Positions 1 through 64,000 of a DNA stretch of 64,000 nucleotides are shown here, one piece after another. Source of the stretch: a virus. A program made the translations under genes and the position numbers. Positions within the stretch are counted from its first letter, which is position 1. Every line of letters begins with the position of its first letter. The notes beneath the pieces are model-generated. The model was given only the letters and a program-made list of their open reading frames with translations. It made no database searches and was not told where the DNA came from. The DNA lies in the IMG/VR virus record IMGVR_UViG_3300045131_002929, positions 64,001 to 128,000 of that record. The stretch is one strand, 5' to 3'.

Positions 1-31
1 CCAATCTGCAAAAGAAAGAGCAAGTGTCCCC

Positions 32-3000
32 ATGAACATGCACCCGGCAGGTCTGGCCGAGATCCTCGGCCCTATGTTCGCCCAGGCCATGGGCCGGCTA
101 GGCGGCGGCGGCGGCTATGCGCCAGGCATGTTCGGCACAAGCCTGGCCGGCGCCGCCGCGGACCTGCTGGCGCCGGGCAATCCTGCGTTCCAGATGATAG
201 CCCAAATGTACGGGCCCGAGATACAGAAGTCGATATTCGGCGAGAACATGATGGCCGGGTACGGCGGACCGGGCTCCACATGGAACGTCGCCACGCGGCA
301 CATGGAGCTCGACAAGTACCGCCTGAACATGACGCTGAACCGCTCGTCCAGGGAGCAGATCGAGAGCTACAACCAGCAGCAGTACGAAAAGGCTATGATG
401 GGGAAGTACGCCACCCAGGCCGACTGGGAGCGTAACAAGTCCACGGTTCTAGCCGGCAGGGGATCCGACCCGCACTACGGGGCCATAAACGTCATGACGG
501 CCATGGGCGGCTACTCCGGCATAGGCATCGGGATCCAGAACGCGGCCCACGCCTTCGGCTACCGCTACGGGCCAGGCAGGGGCCAGCGCGTCACGAACGC
601 GGCCGCGGAGTCGGACATGGTCGCGCTGACAAACAGCCTGCTGGACGACGCCTTGAACCGCGGCGCCGACTACGGCTCGCTCAACGGACGGGAGATAGGC
701 GACGTCGCGGCCGACCTGCTGCTGTACGGGCCGGGCCGTAGAATGTCCGGCAAGCGCAGGCTATCCTCTGAGGACTCCGACCGGCTCGGCGAGCTGCGCG
801 GCCGCAGGCGGCTGAGCAAGACCGAAAGCGCGGAGAAGCGTGAGATCGAGGAGCGCGAGGCCTTCAACGAGGAGTACAACGCCTTCGGCAATCCGCTGAT
901 CGGACCGATGAGCATCGGCGACGCGAAGACGCGGATACAGCGGACCTCGCGCGAGCTATCCTCGCTGAAGGATCTGCTCGGCAAGGACGTCAACGGGATA
1001 ATAGCCCAGCTCAAAGACACCTTCGGCACCGAGACCACCAGCCTTTACGGCATTGAGCGGACCGGCAAGGCCTTCAACAGGCTGCGCTTCATGGGCGAGG
1101 CCGCGGGGCTCGACCCGAAGACCATGCTGCCGATCGCGCAGGGCATGGCGGCGCTCACCAAACAGCTCACCGGCACAAGCGCGGGCGCGCTCGCGTCGTC
1201 GCAGCTCGCCGGCGCATTGATGGCTAGCGTGCCGCGCAACCTGCCCGGCGTCAACCTGGAAGAACTCAACCAGACCATCGCCTTGAAGACGGTGGGCGCC
1301 AACGAAAGCGACTACGCGCGGACCATAGGCGCCGGCATAGTCGCCGCCGGCCGCAAAGGCGGGACCCGCGGAGTCGCCGAGTTCAAACGCAAACTCGCGG
1401 CCCGGATGGCTGAGGGGGCCACCCCGTCCATGAAAGATGTGGCGGCTCTAGCCGGCGTAGAGGAGAACCAGATAGTGTTCGGCCGCGACGCCAAGGCCGT
1501 GCGCGACCTCGTGGCGGAAGACCCTTTCGCGGGCCAGATGACGATGGCCTACAACGGCAACCAGATCATGAACGAGCGGCGCGGGATACTGCGCAGCTCC
1601 CTGGGGTCGGCCTACAAGGACGGAATGGAGAAGCTGCAGACGCGCGAGCTGGAGAAAAAGCTGATGGCCAAGGGCGTCCCGCTGCTCTCGCTCGGCGTCA
1701 TAAACAGAGGGTACGAGGCGCTGGCCCGCAGATGGGGCGTCCCGGGCGCCAATCCGGACGACCAGCTGGCCGGGATAATAGGCGCGGCCGGTCCGGCCGG
1801 CGCGGCCCTGATGGAGAGCGAGCGGAAGCGCGCGGTGGCCGACAAATACGCGCTTGCCGGCGGCGGCGCGCTGGGCATGCTCAAAGAGCTAGGCCCCGCA
1901 GGCATTTTCAACAGAAGCGCCACTGAAGCCCTGCGCTCCTTCGGCGGGGTGCTGGGCAAAGAGGCCGCGAGCGCCGCTCGCGGCGACCTTGAAGGCGGCG
2001 ACAAAGCTGTGCTGGAGCAGGAATACAAGACCATGGCCACCATGCGCGATTCGATGGCGGCCGGCGGCAGCCTGCGCAATTTCATAGACACCGGCGATTT
2101 CAGCCGGGCCGCGCCTACACGCCCGGCGCGTGGCGGCGACAGCCAGGCCGGCCGGCAGGCCGAATACATGCTGGCCGCCGCCCAGTCGAAGGCCACGGCC
2201 GCGCCAGGCCCGGCCGCCGCCGCCTCGGTGGCCGCCCTGGCCAAATACAAGAAGCTGCTGGCCGCGAACGGTGGCGACGGCTCTAAAGTTTTGAACATGC
2301 TCGGCGATTCGGACCATAAGCTCGTGACCGCAGCCATAGCCGCGGAGGTGGAGCTCGAGCGCGACGTCTTCGCATCGCCCGGCAAGACTACCGAGGCGGA
2401 GGCTACCGCCTACTTGACAGCCTTGCGGGACCGGATGCCGGACTTGAGTACCGAAGAAAAGAAACTGATCGCCGACATGCGGGTCGATCTTAAGACCGGC
2501 ACGACGTTCGCGGAAGCGCAGGCGGCCGCGCAGGCGGCCAGTCCTAGCGCTGCCTCATCTCTGGCCGGCAAGTCGGCCGCTTTCGCTAGGACCATCCGGG
2601 CTTTGAACACGGCCCCGCCGCCTGTGAAGTCTACGACGGAGTCGGCGCTGGACGACTGGATGTCGAGCAGAAGCGGCCTTTCCAACCTCGCGCGGACGTC
2701 GCTGGCCGCCGAGGATTCCGACTGGAACGCCAAGCTGGACGCGCTTGAGAGCGCCGCCGACCCGGCGGACAAGGGCGTCGTGCGGGCCATGCGCGACGCA
2801 GTGGCCAACCGAAGACCCGACGAGTCTATAAACGAGACGATTGACGGGGCTTACTTTCTTACGCGGACAGGTCGGCCGATACTCGATAACTTCAAAAAGC
2901 TGAACGACTCGCTCAGGGCGGCCGGCAAAGTGGACTTCGACGCTTCGAGCATAGCGCCCAACCCCTACTTGGCGGCCGAAACGAAAGAAGCCGAAAAAAA

Positions 3001-4318
3001 ACTGGATCGCATAGTCAAGTCCGCGGGCGGCTCGGCGGAAGGGCATGCCGCCGCCCAGTCCATGCTGCTCGACATCCGAGGCGGAGCTAGCGCGAACGCG
3101 GCCTTCCGCCGACTGGCCGGAGTACAACGCGAGGCCCTGGCGGACACGGAGCGGCAGCTCGGCGGCAAGGGGTTTCTGTTCCAAGGCGGCGACGAGCCTT
3201 TCATAGGCATGACGCCTGAGGAGCTGGACGAACTGGGCGCCGCGGCCGCGGCGGGCAACGCGGACGCCCAGCAATTGAAAGACTATGTCGAAGCGCGCCT
3301 TAGCGTGCGCGGCGGCCTGGACAAGATGAATCTGTCGCGTGGATCCATGCAGAAACTGCGTGCGGACACGCGGGCGGCGTACGCCCGCAAAGCCGGAGCC
3401 TACGGCGCGGCGGCCAACCGCGACATAAGGGCGCGGGTGGCGACCAAGATGCTCGGCGACGCGGAGGCCGGCACGGACATAGGCGGCCAGCGCTTCGTCA
3501 ACATGTCAAGCGACAAGTCATCATACCTGGAGGCCGTCAACTCGCTGAGCTCGGGCAACAAAGGCAAACGCAGAAACAGACTAGGTCAGCTGGAAGACAT
3601 AACCTGGCGCACCTTCGGGCCGGGCAACACCATAAAGACCCACACCGCCGCCGAGCTCGAGCCGGAGATGCGCAGGCAGGTGGCCGAGGCCATAAGCGGC
3701 GAGGCCTACTTCAGATCAGGGCTGGATTCCGACACCGAGTTCAAAAAACCGGGCGACATGACCTACGACGCGCGCGAGGCCGCCTCGAAGCTGGCCTACG
3801 AGGATATAATGGGCAACGCCTCGTACGAATCCATGCGGGCCCAGGGCCGCGACACGGCCAAAGGCGGCGAGCAGGCGATCAAAGGCGACGCCACGGGCGA
3901 CATATTCAACGGCGCCAAGGGCGACGAGTACAGGACTAAGATAGAGAAGGCCCAGGCGGCCGGCAAATGGGAGGAGGTGTCCAGTCTAATGCTGGAGGCC
4001 CAGGCCAAAGGCGCGCTGGGCGGCGGGGAGTTCCTTACGGCCGACCAGATTAAAGAAGAAGAGCAAAAGATCAAAGTGGCCGACGACACGCTTAGGCGCA
4101 GCTCCGCGCCAGACGCCGCGCGCAAAGCAGCGCAGAACGAGAAGAGCAAGGCCAAGGAGAAGCTGCAGCAGAACCAAGAGGCGCAGGACAAGTTCAAATC
4201 GGCGGCCAAGGAGATCGGCGACGCCAACAAGATGAGCCTGGAGCGCATGGTGCAGAAATTGGTGGAATACGTCAGCAAATTCATGACCGACGGGATGCCC
4301 GTGAAGCCCGCCCCTTGA
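32..4318 (+). CDS. Probable tail tape-measure-like protein (1428 aa)
   Basis: Very long Ala/Gly-rich, helical-looking ORF directly upstream of baseplate genes; no enzymatic motif recognised. Confidence 0.55.
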   Translation: MNMHPAGLAEILGPMFAQAMGRLGGGGGYAPGMFGTSLAGAAADLLAPGNPAFQMIAQMYGPEIQKSIFGENMMAGYGGPGSTWNVATRHMELDKYRLNMTLNRSSREQIESYNQQQYEKAMMGKYATQADWERNKSTVLAGRGSDPHYGAINVMTAMGGYSGIGIGIQNAAHAFGYRYGPGRGQRVTNAAAESDMVALTNSLLDDALNRGADYGSLNGREIGDVAADLLLYGPGRRMSGKRRLSSEDSDRLGELRGRRRLSKTESAEKREIEEREAFNEEYNAFGNPLIGPMSIGDAKTRIQRTSRELSSLKDLLGKDVNGIIAQLKDTFGTETTSLYGIERTGKAFNRLRFMGEAAGLDPKTMLPIAQGMAALTKQLTGTSAGALASSQLAGALMASVPRNLPGVNLEELNQTIALKTVGANESDYARTIGAGIVAAGRKGGTRGVAEFKRKLAARMAEGATPSMKDVAALAGVEENQIVFGRDAKAVRDLVAEDPFAGQMTMAYNGNQIMNERRGILRSSLGSAYKDGMEKLQTRELEKKLMAKGVPLLSLGVINRGYEALARRWGVPGANPDDQLAGIIGAAGPAGAALMESERKRAVADKYALAGGGALGMLKELGPAGIFNRSATEALRSFGGVLGKEAASAARGDLEGGDKAVLEQEYKTMATMRDSMAAGGSLRNFIDTGDFSRAAPTRPARGGDSQAGRQAEYMLAAAQSKATAAPGPAAAASVAALAKYKKLLAANGGDGSKVLNMLGDSDHKLVTAAIAAEVELERDVFASPGKTTEAEATAYLTALRDRMPDLSTEEKKLIADMRVDLKTGTTFAEAQAAAQAASPSAASSLAGKSAAFARTIRALNTAPPPVKSTTESALDDWMSSRSGLSNLARTSLAAEDSDWNAKLDALESAADPADKGVVRAMRDAVANRRPDESINETIDGAYFLTRTGRPILDNFKKLNDSLRAAGKVDFDASSIAPNPYLAAETKEAEKKLDRIVKSAGGSAEGHAAAQSMLLDIRGGASANAAFRRLAGVQREALADTERQLGGKGFLFQGGDEPFIGMTPEELDELGAAAAAGNADAQQLKDYVEARLSVRGGLDKMNLSRGSMQKLRADTRAAYARKAGAYGAAANRDIRARVATKMLGDAEAGTDIGGQRFVNMSSDKSSYLEAVNSLSSGNKGKRRNRLGQLEDITWRTFGPGNTIKTHTAAELEPEMRRQVAEAISGEAYFRSGLDSDTEFKKPGDMTYDAREAASKLAYEDIMGNASYESMRAQGRDTAKGGEQAIKGDATGDIFNGAKGDEYRTKIEKAQAAGKWEEVSSLMLEAQAKGALGGGEFLTADQIKEEEQKIKVADDTLRRSSAPDAARKAAQNEKSKAKEKLQQNQEAQDKFKSAAKEIGDANKMSLERMVQKLVEYVSKFMTDGMPVKPAP

Positions 4319-4340
4319 AAACATCCAGCTAAGGCCGGAC

Positions 4341-4922
4341 ATGTCGAATCTGACAAGGCTTTTCTGCGCGCCGCGCATATGCTCGTTCGAGTACTTGGAC
4401 GATGGCGCCGCGCCTATGCAGGTGTTGTCGCTGACCACCGACGCCTCGGACGACAGGGTGGACCTGCTGGTCTCGGAATACCAGTCCAACCTGAGCGTGA
4501 TCCACCAGCTGAGCTACTCCTTCGACAACTACGCCTACGCCTTCGTGTTCGGCGACAGGCCCACGACCTACGAGATATCCGCCGTCGTCTTTCCCGACGT
4601 CTTCGTATGCCCGGCGGCCACTAAGAAGCGGACCAAGCCCGGCAAGCCGGAGAGCGCCAAAGACAAGGATCCCATATACCTGGACTTCGTGCACGCGTTC
4701 TTCGAGGACCACAAGCTGAAAACGGGGAACGTGAACCCATCGCCGGTCTACGCCACTGTGGGCGCCATGTATGCGGGCTCCGGGACCAACGCCAAGACCA
4801 TAAAGGGCTATATAGTGTCGTACGAGATATCGGCGGCGCCCGAGGACTCCATGCGGGCCGACGTCAAATTCACGATGCTCGGCTTCCTGAACTCACGCGA
4901 CCAGTACGACGCGAAAGACTAA
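4341..4922 (+). CDS. Tail/baseplate protein, paralog of next gene (tube initiator/hub-like)
   Basis: Shares HQxxYSFDNxAYxxxFGxRxxxYExSAxxFP and SAxPEDSMxxxVxFTxxG with 4925..5455; follows tape measure. Confidence 0.5.
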   Translation: MSNLTRLFCAPRICSFEYLDDGAAPMQVLSLTTDASDDRVDLLVSEYQSNLSVIHQLSYSFDNYAYAFVFGDRPTTYEISAVVFPDVFVCPAATKKRTKPGKPESAKDKDPIYLDFVHAFFEDHKLKTGNVNPSPVYATVGAMYAGSGTNAKTIKGYIVSYEISAAPEDSMRADVKFTMLGFLNSRDQYDAKD

Positions 4923-4924
4923 AA

Positions 4925-5455
4925 ATGGCTAAAGCTGAAACGAATCTGAATCTATTCGCGAAGCCTTGGGTGGGCGGTTTCTTCAACGCCGACCCTGACG
5001 AGCCTTCGTCGGCGGCCTCGCTGATGACCGTGACGGACGGCGGCCTGGACGGAACGACGAACGGCGCGAGCCTTAACCTGATCTTCTCCTCGCTCAAGAC
5101 GTCCACGGACGTCATGCACCAGGCCCACTACTCCTTCGACAACGACGCCTATGTCCTCACTTTCGGAGAGCGGCTCGGAGTCTATGAGGTCAGCGCCACG
5201 ACTTTCCCGACCGATAAGCTATGCGACGGGGCGGCCAAAGATATAAAATATGTGCAAGGCATGTTCAGCCGCCATAAGCTGAAAGGCGTGTTCAACGAGC
5301 CGGGCGCTGATAACTCGCAGCCGCGCATGGTGCGTTTGAACCTAGGCTCTAAGACGATCCTCGGTTATTTCATCTCCTTCCACACGTCGGCCATTCCCGA
5401 GGATTCTATGGCCATACAGGTCCATTTCACTCTAGTCGGCTATGTAAAGAAGTAG
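4925..5455 (+). CDS. Tail/baseplate protein, paralog of previous gene
   Basis: Same shared motifs as 4341..4922; 2-nt spacing. Confidence 0.5.
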   Translation: MAKAETNLNLFAKPWVGGFFNADPDEPSSAASLMTVTDGGLDGTTNGASLNLIFSSLKTSTDVMHQAHYSFDNDAYVLTFGERLGVYEVSATTFPTDKLCDGAAKDIKYVQGMFSRHKLKGVFNEPGADNSQPRMVRLNLGSKTILGYFISFHTSAIPEDSMAIQVHFTLVGYVKK

Positions 5456-5463
5456 GTTGCGCG

Positions 5464-6138
5464 ATGGAATGCAAAGTCAACAGGCTCTTTTCGGTTCTCG
5501 CCCGCGGCGGCCGCTCGCCTTACGGCAGGGAGGTCTGCGGCAGGGTCGAGGCCGACGATAGATTCGAAGCGGTGCTCGCGGCCGCCTGCCCCGCGGGCGA
5601 GCCCGCCTACCAGGCTTTCTGCGCGGACCAGGCCGTCCAGGCCGCCGCCGGCAGCTACCTGGCGGGGCGGCTGCGGGAGCTGGATCCCGTGAACACCTAC
5701 GCCTTCCCGTTGCGGCATGCGTGGGCCGCGGAGGTCGACTGCGCTTCCGCGTCGGCCCGCGTGAGTCTGAACGCCGGCCCTAGGTCGTGGGTGGCCGGGG
5801 AGTTGCGGGCGCGGGCCAACCAGGCCCTCGGCCTGGTATACGCGAGCTGGCGCGGGCCTGAGCGCGCCGAGCCCTGCGCCCTGGCCGAAGGCTCGGCGGC
5901 GTTCAACGTGGCCGGGCTGGGCCGCGTGGAGCTGGCCGGCTGGGACTACGCCCCGCTGACCGTGTCGATAACGGCCCCCTTCGAAAGGGAGCTGACCGAG
6001 CTGGAAGCCGCTCTCCGCTCAAAGCCGATGCCTTGGCATACGCCCGAGCTGCGCGAGGCCTTCGACTCCAAATTCGAGCTGCGCGATAGGGTGGCCGCGG
6101 CCGTTCTGAACATTCTCATGGAACACAAGGGGGCCTGA
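5464..6138 (+). CDS. Hypothetical protein in tail operon
   Basis: Tightly packed ORF with GC3-rich codons. Confidence 0.6.
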   Translation: MECKVNRLFSVLARGGRSPYGREVCGRVEADDRFEAVLAAACPAGEPAYQAFCADQAVQAAAGSYLAGRLRELDPVNTYAFPLRHAWAAEVDCASASARVSLNAGPRSWVAGELRARANQALGLVYASWRGPERAEPCALAEGSAAFNVAGLGRVELAGWDYAPLTVSITAPFERELTELEAALRSKPMPWHTPELREAFDSKFELRDRVAAAVLNILMEHKGA

Positions 6139-6140
6139 TC

Positions 6141-8063
6141 ATGACTGACAGGAAGGACGTGCCGCCTCCGGCGATGACGAAACACTTCGCGGTGTTCAAG
6201 CGCGACGCCGCCTGGAAGGCGGCTTTCGACGAGATATCGTCGAACTACGTACTGCCGAGGATCGGCGGGTCCGGCCGTTTCACAGCGGGGGCCTCCTCGG
6301 CGATAGACCTGACCGCTGATCCGCGCGGCAGACTCACCCGCGTGTCCGTCCGCGCGCGGGTCCTCGTCGGCAGGGCCAGCTCGAAACGCGAGATAGCCTG
6401 CACTTCGATCGACGTCGTCTACGATAAGCGCAGCATACCCACGGCCTCGTTCAGGCCAGCCGTGGGCTTCCCGCTGGAGAGCCCGGACCGGTTGTCGAAC
6501 TCCGTGTTCAAATTCGAAGGCTACATGGAAGGGACGCCAGTCGAGATCCGGCTCTATTATAACCAGCCAGGCCTCGTGCGCAAGAAAGCGCCCGGCCCGC
6601 GGAAAGCCAACGAGTACCCGCTGTTCAAGGGCTACATCACATCCATATCAGGCGACAAGTCGACGGCCAGCTCGACGTCGTCGGGCATCGTAGTCCATTG
6701 CATCCACAAGGGATGGTGCCTGGCCTCGCTGCCGCCCGTGTCCCGGATCTTCGTGGCCGGGTGGGGCAACACCACCCTGGACACGCTGATGGCCAGCAAG
6801 ACTCCGCTGGCCAACGGCAGCGACGCGACGAAGCCGGGCGCGACGCCGCCTTCGCTGGACCTGCTCACGAAGGCCGACAATCTCTTCAGCGGGTTCAAAG
6901 ACTACCTGGCGGCCGTCGCCAAGAACGAGGAGCTGGCCAGCCCCGGCGTGCGCGGCTCCGGCGACAAAGCCGCGCTGAGCTTCCTCGAGAGCAACCTGAC
7001 GGTGTCCAAGAACGCCACTTTCGGAGCGGAGACGGACAAAGGCAGCAGCGCCACCATGCGCATGCGGATCGCCGGCGCCATGTCCGAGTCGCTCACCGCC
7101 AACTGGAAGACGCAGACCGCCTACGACCTGATCTCCGCCCATATGGGCTCCTTATACTCCTCCGTGGCGTGGACGGCGGACGGCATGCACCTAATGGCGG
7201 ACGTCTCCGCGCTGAAGGCCCATGAGCTGCTGCTGGACTCCTCCTACCTGTTCGGCGTCTCGAAGAGCCAGATGGTGAACCCGCGGAAAGTGGCCGGCGT
7301 GGCTTTGGTCACCCAGTACCTGTCGCAGGATAAGCATCTGGACTCGGGGGCCGCGTCCGGCTCCAAGGACGCCCAGAAGCTGGTGATGTACCCGCCGCAG
7401 ACGGACGAGCAGGCCAAGTACCACACCTTCGCGGAACACGCCGCCAAGGCCAGGGCCGACATCAAGGCGGCCTTCACGGACATGTTCGGCGGCGAGGACA
7501 AGGCCGGCGGCGCCGGCATGTACCTCGTCGTGCAGCCGCCGGCGTGGGCGTCCGGGATATTCAGCAGCGAGTCGCCGGACTGGTCCAGCGGCCTTGACAA
7601 CTTCGTACGGTCGACGGACAACGGCGACCTTTTCAAAACAGGCTCCACGTTCGACGCGCTTAAAACCAAGAACGACCTTGACAAGCAGCGGTCGTATTGG
7701 CAGAAGCTGCAGGACGCCATCGCCATGTGCGAGTTCGGCCACCGCGTGTGGCGCGGATCCACGATGCGCATATCCACGCCGTTCATACCGGACATAGCCC
7801 TGGGCCAGCGGGTGAAGATAAAATGCGAGGCGCGGAAGGACGGGGTCAAGAACGACCTGTCCGTGTTCGGCGGCAACGTGCTGCACGGAGCCGTCGAGAC
7901 GGTGACCATCCACGCGGAGCCCGGCGCCTTCTACATGGACATCGACCTGGACATGGTCCGGTCGGACAAGGACAACGAGCTTTACGGGTTCCCCACCCAC
8001 CCGCTGTTCAAAACGGTGACGGCGTCGTCCGAGACCAAACCCATCTTCCAAGAGCTGCCCTGA
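6141..8063 (+). CDS. Probable baseplate hub / late control D-like protein
   Basis: 'YPLFKGYITSIS' N-terminal beta motif and C-terminal 'PDIALGQRVKI...GAVETVTI' pattern typical of gpD/gp27-like hubs; position in operon. Confidence 0.5.
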   Translation: MTDRKDVPPPAMTKHFAVFKRDAAWKAAFDEISSNYVLPRIGGSGRFTAGASSAIDLTADPRGRLTRVSVRARVLVGRASSKREIACTSIDVVYDKRSIPTASFRPAVGFPLESPDRLSNSVFKFEGYMEGTPVEIRLYYNQPGLVRKKAPGPRKANEYPLFKGYITSISGDKSTASSTSSGIVVHCIHKGWCLASLPPVSRIFVAGWGNTTLDTLMASKTPLANGSDATKPGATPPSLDLLTKADNLFSGFKDYLAAVAKNEELASPGVRGSGDKAALSFLESNLTVSKNATFGAETDKGSSATMRMRIAGAMSESLTANWKTQTAYDLISAHMGSLYSSVAWTADGMHLMADVSALKAHELLLDSSYLFGVSKSQMVNPRKVAGVALVTQYLSQDKHLDSGAASGSKDAQKLVMYPPQTDEQAKYHTFAEHAAKARADIKAAFTDMFGGEDKAGGAGMYLVVQPPAWASGIFSSESPDWSSGLDNFVRSTDNGDLFKTGSTFDALKTKNDLDKQRSYWQKLQDAIAMCEFGHRVWRGSTMRISTPFIPDIALGQRVKIKCEARKDGVKNDLSVFGGNVLHGAVETVTIHAEPGAFYMDIDLDMVRSDKDNELYGFPTHPLFKTVTASSETKPIFQELP

Positions 8064-8105
8064 CGCTATATTCAGTTGTACTGGGTTTTCAACTTGGAGG
8101 ACAGC

Positions 8106-8864
8106 ATGGCCTATTTTCCACCTACACAGCAGCCGCGGCCGCAGGGCAAGACCCTGGCGCCCGACGAGTTCCACGCGTGGAAGGCGGACCCCACTAAAGA
8201 GCGGATGGCTTTGCTGCTGGCCAAGGTGGACCCGGTCATCGACAAGGCGGTGTCCAGCTACGGCGGGTCTTCGGGCCCATCGCTGAAAGTCCGCGCTAAG
8301 ATCATGGCCGCGCAGACCATCGCCAAGTTCGACCCGACCAAGGGGATGCACCTGAACTCCTATCTCATCCAGAATCTGCAGGCTTTGAACAGGGAACGCG
8401 CGGACCGGCAGAACGTCATACACATACCGGAAGCCTCGCTGCTGGCCAAACATAAGATATACGCGGCCGCCACCGAGCTGAAGTCGGAGCTTGGGCGCGA
8501 CCCGACCATTGACGAGCTGAGCGACCATACCGGACTCGACTCCAAGGCGCTGGCGGCCGCCAAGCGGTACGGCCGGACCACCTCCACCTCGGCCGGCGAA
8601 AGCGATAAGGGCGACCAGGGCGCCCATAGTCAGGGCGACTTCGCCCAGGTCTGGATGGACTACCTGTACCACGATCTGGAGCCGCGCGATAAGAAGATCA
8701 TGGAGTGGACCACGGGATACGGCGGGGCCGACATAAAGCGCAAGGGCGACATAGCGCGCGAGCTAGGCGTGTCCGCCGCGGCCGTGAGCCTGCGCATCAA
8801 CAAAATACTCAAACGGATGGAAGAGGGCCAGACATACGCGGCCAGGGAGGCGGTCACCGAATGA
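8106..8864 (+). CDS. Sigma-70-family RNA polymerase sigma factor (FliA/SigF-like size)
   Basis: Region 2 'KFDPTKGMHLNSY', region 3 'ELGRDPTIDELSDHTGL', region 4 HTH 'DIARELGVSAAAVSLRINK'; GGAGG RBS at 8096-8100. Confidence 0.9.
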   Translation: MAYFPPTQQPRPQGKTLAPDEFHAWKADPTKERMALLLAKVDPVIDKAVSSYGGSSGPSLKVRAKIMAAQTIAKFDPTKGMHLNSYLIQNLQALNRERADRQNVIHIPEASLLAKHKIYAAATELKSELGRDPTIDELSDHTGLDSKALAAAKRYGRTTSTSAGESDKGDQGAHSQGDFAQVWMDYLYHDLEPRDKKIMEWTTGYGGADIKRKGDIARELGVSAAAVSLRINKILKRMEEGQTYAAREAVTE

Positions 8865-9499
8865 GCGAGGATGCCAAATCGACAGGCTCCATACAGGATC
8901 TGCTCGGCTACCTGGAGTATCTGCTGGAGCGCTTCGACGCCAAAACCCGGTGGGCGCTGCCAGCCGGGTCGCAGTCGCTCGGCGACGACCCCGCAGGCCC
9001 GGCCAACTTCCTAGGGTCGCAGGGCAACCCCACCCGGCCTACCACCATACTCGACAAGCTGGACGCCGACTCCGCCCTACGGGTGAAAAGCGGTCTACGC
9101 TCCAAAGCCGAGGCGGCCGCGCTGGGCGGCAATTTCTGGGACGCCGGGCTGGATTCCGACACTAAAGCGTTCTGCGCCGACATAGCGGCGGAGCTGGCGG
9201 CCGAGACGGCCAAGATCGGCAGCCCGGTCAAGACCGGATCCGACGGCGGGTCGGCGGCCGACCAGCCTGACTACGCCAAGATCATATGCGACGGCGACGC
9301 CATGGTGCTCGCCAGGAACGCGCAGTCGGCATATCTGGAGAGCTCCATGGACGGATTCGAACGGCGGCTGCGGGCGCTGTCCTACGAGCGCGGGCTCGGC
9401 CGGCCGGACGGCCTTATGGCCAACCTGGCCTCGGTAGGTCAGGTCGCGGGTTTCCACCTTGGCGTGAAACCACCCAACGAGGATGGAGGGGCCGTCTGA
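8861..9499 (+). CDS. Hypothetical protein (starts MSEDAK)
   Basis: ATGA overlap with sigma gene stop; TGATG overlap with next gene. Confidence 0.6.
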   Translation: MSEDAKSTGSIQDLLGYLEYLLERFDAKTRWALPAGSQSLGDDPAGPANFLGSQGNPTRPTTILDKLDADSALRVKSGLRSKAEAAALGGNFWDAGLDSDTKAFCADIAAELAAETAKIGSPVKTGSDGGSAADQPDYAKIICDGDAMVLARNAQSAYLESSMDGFERRLRALSYERGLGRPDGLMANLASVGQVAGFHLGVKPPNEDGGAV

Positions 9500-9891
9500 T
9501 GGCTCGGCTGGACATCAACGTGATATCGAGCTCGGCGGACGCGGCGCTGGCCTTGGACGGCGGATCCGTGGGCGGCAAGGCCAAGCTAGCCCAGCGGACG
9601 CTTCTGCTGATGCTGAAAGACCGCGGAACGGCGACCGAGCCTGACATGGACGGCACCGGCCTGCTGGAGACCAGGGCCTGCACGCTCATCAAAGAAGTTC
9701 TGGACAACACCCTGGCCCGCGCGGCCGAGACCGCTTCGGCGCGCATGCTGGCCTACCCGCCGCCAGACTCGGACGGGGAGGACGCGCTCGGGACGCTGAC
9801 CGCTTACTCGGAGGCCGCGGGCGCGGACTCCGCGACGATACGCATAGCCATACAGAACGAGGCCGGCGCCACTGACACATTAACACTGTGA
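9499..9891 (+). CDS. Probable baseplate wedge subunit (gp25/W-like)
   Basis: About 130 aa, 'GKAKLAQRTLLLMLKDRGT...GTGL' pattern, directly before baseplate J-like gene. Confidence 0.55.
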   Translation: MARLDINVISSSADAALALDGGSVGGKAKLAQRTLLLMLKDRGTATEPDMDGTGLLETRACTLIKEVLDNTLARAAETASARMLAYPPPDSDGEDALGTLTAYSEAAGADSATIRIAIQNEAGATDTLTL

Positions 9892-9900
9892 GGATTTGAG

Positions 9901-11466
9901 ATGGATCTTACTACGGTCAGCCTACAGGCCCGGGCGGAGGCGGAGGCTCTCATCCGCGACTCGCTGATGTCGCTTTTTCCGACCATCGACGTGTCGCCTG
10001 GCACCGCGCTGCACGAGCTGCTGGCCATCCCGGCCGGCGCCGTCAAGGCTTACATAGACGCGCAGGCGGCGGCGTTGCGGACCAGCCTGGACCTGGCCAC
10101 GAGCGACGATCCGGCCGTGGTCGCGGCCCTGCTTGAGAATTTCAAGCTGGCGCCGAACCAGGGCTCCGAGGGCCAGGGTCTGGTGAAGCTGATCTTCGAC
10201 GCGTCGTCGCAGGCCGTCGTGCAGGCCGGCACCGCGCTTAAGACCGGCGGCACGACTTTAAGAATCCCGCGGACATACGCCGGCGTAGTCGGCATGGCCT
10301 CGATCGCGGCCGCGGAGTCCGGCTTGTACAGGGAGCTGGAGCGCGAAGGCGACTACTGGGTCATGTACGTGCCCGCCGTGACGACCGGCGGCCAGAACGA
10401 TCCGATCCTGCCCGGCCAGTACCTGCAGACGCTGCATCCCATCGCCACGCTGGTGCGCGCGGAGTCCGCTTCGACTTTCATAGGCGGCCGAACCGCCGAC
10501 ACCCTGGACACGCTGCGTTCGAAGTGGGCCGAGTCCAGGACGATGCCGGCATGCTGCTCGGCCAACCATATCCGCAAACTGCTCGCCATGTCCTCGGTTC
10601 CCGCGCTGGACGTGAAGGTGGCCGGGGCGGGCAGCCTGGAGTCGTGGCGCGCCACCTCGGTGTTCGGCGTGGCGCCCGGCGGCGTGGTCGACGTCTACTC
10701 CAAGACGGCGCTGTTCCCATGCGTGGACTACGTGCAGGTCAAGGCGACGCTGGTCGACGCCGCGTCCAGAACGTGGTCCGCCGTCGTGACGCGGGATCTG
10801 ATGCCCGGCTTCTACAGGATAGAGAGCATAAACTACGGGAGCCGCAGCGCGTCGCGCGACGCCATCGTCTCCGAGACGTGGTCGGCCGACGTCTCGAACT
10901 ACCCATGCGTGAAATGCGGGTCGAACCCGGATCATTTCAGATTCAGCGCTTTCCAGCAGTGCGTGCTGGTCTTCGTCTTCGCGGCCGCGACGCCCGGCGC
11001 GGACGGATCGGCCGCCTTCTTCCTCGAACTCACCGGCATGCCCGGCATAAAGACCCACCAGGCGGCCTTGGACGATCCCGACGCCGGCGTGCCCGGACTG
11101 GATGTCCTGGTCCGCGCCCCTGTTCCGGTGTTCGTATCGCTGGGCGTCCGGCTACATCTAAACCCCGGCGCGCCCGCCCCCGACGTGGAGGCGCTTATGG
11201 TGAGGGCCTCGGCCGCCGTGAACGCGGCGCCCATGGGCCGCGGATGGCTGTCCGGCGGCTGCGTGGCCGCGGCGCTGGCCTCGCCCGACTACGAAGTCGT
11301 GTCGCCGGTGATGCTGGAGGCGACGCTGTTAGGCCAGGACGGGCGCGAGCTCCGGTTCAGGAGCTCGGACACGCTCAGAATCCCGCAAGACGCGGCGGCG
11401 GGGGCCACCCTATCCACCTTATGCTTCATGTGCAGGCCTTCCTCCGTCTCCATAACCGTGAAATAG
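9901..11466 (+). CDS. Baseplate J-like wedge protein
   Basis: 'PTIDVSPGTALHELL', 'F.GG...DT...LR', GGxVDVY motifs typical of gpJ/gp6. Confidence 0.75.
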   Translation: MDLTTVSLQARAEAEALIRDSLMSLFPTIDVSPGTALHELLAIPAGAVKAYIDAQAAALRTSLDLATSDDPAVVAALLENFKLAPNQGSEGQGLVKLIFDASSQAVVQAGTALKTGGTTLRIPRTYAGVVGMASIAAAESGLYRELEREGDYWVMYVPAVTTGGQNDPILPGQYLQTLHPIATLVRAESASTFIGGRTADTLDTLRSKWAESRTMPACCSANHIRKLLAMSSVPALDVKVAGAGSLESWRATSVFGVAPGGVVDVYSKTALFPCVDYVQVKATLVDAASRTWSAVVTRDLMPGFYRIESINYGSRSASRDAIVSETWSADVSNYPCVKCGSNPDHFRFSAFQQCVLVFVFAAATPGADGSAAFFLELTGMPGIKTHQAALDDPDAGVPGLDVLVRAPVPVFVSLGVRLHLNPGAPAPDVEALMVRASAAVNAAPMGRGWLSGGCVAAALASPDYEVVSPVMLEATLLGQDGRELRFRSSDTLRIPQDAAAGATLSTLCFMCRPSSVSITVK

Positions 11467-11473
11467 GTGCCAG

Positions 11474-12985
11474 ATGATAAAGGCGATATCCAGTAAATTC
11501 TGGACCGAGGTCTGCGGCGACTGGCCTGCTCGATTTTTCACTATGTTGGATTCTGTGCTGGCCGCGCAGCCTGACGACGAGGCGGCGGCCGCCAAAGCCT
11601 CGCTAGGGCCCAAGAGCTTCAAGCCTTTCAAGTCAGAGCGCTTCAAGCCTCTTTTCTTCGGCCCCTACGACGTCAAGCCGCCCAAGGCGATCCTGGACGG
11701 ATCCGCCGCCCTGGACGGGTCCGAACCGCTGAGCGGCAGACGCGCGGCCGGCTACTCGCTGCCTGCGCCCGCCGGGCTGATAGGCGCCGACTACATATCG
11801 ACGGCGCCCGACGGCTCCGGGCGCATGCTGGAGGCGGCTAGGGACTTCATAGTCGACGCCGAGGCGCGGGAGATCGTATTCAGGCAGGATCCGCTCGGAC
11901 TGCCTGTCCGCTGGGACTCGTCGGCGGGCGGTCGCGAAGGCCGGCTCTGGCTGATCGGCGCTAGACTGGACGACGGAACCGCGGCCCGGACCTCGCGGAT
12001 GTTCGCAGGCATATCCGTGCCTTGCGGCGCGCGCACGGCCGACATAACAGGCGCGCTGTGCGACTGCCTGGTCAACGGGACGGCCAAGGCCTCGCTGGCC
12101 CTGGCCCTGGGCTACATCCTCGACGCCGAGACGTCGAAAGTCGCCGGCGTCGTCGAAAGGGTTTTCAAAGACGCGGGCAGGACGTGGGTTCTCGCCGAAG
12201 GGCTGCTGCACTCGGCCCCTGGCTCATGCTCGGCGGTCGTGGCCGCCGGCTCGAAGGTGCGGCGCGGCGATCTTCTGTTCGACGCCTTCACGCTGCTGGG
12301 CGAGGGCAGCGAGCTGGACCCTGTCAAGGTGCCGGCCCTGTTCATAGGTCCGGAGCTGACCGGCGGCAGGCTGGTCGACGGCGTCATGGTGGACAACGCC
12401 GAGATGGCGGCGCCGGCCTCGCGGTGGCTGCTGGCCAGCAAAAGGGGTGGAAAAGGTCTTGTGGAGGATGTCACGGAGTCGGATTACAGCTATCTTATCG
12501 ACAGGCTGGACGGCGGCGACGCCTACCTGCTGGTGGACGACGGGCTCGACGAATACAAACTGACGGTGGGGAGCAGCGGACCGCCCTGCCAGGGGCCGCC
12601 TAGGGACGTGGCCGCCTTCAAAGCTTACGTGAACGAGGCCGAGGCCCGCGGCGTCAGCTTTCCGGCGGCGGTCGCGGCTGGCCGCAACGAGAAGCTGAGG
12701 ATGAACCCGGCCGCCGAGATATGGAACGGGGCGCTGGCCAGGTCGTGCGCGCTGCTCATGGTCGACCCTGGCTTGGACCGAGGCGCGTGGCGGCTGCTGA
12801 CATGGCTGGCGGGGCTGATGCCCGCGTGGACATTCCTGCGCGTGTGCTCGGAGCAGCCCTGCTGCGACACGTACGCGTGCGCGGACTCCGTAAGCGAGTC
12901 CGTGGAAGTGTTCGACTGCGTGGACGTCGAGGACGGATCCTGCTCCATAAATGAAAACATAAACACAACGAGGTTCGCGTTATGA
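11474..12985 (+). CDS. Baseplate/tail structural protein
   Basis: Operon position after J-like gene; ATGA overlap with next gene. Confidence 0.5.
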   Translation: MIKAISSKFWTEVCGDWPARFFTMLDSVLAAQPDDEAAAAKASLGPKSFKPFKSERFKPLFFGPYDVKPPKAILDGSAALDGSEPLSGRRAAGYSLPAPAGLIGADYISTAPDGSGRMLEAARDFIVDAEAREIVFRQDPLGLPVRWDSSAGGREGRLWLIGARLDDGTAARTSRMFAGISVPCGARTADITGALCDCLVNGTAKASLALALGYILDAETSKVAGVVERVFKDAGRTWVLAEGLLHSAPGSCSAVVAAGSKVRRGDLLFDAFTLLGEGSELDPVKVPALFIGPELTGGRLVDGVMVDNAEMAAPASRWLLASKRGGKGLVEDVTESDYSYLIDRLDGGDAYLLVDDGLDEYKLTVGSSGPPCQGPPRDVAAFKAYVNEAEARGVSFPAAVAAGRNEKLRMNPAAEIWNGALARSCALLMVDPGLDRGAWRLLTWLAGLMPAWTFLRVCSEQPCCDTYACADSVSESVEVFDCVDVEDGSCSINENINTTRFAL

Positions 12986-13521
12986 CCGAGACACTGCACA
13001 AGACCAGCGGTTGGATAGATATTTTCGAAGTCAGGGGCGGCGTGTGGCTGCCGCTTGGCGGCCAGCACAACATGATAACCAGGCAGGGCGGCGACGTCAT
13101 GGCCGCGGCCTTGGCCGGCCTGCGTAAAATAAACTGCGTGTACTTCGCGTACAGCAACCAGCCCGGCGCGCTGGAGATAGGCGCCTCCGAGCACAACACG
13201 GCCGCCACTTACAGGGCCGCCGTAGCCGGCCGCGGGGTGGCCAGGTCGCTGGCGCTGAGCTCGCCCTGCTTCGCTTCGTCCGGCGACGGCTTCGCCGCGA
13301 ACAGGATGACAGTCACGGCCGTGACCTCGGGATCCAAGCTCTCGGGCGAGGACATGGCGGACGGCGTGTCCGCCATATACCACGCGGCGCTCGTCTCGGT
13401 GGCCGACGAAGGCGACGCGCAGACGGACATGGTGTTCAGCTGCGCGAACCTGGACGTGGAGCGCGTGAAATCAGCGGGTGCGCAGATAGGCGTGCGCTGG
13501 ACCTTGAACTGCTTAAACTAA
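12982..13521 (+). CDS. Tail fibre attachment / gpH-N-terminus-like protein
   Basis: 'HNMITRQGGDVMAAAL...' start and 'KSAGAQIGVRWTL' end typical of phage tail-collar/fibre N-domains. Confidence 0.6.
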   Translation: MTETLHKTSGWIDIFEVRGGVWLPLGGQHNMITRQGGDVMAAALAGLRKINCVYFAYSNQPGALEIGASEHNTAATYRAAVAGRGVARSLALSSPCFASSGDGFAANRMTVTAVTSGSKLSGEDMADGVSAIYHAALVSVADEGDAQTDMVFSCANLDVERVKSAGAQIGVRWTLNCLN

Positions 13522-13532
13522 GAGGCTGACCC

Positions 13533-15122
13533 ATGAACACCTACTGGCCGGCCGCAGTGCCCGCCCTGACCAGAACCAGCACCAACGACTACAAAGAGCT
13601 GAATAGGCCGCTGGCCGAGCTGGCCGCGCGGACCGACTTCCTCAAAGCGCGGATGGACGAGCTGGCCGCCGGCGAATGCCTATCCACGCCCGGCGTCCGC
13701 CTGGCCGCCGAGGCCAAGGAGGGCTACGCCATGGCCTACAGCGGCCAGCGCGGTCTTTTCGCCCCGGCCAGGGCGGCGTGGTCCGCTGAATCGTCCGCGT
13801 CCGGCGCGCCGCTGCCTGGCGACGTCTCGGTGCCGGCCGGCATTCTTATCCGCAAACACACCGACACCTCCGGCGATCTGGTCACGGCCGGGTCGATGCC
13901 CGCCTTCCCGCATCTCTACAACCTTTTCGGATCCGCCTCGCCGGCGCCTGGCCTTTACTATCTGTCGGCGACCGAGCCTGGCCGGCTGACCCTGGACCCG
14001 CCCGCCAATCCAGTGTTGGTGGCGCTGCTTACCGGCGACGGTCTGCTGACGCTGCTTACCGGCGATCCGCGCGGATCCGCCCACGAGCATGTCAGCCTGC
14101 AGCTGGCCGGCGGCGGCTGGCTGGCCGCCGTGCCCGCGAACTTCCCCGCGGCGGCGATCCCGGCGGGCGCCGCCTTTGGCTATGACGCCTACGCGGACGG
14201 CTCCGTGGCGGAGATGACGGCGCTGTACCAGGGCAAGGCTTTCCTGACCAGGAACGACACGGGGGCCAACGTGCCGGCCGACCTTTTCACGCTGGACTCC
14301 GAAGGCATGTGGTGGCTCGCGCCTACGCCGCCCGGCGACATGACGGTCTGGCTGACCCGGCCTGCCGCCGCGGCCGCCGGGGCCGTGCGCGCCATAGTGT
14401 CCACCACGCCCGGCGATCTATCCGTATCCGTGGCGAACGGGGTGGCCTTGATCGGACTGGCCGAAGGCGAGGCCGCGTATGGAGTGCCCGGCTCGACTGT
14501 GGTCAAGGGCATCGACGGCCGCTCCGTCCGGTTCGGGGATGTGGTGGAGTCCATAATCGGCGAGGGCGGCATAAGCGTGGCCGCCACGGTGGCCGGCGGC
14601 AAGGGCACTGTGACCATATCCGGTCTGGAATGGGCCGAGCGCCTGATAGACGCCGTGCCGCCGATACCAGCCCTCGGCCACTGCTTCCAAGCCGGCTCGC
14701 CTTCCACGGCGAGCTTCACCGCCTACACGCCGAAATGGAGCGCGGGCTTCAAAAAACTAAAATTCTGGATGTGGGTGCGCGGCGCGCCGCTCGGCCGGTT
14801 CCCCGTGGAGGGGGCCCGCGTGGCCTACTCCATATTCTACCCGCCGGGCCATCTCGGGTCGGACATGCCGCCGGGCGAATACAAAAACGGCGCGTGGAAT
14901 CCGAGGCAGGCCCTGCCTAACGGGTCTTACGAATCGCTCGAGAACTTCGTGGACATACCGGGCTTCAGTCCGTGCCTGAACGAAAAGATGTACATCATGG
15001 AGGCCCCGCAGGCTCGGTGGGTGGACGTCGGACCTGAGTGCCTCGTGAATTTCTCCATCACGTTCGGCGGTGTGAGGCCCGTGTTCCTGCACAGGGTCGG
15101 CATATCCGTCATGAGCGCGTAG
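13533..15122 (+). CDS. Tail fibre-like virion protein
   Basis: N-terminal 'LNRPLAELAARTDFLK' coil typical of tail fibre N-termini; 'PGLYYLSATEPGRLT' motif. Confidence 0.6.
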   Translation: MNTYWPAAVPALTRTSTNDYKELNRPLAELAARTDFLKARMDELAAGECLSTPGVRLAAEAKEGYAMAYSGQRGLFAPARAAWSAESSASGAPLPGDVSVPAGILIRKHTDTSGDLVTAGSMPAFPHLYNLFGSASPAPGLYYLSATEPGRLTLDPPANPVLVALLTGDGLLTLLTGDPRGSAHEHVSLQLAGGGWLAAVPANFPAAAIPAGAAFGYDAYADGSVAEMTALYQGKAFLTRNDTGANVPADLFTLDSEGMWWLAPTPPGDMTVWLTRPAAAAAGAVRAIVSTTPGDLSVSVANGVALIGLAEGEAAYGVPGSTVVKGIDGRSVRFGDVVESIIGEGGISVAATVAGGKGTVTISGLEWAERLIDAVPPIPALGHCFQAGSPSTASFTAYTPKWSAGFKKLKFWMWVRGAPLGRFPVEGARVAYSIFYPPGHLGSDMPPGEYKNGAWNPRQALPNGSYESLENFVDIPGFSPCLNEKMYIMEAPQARWVDVGPECLVNFSITFGGVRPVFLHRVGISVMSA

Positions 15123-15130
15123 GCGGCGGC

Positions 15131-15412
15131 ATGGACGCTGACACCCCACTGAACCACCTGAGCTACGGGCACATGCCTAAAACCTTCAGCGGAAACATGT
15201 CGGGCATGATGCCGTGCCGCGTGACCGGCAAGTCCGGCCCTATGCACATGGTCGACGTGTACCGCGACGGAATAGCCGCTGGGCCTACGGGCATGAGCCA
15301 GCCCATGCTGGTCATGGGTATGAATCTAGCCGATACGCTGCCTACCGGCACCTGGCTGCTGGCTTCGCCGCAAGAGCTGGCCGTCACCGGATTCACGGAG
15401 ATCGACGGCTGA
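15131..15412 (+). CDS. Small virion-associated hypothetical protein
   Basis: ATG 8 nt after the previous stop; OB-like beta pattern. Confidence 0.5.
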   Translation: MDADTPLNHLSYGHMPKTFSGNMSGMMPCRVTGKSGPMHMVDVYRDGIAAGPTGMSQPMLVMGMNLADTLPTGTWLLASPQELAVTGFTEIDG

Positions 15413-15445
15413 CGGCACAGTCGAATTAAAACGGACAGGTCGCGA

Positions 15446-16516
15446 ATGGCTGAACCTCTCATCGAGCCTATGAGTCAAGGGATCCTGGATCTGACCGGGC
15501 TCCAGAGCTCGCTGCCCTACAACTGCCTCGGGGTGGTCCGCATGATACGGCCCGCGATGGCCGGGGTGCAGGGCCTGTGGCTTTGGACCTGCGCCTTGGG
15601 GGACTGGGCCGGCCACTATTACATATCCGCCTCGCTGGATCTGAAGGTCAGGGTGTCGGGCGGCGTGACCGGATCGGCCACTCTGCTGAACGCCGCGCCT
15701 TTGGCCCGCGTCGGGGATTTCTGGCTCACCCGCGGATCGGTGGTGGTGGCCGGCGGCGTAAGCTGCGCCGCGATGGACTGCATGGACCACTACACATACT
15801 CGTATGAAGGCGGCAGCGTGGTGGCCGGCTACTGCATGGTGCCAAACCTCGACACCGCGACTGTGGCGGAAAGCGTTCGATACGTGGACGCCATGAATCT
15901 GCGCTGCGTGGCCTGCGCTGAAGGCGGCCCACCCTACGACCTGGACCGATACGTGCGCAAGCTGGCCCCGGCCTACGTGAAGGATATGATCGCGATCACG
16001 GACGACATGCCGGCAGACCAGCGCGCCGAAGCCGAGGCCGCGAACGCCTCCATGGCGGGCGGCTACTCCGGCCGCGGCACTGCCTACGGCCTGAAGGCCC
16101 AGGTGGAATGCCTGCCGGTCATGGGTTGGCGCAAGGTCGCGGACGGCAAGATCTACGGCACATACATGTCGAACGAGGGCATGGCTCCGCGCGTGCTGCG
16201 CAGATTCAAACAGGATCCTGACTGGAGCTCCAGCTCCAACTCCAGCTCGAGCCGCTCGTCGAACAGCAGCTCGTCGAAATCCTCGCAGAGCTGGTCGTCG
16301 CTATCCTCCGCCCATGACCTCGACGCCGACCCATCCTCGCAGTCCAGCCCCTCGTCCGAATCTTCGTCCAGCCCCTCGTCCGAATCCTCGTCGTCGAGCT
16401 TCTCCTCGGACTCGTCCGTGTCCGATTCGGACAGCTCGTCATCCATGTATGGGGAGTTCGTCATAGTCAAAACCGACATGCTCACATCCTTCCGCGGAGG
16501 TCTGCGATGCGGGTAG
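15446..16516 (+). CDS. Hypothetical protein with C-terminal Ser-rich tract
   Basis: ORF with a poly-Ser region of about 70 aa. Confidence 0.65.
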   Translation: MAEPLIEPMSQGILDLTGLQSSLPYNCLGVVRMIRPAMAGVQGLWLWTCALGDWAGHYYISASLDLKVRVSGGVTGSATLLNAAPLARVGDFWLTRGSVVVAGGVSCAAMDCMDHYTYSYEGGSVVAGYCMVPNLDTATVAESVRYVDAMNLRCVACAEGGPPYDLDRYVRKLAPAYVKDMIAITDDMPADQRAEAEAANASMAGGYSGRGTAYGLKAQVECLPVMGWRKVADGKIYGTYMSNEGMAPRVLRRFKQDPDWSSSSNSSSSRSSNSSSSKSSQSWSSLSSAHDLDADPSSQSSPSSESSSSPSSESSSSSFSSDSSVSDSDSSSSMYGEFVIVKTDMLTSFRGGLRCG

Positions 16517-17850
16517 TCATGATGCTGGACCGCAACACCTGCGAGGCTTTCCCCTATTATCTGCCTGACAACCCCTATTTTGAAGTTCTAGGCATGGTTT
16601 CGGACGTTTCAAACAAAGGGCTGACGACGTCCGAGCTAGCCGACTGGACTATAAAGCCGACCACCCTATGGCTGTGGCGCGACAAGGAGCGCGGAACTTT
16701 GAAAGTGTCCGAATGGTCGGAGCTGGCGAGTATGCTGCTGACCCGGACCTCGGAGGACGGCACCGGCGAGGACGGCGTCGTTAAACACTCTAAAGCCGTT
16801 CTCGGTCAGATAGCGCCTGTCGGCAAAGCCGCCGGCGAGCTGGCATGGGAGCAGTTCATGCGCCGGAGCGGCACCTCGTACTACGCGGATCTGTTGAAAT
16901 CCACGAACCCGAACTCGGTCGACAAGACTTACCAACACGCCGGCATAGACGCTAAAGGCGTGTACTCGCCTGCCGGCGCCATGCTGGACGGTGTGGTCGC
17001 GGACAGGGTGGAAGTAGCGCCGGACGCTAAAAAAGGAGTTTTCATCAAAACAGGCGAAGACATAACCGGCAAGTACGTGGAGAACGTGATGCCTGACCCG
17101 GCCGCCGAGCCGCCCGTCACCGCCGGCTCCAAAATGGTCGGCTGGCGCGTGGCGCGCGATCGCGTGACCGGCACGGCCTTCCACGAGATAACGGCCGATC
17201 TTAAGATGGAGCGCCACCGCGGCGAGGTTGTATGGCGGCCGCTGACCGGCAACATGAACAAGATGCTCACGCGGGCGGCCGTGCGCTGGATCTCGGACTG
17301 GAACTCCGACACAGATGAGAACGGCCGGGTGTCGTCGGTGACGCCGGTGTGGACCTACCTGAGCGTGGCCTGGGTCATAACGAAGAGCGAGTACACGCGC
17401 GCCGTCGAGTTCCTGATGGCTGATAGCGGCAGCCTGGACGTATGGCGCAAGATAGACTCGGCGGAGAGCGACCCGGCAGATCCAGCCGGCATGTACGGCA
17501 AAGTCGATGTGCGGGTTCCGCCCAGGCCGAAGACCGACGCCGAGCTCTACTCGACATCCTCCGCGTCGTCGTCAAGCGACTCAAGCACCTCGCATTCGTC
17601 AGACCCGCCGCCAGTCGTCTACGAGTATCACACCACCAGCTCGGAGTCATATTCAAGCTCCAGCCACAGCTCGGAGTCGCCTTCCAGCGGATCGTCCGCG
17701 TCGAGCGCCTCGTCGACATCCGAGTCAAGCGCAAGCTCGGGCGAATACGGCGACCCCATGATCCTGGACGTTGAGTACGGGCTGTCGGCGGGCTTGGGCA
17801 AAACCACTAAAATGAAATTGCTTGTAGGGAGGGCGCCCGCATGGACGTGA
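16507..17850 (+). CDS. Hypothetical protein with C-terminal Ser-rich tract
   Basis: Overlaps previous stop; second poly-Ser region. Confidence 0.65.
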   Translation: MRVVMMLDRNTCEAFPYYLPDNPYFEVLGMVSDVSNKGLTTSELADWTIKPTTLWLWRDKERGTLKVSEWSELASMLLTRTSEDGTGEDGVVKHSKAVLGQIAPVGKAAGELAWEQFMRRSGTSYYADLLKSTNPNSVDKTYQHAGIDAKGVYSPAGAMLDGVVADRVEVAPDAKKGVFIKTGEDITGKYVENVMPDPAAEPPVTAGSKMVGWRVARDRVTGTAFHEITADLKMERHRGEVVWRPLTGNMNKMLTRAAVRWISDWNSDTDENGRVSSVTPVWTYLSVAWVITKSEYTRAVEFLMADSGSLDVWRKIDSAESDPADPAGMYGKVDVRVPPRPKTDAELYSTSSASSSSDSSTSHSSDPPPVVYEYHTTSSESYSSSSHSSESPSSGSSASSASSTSESSASSGEYGDPMILDVEYGLSAGLGKTTKMKLLVGRAPAWT

Positions 17851-19841
17851 CGACTTGGGATTTCGAGGGTTCGGACTGGGCGAACCCGGACCCCGGCGAC
17901 TGGCGCTATCTGGGCGCTCTGTCGAGGGCGCTGCATGAGCGGCGCGAGGCGGCCGGGCTGACCACGCGCGGATCCGCCGTATGGCGCGACTGGACGCACA
18001 CGCCCGCCGCGTTCGACTTCACAGCTTTCGATGCCGAGCTCGCGGAGACCGCCGGGGCCTTCATAGACGACGCCATGGCCTCCGTCGAAGAGCATCTGGA
18101 CCGGCGGGTAGCGGAGGTCGGCTGCGGCGACAGGCGCATGGCCTGCGGCCCGCTGAAGGAGGATGACGCTTATTGGGTGATCGGCGACCTTGGTTACGAC
18201 GGGGTGGTCGTGGAGAAGATCCGCGTCGATGGGTCTACGGTGGAGACCGAGGTCAAATGGACCTCGGCTTCCTGTATGACGAACGGCGCGGCGCTCGTTC
18301 GAAGCCTTATGTACAGAATGTCGTGGTCGCGGATGCTGGAGCGCGCCGGAGCCGACCAGTCGGCGCCGGAAGCCGCTCCGAGCATAGGCATGGACGGGTT
18401 CACCTTCAAAAGCCAGGCCATGCGCGCCTGGGTATCGCTAAGAAGGCGAATGCTGCCTACTCTGACGTGGGCCGCCGTGGAAGCCGCTGAGAAGGACTCC
18501 GACGGCAAGCCGCTTCCGGACGCCGCCTTCGACTTCCTGCATTGCGTGCGCAGCCGGTCGCGCGACAGGTATGACAACTGCCGCGGCTCGCAGATGGTCA
18601 CCGGCTCCGACGGGTCGTGGTTCGACGACTCGCCGCTGTCCAGCGTGAACGCGGCGTTCGGCGGCGTCTGCCGCTTCTGGTGGTGCTGGATGTACGGCGT
18701 CTACTACGGCTTCGTGCCTTTCGACGTAACTTGGCGGACGGGCGAGCCTTTCGAGCAGCGAGGCATGGGCGTCATCCCGATGAAAGGCAAGGACACGTAC
18801 AATCCCGGCAGGAACGCCGGGAAATGGTGCGACTGCGGCCTGGAGCTCTGGGAGTCGCCGGCCCCGAATCCGGACATATGGCGCGACGGACCGAGCAACT
18901 ACCCGCGCGACAGGCTCGTGGACTTCGAGGCCGAGGCGGCCGTGGAGTACGACGGCGGATCCCTATACGGGCCGCGCGTGACCGTAAGCAATGACAAAGT
19001 CGTGGAGTGGTGCCTGGTGGACGGAGTGTGGCCGCCCGCGCGGCATATGATGGACGGCAGTTTGCGGTACGAGGCGGCATGCCCTGACCCTTATAAGAAG
19101 ACAAGCGGCGGCACCGGTTATTTCACCACGGGCTTCAACCTGCCCTTCGGCGGCGGGGCCATGTGCGAAGGCGCCAAGAACAGAAGCCTGAAATGTGAAT
19201 ACGATCAGTACGAAGACGGCGTGGCCGTGGTGCAAGTGCGGCTCAACTCCAGCATGCCCTGGCAGTATGAGCGCATCTTCTGCGTATCCTGCGTCGGCGA
19301 CTTCTTCCTAGGCTCGACGCAAGGTTCCATCGGCTCAGTAGGGTGGGTGGCCGAAGGGCCCGGCGAGGTGTCGTGGACGGAGAAAGACAAGATGGGCCGC
19401 AAGACGATCAAGCTGTGGAACGCCGGCGAGGCGGGCAGCGTGAGCACGTGGTGGCAGACTCTCGAGATCCGCTCGCTGGCTTCCGGCAGAGGGGCGGCCC
19501 GCGTGGAGATCTTCGAGGATCGGACCGATGTGCGCACCGGATCCGAGGGGTCGACGGGCTTCGAGGACATAGAAAACAGCGTGACGGCCTATTCGACCAT
19601 GGACGCGGTGGCCAGCGACGCGTATGTGCCGCCTACGGCGCCTGGCGTGCCGCCTTACGCGGTCCACTCCACGCTCCAGGAAGCCGGATCGCTCACCATA
19701 GCAGGTTCGAAGGACCCCGTGGCGGCCTCGGCTTGGGCGACCGGCCGCAAAGGCGGGTCCAAGGGTCGTTGTTATTTCGCGTTCTCCAAGGTGGCGCTGC
19801 CGGCCATGGTCCGGGTAGCCACTTCTTTCACCTTCAAATAG
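17841..19841 (+). CDS. Trp/Cys-rich hypothetical virion protein (666 aa)
   Basis: Long ORF in operon; aromatic-rich. Confidence 0.6.
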   Translation: MDVTTWDFEGSDWANPDPGDWRYLGALSRALHERREAAGLTTRGSAVWRDWTHTPAAFDFTAFDAELAETAGAFIDDAMASVEEHLDRRVAEVGCGDRRMACGPLKEDDAYWVIGDLGYDGVVVEKIRVDGSTVETEVKWTSASCMTNGAALVRSLMYRMSWSRMLERAGADQSAPEAAPSIGMDGFTFKSQAMRAWVSLRRRMLPTLTWAAVEAAEKDSDGKPLPDAAFDFLHCVRSRSRDRYDNCRGSQMVTGSDGSWFDDSPLSSVNAAFGGVCRFWWCWMYGVYYGFVPFDVTWRTGEPFEQRGMGVIPMKGKDTYNPGRNAGKWCDCGLELWESPAPNPDIWRDGPSNYPRDRLVDFEAEAAVEYDGGSLYGPRVTVSNDKVVEWCLVDGVWPPARHMMDGSLRYEAACPDPYKKTSGGTGYFTTGFNLPFGGGAMCEGAKNRSLKCEYDQYEDGVAVVQVRLNSSMPWQYERIFCVSCVGDFFLGSTQGSIGSVGWVAEGPGEVSWTEKDKMGRKTIKLWNAGEAGSVSTWWQTLEIRSLASGRGAARVEIFEDRTDVRTGSEGSTGFEDIENSVTAYSTMDAVASDAYVPPTAPGVPPYAVHSTLQEAGSLTIAGSKDPVAASAWATGRKGGSKGRCYFAFSKVALPAMVRVATSFTFK

Positions 19842-19853
19842 AAAGGATCGGCC

Positions 19854-20612
19854 ATGTTCTCAATGGGCGAGTTGATTGCGTCGAGGCGGAGCGAGCTGCT
19901 GGCCGCCTACCCGGAGATCGAGGAGCTGCTGGTGGGCCAGTCGCGCGGCGGATGCTTCAGCTGCTCGGCCCGAAAGGCGCTGAGCGCCGTCCGCGCGCTC
20001 GGTAAACGTGTGGACGGCCTCATACCAGACGAAGTTTTCAAATCCGTCACCGTCGGCGACCTGAAAACAGGCGGGCGGGGAGCCTTCATGGCCGGAAAAC
20101 CGGAAGCCTACTCGCCTGACGCGTCGGATATGGACGACGAAGCGCGCGTGGGCTGCCTCGACTGCGTGCTCAAACACCTCGCGCGGGCGCTCGTACTGCT
20201 GGAGGAGAGCGAGCTTGGCTACCCGCAGCACCGCGACCTGGCCATAATCCAGGTGGAAAAAGCCTTGACCCACGCTCCAGATGACGCGGAACTGCGAAAA
20301 ATAGCCGCCGCCATCAACTCAGGAGGCCTTTTCGGCGCTTTCGCCAAGGCTGTAGGCCTGATAAAGACGAAATTGGACTCCGGCAAGGGCGGTAGGTGGC
20401 TTTGGATGGCAGTCGGCCACCTCGGCGAGGCCGAAGCGGAGGCTTTGCTCGACAATCAGATACTCGCGGAGGAGATCAGGCAGTTCAGAGTCGCGCTGAT
20501 GGGCGGCGTGAAGCTCGACATGAAGGCTTTAATGGACAAACTGGAGATGCTCAGACGCCGCCAGCGCGACCTGGAGGCCGCGAACATGCCTAAAAGCGAG
20601 TGGAATTCGTAA
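19854..20612 (+). CDS. Hypothetical protein with two CxxC motifs
   Basis: AAGGA RBS; GCFSC and GCLDC motifs. Confidence 0.65.
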   Translation: MFSMGELIASRRSELLAAYPEIEELLVGQSRGGCFSCSARKALSAVRALGKRVDGLIPDEVFKSVTVGDLKTGGRGAFMAGKPEAYSPDASDMDDEARVGCLDCVLKHLARALVLLEESELGYPQHRDLAIIQVEKALTHAPDDAELRKIAAAINSGGLFGAFAKAVGLIKTKLDSGKGGRWLWMAVGHLGEAEAEALLDNQILAEEIRQFRVALMGGVKLDMKALMDKLEMLRRRQRDLEAANMPKSEWNS

Positions 20613-20636
20613 AAAAATACCTGAAAGGCGGCCGCC

Positions 20637-20855
20637 ATGACTCCGGAACTGATAAAAACGAACAAAAAACTGATTCTGAGCGTGTTTCCGGAGGCGGCCG
20701 GGGCCTTCGAGGCCGCCTCAGGGTGCCGGAGCTGCGGTTCCGCCCGGGCTCTAGGCGCGCTATTTTCTATAATAGCCCGGCTCCCTAAGAAGGGGCGGGC
20801 CGTGGATAAGCTGGCCGGCATCATACCAGCGCTGGTTCTCCGGGACAATCCGTGA
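20637..20855 (+). CDS. Small CxxC protein, paralog of the 19854 N-terminus
   Basis: 'FPE...GCRSCGSARAL...GIIP' vs 'YPE...GCFSCSARKAL...GLIP'. Confidence 0.6.
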   Translation: MTPELIKTNKKLILSVFPEAAGAFEAASGCRSCGSARALGALFSIIARLPKKGRAVDKLAGIIPALVLRDNP

Positions 20856-20871
20856 CTCGAAAGGCATTCCG

Positions 20872-21222
20872 ATGGCTTACATAGAGCTAAAACACAGCCT
20901 ACAGCTTGAAAACGGGCGCTGGAGGCTGAAAATGTGGACGGCGAAGGCCGTCGACATGTCCGAAAAGGTGTTCGTGTACCAAAAAATGCCTGATTTACCC
21001 TACCAGCAGCCCGATCTGGCCTATTTCGTGAACATAGCTTCGGCCGCGGACATGGCTGACTACCCGGAAGACGCGGCAGGGCCTGATTTTCCGTTTTTCA
21101 GGAAAAACGGAGCCGATCTCAGCTTCGCGTCGCTGGTCATGGCGGAGCAGGCGGCTGAGTCGGCGGCCGGCGACGCCGGCGCCTTGGCCCGGACAGTGAC
21201 TAAACTCGACGTCTATATATAA
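20872..21222 (+). CDS. Hypothetical protein, paralog of next gene
   Basis: Shared FVY...FxNxASxADM...DLxF motif. Confidence 0.6.
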   Translation: MAYIELKHSLQLENGRWRLKMWTAKAVDMSEKVFVYQKMPDLPYQQPDLAYFVNIASAADMADYPEDAAGPDFPFFRKNGADLSFASLVMAEQAAESAAGDAGALARTVTKLDVYI

Positions 21223-21234
21223 CAGGGGGGCGCC

Positions 21235-21531
21235 ATGGCTTGGTCCATTGATACGAACACCTACGGCTCGGACGAGGAGCGCTCGCCTGGGTTCCGCCTC
21301 ACTGTGCGGGTCACGGGCGGCTACCCTTTCGTGTACGACGGCGAAGACTTCCTGAACACGGCTTCCTGCGCCGACATGCTCGACATCCGCTCGGAGGCCG
21401 AGGCGGCGGCCGGGCCGCTCGTCAGGCGGGCGGCCATCGACCTGGTGTTCCGCTGCCCCGACGCCCTGGACGACATGCTGGCCGCGGTGGAGCGCGACCT
21501 GGCTATCCTCGAGAGCTTCGAAAACAGCTAA
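21235..21531 (+). CDS. Hypothetical protein, paralog of previous gene
   Basis: FVY...FLNTASCADM...IDLVF. Confidence 0.6.
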   Translation: MAWSIDTNTYGSDEERSPGFRLTVRVTGGYPFVYDGEDFLNTASCADMLDIRSEAEAAAGPLVRRAAIDLVFRCPDALDDMLAAVERDLAILESFENS

Positions 21532-21538
21532 AAGCTGG

Positions 21539-22075
21539 TCATTTGGCGGCGGCCTCGGCCCGCGCCATCTCCTCGTTCAAAGCGGGGTCCGCAGCGCGGG
21601 CCGCTTTGATCTCCGCCAGCATCTCGGCCTCGGCCTGAGCCAGCTGCTCCGGGCTCATGATGTTGTCGTTGAGGATCGGGTTCAGCCCTCTGTCCGACTG
21701 CGCCCTGGCCGCTAGGCAGGCCCTTGACAGCGCCGCCAGCATGTCGTGGTCGGCGGCGGCGCCGCCGGACCGTCTGCCCAGCTCCGTGATGGCCGCGATG
21801 CGTTTGGCGGCCTCCGTCGCCGAGAGCATTCTGAATTTATCCTCGCCGTCGGCCATGTCGACATACTCGGTGACCACGAACCCGCCCCGCGCGAACACGC
21901 GCTTTATGTGCACCTTCTGCTGGTTGTCGGGCGACGCGCGGATCACTCCGGCGAATGACGTCTCGGCCTCCTGGGGCAGGCTTCGATCCTTCAGGATGTT
22001 AAAAACCGAACTTGCGCCTTTCTTGTTTGCGCATGAAGCTTCTTTTCGTGTAGCCTTTACTTTCTGGACGGACAT
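21539..22075 (-). CDS. Hypothetical protein (178 aa)
   Basis: Convergent with tail operon; natural amino-acid composition. Confidence 0.6.
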   Translation of the reverse strand: MSVQKVKATRKEASCANKKGASSVFNILKDRSLPQEAETSFAGVIRASPDNQQKVHIKRVFARGGFVVTEYVDMADGEDKFRMLSATEAAKRIAAITELGRRSGGAAADHDMLAALSRACLAARAQSDRGLNPILNDNIMSPEQLAQAEAEMLAEIKAARAADPALNEEMARAEAAAK

Positions 22076-22922
22076 TGCCAGCCACCTTACTTTTGGGGTT
22101 CTCTACTGCCACTACCTCGCCGGGGTGGAGATTCACCAAGCGCTCCGCGTCCACCTTGGACCACTCGTAGCCTTTGGATATGTTCAAAGCCCTATAATGG
22201 GCCGAAGCCTCGAGACCGTACGCTCCGGAGCATACCGGACTGGACGCGCATACGATTATCCTGCCTATCTTCGACTCCGACAGCGCCAGAAAAGGATTCG
22301 GCGTGTACCCCTTCCAGTTGGAGGGGATCACCATCGACAGCGCGCCGAGGCCCGCGTCGGCGGCCGCGGCCTGGACGGCTGCCGCCGCGTACGGCCTGTC
22401 GAACACGAAAAGATCGCCTATCTCCCTGTCGAAACCTGCGCATATGGAGGCCTTTATGAACGATCTCAGTATTTTTATGAACGTGAACGAGTCGTACAGG
22501 ATCAGCCCGGAGGCCTGCATGGGCCGCAGCGACGCCGGGAACACAAGGAAGCTGCCTGCCGGCGACTTGGCTATCATGTCGCACGGGCAGGGCTGGCTCT
22601 GCGTCCGCTTCTCCCACACGTAGCTGTAGTCGGGCAGTCCGCGGATGAACTCCAGGGCCTCGCGCCTACTGGCCAGCCCGATGAAGTTCGAGCCTGCGGT
22701 CATCACCCGGGACGAGTAGCGCAGCTTGGCCAGCATGTACGCCGCGTGCGGCTCGTCGACGAGCTCCGCGAGATCATCGCGCCGGGCCTTGAACCAATTC
22801 CAGAAGCTGGCCGTGTACGCGTCCTGCGAATGCAGACATTTGGGGCAGGCTATGTAGGGCGAAGGCTCACCGCACTTTGGACATAGACCGCCAACGGCTG
22901 TAGAGTATCTGAGACGCTCCAT
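21999..22922 (-). CDS. Zinc-ribbon protein (CPKC-x9-CPKC)
   Basis: Likely start MERLRYS at 22922; the upstream part of the listed ORF overlaps the + strand gene at 22947. Confidence 0.55.
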   Translation of the reverse strand: MERLRYSTAVGGLCPKCGEPSPYIACPKCLHSQDAYTASFWNWFKARRDDLAELVDEPHAAYMLAKLRYSSRVMTAGSNFIGLASRREALEFIRGLPDYSYVWEKRTQSQPCPCDMIAKSPAGSFLVFPASLRPMQASGLILYDSFTFIKILRSFIKASICAGFDREIGDLFVFDRPYAAAAVQAAAADAGLGALSMVIPSNWKGYTPNPFLALSESKIGRIIVCASSPVCSGAYGLEASAHYRALNISKGYEWSKVDAERLVNLHPGEVVAVENPKSKVAGNVRPESKGYTKRSFMRKQERRKFGF

Positions 22923-22946
22923 GTCAATCACCCGGAGGATTAAAAA

Positions 22947-24173
22947 ATGCGTGATCAATACGACGATGCGGATAGAGGCCAGCTTTTCAGACTGGGTAAA
23001 GTAATCAACATTCCCGAGTTTGTCAAGACCGCCAGCGTATCGGATCCTGAAGACTTGAAAGGCCTGGCCCCATCCTCGTTCGGCGATCCGGCGCGGCGCA
23101 AGTTCCCGCTGGGCAGCAGGCACGACGCCTGGCTGTCCAGACTGTACTTCGCCAAGAACGCCTCGATGTATAAGGACGCCGGCGAGCGGTCGGCGGTCCG
23201 GGCGCGCATAGAGCGCGCGGCCGGCGTTTGGGGACTGCCCGCCGAGTACGAGACGAACGGCGGGATGCCTAAAAAGGCCAGGCAGCGGTTCTCGATCCCT
23301 ATCAAGGCCGCCGGCGGCTGCACCTTGGACTCGCTGGTGCTGGACTCGCCCCGCGATCTCGAGAAGGCCGCCATCCAGATCTTCGACAACAAAGGGCTGT
23401 TCACTTTCGACCAACGCAGCTCCGTGGCCCGCAAAATGTCGCAGCTGCCCATCTGCAAAGAGGCCGCGCTCAGGCCCGACGTCGCGGAATACATGGAAAA
23501 GGCCGCCGGATACGGAATGGCCTCCAAGTCGGACCTGATGGCCGCCGTAAGCTCACGCGCGCTGCTCTACGACAAGATCGACCCGGCGGTGGCCGCCAGA
23601 GCCTCCACGCTGGCCGACAAGCTCGCGGAGGCTTCGGACCTCATGCCCGCCGACCTTGGCAAGGTGGCGGCCGTCCTAGGGGCCTGCGACGAGGCCTGCG
23701 GACTGAACAGGCACTACTCGCGCGGGCTGCAGACTCCGGAGGAGGCGGTCTTCAAATGGACATGCAAGACGGCTTCCGAAGCTTTGCGCGACGGCAAGGT
23801 GCGGCTCATGAACGGCCGCTCGGTGCCTATCGAGAAGCTCTCCGAGGAGGTGCTGGACCGCTATTTCAACGACGTCCAAGGCGAAATCCCGACGGGCAGC
23901 CATATGGACAAGCTGGCCATGGCGGCGAGCCTGCCGCGGCCGGACGCGGACGATCTGCTGAAGTACGCGGAGGTCGACGACCTGAACCAGGAGTCGGCGG
24001 ACGGCGACCGCCCGCCCGTGGACAGGGACGCCACGGGCAGGGACGCCGCCCACAAGGCGGGCAAGGCGAAGCGGGACTACGAAGAGGGTCGCGACGAGCC
24101 TGCCGCGACGGACTGCACCGGCAAGAAGGCCAGCCTGCTGGCCATGTTCGCGAAGGCCGTCACCGATGACTGA
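22947..24173 (+). CDS. Probable head/prohead-associated protein with multiple K-x-A motifs
   Basis: GGAGG RBS; FVKTAS, CKEAA, EKAAG, CKTAS, KKAS motifs. Confidence 0.5.
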   Translation: MRDQYDDADRGQLFRLGKVINIPEFVKTASVSDPEDLKGLAPSSFGDPARRKFPLGSRHDAWLSRLYFAKNASMYKDAGERSAVRARIERAAGVWGLPAEYETNGGMPKKARQRFSIPIKAAGGCTLDSLVLDSPRDLEKAAIQIFDNKGLFTFDQRSSVARKMSQLPICKEAALRPDVAEYMEKAAGYGMASKSDLMAAVSSRALLYDKIDPAVAARASTLADKLAEASDLMPADLGKVAAVLGACDEACGLNRHYSRGLQTPEEAVFKWTCKTASEALRDGKVRLMNGRSVPIEKLSEEVLDRYFNDVQGEIPTGSHMDKLAMAASLPRPDADDLLKYAEVDDLNQESADGDRPPVDRDATGRDAAHKAGKAKRDYEEGRDEPAATDCTGKKASLLAMFAKAVTDD

Positions 24174-24798
24174 GAAATATAGAGACGCGGCTGAGGCTTT
24201 CGCTGATCCGGAGCTGTTCGGATCAGCGGCGCTCGTCCTCGCCTACGACATGCTCGGCGACTTCTTCGAATGGGAGCCTGAGACCATCGAGGCGGACCTC
24301 CGCGCCAACGGCGCGCGGCCGGGGCGCGGCTGCATGGACCGGCTTATGGCCGCTGCCACCGTGCGGTCGTCCGCCGCCTTCCACGAGAGTCTGGAGACCT
24401 TCATGGACGTCTGCCACGCCTTGAACTTCGGCAGGGTGTCGGCTTCCGCGATGTCGAACGCGGACCTGGACGACGTGGCGTGGGGCTGCGTCGAGGCCCG
24501 CGTGATAGAAGGCACCGAGGCCTTCGACGCGAACGGGTTCGCGGACGACGTCAGACTGTACGCTGGGTTCCTGCTCGACAGGGCCGGCTTCGACAAGGCG
24601 CCGCGCATACTGGACTTCGCCGAGCTGCCGCAAGGCCGCGGGGCCGACCTGCCGCTGGACGGCACGCTGCTCGGCGTGTTCGCGTCGAACGTCGCGGAGA
24701 TGACGGAGCAGCTGGACGCCGGCGCGTCGGCCCGGCTGCAGAAGCTGTTCGAGCAGATGCGCCGGCTGCCTTTGCGCTCAGGCAAAGTGCCTAATTAA
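24166..24798 (+). CDS. Hypothetical protein (210 aa)
   Basis: Overlaps previous stop; converges on the terminase stop. Confidence 0.65.
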   Translation: MTEKYRDAAEAFADPELFGSAALVLAYDMLGDFFEWEPETIEADLRANGARPGRGCMDRLMAAATVRSSAAFHESLETFMDVCHALNFGRVSASAMSNADLDDVAWGCVEARVIEGTEAFDANGFADDVRLYAGFLLDRAGFDKAPRILDFAELPQGRGADLPLDGTLLGVFASNVAEMTEQLDAGASARLQKLFEQMRRLPLRSGKVPN

Positions 24799-27521
24799 GA
24801 CCACTGGGCCTGCGCCGGATCCGTCAGATCCTCCACGTCCAGCGTGGGCGTCAAAGTGTCCACCAGGCTCGGGTACATGCCCCTTATGTGCCATATCGCC
24901 GAGCACGCGAAATTCAGAGCGTGGGCGAAATCGTCAGTGCAGCCGTCCTCCCTGACCATAAGCGTGTACGAGGACCCCCGCGGCGTCTCATGGGTCTCCT
25001 GCAGTATGGCCATGAGATCCCTCAGAATGTCAGGGCATGTGTCGTACGCCGGCAGTAGGACCTTGCGCCGTTTGATCATCTCGAACAGGATCATCAGCGA
25101 CCTGGTCTTGTCCATGTTGTAGCATGACCGGCCGCCCTGGCCTTTGTAGTAGGATATCACCTTGCGCGAGGAAGGCGAGAACACCAGCTGGAACGGGATG
25201 ACCTGGCTTGCCGGGTAGCCGGACTGGATGAGGACCGCCTCGCGGATCATGCCCGCGCCGGAGAAGTCGTGGGCGATATAGGCCGCCTTGGACATCTGCG
25301 CCAGATCTATCACCCGCTGCGCCTCCTGCTCCGGCTTCATGCCCATAGGCAGCCGCTCCGAGTACATGCAGATCAAGTCGTCGTTCGGCGGCCTTATGCC
25401 GACCAGCGAGACGGCCGTCGTGGACTCACCCGAGGACCCGAACCCGCTCCAGTCGACACCCATGACGACCGGCCCCATGCACTTCAGATGATCGCCGAGC
25501 GCTGAAAGCGTGTTCGGCTTGCCGTGCGACGCGGCCCTTATGTCCTCTTCCGTGAAAGGCTTGGCGCCCTCGTCGCAAGGCTCGCCGAGGATCTCATTGT
25601 TGAACTTGGCCTTGCTGTAGGCGCGCGGGCCCTCCATCTTGCCGAGCAGATCCTTCCACTTCACCTTGCTCCAGCAGTGGATCGGATGCACCGCCTGCGG
25701 CACGTGGTACCCCTCGCAGACGCCGCGCAGCCGCGGCCGGGCGTGGACGAAGAAGCCCTTGCGGACGTCGAGGTCGGAGCCGCACTTCGCGCAGCAGCAG
25801 GTCTCCTTGCCTATCATGCGCTCTAGGTCGTGCGCCAGGGAAGCCACGTTCTCCTTGCCGCAGCCGCAGGGGGTCACCCATTCCGCCATGGAGGAAGATT
25901 TGAAGAGTTTGGACAGCGTGTTGGAGTTGGTCAGCGGCGTGCCCGAGAACTGCAGGAAGCCGGCCGTGTCCTCCTGGGCCGACGTGCACTCCTCGATGAC
26001 GGGCAGGAATTCCTCGTTGATGTCCTGGGCCTCGTCCACGGCCACCTTGGCCACCGCGAAGCCGCGGAGCCGATCGGGGTCGAGGAAGGCGTACGAGAAG
26101 TTCAGCGTGGAGCCGTTCGCCAGCACCTTCTCATAGATGGACTTCTCGCGGCCCTTGTCGACGAGGGCGCGGGCCGTGTCGGAGCTGGACAGCAGGACGT
26201 CCACGTATTTCGTGGAGAACCGCTTGGCCTGCTCGTAGCGGGGCTGCACGAAAAGAGTGTGGAAGTAAGGAGTGACCGCGCCTTGTATAACTCCTTGACT
26301 GGCGAGGCTTAGTGAGTTATGGCTGACTATTCCGTCTAGGATGAAATTATGATGAGTGTCGACTTCTATGTCCAGTGTAAGCGCTGCCGGTATTGGTTTT
26401 ATGCTTACTATCTCGTCCCATCTCACGTCCCCGAACGCCGCGCCTCTTATCTTGCCGGCAGATTCCGGCAGCGGCGGGAATGGTTTGCCTGGTACCTGTA
26501 AATAGGATTTGAATAGCTCCAGCCCCCTTCGCGTCTCTACTCTAACGACGTAAGAATCTAAGCACCTTTTACCATTGCGCGATGTCTTCCGCCTGGTTAT
26601 GGAGGAAGGTATTCCGAATTTAATCAGTAAAGACCTCACGCCCATGGCAAGTTTTCTTGACGCGGAGCTGTAGGAGCACTCCACGGCGCCTCGCGGCGCG
26701 TGCGCGCCTATATGGCCATCCGTCGCCCACAGCCTTGTGAGAAATAAAACGGTGTCCTCTCTGTTCAGATCAAACGCCCATTCAGGTATGAACTTGGTGT
26801 CGGAATAACAACCGAGCAGCCCGTCCGCCTTCAAGTACTCTACGAAAATAGAATGCCGAAAAAGCCTGACGTGCTTCGCCGTCGTGCCGTATTTGCCGGA
26901 CACTTCCCCGGCATTCTCACCCACTAAATCTATAAACTCGTCGAGAGCCTCTCCCGGGCAGGCTGTGAAGACGACGCGGTCTCGATGCGCCATGGACCCG
27001 TCGCCTATCAAGTACGCGGTGACGGCGATTCTAGCCCTGGTCTCTACCCTGCTGGAGAAAGACCCGTGCCTCGCCAGCGACGCCAAACGACTGCCTACCT
27101 CCAACTTGGACGCCGCTTCATACCCGGAATACGTCAACAGCCTGTGGTTCGGCGTGACCGAGAAAGCGGACCCCATACGAGTCTCTATCCGGAGCAAAGG
27201 CTGCGTTCCGTTGTCGAAGATATTGAGTATCCTCTGGGAGTCGGCCTTGAATTCAGGGTCGACGCATGAGACCTCATCACCAACCTTCAGCTCGAACGCT
27301 TTTTTATACAAACCATTGGACAAACGTACTAACTCGTTGATTTCAAGACATTTCCCCATTTGACGTCCGCACATATAGATAAGACGTTTCGGCTGCTCCA
27401 ATCTGAAGAAAGGCTCGAACATGAAATGCCGCTCGAGCGTGAGCGATTTGCCGTTCAGTTTGAATAGCCTTAGAAGCGGCACGAGATTGTCCAGTTTCAC
27501 TTTCGGCTCTTCAGCCATCAT
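24795..27521 (-). CDS. terL: Terminase large subunit (GpA-like) with intein
   Basis: Walker A GRQMGK[intein]S, 'DRLRG...VDEAQD' Walker B, 'SGTP' coupling motif, Cys cluster, nuclease 'MGVDW' and 'DDFAHALNF'. Confidence 0.9.
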   Translation of the reverse strand: MMAEEPKVKLDNLVPLLRLFKLNGKSLTLERHFMFEPFFRLEQPKRLIYMCGRQMGKCLEINELVRLSNGLYKKAFELKVGDEVSCVDPEFKADSQRILNIFDNGTQPLLRIETRMGSAFSVTPNHRLLTYSGYEAASKLEVGSRLASLARHGSFSSRVETRARIAVTAYLIGDGSMAHRDRVVFTACPGEALDEFIDLVGENAGEVSGKYGTTAKHVRLFRHSIFVEYLKADGLLGCYSDTKFIPEWAFDLNREDTVLFLTRLWATDGHIGAHAPRGAVECSYSSASRKLAMGVRSLLIKFGIPSSITRRKTSRNGKRCLDSYVVRVETRRGLELFKSYLQVPGKPFPPLPESAGKIRGAAFGDVRWDEIVSIKPIPAALTLDIEVDTHHNFILDGIVSHNSLSLASQGVIQGAVTPYFHTLFVQPRYEQAKRFSTKYVDVLLSSSDTARALVDKGREKSIYEKVLANGSTLNFSYAFLDPDRLRGFAVAKVAVDEAQDINEEFLPVIEECTSAQEDTAGFLQFSGTPLTNSNTLSKLFKSSSMAEWVTPCGCGKENVASLAHDLERMIGKETCCCAKCGSDLDVRKGFFVHARPRLRGVCEGYHVPQAVHPIHCWSKVKWKDLLGKMEGPRAYSKAKFNNEILGEPCDEGAKPFTEEDIRAASHGKPNTLSALGDHLKCMGPVVMGVDWSGFGSSGESTTAVSLVGIRPPNDDLICMYSERLPMGMKPEQEAQRVIDLAQMSKAAYIAHDFSGAGMIREAVLIQSGYPASQVIPFQLVFSPSSRKVISYYKGQGGRSCYNMDKTRSLMILFEMIKRRKVLLPAYDTCPDILRDLMAILQETHETPRGSSYTLMVREDGCTDDFAHALNFACSAIWHIRGMYPSLVDTLTPTLDVEDLTDPAQAQWS
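26316..27350 (-). mobile_element. Intein with LAGLIDADG homing endonuclease in terminase Walker A (345 aa)
   Basis: Begins CLEINELV, block B 'VTPNHRLL', 'AYLIGDGS' and 'LWATDGH' motifs, ends 'FILDGIVSHN', +1 Ser; lower GC. Confidence 0.93.
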
Positions 27522-28194
27522 AGCACCTATGTTTCAGGGCCGCGGCCCATGTTGGCGTAGGCGGGCGGCCCGCCGACGGTATGTCCGCGAGCGGCAGGCA
27601 GCTGGCCGCCCGCCACTCGGCCGGTCCGGAGAAAGGGCAGTGCGCGCAGAGCCGGTCCAGGCCCCAGACCGCCGTCGGCGGCTCCGCGCGGTAAAGGTCG
27701 GCCATGCCGAGCAGCCTGGCCTGCGGCACCGCGCCGCTGCACGGCAGCCACCCGCGCGGATCCAGCGAGAAGCCGCACCGGTAAGGCATCCTGCACGGGG
27801 TCGAGGCCAGCCCTAGGTCGGTAGGCGAGGCGAACACCGGCAGGTGGGCCTTGAGGCGCGGCGGCCGGCCCCCGAGCCGCACCGCCCGGCGCCAGCGGCC
27901 CGGGGGCGGCGGCAGGACGCCGTTGGTGTCGACCTTCACAGAGCCGACCAGGCCGGCGTCGACGGCGGCCGCCAGCAACTCGGCTATCTCGGCGAAGGCC
28001 GGATGCAGCAGCGGCTCGCCGCCGGCCACCTTCACCCGCTCCGCCCTCGCGCCGGTAGCCGACAACTTATCGATAAATGACGCTATGGCCGCAGGGTCCA
28101 CCAGTCCCGCGTCGGCGGGCCGGAGATGGCACAGCCGATTGCAGTCGGGGCAGGCCAGGTTGCAGGCCATGACGATGTTCAATTCCACACGCAC
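27511..28194 (-). CDS. Radical SAM protein
   Basis: CxxxCxxC (CNLACPDC), GGEPLLHP, DTNG, additional C-terminal Cys. Confidence 0.9.
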   Translation of the reverse strand: MRVELNIVMACNLACPDCNRLCHLRPADAGLVDPAAIASFIDKLSATGARAERVKVAGGEPLLHPAFAEIAELLAAAVDAGLVGSVKVDTNGVLPPPPGRWRRAVRLGGRPPRLKAHLPVFASPTDLGLASTPCRMPYRCGFSLDPRGWLPCSGAVPQARLLGMADLYRAEPPTAVWGLDRLCAHCPFSGPAEWRAASCLPLADIPSAGRPPTPTWAAALKHRCYDG

Positions 28195-28213
28195 TGCTAC
28201 TTCCTACGGTAGG

Positions 28214-28242
28214 TTAAAAATAAGCCGGATCCAGTCATAATA
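28214..28242 (+). promoter_or_regulatory. Candidate phage promoter TTAAA-N4-AGCCGG-N7-CATAATA (copy 1)
   Basis: Same elements and spacing at 46232-46260; intergenic. Confidence 0.45.
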
Positions 28243-28317
28243 TACCAGTCTGCGGACCTAACTATTTTTTTTAACTCCGAACTCTGGCCGGCCCAACAAC
28301 ACGAAAGGAGAGGCAGT

Positions 28318-28491
28318 ATGCGTAAAACGGCAAGAAAGGCACAGAGGGTGAGGGGGTTGGAGTTCGCGGACGGATCGAAAGGCCCGGCGCTGTCGACGCC
28401 AGGCTTGAAGACGGCCAGGCGACCGGACAGGAGCGAGGGTGTCAAACCGAACCCCGGCGACGCCGACAGAAGGCGCGGGTCCGGTGGCTGA
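28318..28491 (+). CDS. Small basic hypothetical protein (57 aa)
   Basis: AAAGGAG RBS then ATG; MRKTARKAQRVRGLEF... Confidence 0.45.
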   Translation: MRKTARKAQRVRGLEFADGSKGPALSTPGLKTARRPDRSEGVKPNPGDADRRRGSGG

Positions 28492-28495
28492 CGCC

Positions 28496-28675
28496 ATGGA
28501 CAGACTGCTGCGGATGCTCAACGACGCCGTCGAAGAGCATTCCGCGGACGAGCCCGACGAGCTGTCGGGGGAAGGGGATTTGGAGTCGGAGGAAGCCGGC
28601 GGCCAGCCCGTTACGGTCAATGAATTCCACAACCACGGGGTGGTCGTAATACAGAACAACCACTATTACCGCTAA
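28496..28675 (+). CDS. Small acidic hypothetical protein
   Basis: ATG 4 nt after previous stop. Confidence 0.45.
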   Translation: MDRLLRMLNDAVEEHSADEPDELSGEGDLESEEAGGQPVTVNEFHNHGVVVIQNNHYYR

Positions 28676-28689
28676 AGTTGGCACGGGGT

Positions 28690-29020
28690 TTGCGTCGCGC
28701 GCGAATATAGTATTATCTTATTTTTAGTATTTAATAATACTCTTAAGATTTATCCTATTTCGCGCGCGTGTGTGTGCACGCCCGCGTACGCGCCTGCGAT
28801 AAGTATTATTCTTATTAAAACTATTAAACTGTAAGAATAAGAGTAATACCTTTCTCGCGCGCGTGCATGGGCGCAGGTGCGGGGGCGTGCAGGCCTGGGC
28901 GTGCGGGCGCCTTTTAAGAATAAAAATATATATTTTATTTATGCAGCTTCGCTGCTAATAAATAAAAATATATTACGAAAACGAAGGCGTTTTTGAAAAA
29001 GAAATTTGGAAAATTGTGAA
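28690..29020. other. AT-rich non-coding region with inverted repeats; candidate replication origin
   Basis: Alternating AT-rich and (CG/TG)n blocks; CGCGCGCGAA/TTCGCGCGCG inverted repeat at 28696/28759; hairpin about 28926-28974; lies upstream of the replication operon. Confidence 0.55.
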
Positions 29021-29091
29021 ATCGATCGGAGAGCCTCCGCTCGGGTGGGGGCTGCGCCCCCCCTCGCTGGGCTCCGAAGATCGAAGCCATG

Positions 29092-29270
29092 GGAGCTCGG
29101 AGCTCGGAGCTCGGATCATTCACAGCTAGCCGGCTTCGAAGCCTGGGCTAACATTCAGCTTCGAAGCTTGGGCTAACATTCAGCTTCGAAGCTCGGATCA
29201 TTCACAGCTAGCCGGCTTCGAAGCCTGGGCTAACATTCAGCTTCGAAGCCTGGGCTAACATTCAGCTGCG
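29092..29270. repeat. Tandem array of palindrome GCTTCGAAGC (x5) with two alternating linker types; preceded by (GGAGCTC)x3
   Basis: Cores at 29133, 29158, 29183, 29215, 29240; linkers YTGGGCTAACATTCA and TCGGATCATTCACAGCTAGCCG. Confidence 0.9.
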
Positions 29271-29299
29271 ACAACCAACCAACCGAACAAGGAGGCCGA

Positions 29300-30370
29300 A
29301 TGTCCAGAATCATCTTCATCGGGGACGGCCACATGTCCGAGCTCGCCTGGAAGTCCAGGCCTTCAGCTCGGTGGGACGCGAAGTCCGCCCTGCTGGCCAT
29401 CGTCGGCGCGGAACGCGGCAGGGCCGACGCGCTCGTCTTCTGCGGGGACTGCTTCGACAGCAGAAGGCCCTCGCCGGACGAGTTCAAAGCCATGGCGGAC
29501 TGCCTCGACGGCAGCGGCCTCAGGGTCCTGCACGTCCAGGGCAACCACGACAAATGCCGCGGCGAAGGCTGGATGAGCCTGCTAGGCTCGGAAAGCCTGC
29601 ACGGCCGGGTCGTCGACGTCAGCGGGGTCAAGCTGGCCGGGGTGGACCACAGCGGCCCGGACGAGCTGGAGGCCGTGCTAGGCGGGATCTGCGACAGCGG
29701 GCCTTTCGACGTCCTAGTCCTGCACCAGGCGCTCAGCGAGGCCGGCAGCAGGGAGCCGGGATGCCTCAGCAAGGCGGACGTCCCGCACTGCGCCCGGATC
29801 GGCATGGTGGTCGGCCACACCCACAACCCGATGGCCTGCCGGGACTCCGAGGGCCGCTGGGTCGTCAGCCCGGGCTGCACCCACCGGCGCAAGGTGGACG
29901 AGCCGCCCGGCACGTACGCCGTCCTCGAGGACGGCGCGTTCAGCTCGGAGCGCGTCCAGTGGGGCCGGGAGCTGCTCGAGCTGACCGCCGAGGCGGCCGC
30001 GGCCCGCGAGGAGCCCGCGGCCGATCCGCCGCAGCTGGCCAGAGTGCGCGGGGCCGACCCGCGCACTCTGGCGAAAGCCTGCAACAGGCTGGCCAAGCTC
30101 GGCCTGCTGGTCTTCCCGCAGCTCGAGGCGGGTCCCGGCAGGGAGGCCGTGAAGGTCAGCGTCGGCGAGCTGTGCAGGCTCGAAGACGCGATATCGTCGT
30201 TCGCCAGCTCGCCGGACATGGCGGGCTTCCTGCTGGCCGCCTGCTCCGAGGGCGTCAGGGAGGTCGATCACAGGTCGGAGGTCATGCGGTCCGAGCGGGC
30301 CGAACTCGAAAGGAGGCTGGCAGATGCCCAGGCTGTTAGGAATGCGGGCGTCCAATCTGGGCGTCCATGA
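29300..30370 (+). CDS. sbcD: SbcD/Mre11-like metallophosphoesterase nuclease
   Basis: DxH, GDxFD, GNHD, GHTH motifs; AAGGAGG RBS; upstream of SMC-like ATPase. Confidence 0.85.
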   Translation: MSRIIFIGDGHMSELAWKSRPSARWDAKSALLAIVGAERGRADALVFCGDCFDSRRPSPDEFKAMADCLDGSGLRVLHVQGNHDKCRGEGWMSLLGSESLHGRVVDVSGVKLAGVDHSGPDELEAVLGGICDSGPFDVLVLHQALSEAGSREPGCLSKADVPHCARIGMVVGHTHNPMACRDSEGRWVVSPGCTHRRKVDEPPGTYAVLEDGAFSSERVQWGRELLELTAEAAAAREEPAADPPQLARVRGADPRTLAKACNRLAKLGLLVFPQLEAGPGREAVKVSVGELCRLEDAISSFASSPDMAGFLLAACSEGVREVDHRSEVMRSERAELERRLADAQAVRNAGVQSGRP

Positions 30371-32339
30371 GACGCTCGAGGTGGCGTTCCCGTCGGGGAT
30401 GACGCTGCTCAGAGGCCGCAACGGGTCCGGCAAGAGCACGATGCTCGCCGGCCTTTTTTTCGCCTTGGCGGGCGACCACCCCGAGGAGGGCAAGACCAAG
30501 GCCTCGCTGCTGGCGTGGGGCGCCAGGAAAGGCTGGGTCGAGGTCGACTTCGAGGCCGAGGGCAAGGCCTACAAGGTCCGCCGCGCGCTGGACGCGGCCG
30601 CCGCGTCGCTGGAGGGCGGCGAGGCTAAGATCACAGGCGCCAAGAACGTCGACGCCGCGGTGGCCGACCTGCTCGGCATGGACCGCGACTCGCTGCTGCT
30701 GGCCGCCTTCATGAGCCAGCGGGACAGCACGGACATCCTCACGGCCACGGAGTCCAAACGGCTCAGGGAATGGGCGCGGCTGGCCGGCTTCAAGCACGCC
30801 GAGCGCGTCAGGGAGCGGCTGCGGGCGGCCTCGGCCGAGATACCGCCGCGGCAGGACATGGCGCAAAGGCTGGAGGCGCTGCGGGCCAGCTTGGCGGATA
30901 ACGAGAAAAGAACGGCGGCGGTGGAAGCCTCGCTAGCGCCCCTGGCAGAAACGGCAGCGGCCGCAAAAGCCGCGGCCCTCGTCTATATACCCTCCGGCAT
31001 CAAAGCCTCTGAAAAGGCCCTCAGAATCGCTGAAAACGCCATTAGCCTCGAAAAGACGCTGGTGGGGCTTATGGCGCTGCCGCCTAGGGCCGAGGTCAAA
31101 CCGCCGCCCGACGCCGGGCTGCGGGCCAAGGCGGCGGCCTGGTCCAGGGCGTACGAGCTGGCCGGCGCGATCGCCGAGGCGGAGCAGGGCTTGAAGGCCA
31201 TGCCCGAAGCGGCGGCCGTCGAGCGGGAGCTGGCCACGGCGCGGCAGGAGGCGGAGGCCGAGACGGTCCGGTCCGGCCTATCCGCCGTCAGGTCCGGCCT
31301 GAAGGCGGGCATGACGTGTCCGGTCTGCGACAGCATCCTGGCAGCCGATCCGGGCCAGATCCTATCGATAGGTTCAAACCACAGGGCGGCGGCGCGCAGG
31401 CTGGAGTCGGAGCTCGCGGCCAGAAGAAAAGCCGACGACAGACTGGCGGGCCTGAGGGCGGATTTCGATAAGTCGGCGGCGATGGCGGCGGGCTTCGACA
31501 AAGTGGCGTACGACGCGGCGATGACGGCCGCGGAGGGCGCGGCGCTCGCGGCGCGGGGCAACAAGGCCCGCGACGAGCTGGAGGCCGAGGTCGTCAGGCT
31601 GCACGAGGCGGGCCTGCGGTTAAAGGATATCGCGGCCGTGCCGGACGACACGCCGGACCCCGCTCTGCTCAGAAAAGCCGCCGACGATGCTTCTATTATT
31701 CTAATAGAAGCAAAATCCGAGCTTAGACACTTGCAAAGCTTGAAGGCGATGCTAGTTTTAGAGCTGTCTGAGATCGAGGCTTGGGAGGCGTTGCGGGCGG
31801 TGGAGGACGCGCAGCGGTCGTTTCTGGAGGGATCCAGGGCGGCGCTCGCTCCGGACGCGGCGCCAAGGGCCGCGGCGGCCGCGCTGGCCGCCCCGCTGGC
31901 CCAGGCCGTGTCGGCCCAGCTGTTCATGATGGGCGCCCCCTTCTCGCTATCGATAACCAGCGAGCTGGAGCCGCGGGCCGTGAAGGACGGCCGTAACGTG
32001 TCGCCGAGGGATCTATCAGGCGGCCAGCGGGCCATGCTGGCGGTGGCCGTGAGGCTGGCGCTGGTCGAGACGCTGGCGGGCGGGGTGCCTTTCCTGGTGC
32101 TGGACGAGCCCACGCCGCATCTCGACGAGCCGAACAGGGAGGCGCTCGCGGCGGCTTTGACGGCCACCAGGGACTCGCTGGCGGCCTCGGGGATCCAGAT
32201 GATAGTGTGTTCGCACGAGCAGGAGCTGCTGCCGGCGGCCGACGCCGAGATAGTGTTCCAACAGGTTGGAAAGAAGGTGGCAGATGCTGACGATATCAGG
32301 GAACCTCGCGATGGTGGCGCCGTGGGAGCCGACGCTTGA
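30324..32339 (+). CDS. sbcC: SbcC/Rad50-like ATPase
   Basis: GRNGSGKS Walker A, CPVC zinc hook, LSGGQ signature, LDEPT Walker B, SH motif. Confidence 0.92.
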   Translation: MPRLLGMRASNLGVHETLEVAFPSGMTLLRGRNGSGKSTMLAGLFFALAGDHPEEGKTKASLLAWGARKGWVEVDFEAEGKAYKVRRALDAAAASLEGGEAKITGAKNVDAAVADLLGMDRDSLLLAAFMSQRDSTDILTATESKRLREWARLAGFKHAERVRERLRAASAEIPPRQDMAQRLEALRASLADNEKRTAAVEASLAPLAETAAAAKAAALVYIPSGIKASEKALRIAENAISLEKTLVGLMALPPRAEVKPPPDAGLRAKAAAWSRAYELAGAIAEAEQGLKAMPEAAAVERELATARQEAEAETVRSGLSAVRSGLKAGMTCPVCDSILAADPGQILSIGSNHRAAARRLESELAARRKADDRLAGLRADFDKSAAMAAGFDKVAYDAAMTAAEGAALAARGNKARDELEAEVVRLHEAGLRLKDIAAVPDDTPDPALLRKAADDASIILIEAKSELRHLQSLKAMLVLELSEIEAWEALRAVEDAQRSFLEGSRAALAPDAAPRAAAAALAAPLAQAVSAQLFMMGAPFSLSITSELEPRAVKDGRNVSPRDLSGGQRAMLAVAVRLALVETLAGGVPFLVLDEPTPHLDEPNREALAAALTATRDSLAASGIQMIVCSHEQELLPAADAEIVFQQVGKKVADADDIREPRDGGAVGADA

Positions 32340-33726
32340 GCCTTCGCTCACGGTCAGGCGCAAAATATTCGATCCGCGCTCCAAGACGCCGACTGAGAAG
32401 CTCGAGCTGCTGTATTCGGTCGACAAGTCCGGAGTCGGCGGCTACGTGCCGGCGGGGCTTGCCGAGCGGGTAGCGCGGGCGCTCGTCAAGATGAGGGGCG
32501 CGTGTCCGATCAAAGACCTGCGCAAGTGGGCGGCGCTGCCGACGCCGGACTGGTCCAGGATAGACCTCACCAAGCTGCGCGACGGCCAGGCCGAGCTGCT
32601 GGCCGCGGTGGCTTCGAGTCATAGCGGCGTCATCGTGGCGCCGCCGGGGTTCGGCAAGAGCACCTGCCTGTGCTTCATGTGCATGGTGTACCCGGACGCC
32701 GTCATCGTGGTGGCCACGCCGAGGGTGTCCGTCGTGCGGACCATAGCGGACAGGATGAAGACCTTTCCGGCTTTGGACGGCCAGGTGGGCGTCATGTGCA
32801 CCGGCAGGAACGACGGATGGACGAACCGCATCACGGTGACGACGACCAAGGGCATGGAGAAGGCGCGGTACGCCGACTGCGACCTGCTGGTGCTCGACGA
32901 GTGCCACTGCGCGGCCGCTCCGGGGGTATCCACGGCGCTGGCCAAGTTCCACGAGGCCCGCAAGTGGGGGCTTAGCGCGTCGCCCACGGGCCGAGGGGAT
33001 AACGCCGACCTGCTGCTGGAGGCTTTGATCGGACCCGTCCGGTTCGAGCATACCTACCAGCAGGCCGTGTCGTCCAAGTCCATCGTGCAGATCGACGCCA
33101 TGGTGGTGCGCAACAAGGAGCCGAGCCCCGGCAACTACGGGACGCGGATAGCCATGAAGCGGCACTGCGTGTGGCGCAACAACAAGCGCAACGACCTGAT
33201 CGCCTCCGCGGCCAGGATATGCAGCAATCAAGGCCAGACGCTGATCATGTGCGAGACGGTGGAGCACGTCATGGAGCTGCGCAAGCGGCTGCCTGGCTGG
33301 GTCACCGTGTATGCGGCCTGCGACAAGGCCCGCTACCAGGGCTTCGTAGACAAAGGCATGACGGACGAGCCATTGAAAAGCGCCGACGACCTCATCGAAG
33401 TTCAGAAGAAATTTGAGCGCGGTGAGATCAATAGAGCTATAACCACGATGACATGGCGTGAAGGAGTAGATTTTGTCAAACTAGCCTTCCTGGTGAGGGC
33501 CGACTCTATGTCGGGCGAGATACCGGCCATACAGATAACCGGCCGGCTCAGCCGCACGAACAAAGGCAAAAGCACAGGAATACTGGTGGATTTCCTCGAC
33601 GAGGCGGACACTCAAATGCGCGCCTCGGCCTGGAAAAAGATCAAGCTCTACAAAGCCAAAGGTTGGAACGTCAACGTGATAGACGGTGTGGACAAGCTCA
33701 AGAACCTAGTCGAGGTGGAGTTTTAA
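32284..33726 (+). CDS. Superfamily 2 DNA helicase (UvsW-like)
   Basis: APPGFGKS, DECH, SAS(PT), EGVD, QITGRLSR motifs. Confidence 0.9.
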   Translation: MLTISGNLAMVAPWEPTLEPSLTVRRKIFDPRSKTPTEKLELLYSVDKSGVGGYVPAGLAERVARALVKMRGACPIKDLRKWAALPTPDWSRIDLTKLRDGQAELLAAVASSHSGVIVAPPGFGKSTCLCFMCMVYPDAVIVVATPRVSVVRTIADRMKTFPALDGQVGVMCTGRNDGWTNRITVTTTKGMEKARYADCDLLVLDECHCAAAPGVSTALAKFHEARKWGLSASPTGRGDNADLLLEALIGPVRFEHTYQQAVSSKSIVQIDAMVVRNKEPSPGNYGTRIAMKRHCVWRNNKRNDLIASAARICSNQGQTLIMCETVEHVMELRKRLPGWVTVYAACDKARYQGFVDKGMTDEPLKSADDLIEVQKKFERGEINRAITTMTWREGVDFVKLAFLVRADSMSGEIPAIQITGRLSRTNKGKSTGILVDFLDEADTQMRASAWKKIKLYKAKGWNVNVIDGVDKLKNLVEVEF

Positions 33727-33727
33727 G

Positions 33728-34228
33728 ATGGACGAGCATGACGAGATGCTGGCGCTGCTCGGCGGTCCCTACAGGATCACGGGCAACCCAGGCTGGCCGG
33801 GGCTTAAAGCCAGGCTCGACGCCATGGGCGCCACCTGGCCGGAGTTCCTGCGCGCGGTCTCGTACGAGGCCGGCGCCTCGAAGCTCGTACCGGGCTTCCT
33901 CGTGTCGCCGGCCGCCTTCGAGCTGTTCGCCAGGGCGCGCGAGACGCAGCTGGCCGAGAATGAGATGCGCTGCCAGATGCAGCGCAGGCGGGTGCTGACC
34001 CTTCTCAGGGAAGGCAGGACCCCTGACGACATAGCGTCGGACGGAACGGAGTGCCTCTGCGCGGTGCTACGCTACTTCCTCGCTAGAATGGCCGAATCGC
34101 CCGACGCGGACGCGCTAAAGGCTGGAGCCAAGCACGAGGATGAGGCCAATCCAGACCTCACCTCGAAAATAGTAGGATGGGACCCAGAATGGCAAGAGTA
34201 TCTGACAGAACTCCGCCACCGCAGCTAG
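33728..34228 (+). CDS. Hypothetical protein in replication operon
   Basis: 1-nt spacing, coding-like codon usage. Confidence 0.65.
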   Translation: MDEHDEMLALLGGPYRITGNPGWPGLKARLDAMGATWPEFLRAVSYEAGASKLVPGFLVSPAAFELFARARETQLAENEMRCQMQRRRVLTLLREGRTPDDIASDGTECLCAVLRYFLARMAESPDADALKAGAKHEDEANPDLTSKIVGWDPEWQEYLTELRHRS

Positions 34229-35697
34229 AGCTGACCAAGACCAGCTACGACGTGCTGGCCATGCACGTGGTCAGGGACCCTGTGGTGTTCGCGGAGTTCT
34301 GTGAGCGCACCAGCCCGACCACGTTCGACAAGGTGCTCTACATGCCGCACGACATGATAGCGGAGGCGGCTGCCAGGGTATACAGGGAGACCAAGGAGCT
34401 GCCCGGTCCGCTATTCCTCCGCAGCAAGCTGCTGGAGGTGCTGAGCGAGCATACGCTGCCTGACGAGGCCAAGGCTGCGACGCTGGCCTTTTTCGACATG
34501 GCGGCGGCGGTCGGCGAGGAGTATCTGACGAGGTCTTGGGCTCTCAAGATACTGTCGGCGGTCATCTCCGCGCAGGTGGCGAAGCGCTCGGGCGAGAAGC
34601 TGATGCGCGCGCTGGAGCAAGGCTCCAACCTGGACCACGCGTTCGAGCAGATCATGGCCGACAAGGACCGGCGCCTGAGCGGAATAGGCTCCAAGAAGTC
34701 CGGGATAAACCCGTTCGAGTGCATGGAGCGGCTCATGGTGAAGTCCGAGTACCACGCGACGGGCGTGGACTTCCTGGACGTGGTGCTAGGCGGCGGGTTC
34801 CGGCGCGGCGACCTGGTCGCGCTGCTCGGCGGAACCAGTGGCGGCAAGACCACCCTGGCGCTGCAGGTGGCGTTCGAGTGGATCCGGCAGGGGCCGGACA
34901 GGCACACCGTGGTGTGCTCGTACGAGCAGCCGGCCGAGGGCGACATAGCCGAGAGGCTGATGACGCTGGCCACCGGCATGCCCTCCTCGAACTTCAGGGG
35001 CAGGCCTTTCGCGGATATCGACCACGCCGCGATAGACATCTTCAACAAGAGGCTGTCGGCGGACCAGCGGTCGCGCTTCCACTTCAAGGACATGTCGGAG
35101 GGGGAGCACGGCAGGCGCGGCATGGCCGACATCAAGGCGGCGCTGGCCGAGTTCGGCTGCCCGCGGCATGACGGCGCCCCCACGCTGGTCGTGCTGGACT
35201 GGCTGCAGCCGCTGCTTCAGCGGGCCATGTCCGGCTCGGGCCGGGAGGCTTCGGACTCGTCGCAGCTTCGACTGTACGGCGGCATGTTCATGGACGAGCT
35301 GAAGTCGTTCAAAAACAAAGAGAACGTGTGCGTGTTCATAACGCACCAGCTGAGTTCTGAGGCCGCGGCGGCGGCGCCGAGCCGCAAGCCTGTGTGCCAG
35401 GACGCCGCCGAGTGGAAGGGCTTCGCCAATCTTACCGACCTGACGTTCGCGCTCGGGACGCTGTCGGACGAGTATGTGGCGTGGCTCGTGGCGAGCAAGA
35501 CCCGCGGGATAGCCAAGCAGTCGCGCTTCCTGAAGCTGAAGGGCGAGCTTTGCCGCTGGGTGGACGCGGAGTCCGAGTACATGGTGTCGTCGTCAGGGAA
35601 AGTCGTGTCGAAGGACATGGAGATGGAGGACGACTCCGAGCCGCCGCAGAGGCGCGGCGGCTACCGGCCGACTGCGGCCTCGCAGTTCATGCGCTAA
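34189..35697 (+). CDS. DnaB-like (SF4) replicative helicase
   Basis: 'TGVDFLDVVLGGGF', GGTSGGKTT, SYEQ, VVLDW, 'THQLS', 'KTR'. Confidence 0.85.
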   Translation: MARVSDRTPPPQLELTKTSYDVLAMHVVRDPVVFAEFCERTSPTTFDKVLYMPHDMIAEAAARVYRETKELPGPLFLRSKLLEVLSEHTLPDEAKAATLAFFDMAAAVGEEYLTRSWALKILSAVISAQVAKRSGEKLMRALEQGSNLDHAFEQIMADKDRRLSGIGSKKSGINPFECMERLMVKSEYHATGVDFLDVVLGGGFRRGDLVALLGGTSGGKTTLALQVAFEWIRQGPDRHTVVCSYEQPAEGDIAERLMTLATGMPSSNFRGRPFADIDHAAIDIFNKRLSADQRSRFHFKDMSEGEHGRRGMADIKAALAEFGCPRHDGAPTLVVLDWLQPLLQRAMSGSGREASDSSQLRLYGGMFMDELKSFKNKENVCVFITHQLSSEAAAAAPSRKPVCQDAAEWKGFANLTDLTFALGTLSDEYVAWLVASKTRGIAKQSRFLKLKGELCRWVDAESEYMVSSSGKVVSKDMEMEDDSEPPQRRGGYRPTAASQFMR

Positions 35698-35717
35698 CAG
35701 AAAGGAACAAATGCCAA

Positions 35718-36773
35718 GTGCTTAACAACCCCCTATATGACGCGCTGCGCAAGCTCTACGGCAAGGTCCAGGTGGCCTGCGAGGGCGAGCAGGGCGTCAT
35801 CACGGAGACGACGCGCGGCGATGGATGCCTGATCGCGACCCGCGCGTCGGGCGGCGAGCAGTACAAGCTGAACTGCCCGGTCTGCGGGGACACGCGCGGG
35901 CGGCTGTACATCAGCCACTGGGCGTACCGCGTCATGACGAAGTCCGAAAAAAGACTGTGCACGAACGGGCTCATGCTCTGCCACAACGAGAAGTGCGACC
36001 TGCAGGATGTCAGATCCGCCATAGGCCGCGCCATCGGCCAGATGGAGGCCGGGACCATCCGACAGTGCGACATCGCGGCGGCCAAGAAGACGAAGATCAT
36101 GGAACTGCCCGACAACGCGGTGCCTATCAACTCGATGGACGCGCCGGCGGCCTGCAAGGAGTATCTGGAGGACAGAGGCTTCGCGTTGGAAAGCCTCTAC
36201 AGGGACTTCAAGGTCCACGCCGTCGAGCGGCTGAAGGAATACCCGGAGCACGGCCCGAAGATCATATACCCGGTCTACTGGAACGGGGAGTGCGTCTTCT
36301 GGCAGGCCAGGCTTACCTACACGCCGACCAAGGAGCAGGCCCGGGCAGGGCATCACAAGTACTACATAACCCCTGGCGCGAAGAAGTCCGACTACCTGTA
36401 CAACAGGGACGGGGCTTTGAAGTCGCTGGCGGAGGCCAGGCCCGGCGCCACCCGCTTTGTTGTTCTAACAGAAGGTGTTACCGACGTTCAACGCGTCGGG
36501 ACCTGCGCTATGGCGTTCTTCGGCAAAGCGCCGTCGACCACCCAGCGGCAGATCATACGCTGGACGCCGCTGCACAGGGCCACCGGCATCCTGCTGCTGG
36601 ACCCGGACGCGGCCGACGACGCGGACGAGTTCATGGCGGAGAACGGCGGCACGAATCTATTCGCGGGCGGGCTGTACAGGGTCGACCTGCAGGACAAGGA
36701 TCCGGCGGAGCACACCACCGGCGAGATATGGAACAAGATAATCAAAGCTGTAAGCGCCGGCCAGGCCGGATAA
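35718..36773 (+). CDS. DNA primase (zinc finger + TOPRIM)
   Basis: CPVC...CHNEKC zinc domain, 'YLEDRG', 'WQAR', TEGVTD and LDPDA TOPRIM motifs; GTG start inferred. Confidence 0.85.
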   Translation: MLNNPLYDALRKLYGKVQVACEGEQGVITETTRGDGCLIATRASGGEQYKLNCPVCGDTRGRLYISHWAYRVMTKSEKRLCTNGLMLCHNEKCDLQDVRSAIGRAIGQMEAGTIRQCDIAAAKKTKIMELPDNAVPINSMDAPAACKEYLEDRGFALESLYRDFKVHAVERLKEYPEHGPKIIYPVYWNGECVFWQARLTYTPTKEQARAGHHKYYITPGAKKSDYLYNRDGALKSLAEARPGATRFVVLTEGVTDVQRVGTCAMAFFGKAPSTTQRQIIRWTPLHRATGILLLDPDAADDADEFMAENGGTNLFAGGLYRVDLQDKDPAEHTTGEIWNKIIKAVSAGQAG

Positions 36774-36810
36774 CAGGAACGAAACAACAGGAGGAAGAGG
36801 GCATGCGAAC

Positions 36811-37794
36811 GTGAACATTTCGATGTGGCGAAGCGGATCGAGTCCGCTGACAGGGCCGAGGATAGCGATCGACACGGAGACGGAGCTGATCGTCGACCAC
36901 AGGACGCCGCCGCTGGTCCTGATGCAGGTGTACAGCGGCGGGGACACGGTGCACCTGGTCAAGTGGCAGGACGCCAAGGAGTACCTGGACAGGCTGTCGG
37001 AGGCCTGCCCAAAGTCCAGGGTCGTGTTCCACAACGCGCCTTTCGACATCGCCGTGCTGGACGGCCACCAGTGGCTGGAGACGGGCGTGGAGGACGGCCG
37101 CATCGGCGACACGATGCTCAGGTTCGCGCTGTGGAAGCTCGCCACCATGGGCGACTACGTCGCTTTGAACCTGGCGACCGCGGCAAGGGACGTGATCGGC
37201 ATGCCGCTGAACAAATCCGAGGACATCCGACTCACGTTCAGCAGGGACATGATCGAGCCGGACGCCGCCCATAAGGAGTATGCCGCCGCCGACGTCATCG
37301 CCACCTGGCGGATCGACGAGGCGATCCCGAGGAGCGGGACGCAGACGGAGGAGACGCAGGTGAAGGCGGCCATGGCGCTCTACGACATCTCCAGGACGGG
37401 CTTGGCCGTGGACGAGCAGCGAAGGGCCAAGCTGGAGGCCAGGTTCACCAGAAAAGTCGAAGAGACGCTGGAGATCCTGGACGCCAACGGGTACGTGCCC
37501 GGCAAGACCGGCAACAAGGCGGCGCTGCAGACGGCCCTGAAACTGATCGAGACCATGTACGGGATAAAGCTGCCGCGCACGGAGAAGAAGGGCGAGATAA
37601 GCGTGTCGAAGGAGGCCATGGCCGAGATGTCGGAGGACATCCCGTTCCTGTCAGCGCTGAAGGAGCACGACCATTACAACAAGATCCTGTCAACGTACCT
37701 GCAGAAGGGCGTGGCAGGCGTGGACGGCCGCGTCCACACGCGCTTCAACACCCTGATAAAAACAGGGCGCACGTCGAGCTCAAAACCAAACCTT
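36811..37794 (+). CDS. polA: Family A DNA polymerase exon 1 (3'-5' exonuclease and thumb); join 36811..37794,38790..39302,39574..39888, about 603 aa
   Basis: DTET, HNAPFD, YAAAD exonuclease motifs; TGRTSSSKPNL joins QQLPR of exon 2. Confidence 0.9.
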
Positions 37795-37925
37795 TTACTG
37801 CTCAACGAGTTACAACTCGCTGCATAATGTTGGAGGTTGTAAAACCCTTTGAATTGCTGGGATATCCTTAGGTCAACACACCACAGCGTGGCCGGCGACG
37901 GCGGGCGCGAAGGTTTGAGAAGAGG

Positions 37926-37954
37926 TTGACAAAAATACCTAAAAGGTATATAAT
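37926..37954 (+). promoter_or_regulatory. Consensus sigma-70 promoter inside intron 1, driving the endonuclease gene
   Basis: TTGACA-17 nt-TATAAT, 48 nt upstream of the ATG at 38003. Confidence 0.85.
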
Positions 37955-38002
37955 AGATGTTAGGTATTAACAGGGGACAATCAGCAGGTAAGGGACTATG
38001 GT

Positions 38003-38641
38003 ATGCAAGCAGACTCTCTGATAAGACTCGCGTTGAACGCTAGACTAGGCGACGGTTGTTTCTGGAAGCACCCTGAATGCGTGAACTACAAACTCGTATT
38101 CACAGGTACGAATAGAGACTGGATCGCCTATAAAGGAAGAATGTTCGACAGGGAACCGAAGCTAGCGAGGAAAGCCGGATCGACTAGAGAAGGTGTATTC
38201 AAGAACTCTAAAGATTTGTGGAGCGTGACCACCCTGGTGGACCCGTTGTTCACCGAGTATAAGCACAAATCTATAGGAGAATGCTTCGACGAGGTTCTTA
38301 AAATCGACTTCTACCACTGGTTTTTAGACGACGGGTCGGTCATAGAGAGGCGTGATTCATTCAAAGGGCGCCGCATGAACTACAGATACATCCTGTATCT
38401 AGGCAGCCTGTTGAGTGGTGACGCCTCCGACGAGGGCAGCTTCTTCGAAATGGTCGATCGAGTTTTCAAAGACACGCTGGCAGGCGCGAACCATGGAACG
38501 ATCTCGCAGAACGGGTGCTCTAAGAACCCATGTAACGACAGGGCGTGGCAGATACCAGTCTGCATCGGACGCGAGCTCGCGATAGGGGCAGGCCGTCTAG
38601 GAGTCGAGGGATTCGAGAGAAAACTCAGATACAACCCATAG
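38003..38641 (+). CDS. Intron-encoded LAGLIDADG homing endonuclease (two-motif type)
   Basis: 'LNARLGDGCF' and 'HWFLDDGS' motifs; lies between the Q and R elements of the intron; low GC. Confidence 0.85.
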   Translation: MQADSLIRLALNARLGDGCFWKHPECVNYKLVFTGTNRDWIAYKGRMFDREPKLARKAGSTREGVFKNSKDLWSVTTLVDPLFTEYKHKSIGECFDEVLKIDFYHWFLDDGSVIERRDSFKGRRMNYRYILYLGSLLSGDASDEGSFFEMVDRVFKDTLAGANHGTISQNGCSKNPCNDRAWQIPVCIGRELAIGAGRLGVEGFERKLRYNP

Positions 38642-38789
38642 TTCAAACTTCAGAGACCATCCCGCAAGGGAGTAGGCGACCCAGGGTGAAGGGCGTCGAA
38701 GCAGAGGGGCGGTTCGATCCCGCATGATATGGTCCGCTCACCATGGCGACATGGTGAAAGACGCCTGACCCGGGCGTCTCAACAAAAGG

Positions 38790-39302
38790 CAACAGCTACC
38801 AAGGGCCGACGGCATTCGAGGGATGTACATCCCGGCCGACGGTCACGTGTTCTCGGCCACGGACTACGCGCAGCTGGAGTTATGCGCGCTGGCGCAGCAC
38901 TGCAAGACGACCTACGGTAAGTCGAAACTGGCCGAGGTCATCAACGACGGCACGGACGTCCACAAGTTCCTAGCGTCCAAGATATACAACATCGACGTCG
39001 GGCAGGTTACGAAAGATCAGAGGCAACTGGCTAAGGCAGCCTCATTCGGTCTACCTGGCGGATTAGCCGCCCGGACATTCGTGACGTACGCCAAGGGGTA
39101 CGGTGTGGACATCGACGAGCCGAGGGCTCAGGAGGTCAAGGCCATCTGGCTTAAAGCTTTCCCTGAGATGGAGGAGCACCTAAAGCCGATCAGCGTGGAG
39201 GACGACTACGGCAGGCCGTGTTTCACGGCGGTGACGCTGACAGGGAGGAAACGAAGCAACGCCACGTACTGCGAGGCTTGCAACTACGTCTTCCAAGGCC
39301 TT
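38790..39302 (+). CDS. polA: DNA polymerase A exon 2
   Basis: Motif A DYAQLEL, 'DVH', motif B RQLAKAASFG, ends NYVFQGL. Confidence 0.92.
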
Positions 39303-39573
39303 AAACTAGCTGCGTGAGGCCTATAAACGGGGTGAATTCGAAGGAAGCCGACTTGTCTATACCAGGAACACTGGTACGGTAACTTCGAGCCAAACCCCCA
39401 TGGCGACATGGGGGAAGCGTGTAACGACTAGGTTCCCGAGTCTCACTGAGACGGTAATGGAGCCCAAGAGCGCCCTGGACCCTTAATAAGGGTTGTGACA
39501 TAGTCTAAACTGACGCGAAGACTGGTGTTGCGTCAGAAGCGCCGGATAAAGAGCCGGCGCGGTAATAACATTG
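39303..39573 (+). ncRNA. Group I intron 2 in polA (271 nt, no ORF)
   Basis: P1 AGGCCUU/GAGGCCU with U.G pair; P10 GCUGC/GCAGC; core GUGAAUUCGAAGGAA, AACUUCGAGCCAA, GUAACGACUA, GACAUAGUCU; terminal G; splicing restores FQGLAADGAK. Confidence 0.92.
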
Positions 39574-39888
39574 GCAGCGGACGGAGCGAAGCTCGCCCTC
39601 TGGGAGCTCCGCAAAAAAGGGTTGCGAATTACAAATTTTATTCATGATGAAGTACTTGCAGAGCTACCCGAAGGCAGCATAGACGATCTCAACCAGGAGG
39701 TGCACGACATAGAGCGTACGATGATCGACGCGATGCGGCAGGTACTGCCCGACATCGACGTGAAGGCCGAATCGGCCTTGATGGACCGCTGGTACAAGGC
39801 GGATGGCATGAGGGACTCGGCAGGGCGGCTCGTCGTCATTACCGAGGCTATGATCGAGGCCGAGCAGGCCAAAAAGAAGAAAAAGTAA
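39574..39888 (+). CDS. polA: DNA polymerase A exon 3
   Basis: AADGAKLAL, motif C IHDE. Confidence 0.92.
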   Translation, partial: AADGAKLALWELRKKGLRITNFIHDEVLAELPEGSIDDLNQEVHDIERTMIDAMRQVLPDIDVKAESALMDRWYKADGMRDSAGRLVVITEAMIEAEQAKKKKK

Positions 39889-39907
39889 CCAAACACAGGA
39901 GCACCAA

Positions 39908-41230
39908 ATGGCTTACAAAAGCTCACACACGTCCAATGAGCGCGAGGAGCGCGGGAACTACATGATCAGCAGCCGGTACCCGAACCACTATTTCACAAAA
40001 CCCAACCAGCAAGGCATGAAACGCTGGGAGTTCAGGCTCTACCCGGCATACGACCAGGAGCGCGGCGAGTGGCTGCCGCAGTCGTTCCACGCGGACGGCG
40101 ATCCGGTCAACGGGATCGGCGAGTCGTTCCGCGCGTACGAGTGCGCCATGTTCCTCGGCAACAAGATGATCAGCTTCATCAGCGAGACCACTGACTACCC
40201 AGAGAAGAACAGCCCGGCGTACATGTTCGTGAAGCGGATACTCAAGTTCTTCGAGGAGGAGGGCAAGCGCCGCGTCGACCCTGAGTGGCTCAAATGGCGC
40301 GACACCTTCAAGCTGTCCGTCCCGGGCGTCTGCATGCTCACCCAAGGCCTGCTGCTGCACAACCACGAGGGGCCGGTGGCCGACAAGATGGGCAACCCCC
40401 GCGGCCCGTGCGTGATCTACCTCCCAAGGTCGGCCACGATGGACATGGAGCCCAAGCTCACGACGAAGATCCAGCAGAACAAGCCGCTCTCCGCGGAGAA
40501 CAGCCTGATCGGAGACATCACAAGCCCGGAGAAGGGCCGGATCATCGTCATCACGACCACTCCGTCCCAATCCTTCGGCAACAGGCCCGGCAAGAACACG
40601 GAGCTGTATGTCATCAACTCCGGCGCGGAGTTCCCGCTGGATCCCGACTACTGCCGCCGCAGCTACGTCCCGTGGGCGCAGCTGGTCCAGCTGCACGACG
40701 CCAAGTGGCAGATCGGGAAGCTGGTGGAGACGTTCGACGCCAAGAGCGTGGACTACGCGCTCGGCAAGGATCCGGACTACGGCAAGCTGCTGCCGGAAGG
40801 CGTGAAAGGCGCCCACTGGAACCACCCGAGCGAAGGCGCCCCGGTATCCATGTACCAGCCGCCCGCGCCGCCGGTCTACCAGCAGCCCGTGTATCAACAG
40901 CCCGCGTATCAACAGCCGCCGGCGCCGCCCGTCTACCAACAGCCGGCGTACCAACAACCAGCCCCCGCCGCCTACCAGCAGCCGGTTCCGCCCGCCGCCT
41001 ACCAGCAGCAGGCTCCCGCCGCCTACCACCCGCAGCAGCCGGTTCCGCCGGCCGCCTACCAGCAGCCGGCCTACTCGCCAAACGTGGTCGTCGACGCGGA
41101 CGGCGATGTCACGGTCATGGACGAGGGCGCGCAGCACGTGGCCCCGCCGGCGAACCCGGCCGCCAACGAGCTGCTCCGGTCCATCATGGAGGAGCGCGAG
41201 CGTCAGATGAAGGCCCAGGGCCTGAAGTAG
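39908..41230 (+). CDS. Probable ssDNA-binding/recombination protein with a Pro/Gln/Tyr-rich tail
   Basis: Position between polA and recA-like gene; AGGAG RBS; function inferred. Confidence 0.45.
   Translation: MAYKSSHTSNEREERGNYMISSRYPNHYFTKPNQQGMKRWEFRLYPAYDQERGEWLPQSFHADGDPVNGIGESFRAYECAMFLGNKMISFISETTDYPEKNSPAYMFVKRILKFFEEEGKRRVDPEWLKWRDTFKLSVPGVCMLTQGLLLHNHEGPVADKMGNPRGPCVIYLPRSATMDMEPKLTTKIQQNKPLSAENSLIGDITSPEKGRIIVITTTPSQSFGNRPGKNTELYVINSGAEFPLDPDYCRRSYVPWAQLVQLHDAKWQIGKLVETFDAKSVDYALGKDPDYGKLLPEGVKGAHWNHPSEGAPVSMYQPPAPPVYQQPVYQQPAYQQPPAPPVYQQPAYQQPAPAAYQQPVPPAAYQQQAPAAYHPQQPVPPAAYQQPAYSPNVVVDADGDVTVMDEGAQHVAPPANPAANELLRSIMEERERQMKAQGLK
40852..41075 (+). repeat. Coding repeats of YQQP(A/V/P)
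   Basis: About 10 YQQP-type units (TACCAGCAGCC variants). Confidence 0.85.
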
Positions 41231-41285
41231 CAGCCACGGCCGGCGGGCCCGCAGCCGCCGGCCTATTTCCAAACATGAGGCTTAC

Positions 41286-42485
41286 ATGGGTTTCTTCGAA
41301 AGTTACATAGAGGAGGCGCGGAAGAAGTTCGGCGACGACAAGCTTCTCGTCGGCAAGGAGGAGGATCAAGACCTGTTCGGGGTCGAGCTGCCCTCCTTTT
41401 CGCTCCAGTATCTGATCCACAGCAACATTCTGCCGATGTCCAAAATCATCGGCCTGGCCGGGCCGCCCGCCTCGTTCAAGTCGGCCATGGGGTTCGAGAT
41501 CCTGAAGTGGCACGCGCAGGCCGGCGGCTACGGCCACCTGATCGAGACGGAGAACAAGCTGAACCCCGCGTTCCGGGACAGCGTCCTCGGCAAGGAGGCG
41601 GCCAGAGCCGTGAAGACCGACACTGTGGACAGCGTGGAGCAGGCCCAGATGCTGTTCAGCAACGCGCTGAAGTACTACAGGTCCAAATGCCCGGGCAAGG
41701 ACATCCCGTTCGCCGTCGACGTGGACTCGCTAGGCGCGTCGGCCGCGGCGGCGATGCTCGACGAGATCGAAAAGACGGGCCACGCGTCCAGGACGTACCC
41801 GGAGGCGGCGCTGCTCTGGACTTTCTATTTCAAGAAGATCAGCTCCGACATCATCGGACTGCCTTTCACGGTCGTGTTCACGAACCACCTGAAGGAGAAG
41901 ATGGACAGCAAGGTGGCGTTCGCCGAGAAGCCGACCACCAAACAGGGCGGCGTGGCCCAGGACTTCCACGCGATGTACTACCTGTACTTCACGCGGGTGG
42001 CCGACATCAACCTGGCTTCCAGGGAGGGCGCGCTGATCAGCATCAAGGCCCATAAATGCGGCACGGGTCCGGCCCGGCGCAAGATCGAGGTGCCTGTCCT
42101 GTGGCATTTCGAGGAGGACCCCGAGACCGGCAAGACCAGGCAGATCACCACATGGGACTGGCACGCCTCCACGGCCAAGCTGATGGTGTCGGAGCAGATC
42201 GTAGGCAGGATCCGCGACGTCTCGGACGTCACGGTGCAGTCCAATAGGTACTCCTCGAAAAGGCTCGGCGTGGCCAGCGTGTCCGACACGGAGCTCGGCG
42301 CGGCGCTGTGGGCGGACAAGGCCTACATGAAGGAGCTGCGCCAGGCTACCGGGTTCCCTGAGTGGCGAGTATGGTCCAAGCCGGAGGTCAAGCAGGCTAA
42401 ACCGGAAAAGGCGGAGAAGCCTGCCGCGGCCAAGAAGCCGAAGGCCGAGAAGCAGTCGGAGCCGGCGAATGGCGCGGACGCCTGA
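41286..42485 (+). CDS. RecA/UvsX-like recombinase
   Basis: GPPASFKS Walker A variant, 'IETEN', 'VDSL', 'FTNHLK', 'QGG...FHA'. Confidence 0.8.
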   Translation: MGFFESYIEEARKKFGDDKLLVGKEEDQDLFGVELPSFSLQYLIHSNILPMSKIIGLAGPPASFKSAMGFEILKWHAQAGGYGHLIETENKLNPAFRDSVLGKEAARAVKTDTVDSVEQAQMLFSNALKYYRSKCPGKDIPFAVDVDSLGASAAAAMLDEIEKTGHASRTYPEAALLWTFYFKKISSDIIGLPFTVVFTNHLKEKMDSKVAFAEKPTTKQGGVAQDFHAMYYLYFTRVADINLASREGALISIKAHKCGTGPARRKIEVPVLWHFEEDPETGKTRQITTWDWHASTAKLMVSEQIVGRIRDVSDVTVQSNRYSSKRLGVASVSDTELGAALWADKAYMKELRQATGFPEWRVWSKPEVKQAKPEKAEKPAAAKKPKAEKQSEPANGADA

Positions 42486-42933
42486 GGGGTTCTTCGACGG
42501 GTGGGACGCGGCCAAGGCGAAGACCAAGGCCGCGGCCACCCTGAGCTACGGCGCGAAGGCGCTGGAGAAGGTCTGGCCGGGCTGCGTGGAGCGCAGGCGG
42601 CTGAAGGAAGGGGCCAACCCCTTCCAGGAGGCATACCACAAAACAGGCGCCCGCGTGTTCGACGAGATGACGGCGTTCAAGGCGGACGCCAGGATACAAA
42701 CACTGCTAAAAGGCTTTTTCAAGTCCGAACTGTGGAAAAAGTTCGCCGAACGGCTTGAAGAATCCAAAGAAGCGGCTATCGTCTTCAACGTCGTCGGCGC
42801 CGGCGATTGGGTGGTGCACGCCAGGCGGAACTGGCGCAGGCCCGACGCGGGCCGCCCGCTGATCATGTATAGCGGCTCCGAGGGCGGAACCGTGGTGATA
42901 CAGGAAATGGCTCAACTCGTCGAAAGGCAGTAG
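42469..42933 (+). CDS. Hypothetical protein
   Basis: Overlaps previous stop. Confidence 0.6.
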   Translation: MARTPEGFFDGWDAAKAKTKAAATLSYGAKALEKVWPGCVERRRLKEGANPFQEAYHKTGARVFDEMTAFKADARIQTLLKGFFKSELWKKFAERLEESKEAAIVFNVVGAGDWVVHARRNWRRPDAGRPLIMYSGSEGGTVVIQEMAQLVERQ

Positions 42934-42936
42934 ACA

Positions 42937-43770
42937 ATGGGAGAGATCGTAAAAACCGAGCTGGCAGGGACGCAGGATCTGAAATCCGAGGCCGTGGGCA
43001 GGGAGACGCTGGAGAAGCTGCGCGAGATCGCCTCAGGCAGCCACAAGCATGAGAGCTACCAGGCTCTTGTGGAGTACCACAGGCGGCACATGCGCGGCTT
43101 CTACCGGAAAGCCATGGTGGCGCGGTGGGAGCTTGGCCACGACCTGTTGAAGATCAGGAACGGATCCGTGTACGGCGAGAAGACGCTGGAGAAGTTCGTC
43201 GAGGACCTGAACGACCCTTCGTTCTCCACTAAGCTGGCTTACGCCTGCGCCCAGTTCGCCGAGATGTTCTCCCCTGAGGAGCTCTGCGAGACCATGCGCT
43301 ACGAGCATGTGTACTGGGGCGTCGTGACCCGGCTCATGCGCGTCAAGGACCGCGAGGACAGGCGCAGGCTGATGAAGGCTCTGGACTCAGGCGAGATACA
43401 GGCGTCCAAGCTCGACGAGGAGCTGCGCCGGATGAAGGATTCCGCGGAGGAGTCCGAAGCGCCGGACGAGGATCTCGGCGATTCGCGCGTGGAGAGCGGC
43501 GAGGCCGGCCAGTCGGAAAACCCGCAGGAGCGGAAGACCGTCACGAAAGGCTTCAGACAGCTCATAGAGCACTGCGCCCTGCTCCGCAAAGCATGCAAGC
43601 AGGCCATGAAGGATCTCCAGAATCTGGACCTGGTGGCGGACAACGACGAGAAGTACGAAGAGGCCGTCGAAGTCATGTGCGACGCCGTGGAGGAAGCCTC
43701 CGCCGCCATCGAGCTGCTCTCGGAGTATAAGACCGAGGCCGCGCGCTACGCCACCCCCTCAAGAAGTTAG
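42937..43770 (+). CDS. Hypothetical helical protein (possible DNA-binding)
   Basis: 'RWELG..L......YGEKTLEKF' pattern; charged. Confidence 0.6.
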   Translation: MGEIVKTELAGTQDLKSEAVGRETLEKLREIASGSHKHESYQALVEYHRRHMRGFYRKAMVARWELGHDLLKIRNGSVYGEKTLEKFVEDLNDPSFSTKLAYACAQFAEMFSPEELCETMRYEHVYWGVVTRLMRVKDREDRRRLMKALDSGEIQASKLDEELRRMKDSAEESEAPDEDLGDSRVESGEAGQSENPQERKTVTKGFRQLIEHCALLRKACKQAMKDLQNLDLVADNDEKYEEAVEVMCDAVEEASAAIELLSEYKTEAARYATPSRS

Positions 43771-43779
43771 GAGGCGGCG

Positions 43780-44313
43780 ATGTCAGGCCCAGCTTTGCGA
43801 AGATGCCTGTTGTGCCGCCTGCGGTTCTGTTCGAGCTGCTCAGGCGAGCGGTACTGTCCGACATGTAGGAAAAGACATAAGACAAGGTTGCAGTCCGGCG
43901 TGGAGGTCATACCGTGCACGGCCTCCATGGAGCGGCACATGCAGACCGTCGAGCTGTTCGGGGCGGGCAAACTGGAGATGGACCCGAGCCCCGAGCTGCT
44001 GACGCGGGTGGACAGGTTCCTGGCCGACCCTGGAGCCGACTTCGACGACTCCGAGATATATGACCTGATCGACAAAGCCTCTAAACCCAAACGAAGGAGC
44101 ACGCGAACATGGGCCACGAAGAAGATCGCAAGGAAGCCGGAACTGGCTCCGCCCGCTCCTCCGCCGCCGAAGGCTCCGGAGCCGCCGGCGGTGGCGGTCG
44201 AGCCCGGCGAGTCCATCACGGCGTCCGCCGGCACTCTCACGAAAGTACGCAGAGTCCGCGCCGGCAAGGCGCGGCAGTTCGCGGCCTGGGATGACGACAT
44301 GCTCTGCGGCTGA
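43780..44313 (+). CDS. Zinc-finger hypothetical protein
   Basis: AGGAGG RBS; CLLC, CSSC, CPTC. Confidence 0.6.
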   Translation: MSGPALRRCLLCRLRFCSSCSGERYCPTCRKRHKTRLQSGVEVIPCTASMERHMQTVELFGAGKLEMDPSPELLTRVDRFLADPGADFDDSEIYDLIDKASKPKRRSTRTWATKKIARKPELAPPAPPPPKAPEPPAVAVEPGESITASAGTLTKVRRVRAGKARQFAAWDDDMLCG

Positions 44314-45280
44314 CGAGGCCCCCAGGCTGCGCCACGCCGAGGCGGCGAGACTGCGCGACGAGGTTTTCAAGGCCCTGCGCGCGGAGGGGCTGGCGGGCGA
44401 CAAGCCCACGGCCCCGGACTGCAGAGCGCTGGCTTTGGCGGCTTGCGCGGCCTTAGGGCTGCATGGCGCGATGACCGCCAAAGCCGCCGCCGACACGCTG
44501 CTGCACAGGTTGTTCGGCAAGCCGGTCACGGCCAAGCTGCTATACGCGGCCGCGGCCGCCCTGGCCGGCAACAGGGACGCCCTCGAGGCGGGCGACGCCA
44601 TCGCCGAGTGGGACGGCCGCGCGGAGACCTGGACGGCGCTAGAGGTCATAGACGTCGTAAAGGCGGGCCCGGGCCGCCGCGAGGTGGCCATGCTGGCGGC
44701 CACGGGCGCCCCGGCGGGCATTGTATTCAGACCGACGCTCACTGACAGGTACGCCCAGTTCCTGCTCCGCGAGATCGGCTATCCCAAGTTCAAACCATGC
44801 TCCGCCAGGGAACTGTTCGGGCTATGGCTCACCTGCAGGGTCCGAATGGACGGGACGCGGCCTAGGCTCGCCTCGGTGTGCGCCTCGCCGGCGCAGCGCA
44901 AGCGCACCGCCGCCATCAGGGCCATAAGGCACGGCGGGTGTCCTTTCAACAAGCCCACGGAGTGCGAGGACTGCTTCCGCGGACTGGACGCGTGCCCCGG
45001 GGCCGTAAGGCCGGTATCGTTGGAGAGGACGGAATGCGCCGCCTGCGGCCGCCAGCTATGGCTGGAGCCGGGCGCCGTCAAAGAATGCTACAAATGTTCA
45101 GAAAGGATGGCGAACCATGATTCGATTCAGACCGAAGGACCAGCCGAACGGGCCTATGTACATGCCGGCGGCGGATGTGACGCGGATGCTGCCGAAGGCT
45201 GTGTCGGCGTCGCTGCGGGGGCTGGAGGGCCGGGAGGCGATCCAGCCGGACTTGAGGACGCTGGCCGCGAGGCTGGCTGA
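44291..45280 (+). CDS. Hypothetical protein with Cys-rich C-terminal region
   Basis: CEDC, CAAC, CYKC; its 3' end overlaps the next ORF by about 160 nt. Confidence 0.55.
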   Translation: MTTCSAADEAPRLRHAEAARLRDEVFKALRAEGLAGDKPTAPDCRALALAACAALGLHGAMTAKAAADTLLHRLFGKPVTAKLLYAAAAALAGNRDALEAGDAIAEWDGRAETWTALEVIDVVKAGPGRREVAMLAATGAPAGIVFRPTLTDRYAQFLLREIGYPKFKPCSARELFGLWLTCRVRMDGTRPRLASVCASPAQRKRTAAIRAIRHGGCPFNKPTECEDCFRGLDACPGAVRPVSLERTECAACGRQLWLEPGAVKECYKCSERMANHDSIQTEGPAERAYVHAGGGCDADAAEGCVGVAAGAGGPGGDPAGLEDAGREAG

Positions 45281-45584
45281 ATTCATACATTCCGCCTACG
45301 ACCCGAAGGCTTCGTGGGAGGCGGCCGCCCTGCCAAGCGTAGGCAGGCTCGAGGACGGGATAAGCGAAGAGGCGTTCAACGCTTTCCTCAGGCAGTTCCT
45401 GGCCGCCATGCTCGACCTCTACTGGCACAGCGCCAGGGAGTGCCCGGCGGATCCGACGCTGCCGAAGGACGTGGAGTCGGCGCTGTCGTTCGCGGCCGTG
45501 CTGCGGACCATGCCGAAGAAGCTGCGCGAGGAGTATCTCGAGCATGCCCGTTCCGTGAACTCGCTGCCGGGGCGCCTGGACTGA
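45117..45584 (+). CDS. Hypothetical protein
   Basis: AAAGGA upstream; coding-like composition. Confidence 0.6.
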   Translation: MIRFRPKDQPNGPMYMPAADVTRMLPKAVSASLRGLEGREAIQPDLRTLAARLAEFIHSAYDPKASWEAAALPSVGRLEDGISEEAFNAFLRQFLAAMLDLYWHSARECPADPTLPKDVESALSFAAVLRTMPKKLREEYLEHARSVNSLPGRLD

Positions 45585-45585
45585 C

Positions 45586-46242
45586 ATGTCGGACACCATA
45601 GGCGACGCGTGGAGCAGGAAGTTCCGCGTGGACCCGAGGCGGCGCGCATGCCTGAGTTTCGCTACGGACGGGCTTGGATCCGACTCCGTGCCGATACAGA
45701 TAGGCGTAAGGATAGGCGGCGAGACCGGGTTGTGGTATGTGACGGGCGGCGACCCGCGCAGAAACGCCGACATCACCAGGATCCTGAGCGACGAGTACAA
45801 CAGCAAGGCGCTCGCCGTCGACGACGCCGTAGGCGAGCTGGCGGCTTTCATGGCCAAGCGCGGCGACCCGCAGCTCATTCTGCTCAACTCGCTCAAATGG
45901 AATAAGAAGACGCTGCCTGTGATGCTGCCGCGGCTGTGGGCCCTGCTCAAAGGCAGGGCGCTCATCGGCCTCGGCGACGCCGTATGCGCGTACAAGCACG
46001 ACGGCTTCGAGCTTTCCGAATCCCCGACCCTGCAGGCGGGGGCCGACAAGGCGGCCTCGCTGTTCGCCGGACTGCCCGGCTACAGCAAGCGCAGGCTCCG
46101 CGAGCTCTGCGAGGAGGCCGGCGTCGAGGCCGCGATCGTGCGGTCCGAGGAGTTCAGACCATGGGCCACGCTATGCGAGAGCACGCTCCTGCGCCTGGAC
46201 GCCCTCTATGAGGCGCATCTGGCCGAGCCACTTAAATTATAG
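45586..46242 (+). CDS. Divergent DnaQ/DEDD exonuclease-like protein, probably inactive
   Basis: 'LSFATDGL...DSVPIQIG', 'ITRI', 'LRELCEEAGV' resemble the DnaQ fold, but the acidic catalytic residues are replaced. Confidence 0.4.
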   Translation: MSDTIGDAWSRKFRVDPRRRACLSFATDGLGSDSVPIQIGVRIGGETGLWYVTGGDPRRNADITRILSDEYNSKALAVDDAVGELAAFMAKRGDPQLILLNSLKWNKKTLPVMLPRLWALLKGRALIGLGDAVCAYKHDGFELSESPTLQAGADKAASLFAGLPGYSKRRLRELCEEAGVEAAIVRSEEFRPWATLCESTLLRLDALYEAHLAEPLKL

Positions 46243-46260
46243 CCGGGCCAGGGCATAATA
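46232..46260 (+). promoter_or_regulatory. Candidate phage promoter (copy 2)
   Basis: TTAAATTATAGCCGGGCCAGGGCATAATA. Confidence 0.45.
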
Positions 46261-46280
46261 CATTGAGCGGAGTCCCTAAG

Positions 46281-46442
46281 ATGTCGGACCACGACGTCAA
46301 CGAGCAGATGCGGATCGTCACGGGGCTGCTCTCGATCCTAGGCAAGATCGGGACGGCCTCCAAGGAGGCGACCAAGAACAGGCCCGCGGACGAGCGGGCC
46401 AGACAGACGGCTAAAAAAATCAAAAAGGGAGAACGGCGATGA
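46281..46442 (+). CDS. Small hypothetical protein (53 aa)
   Basis: GGAG RBS; ATGA overlap with next gene. Confidence 0.5.
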   Translation: MSDHDVNEQMRIVTGLLSILGKIGTASKEATKNRPADERARQTAKKIKKGERR

Positions 46443-46798
46443 GCAGCAATCTATGGAAACGCATCGAGTCCAAAGCAACACGCGGCGTCGGCAGGGGCGA
46501 CTGGGTCTGCGGCCGCATAATGGAGGACGTCCTGGAGTTGGGCCGGATCCATCCAAGCGGCATCGTCCAGGATATTCTGGCGAAGGCCGCGCAACTGCAT
46601 GCGGATGTCCTGGCCGAGCACAAAGACAGAATGTCGTGCTCGATGAGTCTGTTGGCGGCCAAGCCGGCGAGCGCCATGCCGCGGGCCCTGGCCGCGGCGG
46701 ATGACGCTGTCGCCAAGAAGCTGAGGGGCGCGGTTGAAAAAGCGAGCAAGTCGGAGTCCGGCATCAACAACCTCGGGCAAGCCTTCCCGAAGGCCTAG
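46439..46798 (+). CDS. Hypothetical protein
   Basis: AAGGGAG RBS; followed by terminator. Confidence 0.55.
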   Translation: MSSNLWKRIESKATRGVGRGDWVCGRIMEDVLELGRIHPSGIVQDILAKAAQLHADVLAEHKDRMSCSMSLLAAKPASAMPRALAAADDAVAKKLRGAVEKASKSESGINNLGQAFPKA

Positions 46799-46817
46799 GC
46801 CTTCGAGGCTCCGCTCA

Positions 46818-46848
46818 AAGAAAACAGGGGCGACCCTGTTTTTTTTTA
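46818..46848 (+). terminator. Intrinsic terminator, possibly bidirectional
   Basis: AAAACAGGG-GCGA-CCCTGTTTTTTTTT. Confidence 0.85.
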
Positions 46849-46851
46849 GCC

Positions 46852-47289
46852 ATGCTGGACAACAGAATGTTCAATGTGTTCGTGGAGGAGTGCTCGGTGG
46901 CCAGACGGGTGCTCGGCATGGGCTTCGTTCGGGTGTCTTATCTGTTCGGACTGCCGCCGGACTTCCCGACAGGCTCCGAGGCCGGCAGCTTCATGGTCAA
47001 GGGCTGCGGCAAGGCGTTGGTGTTTCTGAACCCGGATCCCGGCGACGCCGTAAGGACCGAGGAGGACGTGAAGTATCTGGCTTGGCACGAGATGCTCGAG
47101 CTGCTGCTCACCCACAGGCTCAAGATGTTCGCGGCGGACGCGGCGCGGGGCAAGTTCGACAGGGCGGCGTGGGAGCGGCGCGTGCACGAGGTGGTGCACA
47201 GCCTGATAGGCGCGCTGAAGCCGGATCTCATGGACTCCGTGCTGGACGTCGAGCCGCAGGCGCGCCGGGACGAGGAAACCGAGCTATAG
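46852..47289 (+). CDS. Zincin-like metallopeptidase-fold protein
   Basis: 'LAWHEMLELLL' and 'VHEVVH'. Confidence 0.45.
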   Translation: MLDNRMFNVFVEECSVARRVLGMGFVRVSYLFGLPPDFPTGSEAGSFMVKGCGKALVFLNPDPGDAVRTEEDVKYLAWHEMLELLLTHRLKMFAADAARGKFDRAAWERRVHEVVHSLIGALKPDLMDSVLDVEPQARRDEETEL

Positions 47290-47346
47290 TTATAACTGAC
47301 GGGACATCGAATCCGACAGGCTGCCTACGAACGAGGGGGCGTTTCT

Positions 47347-48327
47347 ATGTATAAGGTCAGCGAGAACGAGGGTGGACTACTTGCAGGGCTGGCCTCCCTG
47401 ATGCAGCTCGGCGATCCGGGCACGCCCACCATTCCGGGACACGACGACAAAAGCAGGTACATAGGCGACCTGATCATGCAGGCCAGGGCGCTACGCTATC
47501 TGGAGCGGCAGAAGCAGAGCGCGGCCAGCATGCGCGAGATACAAGTGTTCCCGGACATCAACGCGGACAAGCGGTACAAGGGCCTGCTGAACAAGCGCAG
47601 CGAGGAGGCCGCGGGCATCGAGAAGCTGGCGATAGGCCCGCTGGCCGCGCTGCCTTGGATGTTCGGCGGCCCGCTGATGGCCTACTTCGGCTACCAAGGC
47701 GCGAAGGACGCGCTGCACTCGGGCTCGGCCGCGATAGCCGACCTGCGCAGAGGCGACATCGACGCGGCGGTCGGCGACGCGGGCTGGACGGCCTTCGACC
47801 TGGCGACGACGCTGCCGACCGGCGGTTTCCTGCTCAGGGCGCTAGGCAAGGGGCTCAAGGCGGGCGCCGTGTCGAGCAAGGCCGGCCGGGCGCTGATGAG
47901 CGGCGACAAGGCGCTGCTGCAGGCTGCCGAGGCCGCCACGCGGAAGAATCTGGAACATATGGCGGGCAGCGGCCAGGCTAAGAAATGGACGGCCCTGCAC
48001 GCGAAGCCCACCGGCCTGCTGAACTGGCCGCAGAAGCTGCTCGAGAACAGCGTCGGCGGCGACGTCAACGCCGCGGGCAGGATGTGGGGCGCGGGCCGCA
48101 AGCTCGACGAGAACCTAGCCCTCAGGGCGCTGGATCTGCCGAACAGACTCGGCTTCATGCCGGCTTACCTAGGCGTGAGCATGGGTGTGCCGATGGTCAT
48201 GGGCGAGCGCGGGTATGAGAAGAGGGAACGCGAGCTGGCCGCCGACAGCGAGCAGGCTCGCGAGAAGCGGAAGCGGAAATTGGCCGAGCAGATGGGCATA
48301 CCATACTTCGAGGCCGCTGGCAATTAA
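47347..48327 (+). CDS. Probable internal virion protein with hydrophobic Gly/Ala segments
   Basis: EKLA motif followed by a hydrophobic stretch. Confidence 0.5.
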   Translation: MYKVSENEGGLLAGLASLMQLGDPGTPTIPGHDDKSRYIGDLIMQARALRYLERQKQSAASMREIQVFPDINADKRYKGLLNKRSEEAAGIEKLAIGPLAALPWMFGGPLMAYFGYQGAKDALHSGSAAIADLRRGDIDAAVGDAGWTAFDLATTLPTGGFLLRALGKGLKAGAVSSKAGRALMSGDKALLQAAEAATRKNLEHMAGSGQAKKWTALHAKPTGLLNWPQKLLENSVGGDVNAAGRMWGAGRKLDENLALRALDLPNRLGFMPAYLGVSMGVPMVMGERGYEKRERELAADSEQAREKRKRKLAEQMGIPYFEAAGN

Positions 48328-48342
48328 CGGAAAGGATGTCCA

Positions 48343-48966
48343 ATGGGAATCAAAGCTGAGATGGTTGATCTCGCAGCCAGGATCGCGATGGGAGGCGTCC
48401 ACGCGGCTCCTTTCGGCGCGATAGGCGGAGTGTCGGGCGTCATGAATTCGGACTCGACGGGCGGCGCGCTCGTCGGCGGCCCGCTCGGCGCGCTGGGCGG
48501 GGCCGGGGTCGGCTTCTTGGGCGGCGCGCTGGGCCGCGGCCACGAGGCAGGCACTATACAGGCCCTCAAAGCCCTGGAGTCGATCGCGGCAGGCGGTGCC
48601 GGCGGCGTGGTCAACGAGGACTTCTCGGACGACACCTCGCACAAGGTGCTGTCGGGCATGCTGCTCGGCGGCGGCCTCAGGGCCGGGCGCGAGCTAGGCA
48701 AAGGCGTAGGCAGGCTGACAGGCGCGAGCGGCGAGGGGGCGGCCAAGTCCGTAGCCAAAGAGATACCGGAGGGCGAGGCCGCCAAGGGAATAGGCGCGGG
48801 CGGCCACCTGGCCAGCTTCCTGACCTCGGCCCTGGCGATGCCGGTGGCAGGCGCGGCCGGCATGGGCCTCGGCCGTAAGGTCGAGCAGCAGCACAAGGAA
48901 AGAAGAGCCGATAAGGATCAGCATAGAAGGCTGGTCGATATGCTGATGGCGAAACGTAGCAAGTAA
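48343..48966 (+). CDS. Glycine-zipper probable internal virion protein
   Basis: Repeated GxxxG hydrophobic segments; AAAGGA RBS. Confidence 0.55.
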   Translation: MGIKAEMVDLAARIAMGGVHAAPFGAIGGVSGVMNSDSTGGALVGGPLGALGGAGVGFLGGALGRGHEAGTIQALKALESIAAGGAGGVVNEDFSDDTSHKVLSGMLLGGGLRAGRELGKGVGRLTGASGEGAAKSVAKEIPEGEAAKGIGAGGHLASFLTSALAMPVAGAAGMGLGRKVEQQHKERRADKDQHRRLVDMLMAKRSK

Positions 48967-48984
48967 GACGAGCGTTCATATCTT

Positions 48985-49024
48985 AAAAGCGCGTTTCCGC
49001 TATTGCGGGGGCGCGCTTTTTTTT
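48985..49024 (+). terminator. Intrinsic terminator
   Basis: AAAAGCGCGTTTCCGC...GCGGGGGCGCGCTTTTTTTT. Confidence 0.75.
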
Positions 49025-49037
49025 ATCGAGGTGGAAT

Positions 49038-49286
49038 ATGAAAACAAACGACGTCCGGGCCATGATGGCCGGAGCGGAGAAGGCGGGCCGGCTCGTCGCC
49101 GGCGGCGCGGCGGCCGTGGCGAAGGCCCACGACGAGATGCTGACCAGGGGCAGGCTGCGGGCCGCGCTTTCGCTGGCGGGCGGCATTCTGGACCTGATGG
49201 GCCACGGAGATAGCCGGCGGCCGCAGCAGGTGGAGATCATCGAAGCGCGCGTCATAGACGCCGAGCCGAAAACGAGGAAAAAATGA
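49038..49286 (+). CDS. Small hypothetical protein
   Basis: GAGGTG RBS; flanked by terminators. Confidence 0.55.
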   Translation: MKTNDVRAMMAGAEKAGRLVAGGAAAVAKAHDEMLTRGRLRAALSLAGGILDLMGHGDSRRPQQVEIIEARVIDAEPKTRKK

Positions 49287-49295
49287 GCGTACGCG

Positions 49296-49323
49296 GGCGG
49301 AGTGGCGGCTCCGCCTTTTTTTT
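49296..49323 (+). terminator. Intrinsic terminator
   Basis: GGCGGAG-TGGCGG-CTCCGCC followed by a T-tract. Confidence 0.85.
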
Positions 49324-49340
49324 AACTGGCCCGGCCGGAC

Positions 49341-49369
49341 TGGACAAAGGTAGTGGGCGGGGTTATCTT
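49341..49369 (+). promoter_or_regulatory. Sigma-70-like promoter
   Basis: TGGACA-17 nt-TATCTT right after a terminator. Confidence 0.5.
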
Positions 49370-49374
49370 CATAC

Positions 49375-49631
49375 AAGCCACCCATTCCGTTGTCGGGTGG
49401 AGACCGATGTTATAGGATGCGGATTATGATTCAGCGGTTTGACCGTTCATAAAAACCAAGTGGACTGTCTATCCGCAAAGAAAACAAAATCAAGCATCAT
49501 AAGCGCGGAAGACGGATAGGGCAAAAAAACAGGGCCGGCTAGGCCCGAAGTCACGCCTGCGGACAGCTATGAAGCTGGTGGAAGCAGGAACTTAACCGAT
49601 ACGCACTTGTGCGTATCAGAAAGCAGGAACT
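49375..49631 (+). ncRNA. Candidate structured RNA / 5' leader
   Basis: No long ORF; several stem-loops and a direct repeat AAGCAGGAACT. Confidence 0.35.
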
Positions 49632-49635
49632 CGAA

Positions 49636-49968
49636 ATGTCAAACTGGAACATGAGGCGGGCGGCTTATCTGACCGGTTATATGAGCGGCGGAATGAGCAA
49701 GCAGGCCGATAACGCGAAGACGATGACAAACCTCGAGGAGATGGGCACCTCAGTATCAGGCAAGGCCCTGGGTGCCGTGCAGGGCATCGACGAGCAGCAG
49801 CTCGCCAAGCTGGTCATGGCGATCGTCGGGGCGGGCGGCGGAAAACTCGCGTCCAACTACCTTATGCCTAAGTTCATCCAGGACAGCCCCTACGGCGGGA
49901 TCGCCGACCTCGCCGCTGTCGGCGGCGGCGGGCTGGCCGGATACATGGCGGCAGGAAACAAAGCCTAA
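49636..49968 (+). CDS. Probable internal virion protein with leader motif
   Basis: RRAAYLTGYMSGGMSKQA then two Gly-rich hydrophobic segments. Confidence 0.55.
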   Translation: MSNWNMRRAAYLTGYMSGGMSKQADNAKTMTNLEEMGTSVSGKALGAVQGIDEQQLAKLVMAIVGAGGGKLASNYLMPKFIQDSPYGGIADLAAVGGGGLAGYMAAGNKA

Positions 49969-49988
49969 GAAAAAAAGAGGACCGGCAT

Positions 49989-51161
49989 ATGATGACCGAC
50001 TTCGAGAAAGCGGCGTTCTACGCCGGCTATACCTCCGGCGGGCTGCGCAAGACGGCTGCCGGAAGTTCTACCAACACCGATGCGGCCGACGCGCCGGTGA
50101 TAGGCGGTCAGCAGGTCGACGAGGTGAAACAGGCCGGAGCCCCGCCACCGAAGCCTCAGCAGCAGCAGCAGCAGCAGCAGGCCGCCGGCAGTCCCTCTGT
50201 GCCGACGACGGAGGGGCCGTCCTGGCTGGAGCGCAACGGCGAGACCGTCAGCAAGATAGGTGTGCCGCTGCTCGGCGCGTGGCTGACCAACCAACTCTTC
50301 GGCAGCAAAGTGATGTCAGGGGCGGCCGGACTAGGCATCTACAGCATGCTGCCGAGCAACTTCAATTTGTTCGGGAAGGGGTCAAGCGCGCCTGGCGGCA
50401 TTTCAAACGTGGAAAAGGCAGAGCAGATTCAAAAGAGTCAACAGCAGAACACGGCAGCCGTGGGTGGAAATCCTAAAGCCACGACGGCTGATAGGAAAAC
50501 GGCCGCGCGGGCCTCCATGAACAGCGACATAGACGTTCTCAACACCAAGGCTGACACGGTACTGGCTGTTCTTAACGACAAGCAGGTCACACTCCAGGAT
50601 AAAGATGTGGCCGCCAGCAACGGACGCGAGATCAAGGATTTCGTCGAGTCGGCCCTGGCTAACGGGGGCGTTCCAAAGGCTTTCTTTGATCCTGGTAAAT
50701 CTAAAATATGGGCGGCGTACTCGGCTATGTACCCAGGACCAGCTTCCAGTATCCTAAATGCACTGAATAAAAAACAAGGATACATGCCGAATGACCCGAA
50801 TGGGTCGATCACAGGCCAAGGCGATGAGATGCGCTACTCGTCCCGCCCATTCAGAACGTCAACAAAATGGCCTGGTCTATACCGCGATTCGGCCATACAG
50901 GGTTTCCACGGACTTGGTTTGACGAACGGAGACCAGTCTAGCGAGCTTGGCGATCCTGCGCTGCCTTACTGGATCAGGCATACTTTGGGAGGTGCGGCCA
51001 GCGCGGCGGATACAGTAGAGCCGTATATAACAATGACGCACCCGGTAGGATGGGTCAAGGCGGCTCTTCGTGAAAATCCGTTGGATATGAGCAAGCAGAC
51101 TGTTATACCCAACACACAGCTGTACAACTACTTATATCCAGACGCCATAAAGTATAAATAG
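49989..51161 (+). CDS. Probable internal virion protein with leader motif
   Basis: EKAAFYAGYTSGGLRKTAA; poly-Q; lower-GC 3' half. Confidence 0.55.
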   Translation: MMTDFEKAAFYAGYTSGGLRKTAAGSSTNTDAADAPVIGGQQVDEVKQAGAPPPKPQQQQQQQQAAGSPSVPTTEGPSWLERNGETVSKIGVPLLGAWLTNQLFGSKVMSGAAGLGIYSMLPSNFNLFGKGSSAPGGISNVEKAEQIQKSQQQNTAAVGGNPKATTADRKTAARASMNSDIDVLNTKADTVLAVLNDKQVTLQDKDVAASNGREIKDFVESALANGGVPKAFFDPGKSKIWAAYSAMYPGPASSILNALNKKQGYMPNDPNGSITGQGDEMRYSSRPFRTSTKWPGLYRDSAIQGFHGLGLTNGDQSSELGDPALPYWIRHTLGGAASAADTVEPYITMTHPVGWVKAALRENPLDMSKQTVIPNTQLYNYLYPDAIKYK

Positions 51162-51173
51162 AAAGTATCAAGT

Positions 51174-51737
51174 ATGACGCAGTACAGGGGCTTCACGCAG
51201 GTGGCCGGCGACGACTTCTACGCCGAGGATCCGATCAACGGGATGACAGTCATCCCGGCCGAGCACGGCGAGGGCGGCGTGGACACGCCGGACGGGCCGC
51301 GCAGGTACCCTCAAGTCAAAGTCAAGAAGGTGGAGATCGTGGACGGCCAGGACCATGTGGTGGAGGAGGTCAGCGTATGCGGCCCTTCTTTCGCAGATGG
51401 TGGAAAATCGCCGGCCGACCATAGGAAAGCGAAGCAGCCGAAAGGCCGGGCCGCGAAGGCGCAGACCGAGCCCGCGGCCAGGGAGGGCGTCAAGCTCACC
51501 CAGGTGAAGATAATAGGGCCCTTCGGAACGGCCGCGATACCCTGCGAGAGGGTGTTCCAGGATGGGAACATGCTTGTGCTCGTGACGCCGCCCGACGGCG
51601 CGTTCATATCGCCGCCCGCCTCCGACGAGACGGTGATCGTGTCGTGGGCCGGGCGCGAGCTGGAGGCGTACCCTGTGGACGTGGCTTTCCAGGATCCGTC
51701 GGACGGTAGAAGGTTCATGGTTCTCATAACAGGATGA
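51174..51737 (+). CDS. Hypothetical protein
   Basis: ORF directly upstream of portal-like gene. Confidence 0.6.
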   Translation: MTQYRGFTQVAGDDFYAEDPINGMTVIPAEHGEGGVDTPDGPRRYPQVKVKKVEIVDGQDHVVEEVSVCGPSFADGGKSPADHRKAKQPKGRAAKAQTEPAAREGVKLTQVKIIGPFGTAAIPCERVFQDGNMLVLVTPPDGAFISPPASDETVIVSWAGRELEAYPVDVAFQDPSDGRRFMVLITG

Positions 51738-51741
51738 CAGC

Positions 51742-53550
51742 ATGCCCTCCAATATATTCACGAACGACCTCAGGCTTACCAGCCCCCATTGGCGCGAGTA
51801 CGGCTCCCCTTTCTCTACATACGCAAGAGCTTTATATCCGACGACTTTAGAAGAAGTTTTTAATTGGTCGGAATTTCTGTGGCTTCATAACGGTTTGTAT
51901 TCCAAGGCTTTACAAAGAGCGGTCCGTTATTTCATAACGCAGATCGAGGTCACAGGCGTCCGCGACTACAAGATCCGCCGCAAGTACTCCGACTACCTAT
52001 GCGACAAGCTCGGGATCATGAACATGCTGGCCCAGGTCGGCGACGACCACGTAGCTTACGGCAACGCCTTCGTCTCCATGTTCAAACCTTTCAACCGGAA
52101 CCTGATCTGCCCGAAATGCGGACTGTACCGACCGGCTGAGGTCGTGGACTACAGCTTCACGGGCTTCCAGTTCGTGGCCAAATGCTCCAAGTGCCACGTC
52201 AAAGGCCCGCAGGACGTCAAAGACATCCCGACGTCCACCGACGATCTCAGACTCATCCGCTGGAACCCGCGGTCCATCGAGCTCGAGTACCACTCGCTGT
52301 CCGGCGAGAAGCGCTTCTTCTATGAGCCGCACGCCAAGGTCAAAGGCGCGATCAACAGGGGCGACCGCATCGTGGTTGAGAACACCCCGATGGAGATGCT
52401 CGAGGCGGTCAAGAACAACCAGAAGTTCCTGTTCAACCGAGGCGAGATCTACCACATGGCCAGCGGCGTGCCCGCGTCCTTCGTCGACGACACCGCCGGC
52501 TGGGGCCTGCCGCCCTTCCTGCCCAACTTCGAGCAGGTGGTGCAGCTGCAGATGCTGACTCGGTTCAACGAGGCCATCATGATGGACTACCTCGTGCCGC
52601 TTCGGCTGTTCTCGCCCGGATCGCGCGGCGGCGAGGCCGGCGACCCGCTGATCAACATCGACACAGGCCGTTTCATGCGGTCCATCGAGAACATGGTCAG
52701 GCAGCACCGCAGGGACCCGACGTCCTACCATTCCGTGCCCTACCCGGTGAACTATCAGGCCATCGGCGGCGAGGCCAAGCAGCTCGCGCCGGTGGAGATG
52801 CTCGAATACGCCACCGGCTCCCTGCTCAGCTCCATGGGCATACCGCAGGAGCTGTACAAGGAGTCGCTGGGCGCGGGCGGGCCGCCGATCGGCCTGCGCA
52901 TGTTCGAGCGCAGCTGGACTGGCTTCGCGTCCGATCTGAACCGCTTTCTGGACTGGGTGACCGGCAAATGCGTGGAGCACCTCATGTGGGAGGACGTCCG
53001 CGTGAGGCTCGTCAAGACCTCCATCTACGAGGACGACGAGGTCCGCCAGACCAAGCTGAATCTGCTCGGCGCCAACAAAGTCTCCAACACGACGGCCTTC
53101 ATGGCCTTCAACATCGACTATGAGTACGAGGTCGACAAGATCCTCGACGAGCAGGCCATGTTCGACGAGAAGGTGGCGGAGATGCAGAAGAAACAGCAGG
53201 ACGCGCAGCAGAACATGCAGATGATGGCGACGCCAGGCCCAGCGCCCGCGGCGGGCGGCCCGCCAGCCCAAGGTGGCGGCCCAGGCGGCGCGGCAGCCCC
53301 GGCGGCCCCCTCGCCAGGCGGTGGCGGCGGCACGCTGGAGGACATGGACATGCAGGCGGACCAGACCGCACAGCAGATCATAGCCATGCCTTCTGGACAA
53401 AGGCGCTCCCAGCTGCTAAACTTAAAGAAGACGAACGACGCGCTGCACGCGCTGGTCGTCTCGAAGATACAAGCCTACGAGAACCAGGCCGGCCAGACCG
53501 GCGTCAATATGACCAGGCAGGGGCAGATCCCTGTGGGGCAGCAACAATAA
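51742..53550 (+). CDS. Probable portal protein with zinc-ribbon insertion
   Basis: 602 aa; 'DHVAYGNAFV', 'WNPRSI', 'EIYHM', 'WGLP', 'MGIPQEL' portal-like pattern; CPKC...CSKC insertion. Confidence 0.65.
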   Translation: MPSNIFTNDLRLTSPHWREYGSPFSTYARALYPTTLEEVFNWSEFLWLHNGLYSKALQRAVRYFITQIEVTGVRDYKIRRKYSDYLCDKLGIMNMLAQVGDDHVAYGNAFVSMFKPFNRNLICPKCGLYRPAEVVDYSFTGFQFVAKCSKCHVKGPQDVKDIPTSTDDLRLIRWNPRSIELEYHSLSGEKRFFYEPHAKVKGAINRGDRIVVENTPMEMLEAVKNNQKFLFNRGEIYHMASGVPASFVDDTAGWGLPPFLPNFEQVVQLQMLTRFNEAIMMDYLVPLRLFSPGSRGGEAGDPLINIDTGRFMRSIENMVRQHRRDPTSYHSVPYPVNYQAIGGEAKQLAPVEMLEYATGSLLSSMGIPQELYKESLGAGGPPIGLRMFERSWTGFASDLNRFLDWVTGKCVEHLMWEDVRVRLVKTSIYEDDEVRQTKLNLLGANKVSNTTAFMAFNIDYEYEVDKILDEQAMFDEKVAEMQKKQQDAQQNMQMMATPGPAPAAGGPPAQGGGPGGAAAPAAPSPGGGGGTLEDMDMQADQTAQQIIAMPSGQRRSQLLNLKKTNDALHALVVSKIQAYENQAGQTGVNMTRQGQIPVGQQQ

Positions 53551-53560
53551 GGAGCCTAAA

Positions 53561-54421
53561 ATGGCCGACACATGGACCATGTACAAGCAAGCGTCGCGCG
53601 CGTTGAGCAAAAAAGCCGGGGCCAGCAGGCCGCAGCCGGCCGTCAAGCGGATCGCCAAGTCGGCCGCCGAGTCCGCGGCATGCCCGGCCATCAACAAGAT
53701 CGCCTTCATGGAAGGCTACATGAGCAAGCGCGCCGCATCATTGTTGGACGGGGCCAAAAAGTTTTTTGGTGTGGGCGGCGGCGGGGGCGGTGGCGGCGGG
53801 GGCGGCTTGACACGGGAAGTGGTGAATCAGTATTCCCACTTCGTCGAGCCGAGCACGTTAGATGCCCTCAAAGTTTTGAAAAAGGCTAGGATACAAGCAG
53901 TAGGCGATCCAGCGGATACCGCGTTCAAGGTCGCCTACAACAATGCCGACACGCAGACACAGGCTGCATACGACTTACTGTTCCGTAAGTATAAGAATGG
54001 GCTCAGAGCAGAAGACTTAAAAATCGGGCATGCGCTGGGGGAGGGCGAAGGCTTCGAACACCTCAGCGACGCACAGAAAGACGTTGTCTACACGCACAAC
54101 CCAAAGATGGGCGCGAAAAGACCGGCGCATATAAGGGCCCGCGCTATGAACGCGAATCCCCTGGACGCTTTCGGTAAGAAGCACAATATAGATCCTTCTG
54201 ATGATGCGGAGTTGGCTCTGCTTTTCAACACCAACCCCGCCACCCGGATCGAGTACGAAGACATCTTTAAGCAGATGAAAACGGATGACGCCATAGCGGC
54301 GGCCTCGGAGAAGCCGAGCATGCTCGGGCCTTTGGCCATGGGCGCCGGCGTGACCGGCGCAGGCGTGGTCGGCGGCGGCCTGATGTTCGGGGGCGGCAGC
54401 AAGAACGGCGACCTCGCTTAA
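53561..54421 (+). CDS. Probable internal virion protein with leader motif
   Basis: AAGGAG RBS; NKIAFMEGYMSKRAA; poly-Gly; hydrophobic C-terminus. Confidence 0.55.
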   Translation: MADTWTMYKQASRALSKKAGASRPQPAVKRIAKSAAESAACPAINKIAFMEGYMSKRAASLLDGAKKFFGVGGGGGGGGGGGLTREVVNQYSHFVEPSTLDALKVLKKARIQAVGDPADTAFKVAYNNADTQTQAAYDLLFRKYKNGLRAEDLKIGHALGEGEGFEHLSDAQKDVVYTHNPKMGAKRPAHIRARAMNANPLDAFGKKHNIDPSDDAELALLFNTNPATRIEYEDIFKQMKTDDAIAAASEKPSMLGPLAMGAGVTGAGVVGGGLMFGGGSKNGDLA

Positions 54422-54444
54422 AGCTCCGTAGAGAAGTTCCAGCA

Positions 54445-54470
54445 GGGGCCAAGCGCGGCCCCTTTCTTTT
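54445..54470 (+). terminator. Intrinsic terminator
   Basis: GGGGCC-AAGCGC-GGCCCC-TTTCTTTT. Confidence 0.65.
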
Positions 54471-54491
54471 AACTCTTCCCGCGGAACCCCC

Positions 54492-55412
54492 ATGCCAGAC
54501 ATCCCCAAAGACGAAGCGGCGCCCTGGTCGCTCAACTCCGCGCTGAACGCCTGGAACGGAGCCACGGGCAACTCGCCCCTCGTGCAGGGCCTGGCCCTCG
54601 GGCTGCCCACATACTTCCTCACCAAATGGCTAGGGCAGAAAGCCGAGTGGGAGTACGCCCAAAGGGCCGCGGAAGCCATCGACGACCCGGAGGAGCGGGC
54701 CAAGTTCCTGGCGGACTCGTACAACGGCAAGGCCTCCGGCAGGCTGGCCGCCATCTTAGGCTCCGGCGTCGGCCTTTCGCCTCTGCTTTTCAACACAGGC
54801 AACATCGTCAACTCGCTGAAAAGCGACAACCCGCTCGGCAACCTGGGCAAATCCGTGCTATCCTACGCGCCGGTCGACAGCTGGAGCTTCGGCGGCTCTA
54901 AGGCGCCGGCCGCGCCGCCTAAGGAAGGGAAGACCCCGGGCATTGAGAAAAATGAGGCTGAGATCGAGAAGCTGGCCGACTACTACATGCGCGACCCGTA
55001 CCCTACTGAGCGCCGGTCGGCCTCGGACATGACGCTCGGCAGATCGTTCGTCATGCCGATCATCCGCCCGCCGATGTTCCTGCACGAGCAGGACATCCCG
55101 CAGCACAACTCCATGGAGCTGCTGGCGACCCAGCAGCCGGTGCTCGGCGGCCATCTGACGCACACGCTGACGAACGGGCTGGCCAACGCGGAGCCGGGCG
55201 GGTCGGGCATGATCAGCACTTCGGACATATTCCACGGCTTGGTCGGCGCCGGCGTGGGCGCCGCGGCCGGCTGGGGCCTGGCCCATGTCATGGGCACCAT
55301 CTTCGCCCAGCCGCCGGCTTTGAAGAATAAAATGGCCCAGTACGGGGCCATCGGCGGGGCTATACTAAACTCTGGGCTGGTGCCGAAGGCGGCCGGCTAC
55401 CTTCTTAAGTAG
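54492..55412 (+). CDS. Probable virion protein with hydrophobic Gly-rich segments
   Basis: EKLAD motif; GAGVGAAAGWG. Confidence 0.55.
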   Translation: MPDIPKDEAAPWSLNSALNAWNGATGNSPLVQGLALGLPTYFLTKWLGQKAEWEYAQRAAEAIDDPEERAKFLADSYNGKASGRLAAILGSGVGLSPLLFNTGNIVNSLKSDNPLGNLGKSVLSYAPVDSWSFGGSKAPAAPPKEGKTPGIEKNEAEIEKLADYYMRDPYPTERRSASDMTLGRSFVMPIIRPPMFLHEQDIPQHNSMELLATQQPVLGGHLTHTLTNGLANAEPGGSGMISTSDIFHGLVGAGVGAAAGWGLAHVMGTIFAQPPALKNKMAQYGAIGGAILNSGLVPKAAGYLLK

Positions 55413-55483
55413 GCCGGCTCGGACCGGCCTGCGGGCAATCAACAGACGCGCGTCTCGGCGTGTCGGAAAGGCGGCTGATCGAA

Positions 55484-55714
55484 ATGGCTGACGTGAACGC
55501 ATTAAACAGAGTGCTGCTGCCTACTGCGGTGGGCTCGCTGGCGGGGTACGGAGTCGGCTCCATGGACGCGCCGACGTCCGAGGACGTCAAGATCGCGCTT
55601 ACCGAGCACAGCCGCAAGCGCATAGAGGAGGCGATGGACTCGCTGGTCAGGACGCGCAGGGTCGAGGAGCTCAAACGAAAGGTGCTAGGCGATGGCCAGA
55701 CCCTCAGGCTTTGA
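55484..55714 (+). CDS. Small hypothetical protein
   Basis: Hydrophobic segment followed by a charged helix. Confidence 0.5.
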   Translation: MADVNALNRVLLPTAVGSLAGYGVGSMDAPTSEDVKIALTEHSRKRIEEAMDSLVRTRRVEELKRKVLGDGQTLRL

Positions 55715-56015
55715 CGCCAAGTACGGCGCGCAGTGGTTCGACGGGCTGCCTTTCAAAGGCGCCCCCATGGACATAAAGAAAGGCGACCCCGACGACAAGC
55801 AGCCCGTGCTCAAGCGCGACGTGAAGATAAGGCAGTTCGACACCTCCTCGCCCGAGGATATGGCCGCATGGCAGGGCGTGATGCAGCAGGTGGCCGACGG
55901 CCTGTCGGTCGTCTCGTTCGAGGAGAAGCAGTATGTGCCCGAAACCAAATCCTGGCGGGTATTGGTCAGGTGGTTCGAGGAGTACTACACCAACCCGGAG
56001 ACACCCCCGAAATGA
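55692..56015 (+). CDS. Hypothetical protein (107 aa)
   Basis: Coding-like composition; ATGA overlap with next gene. Confidence 0.6.
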   Translation: MARPSGFDAKYGAQWFDGLPFKGAPMDIKKGDPDDKQPVLKRDVKIRQFDTSSPEDMAAWQGVMQQVADGLSVVSFEEKQYVPETKSWRVLVRWFEEYYTNPETPPK

Positions 56016-56887
56016 ATCCACTCATAGCAGATCAGGTGGCAGGCGTAGGCCAAGGCCTGCTGGACGCCTCCAAAGCGAACAAAGAATATGTCGACAAGGC
56101 CATAACGGCCGGCGGGCTGTCCGCCCTCGCGTCCGTGCTGATGGGCCTCGCCATGCGGCAGGGCAAGAAGAAGCCGGACCAGGGCAAGAAGCTCAGCGAG
56201 AGCCTGCAGCTCGGCGACCTGTACTCCGATTCGGCCGATCCCGCGGAGGCTATGCGGCGGATATACAAGGCCGGCGGCGAGAAGACCGCCATGGACAAGG
56301 CGGACCTGCTGGTCGGCGGCACCGGGCTGGCCATGGCGTCGGCGGCGCCCGCGGTCATGTTCGCGAACGTCATGAAGCAGCGCAAATCGGAATCCGCGTT
56401 GGACGTCTCCAAGAAAAAGCTGCACGACGCCTTGGCGCGCTACCACCATCTGCTCAAGAAGGAGACGCTGTCGGGCTCCGGGGTCGAGGTGGACGAGCTC
56501 AAGGATAAGGCGCACGCCATAGTCAAAGAGGGGGCCGAGAAGCTGAGCGTGCCGATGGCGACGCTGCTTAGCGGACTCGGAATAGCGGGCGGCGCGGGCG
56601 GTTTCAACATAGCGTACGACCAGGGCGCCAAACGGACGGAAGGCGCGGTGGCCATGAAGAAGATGCGCGAGGCCATCGAAAAGCAGCAGCGGCTGCAGGG
56701 CGCGCCGGCCACGGCGGACGTCGGCATGACGCCCGAGGAGATGATAGCCTACGAGGCCCTGCGCAGGGAGCATTCCGGCAAAGGCCGCAAGGCGCGCGTG
56801 GCCCAGCCCGCCGCGGAGGATCAGCGGAGTTCGGTGTCGGCCAGTCCGGACGACCCCGCCTTGAAGGATTTATTGGCGTCCGTCTAA
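56012..56887 (+). CDS. Probable virion protein with K-x-A motifs
   Basis: EKTAM and EKLSV each precede hydrophobic segments. Confidence 0.55.
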   Translation: MNPLIADQVAGVGQGLLDASKANKEYVDKAITAGGLSALASVLMGLAMRQGKKKPDQGKKLSESLQLGDLYSDSADPAEAMRRIYKAGGEKTAMDKADLLVGGTGLAMASAAPAVMFANVMKQRKSESALDVSKKKLHDALARYHHLLKKETLSGSGVEVDELKDKAHAIVKEGAEKLSVPMATLLSGLGIAGGAGGFNIAYDQGAKRTEGAVAMKKMREAIEKQQRLQGAPATADVGMTPEEMIAYEALRREHSGKGRKARVAQPAAEDQRSSVSASPDDPALKDLLASV

Positions 56888-56902
56888 AATAGGTGCTATG
56901 CC

Positions 56903-59900
56903 ATGGCGGAACCCAAGCAAGAGCTGCCCGGGCTTGTCGGCCTGAACGACTACGACGCCCGCCGCAAGCTCATATTCGACTACGCGCTCGAGGGCGTCAA
57001 GACCAAATTCCCGGTGGAGAACACCCAGGTCAGACTGAAGGTCGACAACCTGGCGTACGACGACGATAAGAATTTCACGCCGATGGACCAGAAAGAGGCG
57101 CTGCTCAGCGGCGGCTCGCTGGGGCGCAAGCTGAAGGGCAACTGGGTTCTCGAGGATCTGAAGACCGGCGAAGTGCTGGGCCGGACCTCCAAGAAGACCA
57201 TAGCCAACATCCCATGGCTCACCGACCGCGGAACTTTCATACGCAACGGCTCCGAGTCGAGCATCGTCAACCAGATGCGGCTGGTGCCCGGCGTCTTCGT
57301 CAAGAACACGGAGGACGGCAGGGTGGAGACCCATGTGAACGTCAAGCCCGGCACAGGCCATATGTTCAAAGTGTCGATGGACCCGGCCGATCCAGTGTTC
57401 GAGGTGATGGTCAAAGGCCGTAAGATCAAGATGTACCCGCTGCTCAAGGCGCTGGGGGTGCAGGACGCCGACATGGAGGCCGCGTGGGGCACCGAGATCC
57501 TCGACAAGAACCGCAAGCGCGACGACACGCGGTCGGCGGTGTCCGCCGCGCAGACGTTCGGCGCTTTCCGCAGGATCAACAAAACGGCGGACGAGGCCCC
57601 GAAGCCGCCGGCGCCGGAGCAGCCGGAGCTCGGCATAGAGGACGTGGCCGCCGCCTTTCAGAAGATGGAGCTCGACCCTGAGTCGGTCAGCTCCACTCTC
57701 GGCAAACCCTACGCCAACGTGTCGCCGGCGCTGCTGCTCGACGCCACGAAGAAGATGATCCTGCTCAACAGGGGCATGGCCGAGGCCGACGACCGCGACT
57801 CGCTGGAATTCCAGCGGGTACACATGGCGCATGACTTCATCAAGGAGCGGATCGTCAAGGATTCCGGCGGCATGATCTCCAAGATGTTGTGGAAGGCCAC
57901 CGCGAAGCGGTCGCCGGACGCCATACCGGGCGGTGCGCTGGACAAGCATGTCGACGCCCTCTTCAACTCCGGTGGGCTCACCCAGTACGTCGAGGAGATC
58001 AACCCGCTGGATCCCTACGACCAGGCGCAGCGGCTGACTCGGCTCGGCGAGGGCGCGCTGGGCGACGCCGTGCCCGACGAGGCGCGCGCAGTGCAGCCCA
58101 CCTTCCGCGGCTACGTGGATCCGATACGCAGCCCGCAGAGCTCGGCGGTAGGCCTGGACATGCGCATGGCCCACGGCGTGAAGGTCGGAGCCGACGGCCT
58201 GCTGTACAGGGAGATGGTCAACGCCAAGACGGGCGCCGTGGAGTGGGTCAGCTCGACCAAGGCGGCGCGTTCCGTCATAGGCTTTCCGGAGGCCCTTAAA
58301 AGCAAAGACGACTATGTCCCGGCCACGGTCAAGGCCGAGGGCCTGCAGTATGTGCATAAGGGCACGGTGGACTACGTGATGCGGAGCCCCGGCGACCTTT
58401 TCTCGACAATAAGCAATCTAGTGCCGATGGTGTCCGGGACGAAAGGCCAGCGGCTGCTCATGGGCGCCAGCTACCACCTGAGCGCGCTGCCGCTGCTGCA
58501 CCGGGAGGCGCCGCTGGTCAGATCGGCGCTGCCCGACGGCTCGGATTCGCACAAGGCGCTGGCGCCTTACGCCGGCGTGGTCAGGGCGTCCGAGCCCGGC
58601 TTCGTGGAGAGCGTGGGCAAGGAGTCCATAAAAATCAAAGGCAACGACGGCAAGGTCAAAGAATACCCGCTGTACCACAACTTCCCTTTCGCCCGCAAAT
58701 CCAGCATGTCCAACTCGGCGAGCGTGGAGAAGGGCCAGGCCGTCAAGACCGGCGACCTGCTGGCCACGAGCAACTTCTCCGACAAGAAGGGCGAGGTGGC
58801 CCTGGGTTTGAATCTGAGATGCGCGTACATGCCTTACAAAGGCTACCTGCACGAGGACGCCATAGTAGTCTCCGAGTCGGCGGCTAAAAAGCTCACGTCC
58901 GAGATGATGACGTCCGTCAAGATGCGCGACTCCGAGGGCGTGGAGCCTGGCCTGGCTTCGCACATGTCCAGCTTCCCCTCGGCGTTCAACGAGGCGCAGA
59001 GGCAGACCATAGGTCCCGACGGGCTGGTGAAGGTCGGCACCGTCGTCAGGCCGGGCGACCCACTGATCCTGGCCGTGAAGCGGCAGGCGCCGACGGTCGG
59101 CTCCATGGGGCGCAGGCTGACCACCGACCACGCCGTGACATGGGACCACCATGACGCCGGCGTCGTCACGGACTCCCGCAAGACCAAGGAGGGATGGCGC
59201 GTGCAGGTACGGGCCAACTCCGCCGCGCAGCCGGGCGACAAACTTTGCTATTCGGACGACACCGAGATGCTCACGTCGCGGGGATGGAAGCGCGTCTCCA
59301 GCATTGACACTGCCGACTATCTGGCTTCCAGGACCGAGGCCGGCGAGCTGGAATACGTGCAGCCGATGGCTATAGTGGACTACGAGTACGAAGGGCCGAT
59401 GCACCTGGTGGAGACGACGCAGGTGTCGCTGATGGTCACGCCCGAGCACAGCCACCTGGCCAAGCGGCGCGGCGCGGACGCTTTCGAGCTCATCCCGGCG
59501 GCCGAGCTGTTCGGAACCAGATACAGGCTCAAGAAGGACGCCAAATGGAAAGGGTCTTCGCCTGAGTACGTGGACATGCCCGCCTACACGAGAAAAGCAG
59601 GCCAGGGCGGCGCGGGCGAATTGCTCGTGAAGGGCCGCAGGCTGAGTGTGGACGCCTATATGTTCCTACTAGGAGCCTACCTTTCAGAGGGTAACTGCTT
59701 CGCCTACGACGGCAACTACGGCATAGAGATAACGCAGATCACCGAGCCCAACCGGAGCGACATGCTCGCCAAGCTGAGGGAGTTGGGGATCAAATTCAAC
59801 GAGGTTAACAATAAGACGAAGGTACGGCTGTACGGGAAGGACCTGGCGCTGCACTTCGAGCAGTTCGGCCGCTCGCACGAGAAGTTCATACCCGACTGGG

Positions 59901-62900
59901 TCTTCGACTGCGCCAAGCAGGACCTGGAAACGCTTTATGAGTGGCTGATGTGGGTCGACGGATGCCGCGTATCTACAAGCCACTCGTACTGCACGACATC
60001 CGAAAGACTGGCAGGCGACATCCAGCGGCTCTGCCTGCACATAGGCCTGGCCGGCACGTTGAAGCGCAGAGACGCGACAGTGGGCGAGATCAAAGGTAAA
60101 ACTTATGCTCTCAGGCCGCGGTACGACATCTCGATATACAGACAGAAGCTGGAGCCCGAGATCAACCACGGGCACTGCAAGCGCCAGAAAGGCCAGCGCG
60201 AGGAGTGGGCGGCCTACTCGGGCCGCGTGTACTGCCCATCACTGCCGAGAAACCACACCGTGTATGTGCGGCGCAACGGCAAGACCTGCTGGTCGGGCAA
60301 CTGCGGCAGGCACGGAAATAAAGGTGTCATAGGGCTCATACTCCCGGACGAGCAGATGCCGAAGGACGCGCAAGGCAGGCCGCTGGAGGTTCTGCTCAAC
60401 CCCTACGGCGTATCCGGCCGGACGAATTCCGCGCAGATGATAGAGGCCGCGCTGGGCAAGGTCGCGGCCAAGACGGGCAGGCCCTACGTCATGCCGCTGT
60501 TCGGCGACGATCCGGACGGCTCGCTCATCAGTTTCGCCAAGGCCGAGCTGGCCAAGGCCGGCCTGCGGGACAAGGAGGACGTGTTCGACCCTTCGCTGAA
60601 CAAGAATTTGAAAGACGTGTTCGTCGGCAGCCTTTACATGCACAAACTGCAGCATACGGCCGAGGCCAAGGCTGGCGGGCGGTCGTTCGGCGGATACACC
60701 CAGGACAAGCTGCCTTCCACTGGCGGGCATGACGGTGGTAAGCGTATTGGTAGTATGGAATGCGGGGCAATGTTCTCGCATGGCGCCATGGAGAATCTGA
60801 AGGACATGAAGCTGATCAAAGGCCAGGAGAACTACGACTACTGGCGCGACGTCAAGCTAGGCCGGACGCCGGTCATGCCGCGCGGCAGCTTCCTGTATGA
60901 CAAATTCAGGGCGCAGATGCGGTCGGCCGGCATTAACCTGGAGGACCGCGGCGCGAAGACGCATATATTCGCGATGACGAACGACCAGGCCAAAGAGCTT
61001 ACGCAGGGCCGCGAGGTCCAGAACACGGACACCTACGACGCCAAGAAGTTCACGCCGATAAAAGGCGGGATGTTCGACGAGGCGCTGACCGGCGGCGCTG
61101 AAGGCAATCTGTTCGCCATGGTCAAGCTGGACGAGCCGGTTCTGAACCCGATCATGGAGGATTCGGTACGGCGCATACTCGGCGTCACCATCAAGGATCT
61201 GGAGGCGCTGGCCTCCGGCGACAAGCCCTACAAGGACATGTACGGCGGCAAAGCCTTGAAAGCCAGGCTCGCGGACGTCAATCTGGACATGGAGCTGCTG
61301 AAGGCCCGCAACGCTGCGAAAGGCTCTTCCGGCGCCACGCGCGACGCGGCCGTCAAGAAGATAAGAGCCATAATGTCGATGAAGGAGCATGGCGTTCGGC
61401 CGCAGGATTTCATGATGGACGCCGTGCCCGTGCTGCCGCCGTCGTTCCGGCCGATAACCACGATGGACGGCGAGAACAAGGCCGCCGACGCCAACTACAT
61501 GTACCGCGAGCTCATGTTCGCCAGGAACGACCTGCGCGACGCGGCCGCCATACTGCCCGACAAGGATCTGACCGACGCCCGCCGCAAGGTGATAGGGTCG
61601 TACAAGTCGCTCGTGGGCCTGCAGGACACCGACAACGCGGAGCTGTCCGACAAGAAGGTCGGCGGCATACTGGCCACCGTCTTCGGCAAGAGCTCGCCCA
61701 AAGTCGGCCAATTCCACCGGCGCATGATAGGCATGTCGCAGGATCTCACCACCCGCGCGCCGATCATACCGGATCCGACGCTCCGGGTGGACCAGGTCGG
61801 CCTGCCTTTCAACCGCGCGTGGGAGCTCTACGAGCCTTTCGTCGTCAGGCGGCTCGTGCGCGGCGGCATGCCGGCCACGCAGGCCGCGAAGGCCGTGGCC
61901 GACCGCACGGGCCAGGCCGAGGCCGCCCTGCAGGAATGCGTGCGCGAGCGGCCGGTCATGATAAACAGGGCGCCCACCATGCACAAGCACAGCATAGTGG
62001 GCATGTGGCCGCTGCTGGTCAAGGGCGACTCCATGAAGGTGCCCAACGGAATCCTGGCCCCTATGGGGGCTGACTATGACGGCAACTGCGCCGACTTTAA
62101 CACAGAACTTAAATTAAGATTATCAAAGTCCGCGCTTGAGACCTTCGCCGGTCTAGGGTACATTGTCGGTGTCGATGGGACACTAACAAAGGAGACCTGC
62201 ATGCAGACGGCGGACACAAAGGTGGCGATCAAGGCCGAAGGCGTGGTAGCTACCACGCGTATAGGGGAATTCCCCCGCGCTGGCGTACCTGGCAAGGACA
62301 GGAACGGGGCGGACGTGTACGAGGTTCCGGCAGGCGTCGAGGTTCTGACTCTCGACCCGGCTACGCTGAATCCTATATTCTCCGAGGTGACCACGTTCAC
62401 GGAGGAGAAAGACTGCCCGTGCGTCGAAGTCGCAACCGACACGCAGTGCGTCATAGTCAGCGACAACGAGTCGCTGTGCGTGTTCGACCACGCCTCGGGC
62501 GCGCTCTCGAAGATGGCGCCGAAGTCTTCCGTGGGCATGTTCTCGCCTTCCGTGCGGGCCATGACCACCGGCGAGGACAAGCACTCCAGGGATCTAGGGT
62601 GGTGGGTAGGCGCCTTCGTGTCGGACGGATGGGTGTCTGGAAATTATGTCGGATACGCCAAGTCCGAGAAGGTTAAAAGGGACGAGTTCGTGCGCATCAC
62701 CAGGGAGCTGGTGCACGACAACTTCAACAGCCGAGAGCACGCCGCCTCCAAGGGCGTCGATAAACTCGGCGACAGCGTTAAACTGCATTTGAACGGCCGC
62801 GAGCTGGTCGACGCCGTGCGTGGCATGGGTTTCGTGGAGGACGGGCCGGATAGACAGGCTCTCCGCAAGCGCATACCGCCGAAAATGATCTTCGAGGGTT

Positions 62901-63820
62901 CGGACGAGTTCGCCTGGGGGTTGTTGTCCGGATTGCTGGACGGGGACGGTACGGTGGCCGTCAACATGCACACCGGCAAGCCCAGGTACACGCTGCGCTT
63001 CAGCACCTCGAGCAAGAGCCTGGTGGAGGGGGTGCGCGCGCTTTGCTGGCGCCTCGGGCTGCGCTGCTGCGTCAGCACCACCCCGCCCAGGGGGCATAGC
63101 AAGGAGGCGTACGTCGTGCTTCCCTCCGTGGTCGACGTACGGCCGCACGCCGGCAAATTAAGCTGCGTCGGGGCTTTAGAGCGCGAGAGGGTGGCAGGCC
63201 TGGCGGCGGCCACACTGCGCCAGGACATCAGGGACTACATACCGCTCACGCTCGATGAGGCGAAGAACTTGAAAATCAGGGCAAAGGATCTGGCCGAGAA
63301 GGCGGTGGTGTCGGCGCTTGATAAAAGGAAAGCCACGCCTTGGTTGAACAGGCAGTATCTAGCCAGGTTGATCGCCGGCGACTTCGCGCTTGAGAAGGCC
63401 TTCGAGGCCCGCATGAATCCGCGGATACGCTGGGAGCACATAGAACGAGTGACAGACGCCGGCCGACGGGACGTGTACGACTTCGGCGTTCCCGGCTCCA
63501 AGGTGTTCGCCGTCGACAAGGGCCTGATCATCTGGGACACGCTCACCATCCATGTGCCAGTGTCTGACCTGGCCGTCAAAGAGACCGTGCGCAAGATGAT
63601 GCCGAACAGGATGCTGCTGTCCGGGCGCGATTTCAAGCTCACGTACAAGACAGGCCACGAGTACGTGCACGGGGCCTGGCTGGCCACGAAGCCGCCGAAG
63701 GAAGGCAAGGCCGTCGAGTTCGACACCGCCGCCGACGCGAAGGCGGCTTTCCGCGACGGCAAGATAGATGTGGACACGCCTATAAGAATTCGAAGCAGGG
63801 ACATAGGGGGTGCCCGGTGA
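56903..63820 (+). CDS. Phage RNA polymerase, fused beta-beta' single chain with two inteins (about 1469 aa after splicing)
   Basis: Beta motifs 'TDRGTFIRNG', 'RLLMGA', 'EDAIVVS', 'GDKL|CGRHGNKG', 'LLNPYGV', 'GGKRIGSME'; beta' motifs 'PVLPP.FRP', 'NRAPTMHK', 'ADYDG'. Confidence 0.92.
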   Translation: MAEPKQELPGLVGLNDYDARRKLIFDYALEGVKTKFPVENTQVRLKVDNLAYDDDKNFTPMDQKEALLSGGSLGRKLKGNWVLEDLKTGEVLGRTSKKTIANIPWLTDRGTFIRNGSESSIVNQMRLVPGVFVKNTEDGRVETHVNVKPGTGHMFKVSMDPADPVFEVMVKGRKIKMYPLLKALGVQDADMEAAWGTEILDKNRKRDDTRSAVSAAQTFGAFRRINKTADEAPKPPAPEQPELGIEDVAAAFQKMELDPESVSSTLGKPYANVSPALLLDATKKMILLNRGMAEADDRDSLEFQRVHMAHDFIKERIVKDSGGMISKMLWKATAKRSPDAIPGGALDKHVDALFNSGGLTQYVEEINPLDPYDQAQRLTRLGEGALGDAVPDEARAVQPTFRGYVDPIRSPQSSAVGLDMRMAHGVKVGADGLLYREMVNAKTGAVEWVSSTKAARSVIGFPEALKSKDDYVPATVKAEGLQYVHKGTVDYVMRSPGDLFSTISNLVPMVSGTKGQRLLMGASYHLSALPLLHREAPLVRSALPDGSDSHKALAPYAGVVRASEPGFVESVGKESIKIKGNDGKVKEYPLYHNFPFARKSSMSNSASVEKGQAVKTGDLLATSNFSDKKGEVALGLNLRCAYMPYKGYLHEDAIVVSESAAKKLTSEMMTSVKMRDSEGVEPGLASHMSSFPSAFNEAQRQTIGPDGLVKVGTVVRPGDPLILAVKRQAPTVGSMGRRLTTDHAVTWDHHDAGVVTDSRKTKEGWRVQVRANSAAQPGDKLCYSDDTEMLTSRGWKRVSSIDTADYLASRTEAGELEYVQPMAIVDYEYEGPMHLVETTQVSLMVTPEHSHLAKRRGADAFELIPAAELFGTRYRLKKDAKWKGSSPEYVDMPAYTRKAGQGGAGELLVKGRRLSVDAYMFLLGAYLSEGNCFAYDGNYGIEITQITEPNRSDMLAKLRELGIKFNEVNNKTKVRLYGKDLALHFEQFGRSHEKFIPDWVFDCAKQDLETLYEWLMWVDGCRVSTSHSYCTTSERLAGDIQRLCLHIGLAGTLKRRDATVGEIKGKTYALRPRYDISIYRQKLEPEINHGHCKRQKGQREEWAAYSGRVYCPSLPRNHTVYVRRNGKTCWSGNCGRHGNKGVIGLILPDEQMPKDAQGRPLEVLLNPYGVSGRTNSAQMIEAALGKVAAKTGRPYVMPLFGDDPDGSLISFAKAELAKAGLRDKEDVFDPSLNKNLKDVFVGSLYMHKLQHTAEAKAGGRSFGGYTQDKLPSTGGHDGGKRIGSMECGAMFSHGAMENLKDMKLIKGQENYDYWRDVKLGRTPVMPRGSFLYDKFRAQMRSAGINLEDRGAKTHIFAMTNDQAKELTQGREVQNTDTYDAKKFTPIKGGMFDEALTGGAEGNLFAMVKLDEPVLNPIMEDSVRRILGVTIKDLEALASGDKPYKDMYGGKALKARLADVNLDMELLKARNAAKGSSGATRDAAVKKIRAIMSMKEHGVRPQDFMMDAVPVLPPSFRPITTMDGENKAADANYMYRELMFARNDLRDAAAILPDKDLTDARRKVIGSYKSLVGLQDTDNAELSDKKVGGILATVFGKSSPKVGQFHRRMIGMSQDLTTRAPIIPDPTLRVDQVGLPFNRAWELYEPFVVRRLVRGGMPATQAAKAVADRTGQAEAALQECVRERPVMINRAPTMHKHSIVGMWPLLVKGDSMKVPNGILAPMGADYDGNCADFNTELKLRLSKSALETFAGLGYIVGVDGTLTKETCMQTADTKVAIKAEGVVATTRIGEFPRAGVPGKDRNGADVYEVPAGVEVLTLDPATLNPIFSEVTTFTEEKDCPCVEVATDTQCVIVSDNESLCVFDHASGALSKMAPKSSVGMFSPSVRAMTTGEDKHSRDLGWWVGAFVSDGWVSGNYVGYAKSEKVKRDEFVRITRELVHDNFNSREHAASKGVDKLGDSVKLHLNGRELVDAVRGMGFVEDGPDRQALRKRIPPKMIFEGSDEFAWGLLSGLLDGDGTVAVNMHTGKPRYTLRFSTSSKSLVEGVRALCWRLGLRCCVSTTPPRGHSKEAYVVLPSVVDVRPHAGKLSCVGALERERVAGLAAATLRQDIRDYIPLTLDEAKNLKIRAKDLAEKAVVSALDKRKATPWLNRQYLARLIAGDFALEKAFEARMNPRIRWEHIERVTDAGRRDVYDFGVPGSKVFAVDKGLIIWDTLTIHVPVSDLAVKETVRKMMPNRMLLSGRDFKLTYKTGHEYVHGAWLATKPPKEGKAVEFDTAADAKAAFRDGKIDVDTPIRIRSRDIGGAR
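59246..60301 (+). mobile_element. Intein 1 in RNAP beta GDKL-x-GRHGNKG motif (352 aa, LAGLIDADG)
   Basis: Begins CYSDDTEMLTSRGWK, 'VTPEH', 'LGAYLSEG', ends 'YVRRNGKTCWSGN', +1 Cys. Confidence 0.93.
62087..63538 (+). mobile_element. Intein 2 in RNAP catalytic DxDGD loop (484 aa, LAGLIDADG), atypical Asp terminus
   Basis: Begins CADFNTEL, 'VGAFVSDG', 'LSGLLDGDG', block F 'VYDFGVPG..VFAVDKG', ends IIWD, +1 Thr. Confidence 0.88.
62136..62203 (+). promoter_or_regulatory. Internal promoter, RBS and in-frame ATG inside intein 2
   Basis: TTGAGA-17 nt-TACATT (62136-62164), AAAGGAGA (62188-62195), ATG 62201 in frame with the RNAP gene. Confidence 0.55.
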
Positions 63821-64000
63821 GCTCCGAACAGTCGTCGATCATCCATTTCGTGCCGGCCGAGGCCGAGGCCGACGTCAAGTCGAACGGGCTTATGACCGCG
63901 CAGGCCCTGTCGGCGGCCGGCCGGCCGGAGGGCGCGCGCCACCTGGCCAGCTATCTGGCGAAGATGAAGTTCAAGCCGGAGGCCAAAGCGGCCTACGACA
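63817..64000 (+). CDS. Partial CDS, possible ADP-ribosyltransferase-fold protein
   Basis: GTGA overlap with the RNAP stop; 'IIHFVP.....DVKSNGLMT..AL' resembles the H-x(n)-I-xxx-GL N-terminal motif of Tpt1/DarT-like folds; truncated by the window end. Confidence 0.35.
   Translation, partial: MSSEQSSIIHFVPAEAEADVKSNGLMTAQALSAAGRPEGARHLASYLAKMKFKPEAKAAYD

What the first reader, a model, noticed from the sequence alone, without database searches (positions are those of the whole stretch)
37795..39317. Both polA group I introns append an ssrA-like 'LAA' C-terminal degron to unspliced products
Seen in sequence: reading exon 1 into intron 1 gives ...KPNL-LLLNELQLAA* (stop 37825-37827). Reading exon 2 into intron 2 gives ...FQGL-KLAA* (stop 39315-39317). 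The two introns differ in sequence, yet both end the read-through peptide in LAA-COOH, and NELQLAA resembles tmRNA tags (E. coli AANDENYALAA). Established: ClpXP recognises the C-terminal LAA of the ssrA tag. Inference: the introns carry a built-in quality-control tag that sends truncated, potentially dominant-negative exonuclease/polymerase fragments from unspliced mRNA to host proteases. Caveat: in intron 2 the Ala-Ala codons (GCTGC) double as the P10 guide. In intron 1, P10 (TGTTG) lies after the stop, so it does not explain LAA there.
Basis: partly seen in the sequence, partly recalled or inferred. Interest (0 to 1): 0.88.

Follow-up and report, generated by a model that had tools for sequence, protein, structure and literature searches.

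The report
Intron-encoded Leu-Ala-Ala tails, likely degrons
Two self-splicing introns in this phage's DNA polymerase gene make any protein translated from unspliced RNA end in Leu-Ala-Ala, the ending bacteria use to mark unfinished proteins for destruction; related phage introns carry this ending roughly a hundred times more often than chance, although the destruction itself has not been shown.

Summary
The family A polymerase gene is split by two group I introns, and reading exon 1 or exon 2 into the intron gives ...LQLAA-stop and KLAA-stop.

It is not chance. I collected about 300 related introns from viral and bacterial contigs. In the viral set 13 of 138 upstream-exon read-throughs end in LAA (10 of 97 independent gene clusters). 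None of 1798 stops in the other two frames of the same windows does, and shuffles give 0.06%. Prophage introns in bacterial genomes replicate this: 9 of 56 end in Ala-Ala.

The Leu-Ala-Ala-stop nucleotide motif occurs only in the exon frame (13:0:0). All four Ala codons, five Leu codons and all three stops are used. Substitutions between homologous tails are synonymous, and the motif lies before, inside or after the internal guide sequence. So the peptide is selected, not an RNA motif. The tails fit the E. coli ClpXP pentapeptide consensus.

Caveats:
- Proteolysis is untested.
- Most introns of the family lack the tail.
- The closest ortholog of intron 1 ends in CVA.

I found no paper describing this. 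The scan has noted the same theme before on three other genomes.

The parts
36811..37794 (+). polA exon 1 (3'-5' exonuclease domain plus the start of the polymerase domain; ends KPNL). The start is GTG 36811, or ATG 36823 as in the called protein P0001.
   Evidence: Pfam PF01612 and PF00476; alignment to uninterrupted homologs
37789..37794 (+). P1 5' strand of intron 1 (AACCTT; the last U forms the U-G pair at the splice site)
   Evidence: Complementary to 37833-37838; fold
37795..38789 (+). Group I intron 1 (995 nt) carrying an endonuclease-like ORF; ends in G
   Evidence: An ORF-less ortholog at the same PNL site in L323 is about 90% identical in the core. L323 scores 40.5 bits to RF00028, and relatives L084 and L245 score 94.7 and 90.2 bits.
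37795..37827 (+). Read-through tail 1: ten codons ending ELQLAA, then TAA; lies in the P1 loop
   Evidence: The same ELQLAA-stop occurs in the L245 sheath-gene intron with 4 nucleotide differences, all synonymous.
37828..37838 (+). Internal guide of intron 1: P10 guide TGTTG plus P1 3' strand GAGGTT
   Evidence: Complementary to exon 2 start CAACA and exon 1 end AACCTT
37926..37954 (+). TTGACA-N17-TATAAT promoter-like site ahead of the intron ORF
   Evidence: Read; not tested further
38003..38641 (+). Intron-borne ORF (212 aa), presumed homing endonuclease; no family match
   Evidence: No Pfam or PHROGs hit. It is absent from ortholog L323, so it is an insertion in a peripheral loop.
38790..39302 (+). 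polA exon 2 (QQLPRA ... FQGL)
   Evidence: PF00476
39303..39573 (+). Group I intron 2 (271 nt); ends in G
   Evidence: RF00028 at 44.4 bits, E 1.6e-9, below the gathering score of 50. Homolog in L085.
39303..39317 (+). Read-through tail 2: KLAA then TGA. The Ala codons overlap the P10 guide GCTGC, and the stop overlaps the P1 3' strand.
   Evidence: An identical KLAA-stop tail occurs in the intron of an unrelated gene in L263/L296, where the guide lies after the stop.
39316..39322 (+). P1 3' strand of intron 2 (GAGGCCT)
   Evidence: Pairs with 39296-39302
39574..39888 (+). polA exon 3 (AADGAKLA ... motif C ... stop)

Best explanation
Both introns carry, between the 5' splice site and the ribozyme core, a short in-frame coding stretch that ends in Leu-Ala-Ala-stop. 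In bacteria ribosomes follow the polymerase closely. Some of them therefore read from the exon into the intron before it has folded and spliced out.

Those ribosomes terminate at the intron's stop and release a truncated polymerase fragment. The fragment is either the exonuclease domain alone or exons 1+2 without motif C. Its C-terminus mimics the ssrA tag, and the fragment is then fed to ClpXP-type host proteases.

Shown here: the tails exist; such tails are strongly over-represented in this intron family; and selection acts on the peptide ending rather than on an RNA motif.

Inferred: recognition and degradation by ClpXP or related proteases, and a fitness cost of the untagged fragments.
For: (1) The tails and splice sites are as stated.

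(2) Enrichment.
- Viral contigs: 13 of 138 tails end in LAA, 16 in xAA and 27 in xxA. Other-frame controls give 0, 2 and 59 of 1798.
- By gene cluster: 10, 12 and 20 of 97. Fisher p is about 1e-13.
- Shuffles give 0.06% LAA and 0.33% xAA.
- The in-frame LAA rate inside the same exons is 8e-4.

(3) Independent replicate in bacterial genome contigs: LAA 4 and xAA 9 of 56, against 0 and 1 of 937 controls.

(4) The Leu-Ala-Ala-stop nucleotide motif occurs 13 times in the exon frame and never in the other two frames.

(5) There is no nucleotide consensus. GCA, GCC, GCG and GCT each occur 4-7 times at either Ala codon. Five Leu codons and all three stops are used.

(6) Homologous tails differ only synonymously.
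- PLAA-stop in four capsid-gene introns (L089, L097, L172, L179): at least 8 changes, all silent or stop-to-stop, while the sequence after the stop is unalignable.
- ELQLAA in the window and in L245: 4 of 4 changes are silent.

(7) The motif sits before the guide (window intron 2, L263), after it (the PLAA lineage) or across it (L139, exon junction ADKA|GTG confirmed). One RNA role therefore cannot explain it.

(8) Fit to the E. coli ClpXP pentapeptide consensus [LFYW]-[LAR]-L-A-A, with LVA also recognised (PMC10862746). Examples are FRLAA, LRLAA, LKLAA (window), LQLAA (window), VKLAA and KKLVA.

(9) Five of ten polA intron tails seen here end in Ala-Ala.
Against: - No degradation data exist, and the host is unknown.
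- The tail is far from universal. About 90% of clusters lack it. Many introns stop immediately at the splice site or read deep into the core.
- A metagenome set chosen by the intron-1-type P2/P3 motif had 0 LAA tails among about 20 distinct introns.
- The closest ortholog of intron 1 (L323, same site, core about 90% identical) has a much diverged P1 loop whose tail ends in CVA.
- Other polA introns end in KYL, LLE, TSQ and CQF.
- In intron 2 the Ala codons coincide with a plausible P10 guide, and in several relatives the guide overlaps Ala or Leu codons. RNA constraints therefore contribute to what is available.
- The one host tag checked (Ligilactobacillus...YAVAA) does not match its prophage intron tail (VKLAA) beyond Ala-Ala.
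Confidence: 0.6

Rival explanations
1. The peptide ending is selected, but for something other than ClpXP degradation. Possibilities are fast, clean termination and ribosome release next to the guide sequence so that P1 can form, or recognition by another factor (Tsp-like, FtsH or Lon proteases, or a phage protein).
For: The stop always lies within a few nucleotides of the internal guide, where a lingering ribosome would block P1. Reviews stress that ribosome position at the 5' junction affects splicing (PMC3073962). C-terminal Ala in general, not only LAA, is enriched: 20 of 97 clusters against 3-5% in controls.
Against: I know of no termination effect specific to Leu-Ala-Ala. The preferred upstream residues (Leu at -3, Arg/Lys or Leu at -4, hydrophobic at -5) are those of the ClpXP consensus. 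Many introns of the family do well with an immediate stop and no tail.
Confidence: 0.17
2. By-product of RNA constraints. GC-rich guide, P10 and P1-extension sequences near the splice site happen to read as Ala codons, and the match to a degron has no function.
For: In intron 2, GCTGC is complementary to the first bases of exon 3. In L139, L170, L179 and L245 the guide overlaps tail codons. In intron 1 the tail codons take part in a P1-loop hairpin, with one compensatory change in L323. L323 lost LAA.
Against: An RNA motif should fall in all three frames, yet the split is 13:0:0. The same windows give 0 of 1798 in other frames. Third codon positions and stop identity vary freely. The position relative to the guide differs between lineages. 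The Leu codon and the immediately following stop are not explained by guide pairing.
Confidence: 0.15
3. Coincidence in this window: two unrelated tails that happen to end alike.
For: Only two cases in the window.
Against: About 1e-6 from the genome's own background. The pre-stated motif was then found again in independent loci at about 100 times expectation.
Confidence: 0.03

Closest known systems
In-frame stop codon just inside bacterial and phage group I introns (T4 td and others; review PMC3073962)
   Same: A stop in the exon frame within a few codons of the 5' splice site, close to the internal guide, keeps ribosomes out of the ribozyme core.
   Different: The known feature is only the stop. 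Here the codons before the stop are themselves conserved and spell a hydrophobic-Ala-Ala C-terminus. The review mentions no fate for the truncated protein.
tmRNA (SsrA) tag and its recognition by ClpXP (PMC7652416; degron screen PMC10862746)
   Same: A C-terminal Leu-Ala-Ala with free carboxylate on an incomplete translation product. The upstream residues of many intron tails fit the screened consensus [LFYW]-[LAR]-L-A-A.
   Different: The tail is encoded in cis in the mRNA and added by normal translation and termination, not by trans-translation on a stalled ribosome. There is no SspB-binding part, and the tails are only 3-10 residues long.
Cis-encoded ssrA-like tails used as switches by phages (integration-dependent immunity of mycobacteriophage BPs-type repressors; recalled from my own knowledge, and named in scan note e1-3297698)
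   Same: A phage genome encodes a C-terminal ...LAA tail whose presence depends on a nucleic-acid rearrangement. There the rearrangement is integration; here it is splicing.
   Different: There the tail tunes the level of a regulator. Here it would dispose of a by-product, and removal of the tail is by RNA splicing.

Membership tests
Group I intron (intron 2, 39303-39573) | Conserved catalytic core (P3-P9) recognisable by a covariance model | tested here: inconclusive
   RF00028 at 44.4 bits, E 1.6e-9, full-length match but below the gathering score of 50. Relatives sharing its P3 and P7 motifs are numerous.
Group I intron (intron 2) | P1 with a U-G pair at the 5' splice site, terminal G, and exon ligation restoring the reading frame | tested here: met
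   AGGCCTT pairs with GAGGCCT and the intron ends in G at 39573. The joined exons give FQGL-AADG, as in uninterrupted homologs.
Group I intron (intron 1, 37795-38789) | Conserved catalytic core | tested here: met
   No direct Rfam hit, because of the 639-nt ORF. However, the ORF-less ortholog L323 (core about 90% identical) scores 40.5 bits, and relatives L084 and L245 score 94.7 and 90.2 bits, above the cut-off.
Group I intron (intron 1) | P1 with U-G, P10, terminal G, and in-frame exon ligation | tested here: met
   AACCTT pairs with GAGGTT and TGTTG with CAACA; G at 38789; the junction gives PNL-QQLP as in homologs.
Group I intron (both) | Self-splicing in vitro or spliced RNA in vivo | not testable with these tools
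ssrA-like C-terminal ClpX degron | C-terminal Leu-Ala-Ala with free carboxylate | tested here: met
   Both tails end in LAA directly before a stop.
ssrA-like C-terminal ClpX degron | Upstream residues compatible with the screened pentapeptide consensus | tested here: met
   LQLAA and LKLAA compared with [LFYW]-[LAR]-L-A-A. Position 1 fits. Position 2 is Gln or Lys rather than Leu, Ala or Arg (PMC10862746).
ssrA-like C-terminal ClpX degron | ClpXP-dependent instability, lost on AA to DD | not testable with these tools
   Needs reporters in clpX+ and clpX- cells.
tmRNA tag proper | Added by trans-translation from a tmRNA reading frame; contains an adaptor (SspB) site | tested here: not met
   The tail is read from the mRNA itself. 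No tmRNA or tRNA gene is in the window, and there is no AANDENY-like part.

The most novel reading that the evidence does not exclude
A large family of td-like group I introns of phages and prophages has repeatedly evolved, and keeps by selection, an in-frame ssrA-mimicking C-terminal degron at its 5' end. The family occurs in polymerase, capsid, tape-measure and sheath genes. Proteins made from not-yet-spliced mRNA are thereby destroyed by the host's own quality-control proteases. This would be a previously undescribed way in which a selfish intron lowers its cost to its carrier.
Probability: 0.55. Interest if true: 0.85.

Novelty: new variant of a known kind. Interest (0 to 1): 0.8.

Why it matters
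Coupled transcription and translation is regarded as the main obstacle to introns in bacterial protein genes. The accepted remedy is only a stop codon that keeps ribosomes out of the ribozyme.

A built-in degron would add a second layer: disposal of the truncated, possibly assembly-poisoning or nuclease-active fragments. That would help explain how introns persist in highly expressed and essential phage genes.

It also gives a simple sequence signature (hydrophobic-Ala-Ala-stop in the exon frame next to the guide sequence) for annotating introns and predicting splice sites. It provides a natural library of short degrons from many hosts, and a directly testable link between RNA splicing kinetics and proteolysis.

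Tried and rejected
- Rfam at gathering threshold found nothing in the window.
- blastn of the gene against GenBank phages found nothing.
- Exon 2 and the intron ORF gave no relatives in viral contigs.
- 80 viral polA loci found with a protein alignment held no introns at these sites. The apparent splits were in-frame insertions, plus one intein in L074.
- Word-based protein searches found few close relatives, but these supplied L002, L003, L084 and L085.
- The automatic P1 finder was reliable only for some loci. Splice sites of the PLAA and VKLAA lineages were instead fixed from the reading frame of the downstream exon.
- My first guess for the PLAA lineage (splice after GGT) was wrong and was corrected to after GAT.
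- A metagenome scan with the intron-1-type P2/P3 motif gave no LAA tails.
- Host tmRNA tags: only one of four could be read (AKNNNYSYAVAA), and it matches the prophage tail only in Ala-Ala.
- Literature searches for an intron-encoded degron found none.

Full report
**What is there.**
The window is part of a 146.6-kb IMG/VR phage record with 64% G+C. Positions 36811-39888 hold a family A DNA polymerase gene with a 3'-5' exonuclease domain (Pfam PF01612 and PF00476). The gene is in three pieces.

Alignment with uninterrupted homologs (P0003, P0005, P0007) shows that the pieces join exactly at two conserved motifs, PNL|QQLP and FQGL|AADG. This gives the following map:
- exon 1: 36811-37794
- intron 1: 37795-38789 (995 nt)
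- exon 2: 38790-39302
- intron 2: 39303-39573 (271 nt)
- exon 3: 39574-39888

**Are they group I introns?**
- Both exons upstream of an intron end in U, and both introns end in G.
- Each intron has a P1 helix with a U-G pair (AACCTT/GAGGTT and AGGCCTT/GAGGCCT) and a P10 guide complementary to the next exon (TGTTG/CAACA and GCTGC/GCAGC).
- Intron 2 matches Rfam RF00028 over its full length at 44.4 bits (E 1.6e-9, just under the gathering score).
- Intron 1 is not detected directly because a 212-codon ORF (38003-38641) with its own TTGACA-N17-TATAAT site sits in a peripheral loop.
- An ORF-less ortholog at the same PNL site of another phage's polA (L323) is about 90% identical in the core and scores 40.5 bits. 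More distant relatives (L084, L245) score 90-95 bits.

**The observation.**
Reading exon 1 on into intron 1 gives ten codons ending ELQLAA and then TAA (37825-37827). Reading exon 2 into intron 2 gives KLAA and then TGA (39315-39317). In this genome only 5 of 2541 six-frame ORFs end in LAA, and two of the five are these tails.

**Is it more than chance? Relatives of the gene.**
The few close relatives of this polA in public data already pointed the same way.

| Locus | Site of interruption | Tail |
|---|---|---|
| L002 (A+T-rich contig) | after ANFG | 8 residues ending DLAA |
| L085 (intron-2 homolog) | four codons upstream of the window's site | QAA |
| L323 | after ANFG | ends KAA |
| L003 | – | ends KYL |
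| L084 | – | ends LLE |
| L116 | – | ends TSQ |
| L365 | – | ends CQF |
| L323 (PNL site) | PNL, as intron 1 | ends CVA |

**Is it more than chance? The intron family.**
I used three short core motifs shared by the two introns and their relatives to scan viral contigs. This gave 197 distinct intron loci in many genes, including capsid, tape measure, sheath, terminase and polymerase.

For each locus I took the longest ORF (50 codons or more) whose stop lies 70-270 nt upstream of P7. That ORF is the upstream exon read into the intron. Results for the 138 such tails, with every stop in the other two frames of the same windows as control:

| C-terminal ending | Tails (of 138) | Other-frame controls (of 1798) | Gene clusters (of 97) | Mononucleotide shuffles |
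|---|---|---|---|---|
| LAA | 13 | 0 | 10 | 0.06% |
| Ala-Ala | 16 | 2 | 12 | 0.33% |
| Ala | 27 | 59 | 20 | 5.2% |

- Tail and control counts are, clusters (grouped by exon peptide), and shuffles of the local sequence in the exon frame.
- Fisher p is about 1e-13.
- LAA occurs in frame inside the same exons at 8e-4 per codon.

An independent scan of bacterial and archaeal genome contigs (prophages in Firmicutes, Proteobacteria and others) gave LAA in 4 and Ala-Ala in 9 of 56 tails. Controls gave 0 and 1 of 937.

**Peptide or RNA?** Four results point to the peptide.
1. The nucleotide motif Leu-Ala-Ala-stop occurs 13 times in the exon frame and never in the other two frames.
2. There is no nucleotide consensus. 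All four Ala codons are used about equally at both positions. Five Leu codons and all three stop codons occur.
3. Homologous tails differ only at silent sites.
   - The capsid-gene lineage L089/L097/L172/L179 keeps PLAA-stop through at least eight substitutions, all synonymous or stop-to-stop, while the sequence after the stop cannot be aligned.
   - The window's ELQLAA-stop recurs in the sheath-gene intron of L245 with four differences, all silent.
4. The motif has no fixed place in the RNA structure.
   - In window intron 2 and in L263/L296 (also KLAA) it precedes the guide.
   - In the PLAA lineage it follows the guide. There the splice site is after GAT and the guide GTCCC encodes Val-Pro; this was fixed from the frame of the downstream exon.
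   - In the tape-measure lineage (VKLAA) it overlaps the guide, with the junction ADKA|GTG confirmed.

**Fit to a degron.**
A published E. coli screen of C-terminal pentapeptides found that nearly all strong degrons are ClpXP-dependent and end in Ala-Ala. [quoted passage not shown]

The intron tails read FRLAA, LRLAA, LKLAA (window intron 2), LQLAA (window intron 1 and L245), VKLAA, GKLAA, LILAA and KKLVA. Leu at -3 and Lys/Arg at -4 are the commonest residues.

**What speaks against it, or limits it.**
- No proteolysis has been measured and the host is unknown.
- The tail is a minority solution. Many relatives have a stop right at the splice site, and others read far into the core.
- A metagenome set chosen by the intron-1-type P2/P3 motif had no LAA tail among about 20 introns.
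- The closest ortholog of intron 1 (L323) has a strongly diverged P1 loop, with one compensatory change in its hairpin, and its tail ends in CVA. In that lineage RNA structure is also at work and LAA is not fixed.
- The likeness to the tmRNA tag does not go beyond the last three residues.

**Comparison with what is known.**
A review of intron-host relations states that most bacterial group I introns have an in-frame stop just after the 5' junction to keep ribosomes out of the core. It also states that translation of the upstream exon aids splicing. It says nothing about the fate of the truncated product (PMC3073962).

The ssrA tag and its recognition by ClpXP are textbook knowledge (PMC7652416, PMC10862746). 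Three full-text searches found no paper that links the two.

The scan's own notes record the same theme in three other genomes: capsid-gene introns of a crAss-like phage and of a peat phage, and a prophage intron ending in YALAA. These are unchecked AI notes. I read them only after my own counts, and they agree with those counts.

**Verdict.**
The interpretation passes the test that its author proposed. The most likely reading (about 0.6) is a cis-encoded ssrA-like degron that marks products of unspliced mRNA for host proteases. Selection on the peptide for another purpose (about 0.17) and an RNA by-product (about 0.15) remain open. The decisive step is a reporter half-life assay with AA-to-DD controls in clpX+ and clpX- cells.

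Noticed in passing
window 37926-38641: The ORF inside intron 1 (212 aa) has a textbook TTGACA-N17-TATAAT site 48 nt upstream. It matches no Pfam or PHROGs family and is absent from the orthologous intron in L323, so it is a recent insertion of an unclassified endonuclease-like gene.
   Followed up: partly
window 38735-38748 and 39406-39419: Both introns contain the same 14-nt hairpin CCATGGCGACATGG (GCGA loop), although the introns are otherwise hard to align. It may be a shared peripheral element or a receptor/tetraloop module.
   Followed up: no
window 39908-41230: The gene just downstream of polA encodes a 440-aa protein whose C-terminal third is a run of imperfect P-A-Y-Q-Q-P repeats followed by an acidic/helical end. 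Its function is unknown.
   Followed up: no
L086, L087, L093, L099, L101, L103, L111, L113, L129, L142 (viral contigs): In many capsid-gene members of the intron-2 family an HNH endonuclease ORF ends right at, or reads into, the P3 strand of the ribozyme. The endonuclease C-terminus and the intron core therefore overlap.
   Followed up: no
L323:730-3030: One phage polA carries at least two, probably three, interruptions: after PNL, after ANFG, and a further RF00028 hit at 2771-3029. L084 and L245 also carry two introns each.
   Followed up: partly
L074:3198-3682: A distant polA relative has an in-frame insertion of about 160 aa at the motif B site, before NFG, that looks like an intein (it begins Cys-Tyr-Ser and ends Ser-Gly-Asn-Ser). 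This is the same hot spot as the introns in L002, L003 and L323.
   Followed up: no
L316 (viral contig; homolog of the L263 gene and site): Where L263 has GG|KLAA-stop, its homolog L316 appears to read 24 codons through P3-P6 and then ends in ...SQAA-stop. The frame was not verified.
   Followed up: no

Follow-up and report, generated by a model that had tools for sequence, protein, structure and literature searches.

The NADFDGD triad is among the most invariant motifs in biology, and every Asp of the triad is reportedly essential in multisubunit RNA polymerases. The L polymerases of mononegaviruses offer a natural case of Asn in a catalytic motif, their motif C reading GDN where related polymerases have Asp. 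Among the protein elements that interrupt host enzymes, AceL-TerL, GOS-TerL and VidaL are atypically split inteins with a short N-fragment, and bacterial intein-like (BIL) domains are Hint domains that lie at variable, non-conserved host sites, usually have no +1 nucleophile, and cleave rather than splice. His B:10 has been described as the most conserved intein residue, and Tko CDC21-1 was the sole functional intein without it known up to a 2014 review (PMC4031507). Asp or Gln is the final residue of the RIR1 intein of C. hydrogenoformans and of the CIV RNR, Pab and Mma Pol II inteins; where Asp, Gln or Glu is terminal, splicing proceeds through cyclisation of that residue, and alternative residues at G:6 are functional (PMC4031507).

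The intein described here sits within the metal-binding loop of a polymerase. Its locus lies in a window of 64,000 nucleotides (the whole stretch of DNA that was analysed), which belongs to the 146.6-kb virus record IMGVR_UViG_3300045131_002929; the source of the host polymerase is a lake phage. Our literature searches turned up neither an account of an intein in the DFDGD loop nor one of this intein family.

An intein in the catalytic loop of a two-barrel polymerase

The host gene and the parts of its intein lie on the window as follows (a slash within a junction marks the splice point).

56903-63820, + strand: host RNA polymerase gene of the fused beta plus N-terminal beta' two-barrel type, 2305 aa including two inteins
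59246-60301, + strand: LAGLIDADG intein of 352 aa in the beta portion, the second intein of the gene and unrelated to the one in the catalytic loop, with junctions GDKL/C...WSGN/CGRHGNKGV
62069-62086, + strand: catalytic metal-binding loop A-D-Y-D-G-N, with Asn at the third triad position (codon AAC, 62084-62086)
62087-63538, + strand: intein (P0002), 484 aa, from Cys1 (TGC, 62087-62089) to Asp484 (GAC, 63536-63538)
62459-62473, + strand: block B, S125-D-N127-E128-S129, with Ser at B:7 and Glu replacing His B:10
62588-63211, + strand: LAGLIDADG homing-endonuclease domain, Pfam LAGLIDADG_3 (PF14528), E=9e-9
63479-63541, + strand: blocks F and G, VYD465FGVPGSKVFAVDKGLIIW483-D484 plus Thr+1 (63539-63541), with no His at F:13 or G:6
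63539-63820, + strand: C-extein, 93 aa (TLTIHVPVS...) plus stop codon

The host frame is unbroken across all 2305 aa, carries the Pfam domains RNA_pol_Rpb2_6, Rpb1_1 and Rpb1_2, and is followed by an ORF that begins at 63817; its intein-free homologues are 1463-1497 aa long and have 85-91 aa past the motif, against the 93 aa of the C-extein. The intein is inserted in the DxDGD loop immediately behind the third triad position, with the junctions DYDGN/C...IIWD/T followed by T-L-T-I-H-V-P from 63539, just as a sequence-only reading of this DNA had given them. As encoded, the loop thus reads D-Y-D-G-N and departs from the three Asp in D-x-D-G-D that characterise two-barrel RNA polymerases.

Block A has its normal form, Cys1-x3-(D/N)-T-x-(I/L), and the nucleophiles at position 1 and at the extein +1 position are present as Cys1 and Thr+1. 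Conversely, the Thr-x-x-His of class 1 block B is replaced by Ser-Asp-Asn-Glu, and the penultimate His and terminal Asn (G:6, G:7) are replaced by Trp-Asp. The same reading had reported the loss of TxxH and of the penultimate His, which we confirm, with Glu now assigned to B:10 and Trp to the penultimate position. Overall, the splicing centre of the family consists of Cys1, a Ser-x-Asn-Glu block B, Asp F:4, a penultimate Trp or Tyr and a terminal Asp, followed by a +1 residue that is Thr or Ser; all three usual histidines are absent from it.

The AlphaFold2 (AF2) model of the intein has a mean pLDDT of 86.8, and Foldseek ranks TliVMA (7qss), PI-PfuI (1dq3) and PI-SceI as its best matches, with I-DmoI as a further match of the endonuclease part. 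Both acidic residues of the LAGLIDADG domain are present, namely D180 (62624-62626, ...AFVSD180G...) and D287 (62945-62947, ...LLDGD287G...), in columns that are nearly invariant in the family alignment (D186 and D293 in aligned-query numbering). Together with the Hint fold, the in-frame position of the insert and the 85 intein-free homologues that run continuously across the site, these features identify 62087-63538 as a predicted genuine mobile intein of class 1 fold with a LAGLIDADG homing endonuclease. A BIL domain does not fit the insertion at the most conserved site of an essential enzyme, the obligatory Thr or Ser at +1 and the nested homing endonuclease. A second Cys (TC/MQTADTKV) was also considered as the true start of the intein and rejected, as relatives mark the Met at that point as an internal start in the loop between strands 1 and 2 and the relative L011 has no insert in this loop.

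Junction residues across the intein family

A phmmer search gathered 573 relatives of the intein at E<=1e-3, and junction residues were counted by HMM alignment in 117 complete relatives, one per 50%-identity cluster. The DxDGN/C...D/T(S) arrangement occurs in 105 of these 117, and the junction codons vary among loci between AAC and AAT for Asn and between GAC and GAT for Asp. An artefact of sequencing or assembly at these codons, which nothing beyond the oddness of the residues would recommend, is therefore excluded: across different samples, the identical residue pair recurs, with synonymous codons, in more than 100 independent clusters. The other observation that would have undone the earlier proposal, DxDGN in homologues without the intein, was not seen in any of 85. 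The comparison set beforehand, DGD without the intein and DGN with it, came out accordingly, since the third triad position is Asp in 85/85 intein-free homologues and Asn in all hosts of the Cys1 inteins (class I), both in the extein comparison (101/101) and in the larger count (108/108), and never Ser, Ala or Gly.

The remainder of the class I junction is equally constant. Cys1 is present in 108/108 inteins, the terminal residue is Asp in 105/105, and the +1 residue is Thr or Ser in 105/105; in intein-free alleles, the +1 position holds Ala (35), Thr (30) or Gln (10), with Thr at 39%. The penultimate residue among the 117 complete inteins is mostly Tyr (58) or Trp (42), with Phe in six, and a block B of the form S-x-N-E-S was found in 112 relatives. 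This constancy is kept at a mean pairwise identity among class I inteins of 33%.

A sister group carries the junctions DGD/S...D/T or S, with Asp at -1, Ser1, and a block B of the form S-x-D-H-S in which His is kept; among junction-aligned relatives, Asn at -1 is never paired with Ser1. On a tree of 145 representatives, with a median terminal branch of 0.64 substitutions per site, the -1 state needs only two changes. These distributions suggest that Asn at -1 and the block-B Glu mark one old clade and that the terminal Asp, shared with the sister group and thus family-wide, is ancestral. The notion that Asn and Asp had been reciprocally swapped between the two junctions does not survive this comparison, because the sister group has a terminal Asp and yet Asp at -1, so that the terminal Asp is no compensation for Asn(-1). 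For the same reason, with Asp at both positions and no Asn in the sister group, a true swap, in which Asn(-1) would stand in, in trans, for the terminal Asn that is missing, is disfavoured. Glu occupies -1 in one relative whose host is a different protein, which indicates that an acidic -1 residue is not absolutely barred for the intein family.

The invariance of Asn(-1) in 108 of 108 hosts, with both codons and at deep divergence, argues that the residue is under selection, and the host enzymes appear to be still under catalytic constraint, as the first two Asp and the Gly of the loop are kept in 105-108 of the 108 class I hosts and the host gene holds the one beta' double-psi barrel found in the record. 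A reading in which the intein is a selfish burden, spreading by homing together with the Asn codon, so that the phage only tolerates a polymerase that is impaired or dead, is most improbable on these grounds. It could draw on the two intact endonuclease acidic residues, on at least one degraded allele (L002, with a deletion and a frameshift) and on horizontal transfer of the intein, which follows from one 96%-identical intein pair that sits in exteins only 40-50% identical; against it stand the intact ORF of 2305 aa, the conservation of the other catalytic residues in 108 hosts, the record's single beta' barrel and the correlated divergence of inteins and exteins (Spearman 0.32). Neither L002, given its deletion and frameshift, nor P0124, whose gene call stops at the end of its contig, represents a clean split gene.

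The intein had no tblastn match among about 50,000 deposited phage genomes, and no cultured phage there carries it; a sequence search of the PDB matched no chain, and a single-protein search of prokaryote genome contigs, whose patterns were not the conserved ones, gave no match. DNA-pattern scans of viral contigs for an intein-free DFDGN-T/A...H-V-P returned zero matches, as did the DFDGD control, and a word search of proteins for the junction peptide that splicing would give yielded one candidate only.

More than 100 diverged phage polymerase lineages encode Asn at the third triad position, always beside one particular intein. Either a two-barrel RNA polymerase works with Asp-Asp-Asn, or protein splicing alters the identity of a flanking residue.

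Candidate splicing route and fate of the asparagine

One way to spare the third Asp would be a shifted junction, as the sequence-only reading had envisaged; a shift by one residue would give an insert running from N-C to W between the loop Gly and Asp. This register is rejected: 'GLIIWD/T' aligns with the canonical 'GxxVHN/C', blocks A and G both fit the canonical register, the Thr at +1 is conserved, and an Asp is unable to act as a +1 nucleophile. Since the canonical register is backed by the alignment of blocks A and G and by a Thr or Ser that is obligatory at +1, splicing is expected to give DYDGN-T, and the expectation of the earlier reading for canonical splicing is upheld to that extent. 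Moreover, Thr or Ser at +1 is obligatory only where the intein is present, which points to selection on transesterification, and so to exteins that are probably joined.

The class 1 route in the canonical register is the most likely mechanism, judging from the alignments. It would begin with an N-to-S acyl shift at the Asn(-1)-Cys1 bond and continue with the transfer of the N-extein onto the hydroxyl of Thr+1; the terminal Asp would then cyclise, as in other inteins ending in Asp or Gln, and an O-to-N shift would restore the peptide bond. The nascent polymerase would read D-Y-D-G-N-T, and the junction peptide after splicing would be ...GADYDG[N/D]TLTIHVPVSDLAVK. Given that no His is present at any of the three sites, the chemistry may also be one that is not foreseen here.

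Asn is clearly disfavoured for the enzyme itself, because none of the 85 intein-free relatives has it, and Asn(-1) would be required by the intein rather than by the polymerase. Specifically, if an Asp carboxylate lay close to the Cys1 thioester and the block-B Glu, one would expect premature N-terminal cleavage or an electrostatic clash, which could be the reason why the clade fixed the isosteric, neutral Asn. Ordinary class 1 splicing in the canonical register, with Asn(-1) imposed by the intein, is the overall account that we favour, with slightly better than even confidence. As its sequel, we favour, a little short of even confidence, a mature enzyme in which the carbonyl oxygen of Asn serves metal A as its third ligand, perhaps at a cost.

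Alternatively, the Asn may be deamidated to Asp during or after splicing, which is possible but doubtful. In the strict form of this idea, Asn(-1) is a masked Asp that is turned into Asp in a maturation coupled to splicing, giving DYDGD-T, either through attack on the side-chain amide, by the Cys1 thiol or with assistance from the block-B Glu, or through acyl transfer between Asn(-1) and an Asp-derived anhydride at the intein end. The strict retention (108/108) of the sole residue that can be hydrolysed to Asp, its absence beside Ser1, the unusual catalytic set with Glu for His, and the lack of any compensating change in the flanking extein (no compensating acidic column within 200 residues before or 85 after the loop) are all in keeping with such a conversion; the same can be said of the fact that this is the most abundant intein at the site, persisting deeply in an essential active site, from which a fully fit mature enzyme can be argued. 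Nevertheless, the sister group presumably splices with Asp(-1) and a terminal Asp, so that the terminal-Asp machinery needs no Asn; the tie between Asn(-1) and Cys1 may be shared ancestry, with only two changes on the tree; and, on chemical reasoning, a succinimide formed from the Asn thioester leads to Asn or isoAsn and not to peptide-linked Asp. To our knowledge, splicing-coupled Asn-to-Asp chemistry has no precedent in inteins, and we regard this form as unlikely. The somewhat wider proposition that the intein edits its host, with Asn(-1) as a protected catalytic Asp that is restored during or just after maturation, is rather unlikely. If true, an essential active-site residue would be written in the genome as another amino acid and restored by protein chemistry, and the Cys/Glu/Asp centre, devoid of histidine, would define a mechanistically new class of intein. 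Deamidation that follows splicing with no intein-coupled conversion is improbable, and efficient self-deamidation by the polymerase active site is disfavoured, since Asn would then be near-neutral without the intein, and yet it occurs in 0/85 intein-free homologues.

A further reading dispenses with ligation: the succinimide of the N-fragment would open to isoAsn, an Asp alpha-amide, which restores the carboxylate, and a nicked, two-chain polymerase would work. We know of no description of a nick in the catalytic loop. The polymerase is already multi-chain, and some relatives consist of two genes split within the intein, as such a reading would accommodate; in addition, an Asn adjacent to a thioester readily cyclises, and hydrolysis of the succinimide can yield isoAsn (PMC4031507). 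The opened succinimide would mostly be plain Asn, though, and the Thr or Ser that is obligatory at +1 only with the intein is a signature of transesterification and ligation, all of which makes this reading very improbable.

Candidate internal start cassette and relation to known systems

The first codons of the intein also hold candidate expression signals.

62097-62126, + strand: promoter-like site TTAACA-18-TATCAA, within the intein N-terminal codons
62136-62164, + strand: promoter-like site TTGAGA-17-TACATT, within the intein N-terminal codons
62189-62194 and 62201-62203, + strand: internal ribosome-binding site AAGGAG and, after a 6-nt spacer, the in-frame ATG of intein Met39

The two promoter-like sites in the 62097-62164 region compare with 0.2 in shuffled sequence; they fall in a local AT-richer island (a local dip in GC), and their distances of 10 nt and 49 nt from the Cys codon recur in L005, L006, L007 and L018. 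The homologous ATG is preceded at 6-10 nt by a Shine-Dalgarno-like motif in 8/8 loci, Met occupies the position equivalent to Met39 in 79 of 85 class I representatives, and the loop around Met39 is modelled as disordered (pLDDT 34-49, AF2). In the relatives L018 and L017, the homologous ATG starts the second gene of a split pair, with a stop that overlaps the start (ATGA) in L018 and a change of frame in L017; in the window, the ORF is continuous and the intein is not naturally split. What is new here is a disordered intein loop that contains a promoter-like site together with a ribosome-binding site and the ATG of Met39, along with some relatives whose naturally split genes are broken at the same point. 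From these signals, the cassette can putatively express the endonuclease-bearing part and the C-extein separately, which would offer the intein a route to express its endonuclease part independently of the 6.9-kb host gene, and its position at the split point suggests how contiguous and split inteins can interconvert. The family is, in addition, a natural set of inteins without catalytic histidines, with Glu at B:10 and a terminal Asp, in contiguous and atypically split forms with an N-fragment of about 40 residues, and is relevant to intein mechanism and to protein-ligation tools.

The window intein resembles the class 1 LAGLIDADG inteins TliVMA (7qss), PI-PfuI (1dq3) and PI-SceI (1vde) in its Hint plus endonuclease fold (Foldseek E 7e-20 to 1e-12), and shares with them Cys1, Asp F:4, a +1 nucleophile and an insertion in the conserved catalytic site of an essential enzyme. 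It differs from them in that the fold-alignment identity is only 11-13%, Glu replaces His B:10, no His is present at F:13 or G:6, the terminal residue is Asp rather than Asn, the extein Asn(-1) is fixed, and a promoter-like/RBS/ATG cassette occupies the loop between strands 1 and 2. A terminal residue other than Asn, and a third step presumed to proceed by cyclisation of Asp or Gln, are shared with the RIR1, CIV RNR, Pab and Mma Pol II inteins; each of the latter is an isolated variant in which His B:10 is retained, whereas the present family has a fixed terminal Asp throughout more than 110 clusters and has lost all the histidines. Like Tko CDC21-1, the window intein has no block-B His; Tko CDC21-1 substitutes a Lys that lies outside the motifs, whereas this family has Glu at B:10 itself and Asn at B:9, both conserved. 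As regards the host, the GDN motif C of mononegavirus L is a precedent for a polymerase that works with Asn, although it belongs to another superfamily (right-hand fold), the role of the residue differs and no intein is involved. Lastly, the split in L018 and L017 falls after about 40 residues and leaves a short N-fragment, as in AceL-TerL, GOS-TerL and VidaL, with a long C-fragment, and the window copy keeps a ribosome-binding site and an ATG at this point; in contrast to those inteins, the window copy is contiguous, and the C-fragment of its split relatives bears a full homing endonuclease, with the junctions N/C...D/T.

The polymerase gene and its two inteins

The window spans bases 64001-128000 of a 146.6-kb IMG/VR virus record whose completeness is judged to be about 79%, and almost all of its genes share a single strand. 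It contains an SbcC-like gene and a large terminase gene, the latter (24795-27521, minus strand, 908 aa) lying amid plus-strand genes, with its TerL match limited to residues 420-885 and a weak helicase-like match in its N-terminal 300 residues. The ORF at 56903-63820 codes for a fused beta and N-terminal beta' RNA polymerase, harbours the sole beta' barrel detected in the 146.6-kb record, and carries two LAGLIDADG inteins (a slash marks a splice junction; -1 and +1 are the last N-extein and first C-extein residues):

56903-63820, plus strand: polymerase ORF, 2305 aa, Rpb2 domains, then Rpb1 domains 1 and 2
59246-60301, plus strand: first intein, 352 aa, an unrelated LAGLIDADG type in the beta part, GDKL/C...CWSGN/CGRHGNKGV
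62087-63538, plus strand: intein under study, 484 aa, second insert of the polymerase gene

The closest relatives of the polymerase are insert-free uncultured phage proteins of 1463-1497 aa, and the best matches among deposited phages reach only about 28% identity. The beta-part intein ends in the canonical Asn and is followed by Cys(+1), with Gly replacing the penultimate His. The 533-aa ORF directly downstream of the polymerase (window 63817-64000; L019:118-1719) has no Pfam, PHROG or PDB match that would mark it as the bridge-helix/trigger-loop half of beta'.

The polymerase loop reads G-A-D-Y-D-G-N before Cys1 of the 484-aa intein, which ends I-I-W-D before T-L-T-I-H-V-P-V-S; the junctions N/C...D/T reported by the sequence-only reading are confirmed, and they recur across the family. 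At the same site, intein-free homologues have ...D-x-D-G-D/(T, A or Q)-x-x-x-H-V-P... Pfam recognizes only the LAGLIDADG part of the intein, and a PDB sequence search with it returns no relative. Its AlphaFold model (alignment of 36 relatives; mean pLDDT 86.8, pTM 0.84) is grouped by Foldseek with the endonuclease-bearing inteins TliVMA (7qss, E 7e-20), PI-PfuI (1dq3) and PI-SceI, and the presence of both LAGLIDADG acidic residues, D180 and D287, suggests that the homing endonuclease is probably active.

Junction residues and splicing register

A phmmer search with the intein among 1.84 billion representatives gives 573 matches, 136 of them at <1e-30, and all retrieved proteins were aligned to a junction HMM built from the intein with 6 N-extein and 8 C-extein flanking residues. 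Both ends are complete in 117 inteins, of which 105 read N/C...D/T or N/C...D/S (class I), 8 read D/S...D/T or S, and 3 combine a terminal Asn with D/S, D/Q or D/D. Two D/C cases were found in addition (P0259, P0262). Class I loops are invariant at their first two Asp and their Gly, Asn(-1) is present in 108/108 and terminal Asp in 105/105, and +1 is Thr in 101 and Ser in 4. Both AAC and AAT for Asn, and both GAC and GAT for Asp, occur among these relatives, which indicates that the two residues are selected as amino acids; the same synonymous variation rules out sequencing error at the junction codons.

Comparison of 200 extein residues upstream of the loop and 85 downstream, in 101 intein hosts and 85 intein-free homologues, separates the two sets at just two columns: -1 (Asn 100% vs 0%) and +1 (Thr 97% vs 39%). 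The expectation that DGN accompanies the intein and DGD its absence is thereby borne out, and at no other column of these stretches do the hosts gain an acidic residue.

Block G, GLIIWD/T, matches canonical G-x-x-V-H-N/C in the alignment, and block A at the N-terminus, C-x-x-x-(D/N)-T-x-(I/L), has the ordinary form; together they argue for a canonical register, with Asp484 in the usual place of the terminal Asn, and block F reads 'VYDFGVPGSKVF'. The same two blocks, together with the conserved Thr(+1), speak against a shifted junction. The Ser1 sister group keeps Asp at -1 and likewise ends in Asp, which indicates that the terminal Asp is a family trait that compensates for nothing; the reciprocal Asn/Asp swap proposed earlier resolves into two separate features, and the interpretation given with it is supported in part. 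Block B, in turn, co-varies with Asn(-1), being S-x-N-E-S in class I and mostly S-x-D-H-S in D/S and D/C sequences. The absence of histidines noted from the sequence holds for class I, which has Glu at B:10 and no His there, at F:13 or at G:6.

Origin, spread and split forms

On a tree of 145 representatives two changes suffice to explain the -1 state, which points to an essentially single origin of the Asn clade and its retention since. Its members now share a mean identity of 33%, and intein divergence correlates with host divergence (Spearman 0.32). One class I pair is 96% identical with N-exteins only 40-50% identical, evidence that at least one intein moved horizontally in recent times, in a family whose members have otherwise diverged deeply.

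The same intein also sits in the catalytic loop of a second polymerase lineage (P0176, P0186, P0188, P0199, P0223, P0265; C-extein T-x-S-x-x-P-I-L-S-D-E-A-N), where Asn(-1) is again paired with Cys1, and P0223 has Asp with Ser1. Another member, P0200, lies inside an unrelated glycosyltransferase-like protein (...GTPDFDGE/C...IVWD/TQLRLE); its site resembles the polymerase loop, suggesting that the insertion is probably ectopic homing, and its Glu(-1) indicates that acidic residues at -1 are not wholly barred in this family. Further insert types occupy the DGD/ site in P0038, P0040, P0044, P0064, P0065, P0069, P0086 and P0097, with Ser/Thr or a residue that is no nucleophile (Asp, Glu, Gln, Lys) in first place and ...L-S-N/T at the end; several of their hosts end 20-74 aa past DGD and resemble N-halves of split genes. 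Inteins of several lineages, some of them perhaps of class 2 or class 3, make the DGD/ site a hot spot.

After strand 1 (residues 7-12) and a short S-K-S-A-L-E... helix, and ahead of strand 2, the model places a disordered loop (pLDDT 34-49), whose DNA is locally AT-richer and contains a predicted promoter and internal translation start:

62097-62126, plus strand: predicted promoter-like site 1, TTAACA-18-TATCAA
62136-62164, plus strand: predicted promoter-like site 2, TTGAGA-17-TACATT
62189-62194, plus strand: AAGGAG, Shine-Dalgarno-like
62201, plus strand: in-frame ATG, Met39 of the intein

Each promoter-like site keeps its offset from the Cys codon in four relatives (L005, L006, L007, L018), the Shine-Dalgarno-like motif stands 6-10 nt upstream of the homologous ATG in 8/8 loci examined, and Met occupies the Met39-equivalent position in 79/85 class I representatives. 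The loop insert is absent from other relatives (L011). At L018 the upstream gene ends ...DFDGN/C plus 39 aa, its stop overlapping the next ATG (ATGA), and at L017 the two intein parts lie in different frames; at both loci the intein is naturally split, about 40 aa forming the N-fragment and the endonuclease lying on the C-fragment. Such split relatives and the shared signals indicate that the window copy is a contiguous intein retaining the second half's predicted start signals, which it may put to use. A degraded allele (L002:5880-6003) has lost the G-N-C and strand 1 codons and is frameshifted; its polymerase gene ends ...DFDRSLSLTKTTSCGIVC and a stop, and the second part begins anew from the conserved AAGGAG and ATG.

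Predicted splicing and the fate of the asparagine

Splicing would follow the four ordinary steps in the canonical register, with a predicted nascent loop D-Y-D-G-N-T. Asn(-1) and Thr/Ser(+1) depend on intein presence, and real ligation is argued chiefly from Thr/Ser(+1) being obligatory in intein-bearing alleles only. Work on extein context (Southworth 1999, Amitai 2009) reportedly links Asp(-1) beside a Cys1 thioester to premature N-terminal cleavage via a cyclic anhydride; in the Asn clade the Asp carboxylate would also adjoin the block-B Glu, and Asn would be its isosteric neutral substitute.

The mature enzyme may then ligate metal A through the Asn oxygen, a reading to which we give somewhat less than an even chance; the invariance of the triad elsewhere, and mutational work in which each Asp reportedly matters, speak against Asn being simply tolerated. 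Regeneration of Asp from Asn is rather unlikely, and the larger part of that share goes to a process coupled to the intein. Efficient self-deamidation by the polymerase alone is disfavoured: it would make Asn near-neutral in intein-free genes, where it is never seen. A role of Asn in trans is disfavoured by the sister group, which copes without any Asn, and the remaining probability is split between the nicked-enzyme and selfish-burden readings.

The literature searched describes no whole family that combines Glu at B:10 with the lack of His at B:10, F:13 and G:6, and there is a real chance of new chemistry in this intein family. Among known inteins, those with an Asp, Gln or Glu terminus are thought to splice via cyclisation of that residue (PMC4031507).
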